Positions 1-64,000 of a stretch of DNA of 64,000 bases are shown here, piece after piece. The translations under genes were made by a program, and so were the position numbers. Source of the stretch: Euglena gracilis (lineage: Eukaryota); the NCBI GenBank assembly GCA_039621445.1, contig CP154954.1:25866954-25930953 (forward strand), given 5' to 3'. How positions within the stretch are numbered: position 1 is the first letter of the stretch; each line of letters starts with the position of its first letter. Below the pieces are notes generated by a model, which was not told where the DNA came from, made no database searches, and was given only the letters and a program-made list of their open reading frames with translations.

Positions 1-415
1 TCGTCGCCGTTACTGAGTCAGGATTTGAATTCTTTTTTGATGTTTCCCAGGGCGTTTTGTGTCTCGCCGCCAAGTAACATAGGGGCCTTTGTTTTGCACA
101 GGAGGATGGCAGGAGGTCGATGGCCCCGCTTCCGGTCTCGTTTCTGAGATGGATGCAGCCATACCCCGACGTACCCGGCTCAGCCTCCTCCACCTGGGAT
201 TGCCATCCTGGAGGCATCAACAGAGTGCAAATTGCATTATTTCCTGGAACAGCAGAAAGTTGCCCACGTGTTGAAAACGTGGTGGTTTTTGGAAGGCCTG
301 GAAGTGACAGGGAGACAACAAGAAGGCCAGCCAGTGCAAGATCATTCGAGGGCAAGTATTACCCCAACCCCGGGGGGGGGGGGGGCAGGAGAGTGGGCAA
401 TGCACCGCTGCGGGG

Positions 416-8962
<8,547 letters not shown>

Positions 8963-9833
8963 GGGGGCAGGGCGGACTGCCTGGCCACTGTGAGGCCGCC
9001 CCCGCGTGGCAGGGGGAGGCGGGCGGCCCAGGCAGCGATGATTGGCGCCGGAGGCGGTGGCTCCCGAGGGCTGCCTGTCTGACCCCTCTGCGCGTGTGTC
9101 CACGCGTCATGACCCTGCACTGGTCCCCGCAGCAGGCTTTTTTGAATCCTCCAAAGGGCGGTGGTCCTCATACCGTTTGTTTGGAAATTTTCAGCCAGCC
9201 CGCAGGGTTTTACCCAAGATTGGACCCAAGGAAAGGATTGGTTGCTCCGTCCGTCGAAACCAGGATGTCGCTTAAGCCGGAGCGGGGGGTGTTGAAGCTA
9301 GCCAGCAGCCTTTTTCCAGCCTCTGACCCCCTTCCCCCTATGGACGTTTTTATTTGCGTTTATTTATTGGACGGCAATGGATCTTTCGCTTTCGGAGGTG
9401 CAAGAATGGGTCAAAAATGGGCGAAATTGGGTCGGAAGAGGGCTGGCCAGTGCAAATTTAGGGTCAAAAAATGATTTTAACAACCGGTGGTTTTGGGGGC
9501 ATTTCTCAGTTTCGATTTTTTGGGTGGAAACCCCTCTCCTGGCCCGAGGGGAGTGACTCAAAGCGCTGGAGGGGCGGTTTGAGTTTCTGTTTCCCGGCGC
9601 AAACCATCGCATTCCCAGACCCACCCCGGTCCAAAACGTGCCCCACGGGGCTGCGGTCCCCCCCCTCCTTTAAAGGAGGAAACAAAAGGCCCCACGATGC
9701 GCGTCATCCCGTCCCACCTTCCAAACCGACCGCCCGGCCGCAGGGACCCCAGGGTCCGCCAAAGGAAGCCTGCCCACCGCCGCTGCACTCCGCCCCGGCT
9801 GTCCCTGACCCACACCCACACCCACACCCACAC

Positions 9834-10162
9834 CAGGATTCCATTTAAGGGTTCACAGTGCCTCTGGGGGGGAGGGGGGGCTCGCCTGCAGGTAGTCCAA
9901 ATTTGGTCAGCGGAAATGCTAGTGGACCCCGGGAGGGTCTGCCTGAAGCTATCGAGTGGAAAGTATTTTTCTCCGGTTTTTTTTGTCCCAGTGACCGGGG
10001 CAAAGCTCTGTAATTTTTTTTCATCCCCAAAACCTGTGCAGCGTCGGGGAATTTTTTCCGGTCAGTAAACCCCTGTACCGTCCTGGGGGGGAGTCTAGCT
10101 ATTGGCTTTTTACTGGTGGCTCATAGCCAGTGGATCCCCACAGGTTTTTCAGCAAAAGCCTC
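9834..10162. mobile_element. MITE related to the 58043 intron element
   Basis: Shares CTAG(T/C)..ACC...GGTCTGC and GCT..AGCCAGTGG.CCCC...AGCAA.AGCCT blocks; flanks ACCCACAC / ACACACAC. Confidence 0.55.
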
Positions 10163-10172
10163 ACACACACAA

Positions 10173-11850
10173 CAGGGCGGTCCATAAGGGACGGATTTTT
10201 TTTTTAGTTAAGGACCGCCCCTTAAGGACCGCCCCCCCCCCAATACGCAGAAACCCGAAAAATTGGACCTGAAAAAAAATTCCAGCGCCTTCGGCGCCGG
10301 GTGTTTGTTTTGACCCATTTTGGGACCCATATAGGAGGTCCCCCCAAAAACCCCTCAAAACCCCATTTTTTCACATCTTCCAAAAATTAAAACATTTTCT
10401 CAAAATTGTAGTTTTGAGAGGTTCTCAAAGTTTAGTTTTGAAGCAAAAAAAGCCAATGAAAGTACAAGAAATTTCCAAGAGAAAAAAATGTCAGTAAAAT
10501 TTCGATTGTGTCAAAATTTGGTTCTTTTGGTACTTTTTTTTACCTTCGTTATTTTCCACCCCCCCCCTCCTAAAAACTACCAAATTTAACCCTGAGATCT
10601 TTGAGATTTTTTTGTGAAAAAAATGTGGTTTTCCATCAAAAAATCATGTACCGTGTGGGGGAAAAAATTGGAGGCCGAAAAATTGATTGGTAAAAAAATG
10701 GCGTACAGAAATCAGGGGGGGGGGGAATGCGTTTCGCATTTTTTTTTTTTTTTTTTTTCAAATTTTCCAAATATTCGCATTTTTTCGCTTTTTTTCTTAT
10801 TTTTTGCGTTTTTTTTTTTTTTTTTCTGCTCTTTTTTTTGCTTTTTGGCACATTTTTTCATGATTTTCCAAAATTTTCGCATTTTTTTGACCATTTTTGC
10901 AATTTTTTGCAAAAATTTGAAATTTTCGACTTTTTTTGAAACTTACATTTTCCTCATTATTCTACATAATTTCTTCAAATTTGGTGCCATTTTTGCATGT
11001 TTTTGGGTAATTTTTGCATTTTCGTGATTTTTGTGCATTTTTTCTCGGATTTTGCGCATTTTTGCGCATTTTTTCCAAAAATGCGCATTTTTTGCACATT
11101 TTTTTTCTCTTTTTTTTGCGCATTTTTTCCGAGGCCGGGCGAGCGCATTTTCCCCCCCCCTGCAGAAATCCTGTCAATTTTTTCCGGCCCTTTTTTGAAA
11201 ATCGTGCCAATTTTTTCCCATTTTCCCCCACTTTTTTTGGTTGCCATGGAAGAAATCTTGCCATAACTGGACGTTTTCACATAAAAAATCCTGCCAATTT
11301 TTTCCGGGTCGTTTTCAGGTTTGGCACCAATCTAGCCCCAAATTCCCCCCCCCCCGGTATTTTGGGTTCATTTATCAAAATTTTTTCAATTTTTTTCAGC
11401 CCAAATACCCCGTTTTTCCGAAATTGGTGAAAATGCTGCCCAAAATGTTGCCCAAACCCCCCCAAACCCCATTTTTTCCACACCTTCTAAAATTTCAACA
11501 TTTCTCAAAATTTTGATTTTGAGAAATTTTTGAAGCAAAAAATACCACTGAAAATCCAAAAAAATTCCGAGGGAAAAAATGTCAGTAAAATTTGAATGTT
11601 CCAAAATTTGGTCCCACTTTTTGACCTGCATTTTTTTGACCGCCCTCCTAAAAACTAACAATTTTCAGCCCTAAAATTTTGGAGATTTTTTTGGGAAAAA
11701 ATGTGATTTTCCATCAAAAAACCATGTATTTTGGGTTCATTTTTCAAAATATTTTTTTTCAAAAAGAATTCCCCGGCCAATATCCCCTTTTCCTTATTTT
11801 TTGGTTGAGTGTATGGGGACAGGATTTTTTTTTGCTTAAGGACCGCCCTG
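10173..11850. mobile_element. Non-autonomous hAT-like element (~1.68 kb)
   Basis: TIRs CAGGGCGGTCCATAAG / CTTAAGGACCGCCCTG (15/16); perfect 8-bp TSD ACACACAA (10165-10172, 11851-11858); A/T-tract-rich interior with no convincing ORF. Confidence 0.85.
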
Positions 11851-12235
11851 ACACACAAACACACACAGCACACAACACACACACATACACAACGCACACA
11901 CACACACACACTCACACACACTCACACTCACACACACAACACACAACACACACAAACACACACAAACATACACCAACAACCCCACACAACACACATAACA
12001 CACACACACACACACACACAACCACGCAAACGCAACACAACACACAACACACACACACACACACACACACACAACACAACACAACACAACACAACACACA
12101 CACACACACACACACAACACAACACACACACACACACACACAACACAACACAACACAACACAACACAACACAACACAACACAACACAACACAACACAACA
12201 CAACACAAAACAACACACACACACACACACACGCG
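11851..12235. repeat. (CA)n/(CACAA)n microsatellite
   Basis: Direct reading. Confidence 0.95.
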
Positions 12236-12599
12236 CGCACTACCCGTAACACCCCCGGTTCGCTGACCGCCTTCCTGCACTGCCATCCCCCGCCCCGCGG
12301 CCGTGGGCCGCGGCACCGCCGCCCCACCCCGGGGTGGGTGGGTGGGGCGCCGGACTGGGCCCGCCGCAGTGCTGCCGCCCCCGCCCCCGCCCTCGCGCAA
12401 ACCACCCCTGCCAACAGCGAACCCCCACCTCGACCCGCCCCCGCTTGACTGCCTCGGTGTCACACCACCCCACACCCCCCCCTCGCGGTCCCCCTCCCCA
12501 CCCACCCCTCGGCTGGGCTGTGGGCTTGGGCGGAATAGAGCCCCGGCAGCGGGGGCCCCTCGGCCCTCCTGGGTCCACCTTGTCCGGCTCGGGACGTGC

Positions 12600-56400
<43,801 letters not shown>

Positions 56401-57189
56401 CTGACTCGCGAGACCCCCAAAAACTTTCCCCCGCTGTGTGGTATGATATATATATGTGTGTCTATCCCTCTCTGTGCACCTTTTGGCACCCTTTTTGCCC
56501 GCCGAACAGTTGTATTCGGCCGCCATCCCTCCCACCCCGTATTGGCGCTCGCTCCACCGCCTGCCTGGCTCTCCTAGCTGGCGAGCTTTGCTGCCACCTG
56601 GCCAGCCTCCCCCCCCCACTTTCCCCTAACCGCCATGTGTGCTGTCGCATACCTGTACTCCTCAGGGCAGCGGTGTGTCGCACTCCCTCCCTGGCCCCCA
56701 GGAGGTCCTGCGAGTGCCAATGTGCTGCTGCTCCTCAACCAAGCTTCCACTTTCCTGACGCTTTGGGGCTGAGGAGAGAGAGCCGTTCGGCCGCCAGACC
56801 CCCAGGTGCCCTCAAAAAGACCTCCTACGGAAAGGCCGGGTCATTATGCAGAACTTCTAGACTCCGGCATAAAGGTTTCTGTTAGGGCTAGGGAAATTTT
56901 CAAGCATCAAGCAAATCGCGTCTGATTGAAGGTGCAGCTGCTCATAGATTTTTGCAGCAAAGGGTGTATCAGAATGAAGCTTTTCCAGGTTGCTGTTATG
57001 GGGATTTTTTTGTGGAATTCACAGAAGCAAAGCATAGTCAGTTAAATCCTGGGATATTTGTCTCAGCAGCTGGATTTTTCACACAGCGTACATTTCCAAG
57101 GCGTTTTCAGAACAAGTCACCTGAATATACACTGATAAAACCCTGAAAACAACATGGAGCATTAATTTTCATACACGTCCAATTTTGTA

Positions 57190-57690
57190 GGGCATACCCA
57201 ACCCCAAGCCCAAAAGCCTCTGCCAGCCATGGGGTGTGGTGATGGGGTGTGCACACTGGCACGACACCGCCCTGCACGCCGCAGCGCACCTGCGCCTGCA
57301 AAATTGAGGCCACATTTTTGAGTGCTAAATTTTGCAATTTGTGACCCCTGCCAAATGTCAGGTCAATTCCCACCCTGGAAAGGAAAGAGGGTTGTCCATA
57401 TTATGTGTGTGTGTTTGTGTACAGGTGTGTGTATACATACACCTTTGGGACGACACGTCCTTGTCAACGTTGGCTGTGGTGCAAGTGAATTCGTCCAGGT
57501 GGACATTTTGGTCCATAAATTTCCAAAATTGCTCCAATTTGCCCAAAATGTCCACCTTGACGGAGTCACTGGCACCATAGCCAACGTTGACAGTGGCATG
57601 CACCACGTGTCGTCCAGAAGGTGGGTGGAAGGCAACCTGCCCCAGTATGGACCACCTCCTCTCCTTTACAGTGAGGGAATTGATTTTGGA
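57190..57690 (-). CDS. Putative two exons of a small minus-strand gene
   Basis: Minus-strand segment 57690-57443, bounded by AG/GT, reads SKINSLTVKERRWSILGQVAFHPPSGRHVVHATVNVGYGASDSVKVDILGKLEQFWKFMDQNVHLDEFTCTTANVDKDVSSQ. It joins in phase to a TTTTGCAG-bounded segment from ~57295 (RRRCAAACRAVSCQCAHPITTPHGWQRLL). Start and stop not resolved. Confidence 0.35.
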
Positions 57691-58023
57691 CTATGAGAAT
57701 ATTGTATTGCTTTTGGGCAACCCTGAATATCCCCCTCCGTGCATGGTCGGTGCTGGGCGTATATGGCCTGGGGGCTCGTTGGGGATTTTTTGTTTCGTTG
57801 CAATTTTGCACAGAGATCAGTGAAAATGGGGTGGGGATAATGATGGAGGGAGAAGTCGGTATGGAAGTCGGTATGGAAAGTAGTAAGTAGTAAGGTGTGG
57901 GTTTGTTCTCCTCTTTTTTTGGCGGTTTGTATCGAGCAGCTTTTGAACAAAAAAAGTAATATCGGCGTATCGTCTGTCGTAGGCCTCGGACCAGTTTTTT
58001 TTTGTTGTTGTGATCTGCCCACC

Positions 58024-60410
58024 ATGCCCAAGAAGGCCAGATCAGTCTATTGCTTAAGGATTCGCAGCACCCCCCGGGCCCCGGGGGGGGGGGGGGGCTG
58101 GAATGCAGCTAGTGCAAATCCTAGCAGACCTCCCTGGGTGGGGTCTGCTAGCAGGGCTAGCTGGTGGAAAAAAATTTTCACTGACCAGTGCAAAACGCCG
58201 AAAAAAAAGTTTTGGGACCCCCAAAAACGGGCCAAAAGCGTCGTTTTTGTCCATTTTGGGGGATTTTTGAACAAAATCAGCCAAAAAAAAATGCATTAAA
58301 AACCTCATTTCCACCTGCGCCAGAGGAATGGTTTTTTCCCAGTCCAGGACCCTCGGACCCCCTAGGGTCCATTTTTTCCAGTGTCTAGCAAAATGGCTAA
58401 ATCAGTGGGCCCCCCCCCCCCCGGGTCCTTGAGCAATAGCCTGGGCCAGACCCACAGCTCCCCAAAAGCGCGGAGCCTCCCCGGCCCCCGCCCCCTCCCC
58501 GGCAGCCACCGTGACCAGGCACCCACGGCCAACCAGAGCCGACCAGGGCCGACCAGGTGCGACCAGTGCCACTTTCAAGACCCCCGTAGGTCAGGGTTCG
58601 GACCAAGGCCGACCAGGGCCAATTTTGCCTTTTGTCGGCTGATTGTGCCCATGGGAATGGTGGACAAGGTCTCCCCCAGCTTGCGTTTTTTTTTCTGGCC
58701 ATTAGTGCCATCTTCACCCATTTCTCCCCAATTTTGGCCCACGTTTGCATTTTTTGCCATTTTTGGCCCACTTTTCCCTGTTTTGATTCTCAAGAGGAGA
58801 AGGATGTGACCAAAAGTGACCAAAGAGTTATCGAAAAGGCCGAAAGTTACCAAAAAAAATCAGCAGAAGCAGCCTCAAGTGGCAAACGAGGTCATTTTAG
58901 GAGCAGAAGGAGTGTGCAAAAGTGCAAAAGTGATCAAAAAGGGGCAAAAGCAGCCTCAAGTGGTCAAAGGCCGTCAAAAGCAACAAAAAAAGTGGCCAAA
59001 ATCGGTACCAAAGCAGCAAAAAAAGTGCCAAAGTGCTGAAAAAGAAGCCAAAAGCAGTCGAAAATAGCAAACAAAAAAAAACGGCCAAAAGTCGGCAAAA
59101 GTGACCAAAAGCAATTAAAAGCAGCAAGAAGAGGCAACAAAGTGTTGGAAAAGGTTTCCAGTTTACAAGTGGTCAAAGGTGTCCAAAAGGCCAAAGTTGC
59201 TTCAAAGTGGCAAAATGTGCGCAAAAATATTTTTAAGAAAAATGACATAAAACACCCTAAATTGGGTGAGAGTGGCCAAAAGTGGGTAAAGGTGGCCAGA
59301 AGCAGTCAAAAGCAACAAAAAAAAATTGTCCAGAAGTCGGCAAAGTGGTGAAAATCAGTGAGAAGCAGCAAAAAAAGTGGACAAAAGCACACAAAAGCAT
59401 CAAAAAGCCAGCAGAAGTCGGCAATGGTGTACAAAGCAGTCAAAAGGAAGTCAGTAAAAGTGGCCAGAAGCAATCAAAAGCAGCAAAAAAAAACATCAGA
59501 CGTGCCCTCAAAGTAGCAAAAAGTGGCGACAAAGTGGTCAAAAGCAACAGAAGCAGCCTAAAACTGCCAAAGATGGCCAAAACAACCTAATGCATAAAAG
59601 TGGCAAAAGTGGGCAAAAGCAACCAGAAAGCACCCGGAAGCACTCAAACTCAATCCCAATCACCAAAAAATAAAAGTGGCCAAAAGTGGCTAAAAGTGAC
59701 TAAAAGTGGGCAAACGTGGGTAAAGTAACAAAAGTGAGCAAATTTTTTTAAAAAAACTGCATTGTATCCCCGTGATTTATGCTCATTTTTTGTTGGCAAA
59801 CCCCCCACCTATGGTCGATGCCGACCAGGGCCGACCAGGGCCGACTATGGCGTCAAAATGGGAAGTGATTATAGGTGCCTGACCGTGGCTTTGCCCGGCT
59901 GCCCTCCCCCCCGCCCCTCCTCGTCGGCCTTCCCCCAGCGTCACGTGCCACCCACGCAACAGGATTCTTCATTGATCAGCAAAAGGTGCTGCCTGGCATT
60001 GGTCATATATTAAGATATATTGAGGTCCATCGCTCTCAACAACACAAGCAACAGATGGCAGTGTTCGAAAAGGAGATGAGAGCTTTGAGTATTTTTAGTA
60101 TTCTTCCCTGTGGCAGCTCAATGGGGTCGCCACACAAGGGTATTATTTTTATGGCGTAAATTTTCTGGGTTTTAAGGCATTTCCAATTTTTAAGGCATCT
60201 ATTTTAAGTCTAAGGGCCGTCCTGGCATCGAACAGGTGTCCTAAATCAAATTATTATTTATATTGTATGCATGTATGTATGTATGTATGTATGTATGTAT
60301 GTATGTATGTATGTATGTATGTATGTATGTATGTATGTATGTATGTATGTATGTATGTATGTATGTATGTATGTATGTATGTATGTATGTATGTATGTAT
60401 GGTATGTATG

Positions 60411-60442
<32 letters not shown>

Positions 60443-60758
60443 TGTGTGTGTGTATGTATGTATGTATGTATGTATGTATGTATGTATGTATGTATGTATG
60501 TATGTATGTATGTATGTATGTATGTATGTATGTATGTATGTATGTATGTATGTATGTATGTATGTATGTATGTATGTATGTATGTATGTATGTATGTGTG
60601 TGTGTGTGTATGCATGCATGCATGCATGCATGCATGCATGCATGCATGTATGTATGTATGTATGTATGTATGTATGTATGTATGTATGTATGTATGTATG
60701 TATGTATGTATGTATGTATGTATGTATGTATGTATGTATGTATGTATGTATGTATGTA

Positions 60759-60793
<35 letters not shown>

Positions 60794-62850
60794 ATGTATG
60801 TATGTATGTATGTATGTATGTATGTATGTATGTATGTATGTATGTATGTATGTATGTATGTATGTATGTATGTATGTATGTATGTATGTATGTATGTATG
60901 TATGTATCTATGTATGTATGTACGTATCCCCTGCTCCACGCCAGTTTCAGGCCGACCACACAGACCCACGCGGTCCCCCCGCCACTGGGCTGCTACTGGG
61001 CGCTGGCCCCGACTCCGACTGGCCCCGACTCCCGTCCCCCATCCAGCCCCCTTCAGCTTCTGACCCCTCCTTAGCCTCAGGGGGCCAGCCAGTGCCGCGC
61101 AACGTGTGCCGCGGCGCCGCAGGGGAAGATGGGGGGATGCCCCGGCATGATTTGCAGGAAAATGGTGAGGAAGTTGCAAACGATGCCGAAGGATGAGAGA
61201 ACAATAAGATAATAACGGAGCAGTGTCAACCATGCCAATACTGTTGAGGTTTTTGGTGCTGTCCCTCGACATTGTTTGGTGTCCCTCACATTGTTTGGTG
61301 GCCGGAAACGGGACCTCCCAACTGGATTTGGGGGGCGTTGTGGGGTCTGAGGACCCCACCGGTCAAGCCGGCAGCTGCTGGGCCCACTCCACCCCACCCC
61401 CAGAGACTTTGCGAAGGTCCACGACACGGGGGGAGGTTCTGGTCAGACCCCCCCCTGTCGGTTTGGGTCGAGGAGGGGGGGATCTTTTTTTTCGACACGA
61501 ATTACCGACAAGGTTTGGACCAAGAATTAAACCCCAAAAAATGTGGTCCTCCCCGAGCTGCTTCCCCCCCCCCTAGCCCGCCAAGGGCTGAGTGGGCGGC
61601 CCCCTTGACCCCCTTTGGAGCCTGGATAGTAATACCCCTTCCCTCCAACCCCACCCACCCCCGCGGCGCCGGGGAGCCCAGCAACCTACGTTCCCCACCC
61701 CCACCCCAAACAAGACCCATGTCTGTTGCAGGAAATCTCCAGGGGGGCGGTCTTATTTTGGATTTTTGCTTGGTCGACCCAGAGGGGTCTTGTTTTTAGG
61801 GTTGGGTTGCCTGCATCCATTTGGGGTGTGGGTCTGTGGGAAGGACAGACCGCGCCACAGCGCGACGGCAGCCCCGCCCCCAACCTGGCGGCTGCTCCGC
61901 CCCCCGACCCCGGCCGGGCAGTGGGGTCCTCGCCTTCCGTGTCTGTCGGTTTCGCTATCAATGTTTGCATGGTTTGGGGGTTTTTGTGGTTTCGGTGTGG
62001 TTTTGTACCCGCTTCGACCCCCAGCTTGGGCCCTCGTTCTGGCTAGGCAGACTCTTATTGCGATGGGGGCAGACTCAAACCCAGGGGGCAGCCTCTCAAT
62101 TTGATTCTGGGGGGTGGGAGCTAAATGGTTGTCCCCGGGTTTGCTTCTTTTCCATTGATACACAGAGCCACCGGCGTAGCCTCCGCTTGGGTTTGAAGCT
62201 TACAACCTTCTCCTCTCCCAACCCGCTCACCTGGGGGGCAGCCTCGCAGAGGTCAATAATTCCAGGCTTGGGCCAAACCCCCGAATTGAGGAAACCAGCT
62301 TCCCGGTGCGTCTCCTCCCCGCCTCTATGGCAACTTGAGGGAGGTCTGGAGAGGGACGTGCGAGATTCAGCGAGGGGGGTTTGGGCGTTCTGAAGAGGTC
62401 CCGCTGTCGCAGCATTTGTACACGGAATATGGAAGCCCCACCCCACAAACACACCCAATGCGCAAACAACACAACACCGCACACACTACACACAACACAC
62501 ATCCAACACACACCCACGCGCAACACACACATAAAACACACACACACACATCCAACACACACACAACACACACTCATTCACGCAACACACACAGACACAC
62601 ACAATATATGCAACCGACCCCTGGCCTGTCCCGACAGGCGGACGTTGCGCACCAGTGCACAGCCACTCCACCCCACCCGCACCAGGAAGGGAGCCGGGGC
62701 GGCAGCCCCCTCCCCCGCCGCCGGCCGGCCGTCAGTGTGGGACGAGCGAGTGCCACAGGCGATGGCGGAAATTGTGCAGGACAGGCGCTTCCCGACGGTG
62801 GAGGCGGTGCGAGTGTTGCTCGTGGAGCGGCACCAGTACGTCCCGCGCAG
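58024..62850 (+). CDS. 5' part of a multi-exon gene for a Pro/Ala-rich protein of unknown function
   Basis: ACC-ATG at 58024. Removing the CAG..CTG introns 58040-58448, 58513-59886 and ~59958-60939 gives a continuous frame MPKKARPTAPQKRGASPAPAPSPAATVALPGCPPPRPSSSAFPQRHVPPTRQFQADH... Probable further exons at ~61843-61920 and 62638-~62850 (..WDERVPQAMAEIVQDRRFPTVEAVRVLLVERHQY). Confidence 0.65.
58040..58448 (+). other. Non-conventional intron that is a complete MITE (58043-58443)
   Basis: TIRs CAGTCTATTGCTTAAGGA / TCCTTGAGCAATAGCCTG (16/18); flanking 8-mers GGCCAGAT / GGCCAGAC; the body is similar to elements at ~4866-5737, 9834-10162 and ~14550-14830. Confidence 0.8.
58513..59886 (+). other. 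Non-conventional intron that is a non-autonomous TIR element (58516-59881)
   Basis: TIRs CAGGCACC / GGTGCCTG, sub-terminal GCCGACCAGG repeats near both ends, flanking 8-mers ACCGTGAC / ACCGTGGC, A-rich degenerate ~10-bp repeat interior. Confidence 0.8.
60264..60925. repeat. (TATG)n/(CATG)n/(TG)n compound microsatellite
   Basis: Direct reading. Confidence 0.97.
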
Positions 62851-63406
62851 GGGTGGGTGGACCATGCCGTTGGTGAGTTTGTGTCCGACTCCCGGAGGGA
62901 GGGTTGCTGAGTGTGGATTCGTTCTGGCTGAGTGGCGGGGGCCAAGAATCGGCCGCCCAGTGCCGAAGGTGCCAGAATTTTTTTTGGAAAATTTGGCCAA
63001 CCCCATTGATTTTCAGCTATTTTGATTTGAGGGGATTGACCCCCCAAGGAGGAAGGTGGGAAGCGACTGACTGGTTTTTCAAAAGCGGAACGTGACCCCC
63101 TCTCTCTTGGGGAAAGGAGGTCGCTAGGAGGTCCTATGGCATGGACTGGGTGTAATTTGGGGGTAGGAATTGGTGGCTAAAGTGATGTCATTGCTGACAC
63201 AGACCTCATGGACAAGGCCGATTGTGTGAAGTTTGTGGCGTTGTTTGATTATATTTGGTGTAGTTGTGGATGGAAATGCACATGAAACAGCATACACCAA
63301 GTTATGAAACCAATTTCATTTATGAATTTGCACGTTTTTGTTGGTGAAATGAACCAAAAGTCACATGTGTGGTACACACCTGGTGTGTTCGATCGTTAAC
63401 AGAAAG

Positions 63407-64000
63407 CAGGGTTTCCCACGAATTGGTGCCACAAATAATCACCAATAATCACGAACCAGCACGAATTTGGGGATTTTCCAAAATCACGAATAATCACGAA
63501 TTCCCACAAACGACCCGGAACAGTTTTTGCTCTCATTGCAGAATGTCTTCTTCTGAGAATGATGCCTCAATCAAGGGGCAATCCTCCTCAGAAGGGAAAC
63601 AAACGTGGAAACGGGGTTAAAATGCCGTCCCAGAAGCGTGCTGCTTAGGTGCCTTTTGTATCATTTTTGGCTTTTTTGTTAGTGGGTTTGGTAATGTTCC
63701 AAGCTTTTAAGCCGAAGTGTGTGGAAGACCTCAAGCTGCTGTCATGATGTTGTGCAATGACGCTGTTCTGTTCACATGTGATCCGACCCTTTCTGCCAAT
63801 GGACCACACACCGTGCAACACAACACTGCACAGTGCAACACCGCACGCTTTGGCAACAACGTCATTCATTGGCGTCACTTTTTGTCTGCAGCTTTGCTTC
63901 TTGTTCAAGATTATTGTCCAATCTAGATGGTCAAAGAGCTTCGTTTTTGATATTTCTGCTGTTGATACAGGTGATCACAAGTCAGACGAGGAGTGTACAT
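63407..64000 (+). mobile_element. Probable left end of a larger hAT-like element
   Basis: Starts CAGGGTTTCCCACGAA followed by clustered (AAT)CACGAA sub-terminal repeats (63417-63500); right end outside the window. Confidence 0.45.

Follow-up and report, generated by a model that had tools for sequence, protein, structure and literature searches.

Where the nonconventional introns of euglenids come from and how they are removed has been debated since the 1990s. Such introns make up 72% of all introns in one Euglena genome. The locus examined here, two consecutive elements at 58.0 to 59.9 kb of a 64-kb stretch of DNA (the window, i.e., the whole stretch analysed), raises the question whether the 3-nt and 5-nt spacers of these introns are together the footprint of one 8-bp target-site duplication (TSD). 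The window is best explained as Euglena gracilis nuclear DNA that is populated by non-autonomous cut-and-paste transposons (MITEs) with 5'-CAG...CTG-3' ends and an 8-bp TSD.

Several parts of an answer are already published: a proposed descent from MITEs, repeats that resemble TSDs, a new intron with one 8-nt repeat, and the N3/N5 splicing code. In Milanowski et al. 2014, 2016 and Nomura et al. 2025, a MITE origin is treated as a hypothesis, and the last of these sets aside the 84% of introns with direct repeats as "slidable". A strain-specific new gapC intron with 8-nt direct repeats has been described in E. agilis (PMC4770533). The splicing code, N3CDG...CH'GN5-6|R, was defined by knock-in (PMC12501133), and since its N positions are free, the repeat is not a splicing requirement. 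Removal of these introns is reported to be spliceosome-independent and to release circular RNA (cited in PMC11282704 and PMC12501133). A statement that 3 + 5 equals one 8-bp duplication was not found in print in our literature search; this reading sharpens a known hypothesis.

Table 1. Genes, introns and transposon-like elements in the 64-kb window (intron coordinates run from the third nucleotide upstream of CAG to the fifth downstream of CTG; fractions of 8 are identities between the two 8-nt flanks)
Feature	Position	Strand	Description
Gene 1	15142..22466	+	P0001 (224 aa, without a Pfam family); all 9 introns nonconventional
Gene 2	25798..36305	+	P0002 (216 aa); gene 1 paralog; all 9 introns nonconventional
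Gene 3	416..8959	+	P0007 residues 196-575 (AAA_28 family); introns within the window: 6 GT-AG, 4 nonconventional, 10 in total
Nonconventional intron	15550..16719	+	Gene 1 intron 2; N3-CAG...CTG-N5; flanks GCCCTGCC/GCCCCGCC, 7/8; P0001 reads across the junction
Nonconventional intron	31025..31369	+	Gene 2 intron 6; MITE-A member; flanks GCCATGCC/GCCTTGCC, 7/8; P0002 reads across the junction
Nonconventional intron	8256..8887	+	Gene 3 intron 10; 8-bp terminal stem; flanks GGGAGGAG/GGGAAGAC, 6/8
Focal element 1	58043..58443		401-bp MITE ("MITE-B"); CAG...CTG ends matching 16/20
Focal element 1, left TSD copy	58035..58042		GGCCAGAT; 7/8 identity with 58444-58451
Focal element 1, right TSD copy	58444..58451		GGCCAGAC
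Focal element 2	58516..59881		1366 bp; 8-nt perfect inverted ends (CAGGCACC)
Focal element 2, flanks	58508-15 and 59882-89		ACCGTGAC/ACCGTGGC; 7/8
MITE-A copy 1	8459..8582		124 bp; inverted ends perfect over 18 nt; exact 8-bp duplication CCCGTGCC; lies inside intron 8256-8887
MITE-A copy 2	52085..52209		84% identity to copy 1; presumably non-exonic; G-rich flanks GGGGGGGT/GGGGGGTG, 6/8
MITE	5352..5643		Inverted ends perfect over 14 nt; exact duplication AGGGGGGT; lies within GT-AG intron 4681-5824 (gene 3)
AT-rich element	10173..11850		1678 bp; CAGGG ends; exact duplication ACACACAA with simple-sequence flanks; intergenic (genes 3 and 1)
MITE	19776..20079		Duplication GCACGCAC/GCATGCAC, 7/8, in a CA microsatellite; nested in gene 1 intron 6
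MITE	31676..32177		16-nt perfect inverted ends; perfect duplication ATTCACCC; nested in gene 2 intron 7

The element pair at 58.0 to 59.9 kb

Both focal elements are transposon-like insertions with duplications (Table 1). Relatives of focal element 1 lie at about 4866-5737 and 14628-14766; in the former the 3' terminus is conserved, and no recognisable TSD was found there. Focal element 2 has 10-nt subterminal repeats near each of its termini, and a degenerate 10-nt minisatellite lies in its interior. Its complementary ends reach only 9/12, which places it in the looser set of element pairs described below (at least 9/12) and not among the 284 pairs of the main set. The DNA of the pair matches the pattern N3-CAG...CTG-N5 with a downstream purine, and the corresponding nonconventional introns are predicted from the sequence at 58040-58448 and 58513-59886. 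The two elements may be transcribed and spliced.

A different reading, to which we give serious weight although we hold it to be somewhat less than evenly probable, is that 58043-58443 and 58516-59881 are no introns of a gene but ordinary transposons that inserted into non-coding DNA, which may not even be transcribed; the exon and intron labels would then be artefacts of a chance ATG-led open reading frame (ORF). The spliced, ATG-led ORF of 68 codons scored -0.046 per codon in a codon model, which corresponds to non-coding usage. This is below the 11 confirmed exon chunks (mean, +0.557; minimum, 0.252); introns scored -0.11, with 24.5% of 106 intron chunks scoring at least as high as the focal ORF. 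The model, trained on the three mapped genes, performed better than a GC3-based ORF ranking, which failed to recover genes, and it found no coding-like segment on either strand within 57.8 to 60.2 kb. The peptide of focal exon 3, in the frame used by the preliminary description, had just three weak, Pro-rich matches among 1.84 billion representatives, and perfect-TSD elements outside exons are common in this window. On the other side, both focal elements obey the published code on either strand (N3-CAG...CTG-N5, then a purine), and they could sit in an untranslated exon, where codon usage is uninformative. A stem scan of 56 to 64 kb gave excessive noise. A minus-strand ORF at 57361-57690, considered as an exon, was rejected as part of a palindrome.

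Free CAG...CTG elements and their transposon class

Inverted-repeat CAG...CTG elements with 8-bp TSDs are real and multi-copy in the window, and their flanks match more often than by chance. Among 284 CAG...CTG pairs with a spacing of 40 to 6000 bp and at least 10/12 complementary ends, seven had 8-nt flanks with at most one mismatch, compared with a mean of 0.26 in 200 permutations (maximum, 3). Exact 8-nt matches numbered four (0.03 expected), and matches fell to 0/284 at k = 9 and 2/284 at k = 7. In the looser set (at least 9/12 complementary ends), 10 of 1634 pairs matched, against 1.5 expected. Three of the seven matching pairs have simple-sequence flanks (ACACACAA, GCACGCAC and AGGGGGGT), where a match is less informative. 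All four perfect-TSD elements carry CAGGG at both ends; none of them forms an intron of its own, as three lie within introns and the fourth between genes.

The two MITE-A copies at 8459-8582 and 52085-52209 have different flanks, which we take as evidence of mobility. Overall, the elements are short and non-coding, with inverted ends, a TSD of fixed length and several copies at unrelated sites, as expected of MITEs. ORFs over the MITEs hit no Pfam family in the search of window ORFs, and an Rfam search of the window gave no match. A Pfam ZIP match at 19040-20035 was discarded, as it reflects a His/Thr run encoded by a CA microsatellite.

Whether the transposase behind these elements is hAT-like is, we infer, about an even call. 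The hAT superfamily has a target preference, nTnnnnAn, that was not seen here, with T at position 2 in 1/11 TSDs and A at position 7 in 5/11 (a small sample). YARNG termini are present at 15 of 22 element ends, including all ends of the perfect-TSD copies; the other seven read CAGGC, CAGTC or CAGCA, and both focal elements fail the signature (CAGTC/CAGGC and CAGGC/CAGGC). Of the 153 ORFs in the window with a length of 125 aa or more, 150 were searched against Pfam; they contained no transposase family, and specifically no transposase with a hAT dimerisation domain and BED finger. A search of 10 long ORFs likewise gave no transposase family. Like hAT MITEs, the elements combine short inverted ends with an 8-bp TSD, and focal element 2 shares the short subterminal repeats. 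An 8-bp TSD and YARNG ends are given as structural hallmarks of hAT in PMC3014272. Of the hAT assignment made in the preliminary description, the TSD length holds up and the termini give a mixed picture; the identity itself is not established, given the lack of a transposase in the ORFs searched and of the target preference.

The elements could also be real 8-bp-TSD transposons of another superfamily, such as Merlin (8- to 9-bp TSD), or of an undescribed one, a reading that we regard as plausible and yet on the doubtful side. The E. gracilis assembly is reported to harbour two Merlin families that have 8-bp TSDs and in which the DDE motif is conserved (PLoS One 2021, PMC8101967), so that organism and TSD length agree, and no paper linking hAT with Euglena was found in our literature search. 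The seven ends without YARNG and the unseen target preference point in the same direction. However, the same source characterises Merlin by termini that open with GG and by a transposase of the DDE_Tnp_IS1595 type, whereas the window elements start with CAG directly beside the TSD, which sets them apart from Merlin as described there; no DDE_Tnp_IS1595 transposase was found among the window ORFs searched. The fit of 15 ends and all perfect-TSD copies to the hAT hallmarks also speaks against this reading.

We consider it unlikely that the 8-nt direct repeats were left by double-strand-break repair, with filler DNA captured at a staggered break, and not made by a transposase. Break repair was proposed for the 8-nt repeat of the strain-specific gapC intron (PMC4770533), but it predicts neither conserved termini nor a fixed length, and the repeats described here are always exactly 8 nt; the elements between them have long inverted ends and belong to families whose members occupy unrelated sites, some of them non-exonic.

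Mapped introns and the identity of their flanks

Junctions were mapped with the E. gracilis transcript-derived proteins P0001, P0002 and P0007 (EukProt EG_transcript), which yielded exact solutions for all 28 introns of three genes. Six of these are GT-AG introns, and the other 22 are nonconventional, being absent from the mature transcript and having no GT/GC-AG borders at any compatible junction. The register N3-stem...stem-N5 was observed in 20 of the 22, among them the two introns for which just one junction is possible (15203-15446 and 35006-35705). The two exceptions to a sum of 8 are 17221-18116, which sums to 7, and 1628-1817, which is N3 + N6. In all 20 in-register introns the downstream exon begins with a purine, and in three of them the first stem triplet is not C.G (CAA/TTG, CAC/GTG and GGG/CCC). 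For the 17 in-register introns of genes 1 and 2, uninterrupted pairing from +4/-6 runs for 3 to 11 bp, and 7 to 11 of the first 12 stem positions are complementary.

The preliminary description had proposed three introns in these genes (15550-16719, 31025-31369 and 8256-8887) and a 3-nt/5-nt register. The transcript-derived proteins confirmed all three, each with a net loss of the element plus 8 nt, and the register fits the mapped set as given above. The five 8-mer pairs it had listed are all present (7/8, 7/8, 7/8, 7/8 and 6/8). Intron 15550-16719 occupies a paralog-specific position, and P0001 has Leu (CTG) across its junction, so that the T derives from the left TSD copy. Across intron 8256-8887, P0007 reads ...DGE|DKR.... 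The Leu codon at 15549/16720 requires position 5 of the left copy and the Asp codon at 8255/8888 requires position 8 of the right copy, and these constraints place the 5' cut after TSD position 5, 6 or 7. Intron 31025-31369 is the only confirmed intron with multi-copy relatives in the 64 kb (none were detected for the other 21 nonconventional introns); its ends align with both non-exonic MITE-A copies, and the homologous site in gene 1, exon 19370-19453, is uninterrupted.

The data from these three genes in one 64-kb window support 8-nt flank identity as a general property of these nonconventional introns. Mean 8-mer flank identity of the 20 in-register introns was 4.05, compared with 3.01 for the permutation null (P = 8e-5), and 3.59 versus 2.92 (P = 0.008) when the three examples of the preliminary description were left out; the introns are not fully independent, since genes 1 and 2 are paralogs sharing four intron positions. 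The comparison of flank identity across k, which had been suggested together with those examples, gave an excess over permuted partners solely at k = 8 (0.506 versus 0.370) and none at k = 6, 7, 9 or 10 for the same 20 introns. Raised identity was confined to -5 to +2, i.e., between the stems, with background levels outside, and GT-AG introns showed a flank identity equal to the consensus null. Within the 8-mer, the excess lies at positions 1 to 5 and 7; positions 6 (G) and 8 (C) are splice-site consensus, with observed values of 0.60 and 0.45 versus nulls of 0.67 and 0.46. Six paralog-specific introns averaged 5.0/8, compared with 3.36 for 11 introns at shared or ambiguous positions (one-sided Mann-Whitney test, P = 0.032). 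Flank identity was at most 4/8 in 13 of the 20 in-register introns, so most carry no individual TSD trace. Junction consensus (a pyrimidine followed by a purine across both borders) or chance in GC-rich DNA does account for positions 6 and 8, and GT-AG introns also seem "slidable" purely through their consensus, but as an explanation of the flank similarity as a whole it is very improbable, as a consensus-preserving permutation null is still exceeded, with or without the earlier examples, and the excess falls at the other six positions and at no other k tested.

Proposed excision geometry and comparison with known systems

We think it likely that nonconventional introns are CAG...CTG MITE insertions or their decayed descendants, and that splicing removes the element together with one 8-bp TSD copy. 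A MITE with CAG...CTG ends would insert into an exon and thereby create an 8-bp TSD. The inverted ends of the element would form a terminal RNA stem, and a non-spliceosomal machinery would cut beyond this stem, at a distance of 3 nt on the 5' side and of 5 nt on the 3' side. As 3 + 5 = 8, the excised RNA would comprise the element and exactly one TSD copy, and the pre-insertion exon would be restored. The N3/N5 requirement in this model is taken from the literature, where it was established genetically. Older introns without repeat identity presumably arose likewise. The suggestion that any hAT insertion into an exon would instantly be harmless goes too far, because the published code also demands a purine at the downstream exon start, which is TSD position 6 and was a purine in 20/20 mapped introns.

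A broader interpretation, which in our judgement comes close to being an even matter but falls just short of it, is that euglenid nonconventional splicing is the RNA-level counterpart of the integration chemistry of one transposon family. The 3- and 5-nt spacers would then be the two halves of an 8-bp staggered cut, and any exonic CAG...CTG insertion whose TSD has a purine at position 6 would immediately vanish from the mRNA. Still-active MITEs, hAT-like or of a new 8-bp-TSD superfamily, would have made most introns in these genomes. If the spacers are indeed a TSD footprint, the MITE-origin hypothesis becomes quantitative and testable genome-wide, with a plateau of flank identity at -5 to +2 that decays with intron age, and the "slidable" nature of most such introns would be explained. 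A MITE with its duplication placed in a reporter exon would be predicted to splice precisely, for which a knock-in assay in E. gracilis exists. Transposon-driven intron gain would also be joined by a non-spliceosomal case.

In maize, the hAT element Ds is said to have been found spliced as a de novo intron by Giroux et al. in 1994. As in Euglena, an exonic cut-and-paste element is removed at the RNA level; Ds reportedly uses cryptic spliceosomal sites, imprecisely, unlike a stem-measured excision of element plus TSD.

The introns mapped here share many features with published euglenid nonconventional introns (Milanowski; Nomura), namely, non-GT-AG borders, CAG at +4 to +6 pairing with CTG at -8 to -6, a terminal stem, spacers of 3 and 5 nt, a downstream exon that opens with a purine, and positions specific to a species or paralog, a set that 20 of the 22 mapped introns fit. 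In addition to what has been published, the present data show that the repeats are 8 nt long and bounded by the stems, and they reveal free MITEs that have 8-bp TSDs, some of them related to a confirmed intron.

The introner elements of Micromonas, Aureococcus, dinoflagellates and Fritillaria (PMC11282704) are likewise DNA transposons that have inverted ends and TSDs and turn into introns when they insert, and the TSD also contributes to the exactness of their excision. Introners comprise many introns that are near-identical copies of one element family; in the 64 kb studied here, intron 31025-31369 shares its ends with the two MITE-A copies. Their removal is, however, spliceosomal and uses GT/AG-type sites that come partly from the element and partly from a 3- to 5-nt TSD (PMC11282704). 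In the Euglena introns, by contrast, the cut sites are set by their distance from the stem of inverted repeats, reports describe a non-spliceosomal removal that produces circles, and the 8-nt TSD is split 5 + 3.

Duplications flanking CAG...CTG elements

The preliminary description had placed two predicted introns, focal elements 1 (58043-58443) and 2 (58516-59881), between near-identical 8-mers, and this was borne out exactly by the window sequence at both sites. The order is GGCCAGAT, CAG...CTG, GGCCAGAC at 58035-58451, where the element ends match at 16 of 20 positions, and ACCGTGAC, CAG...CTG, ACCGTGGC at 58508-59889, with a perfect inverted end of 8 nt. Flanking 8-mer pairs reported for three further introns were also present, with identities of 7/8 (15550-16719), 7/8 (31025-31369), and 6/8 (8256-8887), these being the coordinates of the introns.

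Scanning the window for CAG...CTG pairs spaced 40 to 6,000 bp apart and complementary at no fewer than 10 of 12 end bases yielded 284 pairs, and the expectation for flank matches was obtained by partner permutation (200 runs). Flanks of 8 nt with at most one mismatch occurred in seven pairs, three of them with simple-sequence flanks, versus 0.26 on average and at most 3 in the permutations; exact 8-nt flanks occurred in four versus 0.03 expected. Other lengths gave no match (k = 9) or two (k = 7). An identity of at least 6/8 was reached by 10 pairs, including three at 6/8 that look like chance matches.

Splice junctions and flank identity in mapped genes

Exon translations retrieved three EukProt proteins, EG_transcript_19837 (P0001, gene 1; 95% identity over the queried exons), EG_transcript_20991 (P0002, gene 2), and EG_transcript_6081 (P0007, gene 3), the latter two with queried exons 100% identical. 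These matches identify the window as nuclear DNA of Euglena gracilis or of a very close strain. Junctions were located by exact protein-window matches and then by considering all donor/acceptor pairs that regenerate the transcript-derived protein exactly, which gave solutions for 28/28 introns. Gene 3 combines both intron types, and genes 1 and 2, tandem paralogs for a small protein without a Pfam family, contain nonconventional introns only. The paralogs have four exact intron positions in common, all nonconventional, and each carries paralog-specific ones, so nonconventional introns outlast gene duplication while new ones arise. Two residues unlike the transcript protein were found in each of two exons, a 30-nt micro-exon of gene 2 (34976-35005) and exon 3 of gene 1, suggesting that assembly and transcriptome differ by strain or allele.

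The three further introns proposed earlier were confirmed via the transcript-derived proteins, as was the net removal of element plus 8 nt in each. A solution of the form N3-stem...stem-N5, with 3 nt outside the stem at the 5' side and 5 nt at the 3' side, is available for 20 of the 22 nonconventional introns, including both that have a single possible junction. The exceptions are 17221-18116, whose spacers total 7, and 1628-1817 (N3+N6), for which a one-base insertion model gives a flank identity of 6/8. The 5' cut is constrained by two mismatched duplications. Since the Leu codon spanning 15549/16720 takes position 5 from the left copy of the target-site duplication (TSD) and the Asp codon spanning 8255/8888 takes position 8 from the right copy, the 5' cut falls after TSD position 5, 6, or 7.

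Across the 20 in-register introns, the 8-nt flank preceding +4 was compared with that following -6 using a partner-shuffled null. Mean identities were 4.05 versus 3.01 (p = 8e-5), the null being raised by the consensus bases at positions 6 (G) and 8 (C). As predicted, a clear excess was seen at k = 8 only (0.506 versus 0.370; k from 4 to 12), and the positional profile shows a plateau spanning -5 to +2, outside which identity is at background on either side. Flank identity of the six GT-AG introns equaled their own consensus null. The excess persisted without the three earlier examples (3.59 versus 2.92, p = 0.008). Paralog-specific positions (n = 6) averaged 5.0 and shared or ambiguous ones (n = 11) 3.36 (one-sided p = 0.032), a difference that a duplication decaying with age would produce. 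Counter to the model, individual identity is at most 4/8 in 13 of the 20 introns.

Element families and the focal pair

MITE-A copy 1 (124 bp) has perfect ends of 18 nt and the perfect duplication CCCGTGCC; copy 2 (52085-52209) is 84% identical with different flanks. Both copies align with the ends of confirmed intron 31025-31369; in gene 1, the homologous exon (19370-19453) continues without interruption where gene 2 carries this intron. The CAG...CTG elements are mobile elements, and those with perfect duplications (7/8 at 19776-20079) are not themselves introns (see table). Internal sequence of focal element 1 recurs at 14628-14766 and, together with the conserved 3' terminus, at ~4866-5737. 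The latter, a decayed relative in a GT-AG intron, hosts the perfect-TSD MITE 5352-5643 and is a transposon in a transposon in an intron. Focal element 2 has 10-nt subterminal repeats at both ends.

Coordinates of genes, elements, and other features
Feature	Coordinates	Strand	Introns	Remarks
Gene 1	15142-22466		9	nonconventional throughout
Gene 2, paralog of gene 1	25798-36305		9	nonconventional throughout
Gene 3, AAA_28 family	416-8959		10	6 GT-AG, 4 nonconventional
Element	5352-5643			inside GT-AG intron; not itself an intron
Element (MITE-A copy 1)	8459-8582			within nonconventional intron; not itself an intron
Element	19776-20079			within nonconventional intron; not itself an intron
Element	31676-32177			within nonconventional intron; not itself an intron
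Element	10173-11850			intergenic; not an intron
Predicted fourth-gene segments	48862-49101, 49255-49401, 51235-51381, 52329-52529, and others	+		codon-usage scan, scores 25-46
CA/TG tracts, examples	7500-8000, 16000-16500, 36500-37000, 40650-41100			

A codon model was trained on the three mapped genes, with leave-one-gene-out tests for confirmed exons. The 68-codon ORF previously read across the focal pair scored -0.046 per codon versus +0.557 for confirmed exons (minimum, 0.252) and a mean of -0.113 for intron chunks, 24.5% of which equal or exceed it. The model detected no coding-like segments in 57.8-60.2 kb, and the exon-3 peptide of the ORF had no close match among representative-library proteins. 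The focal elements satisfy the splicing code in either strand orientation; they may lie as introns in an untranslated exon or, somewhat less probably, be plain insertions. An imperfect palindrome (131 bp, 79%) at 57462-57592 yields similar plus- and minus-strand ORFs and resembles a coding exon.

Intron 7 of gene 2 contains a tandem array (32855-34745; 77 bp × 24.6 copies, 95% matches) flanked by inverted repeats (34763-34839 versus 32797-32721, 97%) that may mark a larger foldback-type element. The fourth gene is predicted at 48862-53512, and MITE-A copy 2 falls between two of its segments. Long microsatellites, such as 60214-61071 and many CA/TG tracts, are frequent and mostly intronic.

Superfamily assignment and published models

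The structural hallmarks of hAT elements are described as 8-bp TSDs and YARNG ends (PMC3014272). YARNG fits 15/22 element ends, including all ends of perfect-TSD copies, and both focal elements fail it. Insertion of hAT elements has a target preference, which was not seen in the window elements, and no transposase families were found within the 64-kb window. E. gracilis is documented to carry Merlin elements whose TSDs are 8 bp long; Merlin ends are said to begin with GG, unlike those of the window elements (PMC8101967). The earlier hAT label fits the duplication length and part of the ends; given the mixed YARNG fit, the missing transposase and target preference, and the documented Merlin elements, it is a reasonable guess and not a result.

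A MITE-like origin of these introns was proposed in 2014 (PMC3935182), and in 2016 the 8-nt direct repeat of a strain-specific new intron was reported and interpreted as break repair (PMC4770533). In a 2024 review, including its Fig. 3D, CAG/CTG appear as inverted ends with "TSD-like" border repeats (PMC11282704). Nomura et al. 2025 used knock-in to define N3CDG...CH'GN5-6|R, leaving out the 84.4% of introns that are "slidable"; the available text names MITEs only as a possible source, and the main text uses neither "duplication" nor "hAT" (PMC12501133). Transposon origin is still presented as a hypothesis in the available text of 2024 and 2025 papers on E. gracilis and diplonemid introns (PMC11170887, PMC12621601). 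In the literature searched, we found no statement that 3 + 5 equals an 8-bp TSD, no identification of the MITE families, and no naming of hAT in Euglena, points on which supplementary tables may bear.

The sequence observation is confirmed and generalises. For this window there is good support for the mechanistic reading in which a transposon is excised together with a single 8-bp duplication, the cuts being measured from the stem. The 5' cut placed here agrees with the 3-nt spacer that Nomura et al. 2025 defined genetically (PMC12501133). This excision reading sharpens a published hypothesis and is not a new kind of system.

What the first reader, a model, noticed from the sequence alone, without database searches (positions are those of the whole stretch)
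58043..58443. One repeat family occurs both as a whole intron and as passengers in other non-coding regions
Seen: the intron body (GGTCTGCTAGCAGGGCTAGCTGGTGGAAA..TTTT..TGACC..; 3' AGCAAAATGGCTA..CAGTGG..CCGGGTCCTT.AGCA.TAGCCTG) recurs at ~4866-5737 (inside a GT-AG intron), 9834-10162 and ~14550-14830. Inference: the same mobile family produces a new intron when it lands in an exon and a neutral insertion elsewhere. This is the signature of introner elements.
Basis: partly seen in the sequence, partly recalled or inferred. Interest (0 to 1): 0.75.

Follow-up and report, generated by a model that had tools for sequence, protein, structure and literature searches.

The report
Transposon family shaped like Euglena-type introns
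A 401-base mobile element, one of a very abundant family in this genome, has ends that match the unusual "nonconventional" intron signal of Euglena, so it could be cut cleanly out of RNA, though that was not seen for this copy.

Summary
58043-58443 belongs to a real dispersed repeat family: it matches 14538-14832, 4858-5106 plus 5668-5736, and 9844-10045 (nhmmer E 5e-28 to 4e-7). DNA contig depth over it is about 500-1,700 times that of the unique flanks.

The element is a non-coding DNA transposon. It has 18-nt terminal inverted repeats (16/18) that start CAG and end CTG, and an 8-bp target-site duplication (GGCCAGAT/GGCCAGAC).

The window holds at least seven more CAG...CTG elements with 8-bp duplications. 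Offset controls gave none.

These ends match the published Euglena nonconventional-intron code, N3-CAG...CTG-N5|purine. Because 3+5=8, cutting by that code removes the element plus one duplication, on either strand.

One probable RNA contig lacks exactly such a unit, the neighbouring 1,366-bp element 58516-59881. Its next exon ends 3 nt before a CAG.

For the focal copy no spliced junction (58039|58449) was seen. The same contig runs unbroken from the downstream exon into the element's last 77 nt.

So the introner-like reading is plausible for the family and unproven for this copy. It is not a GT-AG intron. That the organism is a euglenid is inferred, not shown.

The parts
58035..58042 (.). 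Left copy of the 8-bp target-site duplication (GGCCAGAT)
   Evidence: It matches 58444-58451 at 7 of 8 positions, directly next to the inverted-repeat ends.
58043..58443 (+). E1, the focal 401-bp non-coding inverted-repeat element (MITE)
   Evidence: Summed DNA contig depth is 97,000-344,000 against about 200 in the flanks.
58043..58060 (+). 5' terminal inverted repeat of E1, starting CAG
   Evidence: It matches the reverse complement of 58426-58443 at 16 of 18 positions. The predicted RNA stem pairs the two ends.
58426..58443 (+). 3' terminal inverted repeat of E1, ending CTG
58444..58451 (.). Right copy of the 8-bp target-site duplication (GGCCAGAC)
58040..58448 (+). Predicted nonconventional intron: N3 + E1 + N5, 409 nt, followed by purine G at 58449. 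Predicted only; no excision was observed.
   Evidence: Sequence read against the published code. No joint was seen.
58024..58026 (+). No support was found for it.
   Evidence: RNA depth is zero just upstream. Frame continuity carries no weight.
58449..58512 (+). Transcribed segment between E1 and E2 ('exon A')
   Evidence: table 8. X15 record 13 covers 58367-58507 without a break, at depth 27.9.
58516..59881 (+). E2, a second CAG...CTG element of 1,366 bp. It has an 8/8 inverted repeat and the 8-bp duplication ACCGTGAC/ACCGTGGC (58508-58515 and 59882-59889). It is missing from the RNA-like contig.
   Evidence: table 8: record 13 joins 58507 to 59882. The joint can slide 0-6 nt, which includes 58512|59887, the N3/N5 register.
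59887..59932 (+). 'Exon B', 46 nt, in the same contig
   Evidence: table 8 (the piece is listed as 59882-59932, because the joint can slide).
59933..59938 (+). CCC+CAG directly after exon B, the start signal (N3+CAG) of a further nonconventional intron. It fits on the + strand only.
   Evidence: The contig leaves the stretch exactly at 59932.
4866..5737 (+). Family copy about 70-75% identical to E1. It keeps CAG...CTG ends and has no recognisable duplication. A 292-bp element is nested at 5352-5643 with the perfect duplication AGGGGGGT.
9834..10162 (+). Family copy inserted in a CA-rich repeat. Its 3' end has mutated to CTC. Flanks are ACCCACAC/ACACACAC (7/8, in a simple repeat).
14526..14837 (+). 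Family copy with the 5' end and core but no 3' part

Best explanation
58043-58443 is one copy of a very abundant, non-autonomous cut-and-paste DNA transposon (a MITE). The family is hAT-like in two respects: an 8-bp target-site duplication and CAG termini.

At the DNA level a transposase encoded elsewhere would bind the inverted repeats and insert the element at an 8-bp staggered cut. This step is inferred.

At the RNA level the inverted repeats, extended by a G-run and a C-run, fold into a long stem that brings the two ends together. This is a fold prediction.

The stem carries the CAG/CTG pair that the nonconventional splicing system of euglenids uses. That system cuts 3 nt before the CAG and 5 nt after the CTG, in front of a purine. 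This comes from the published code.

Since 3+5 equals the duplication length, such a cut removes the element plus one duplication. The transcript returns to its sequence before insertion, whichever way the element points. Any intact copy that lands in a transcribed exon would therefore be a ready-made intron, and copies elsewhere would be plain insertions.

At this locus the element lies at the 5' end of a + strand transcript whose next two introns follow that code. Excision of this particular copy is predicted, not shown.
For: - Repeat family.
- Abundance: depth 97,000-344,000 against about 200.
- Inverted repeat 16/18 and duplication 7/8 at the exact ends. The chance of at least 7/8 at one fixed register is about 4e-4 (my calculation, assuming equal base frequencies).
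- Window-wide scan: of 132 CAG...CTG pairs with a perfect 8-nt inverted repeat, 6 have an adjacent 8-bp repeat with at most 1 mismatch (4 perfect). Four controls with offset flanks gave 0, 0, 0 and 0. Among duplication lengths 2-12 the excess is clearest at 8; lengths 6 and 7 show only slight excesses over their controls.
- RNA fold of 58030-58460: the ends pair, -190.4 kcal/mol, z -7.05, 0 of 100 shuffles as good.
- Published code, 3 nt before CAG, 5(-6) nt after CTG, then a purine, tested by knock-ins: PMC12501133. E1 fits it on both strands.
- X15 record 13 (2,116 nt, depth 27.9) skips 1,374 nt, which is E2 plus 8. The skip fits a register allowed by the code. Its next exon ends 3 nt before a CAG.
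- X15 behaves like RNA. It has zero depth where both raw RNA runs have zero, and its repeat-to-unique depth ratio is about 37 against about 1,700 in DNA.
- A recently gained nonconventional intron in one E. agilis strain has 8-nt direct repeats at its junctions (PMC4770533, passage).
Against: - No junction 58039|58449 and no back-splice appear in any of the 4 runs laid.
- X15 record 13 carries E1's last 77 nt joined to the exon, while E2 is absent from the same contig. Either E1 is not removed, or is removed poorly, or the transcript starts inside it. Assembly could also have pruned a very short first exon.
- The raw RNA runs were sampled at about 5-6% and give a depth of only about 1 on the flanking exon, so a rare or even a common junction could be missed.
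- X15 is only guessed to be RNA. The E2 gap could be a DNA presence/absence allele. E2-internal sequence is present in X15 at depth 1.5-25.
- E1's fifth terminal base is C, not the G of the recalled hAT consensus. No transposase was found in the window (0 Pfam domains above cut-off in 378 of 414 ORFs).
- The organism is coded, so its being a euglenid is an inference.
Confidence: 0.65

Rival explanations
1. E1 is only a MITE sitting in the promoter, 5' leader or outron of the downstream gene. Transcription, or spliced-leader addition, starts inside or after it, and this copy is never spliced as an intron. Its fit to the intron code is then a by-product of the CAG/CTG termini that this transposon group has anyway.
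For: - The contig runs from the exon into E1's 3' part without a break.
- RNA depth is zero in 57383-57994 in X21 and X24, and 0-0.11 in X15.
- The upstream expressed gene has stops in all three frames before 56720, so the downstream transcript must begin around E1.
- The flanks show no coding signal or homolog.
Against: - A first exon of 45 nt or less could escape both the 153-nt depth bins and contig assembly.
- Elements with only these code features were spliced when knocked into an exon (PMC12501133, sections 8 and 11).
- This rival covers one locus only. It does not remove the family-level reading.
Confidence: 0.25
2. E1 is a conventional GT-AG spliceosomal intron (58045-58439 or 58045-58449) made by the insertion, as in classical introners.
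For: A GT lies at 58045-58046 and AGs at 58438-58439 and 58448-58449, with an ATG at 58024.
Against: - These borders would leave 14 or 4 extra bases out of the 409 inserted, so neither choice restores the frame (arithmetic).
- No such joint was seen in any run.
- The neighbouring junctions in the same transcript have no GT-AG in any allowed register.
Confidence: 0.03
3. The 1,374-nt gap in the X15 contig is a DNA-level empty site, from an allele, strain or paralog without E2, and not splicing. In that case the window offers no RNA evidence that CAG...CTG elements are removed.
For: - X15 is labelled 'RNA? (a guess)'.
- The gap equals E2 plus one duplication exactly, which is also what an empty site looks like.
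- E2-internal sequence is present in X15 at depth 1.5-25.
Against: - X15 coverage follows the two true RNA runs and is zero in unique DNA.
- The contig leaves the genome again at 59932, exactly 3 nt before a CAG. An empty site does not explain that.
- DNA run X1 holds E2-internal contigs at roughly single-copy depth (115-233).
Confidence: 0.07

Closest known systems
Nonconventional introns of euglenids (Euglena agilis / E. gracilis code 5'-N3CDG...CH'GN5-6|R; PMC12501133, PMC3935182, PMC4770533)
   Same: E1 has CAG at +4..+6 and CTG at -8..-6 of the predicted intron, base-paired ends, a purine after the 3' spacer and direct repeats at the junctions. An 8-nt junction repeat was reported for one recently gained intron.
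   Different: In the passages I read, those introns are defined from transcripts of single genes or from an annotation. They are not assigned to multi-copy transposon families with an 8-bp target-site duplication. Here the elements are defined as repeats in mostly non-genic DNA, and excision of the focal copy was not observed.
Introners (intron-generating transposons; Gozashti et al. 2022 PMC9860276 and 2025 PMC12130899)
   Same: A non-autonomous inverted-repeat family whose insertion plus splicing would leave the mRNA unchanged. An Aureococcus family with an 8-bp duplication is described there.
   Different: Introners are spliced by the spliceosome at GY-AG sites that the element carries or borrows from the duplication. 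Here the predicted cut uses no GT-AG, lies outside the element by 3 and 5 nt, and would work in both orientations. The word 'euglen' does not occur in the main text of the 2025 survey.
hAT-superfamily MITEs (Ac/Ds type), including Ds acting as a new intron in maize (cited in PMC3935182; details recalled)
   Same: An 8-bp target-site duplication, short inverted repeats and termini starting CAG. Of nine elements compared, four start CAGGG at both ends and a fifth (31028-31364) at one end only.
   Different: No transposase was found here. E1's fifth terminal base is C. An 8-bp duplication also occurs in other superfamilies (recalled), so the superfamily is not settled.
MITE-derived non-canonical introns of the tunicate Fritillaria borealis and of diplonemids (mentioned in PMC11282704 and PMC12621601, passages)
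   Same: Inverted-repeat ends, non-GT-AG borders and a proposed MITE origin. Diplonemid introns have inverted G- and C-rich ends like those of E1.
   Different: They come from different lineages and have different border rules. No sequence relation was tested.

Membership tests
Dispersed repeat / MITE (non-autonomous inverted-repeat DNA transposon) | Several diverged copies at unrelated sites | tested here: met
   Four clear copies in the window. DNA contig depth is 500-1,700 times that of the unique flanks.
Dispersed repeat / MITE (non-autonomous inverted-repeat DNA transposon) | Terminal inverted repeats with a target-site duplication directly next to them | tested here: met
   Inverted repeat 16/18 and duplication 7/8. 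In the window scan, 8-bp duplications appear only at the true flanks, 6 against 0 in the controls.
Dispersed repeat / MITE (non-autonomous inverted-repeat DNA transposon) | Short and without coding capacity | tested here: met
   401 bp. ORFs overlapping it gave no Pfam hit.
hAT superfamily | 8-bp target-site duplication | tested here: met
hAT superfamily | Terminal consensus YARNG (recalled, not from a call) | tested here: inconclusive
   E1 has CAGTC and CAGGC, so the fifth base does not fit. Of the nine elements listed, four have CAGGG at both ends and one (31028-31364) at one end only.
hAT superfamily | A matching autonomous element that encodes a hAT transposase | not testable with these tools
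   No genome is held. No transposase domain was found in the 378 of 414 window ORFs scanned.
Euglenid nonconventional intron | Three nucleotides, then CDG, at the 5' end | tested here: met
   GAT+CAG at 58040-58045, read against the code.
Euglenid nonconventional intron | CH'G, then 5-6 nt, then an exon that starts with a purine | tested here: met
   CTG at 58441-58443, then GGCCA, then G at 58449, read.
Euglenid nonconventional intron | Ends brought together by base pairing | tested here: met
   The predicted minimum-energy structure pairs the two inverted repeats, z -7.05. This is a prediction only.
Euglenid nonconventional intron | Actual removal from the transcript (junction, circular RNA) | tested here: not met
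   No joint was seen in the 4 runs laid, and the contig shows the 3' border unspliced. Raw-read depth was very low, so this is weak negative evidence.
Euglenid nonconventional intron | The host is a euglenid | not testable with these tools
   The organism is coded. It is inferred only from two code-conforming junctions in X15 record 13.
Introner (Gozashti et al. 2022 definition) | A group of annotated introns with similarity reaching near both splice borders | not testable with these tools
   There is no annotation and no genome. Only one stretch could be laid.
Introner (Gozashti et al. 2022 definition) | Consistent spliceosomal splice sites (GY-AG) | tested here: not met
   GT-AG choices leave 14 or 4 extra bases. 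Neighbouring junctions have no GT-AG in any allowed register.

The most novel reading that the evidence does not exclude
Euglenid nonconventional introns, as a class, are insertions of currently or recently active hAT-like MITE families. The fixed 3-nt and 5-nt spacers of the nonconventional splicing code are the RNA counterpart of the transposase's 8-bp staggered cut. Every insertion into a transcribed exon, in either orientation, is therefore erased exactly from the mRNA. The same families also litter non-genic DNA as ordinary repeats. That would make this an introner system running on a non-GT-AG splicing pathway.
Probability: 0.45. Interest if true: 0.8.

Novelty: new variant of a known kind. 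Interest (0 to 1): 0.62.

Why it matters
The origin of euglenid nonconventional introns is still called unclear. In E. agilis they make up 71.8% of introns (PMC12501133, abstract). A MITE origin was proposed in 2013 and repeated in 2024 and 2025 (passages). In the passages I read it was argued from inverted repeats and junction repeats, not from identified transposon families.

This window shows bona fide multi-copy elements with inverted repeats and an 8-bp duplication. Their ends sit exactly at the code's +4 and -6 positions.

The window also gives a simple arithmetic reason (3+5=8) for the spacer lengths and for the many 'slidable' junctions.

If a genome-wide census confirms this, the long-standing question becomes directly testable. 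Introner biology would then extend to a non-spliceosomal-looking pathway.

Six literature searches found no paper that reports repeat-family membership, an 8-bp target-site duplication or a hAT assignment for these introns. Supplements were not seen and may hold relevant tables.

Tried and rejected
- Whole genome: none is held.
- The look-up of sequencing runs: no RNA holder listed. Raw RNA runs were found by species label only.
- Generic repeat finder: swamped by microsatellites.
- Pfam on 378 of 414 stop-to-stop ORFs of at least 70 aa: only two hits, both below cut-off (Ephrin_rec_like 21.0 bits against 23.1; FAM27 20.6 against 30.8). The 36 ORFs left out lie in the 77-bp tandem array.
- Rfam at gathering threshold and ARAGORN: nothing.
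- Metagenome scan with a family motif: 120 loci, 0 of 120 related by blastn at E <= 1e-5, so these are chance matches. The fixed-spacing form of the motif matched only E1 in the window.
- Protein searches with the frame that runs through 58433-58636 and with 61011-61193, hoping for transcript-derived proteins that would show the N-terminus: 7 and 1 candidates, none significant. Only the 'near' length range was searched.
- ORF continuity from the ATG at 58024 across the predicted excisions: rejected as evidence, because all three frames of the two exons are open.
- Removing a possible nested element at 14809-15958 did not recover a 3' end for copy 14526.
- A control scan over all 64 terminal trinucleotides was dominated by microsatellite and homopolymer artefacts and could not be interpreted.
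- The purine rule after N5/N6 is met by 7 of 8 elements. I expect about 6 of 8 by chance, so this says nothing.
- The 340-nt skip 55961-56300 in the upstream gene fits neither GT-AG nor the CAG/CTG code in the register reported. It is left unexplained.

Full report
1. Observation

The generic repeat finder was swamped by microsatellites, so I used targeted searches.

With 58043-58443 as query, nhmmer against the window found:
- 14538-14832 (E 5.4e-28)
- 4858-5106 (2.3e-20)
- 9844-10045 (7.9e-10)
- 5668-5736 (4.4e-07)

All are on the + strand. blastn identity is 70-75% over 150-205 nt. The multiple alignment shows conserved, non-simple blocks. A profile built from the four copies also picks up eight weaker core fragments on both strands. 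The similarity is real and is not only low complexity.

2. Anatomy

The element (E1) starts with CAG at 58043 and ends with CTG at 58443.
- Its first 18 nt match the reverse complement of its last 18 nt at 16 positions.
- Directly outside lie GGCCAGAT (58035-58042) and GGCCAGAC (58444-58451), a 7-of-8 direct repeat.
- Folded as RNA, 58030-58460 pairs its two ends in a long stem. The stem is made of the inverted repeats extended by a G-run and a C-run. Energy is -190.4 kcal/mol, z -7.05, and 0 of 100 shuffles fold as well.
- No ORF over it has a Pfam match.

This is the anatomy of a non-autonomous cut-and-paste transposon (MITE).

3. The class is general in the window

I scanned the window for CAG...CTG pairs 40-4000 nt apart with a perfect 8-nt inverted repeat. 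There are 132 such pairs.
- Six have an adjacent 8-bp direct repeat with at most one mismatch, and four of these are perfect.
- Four controls, with the flanks moved out by 10, 20, 30 or 40 nt, gave 0, 0, 0 and 0.
- Among duplication lengths 2 to 12 the excess is clearest at 8. Lengths 6 and 7 show only slight excesses over their controls.

The elements are 5352-5643 (nested inside family copy 4866-5737), 8459-8582, 10173-11850, 19776-20079, 31676-32177 and 58516-59881 (E2). With a looser inverted-repeat rule, 31028-31364 and E1 are added.

Of the nine elements compared, four begin CAGGG at both ends and a fifth (31028-31364) at one end only. From memory this is the Ac/Ds-type terminus. Together with the 8-bp duplication it points to hAT. 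No transposase was found, and 8-bp duplications are not unique to hAT.

4. Abundance

No genome is held. Fourteen DNA-like runs of one coded organism hold 0.56-0.60 of the sampled words of 54001-64000.

Laid on 55700-60260, DNA run X1 gives a summed contig depth of 344,121, 278,772 and 96,973 in the three bins that cover E1. Unique flanks give about 170-230. The tool warns that this is not a copy number. It does show that sequences at least 93% like E1 are present on the order of a thousand times. A unique-depth X1 contig (57696-58071) crosses E1's 5' border, so the insertion is present in that sample.

5. What the ends mean

Nomura et al. 2025 (PMC12501133; abstract and sections 5, 8, 11 read) defined by knock-in experiments the code of Euglena nonconventional introns. 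It requires exactly 3 nt, then CAG (CDG), and at the other end CTG (CH'G), then 5 (tolerating 6) nt, then an exon that starts with a purine. The two motifs must base-pair.

E1 fits this code. GAT+CAG lies at 58040-58045. CTG+GGCCA lies at 58441-58448. G follows at 58449. It fits equally on the opposite strand.

The new point from the window is arithmetic. 3+5=8 is the duplication length. Excision by the code would therefore remove the element plus exactly one duplication copy (409 nt) and restore the sequence from before insertion, in either orientation.

This also explains two published observations. Most introns in E. agilis are 'slidable' because of short direct repeats (84.4%). One recently gained intron has 8-nt junction repeats (PMC4770533, passage).

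6. RNA evidence near the element

X15 is labelled 'RNA?' by the tool. Two things in its coverage point to RNA. It is zero where both true RNA runs are zero. Its repeat-to-unique depth ratio is about 37, against about 1,700 in DNA.

Its record 13 (2,116 nt, depth 27.9) covers 58367-58507, jumps to 59882-59932, and then leaves the laid stretch.
- The jump skips 1,374 nt and can slide by 0-6 nt.
- The register 58512|59887 is N3 + E2 + N5 followed by G.
- E2 (58516-59881) has an 8/8 inverted repeat, CAG...CTG ends and the duplication ACCGTGAC/ACCGTGGC.
- No register gives GT-AG.
- The piece ends at 59932, and 59933-59938 reads CCC+CAG, the 5' signal of another such intron. This fits on the + strand only.

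So a + strand transcript with code-conforming junctions runs through here. This is also my only basis for calling the organism a euglenid, which remains an inference.

The E2 gap could instead be a DNA allele without E2. E2-internal sequence is present in X15 at depth 1.5-25, which could be unspliced RNA, excised circles, other copies or DNA.

7. The focal copy itself

Nothing shows that E1 is removed.
- No joint 58039|58449, nor 58044|58440 or 58044|58450, is listed for any of the four runs.
- Record 13 carries E1's last 77 nt joined directly to the downstream exon.
- Raw RNA depth is zero in 57383-57994 in X21 and X24.

The upstream expressed gene (55731-55960 plus 56301-56720) has stops in all frames before 56720. 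The downstream transcript therefore starts around E1.

Two readings remain.
- A very short first exon (45 nt or less, with the ATG at 58024) is followed by E1 as an intron. In that case assembly may have pruned the short branch, and the thin raw-read sampling (about 5-6% of each run, depth about 1) missed the junction.
- Alternatively, transcription or leader addition begins inside E1, and this copy is not an intron.

The open frame from the ATG through both predicted excisions is not evidence, since all three frames of the two exons are open. Two protein-database searches aimed at transcript-derived proteins found nothing.

A conventional GT-AG reading leaves 14 or 4 extra bases and has no support.

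8. The other copies
- 4866-5737 keeps CAG and CTG but has no recognisable duplication. It carries a younger nested element.
- 9834-10162 ends CTC, so it fails the code.
- 14526-~14837 lacks its 3' part.

Whether any of them lies in an intron could not be tested.

9. Comparison and novelty

A MITE origin of these introns was proposed by Milanowski et al. in 2013 (PMC3935182, passages). At that time they stated that no transposable elements had been identified in euglenid genomes. A 2024 review (PMC11282704, passages) and Nomura et al. 2025 ('origins... remain unclear') repeat the idea.

The introner surveys define introners by similar annotated introns with spliceosomal sites (PMC9860276). The main text of the 2025 survey does not contain 'euglen' (PMC12130899).

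Six searches found no paper that assigns these introns to repeat families, to an 8-bp target-site duplication or to hAT. I did not see any supplements.

10. Verdict

The family is a transposon whose ends are built so that any transcribed copy should be a precise nonconventional intron. For this copy, that excision is unproven, and one contig mildly contradicts it.

Noticed in passing
58516-59881: E2 is a 1,366-bp CAG...CTG element with an 8-bp duplication. It has 10-nt subterminal repeats (CCGACCAGGG type) at both ends and an A-rich interior made of AAAAGTGGCC-like units. In DNA its ends are high-copy and its interior roughly low-copy. It is missing precisely from one RNA-like contig.
   Followed up: partly
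8459-8582 and 31676-32177: Two very young-looking MITEs, 124 bp and 502 bp. Each has near-perfect inverted repeats (18 of 20 and 19 of 20 terminal positions match) and a perfect 8-bp duplication (CCCGTGCC and ATTCACCC). The first plus its duplication is 132 nt, a multiple of three. It sits at the single stop between two long same-frame ORFs (7531-8493 and 8494-9474), but the upstream ORF is partly microsatellite.
   Followed up: partly
55731-56720: An expressed upstream gene is seen in X15 record 9 and in the raw RNA reads. Its 340-nt skip 55961-56300 fits neither GT-AG nor the CAG/CTG code in the register reported. A loose end at 55731 suggests a further upstream exon.
   Followed up: partly
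57995-58453 (RNA reads from family copies): In the stranded RNA run X24, reads matching E1 lie 2.5-7 to 1 in the orientation expected for + strand RNA. All four clear copies in the window are also on the + strand. This hints at an orientation bias, although the code itself is symmetric.
   Followed up: no
57077-57382: Another high-copy repeat. Summed DNA contig depth is about 37,000-43,000 against about 200 in the flanks. It was not characterised.
   Followed up: no
32701-34848: A tandem array of a 77-bp unit, about 25 or more copies, 96-99% alike.
   Followed up: no
60264-60927 and 55456-55683: Very long microsatellites: (TGTA) x 166 and (CA) x 113. The first lies inside the intron that starts at 59933.
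   Followed up: no
whole window: No Pfam domain above cut-off in 378 of 414 ORFs of at least 70 aa, no tRNA and no Rfam family in 64 kb. The region has very little recognisable gene content and is rich in repeats.
   Followed up: yes
10173-11850: A 1,678-bp AT-rich CAG...CTG element with a perfect 8-bp duplication (ACACACAA), inserted next to family copy 9834-10162 in the same CA-rich tract. One of its inverted repeats contains the reverse complement of part of E1's inverted repeat (a TCCTTAAGCAA-like stretch).
   Followed up: no
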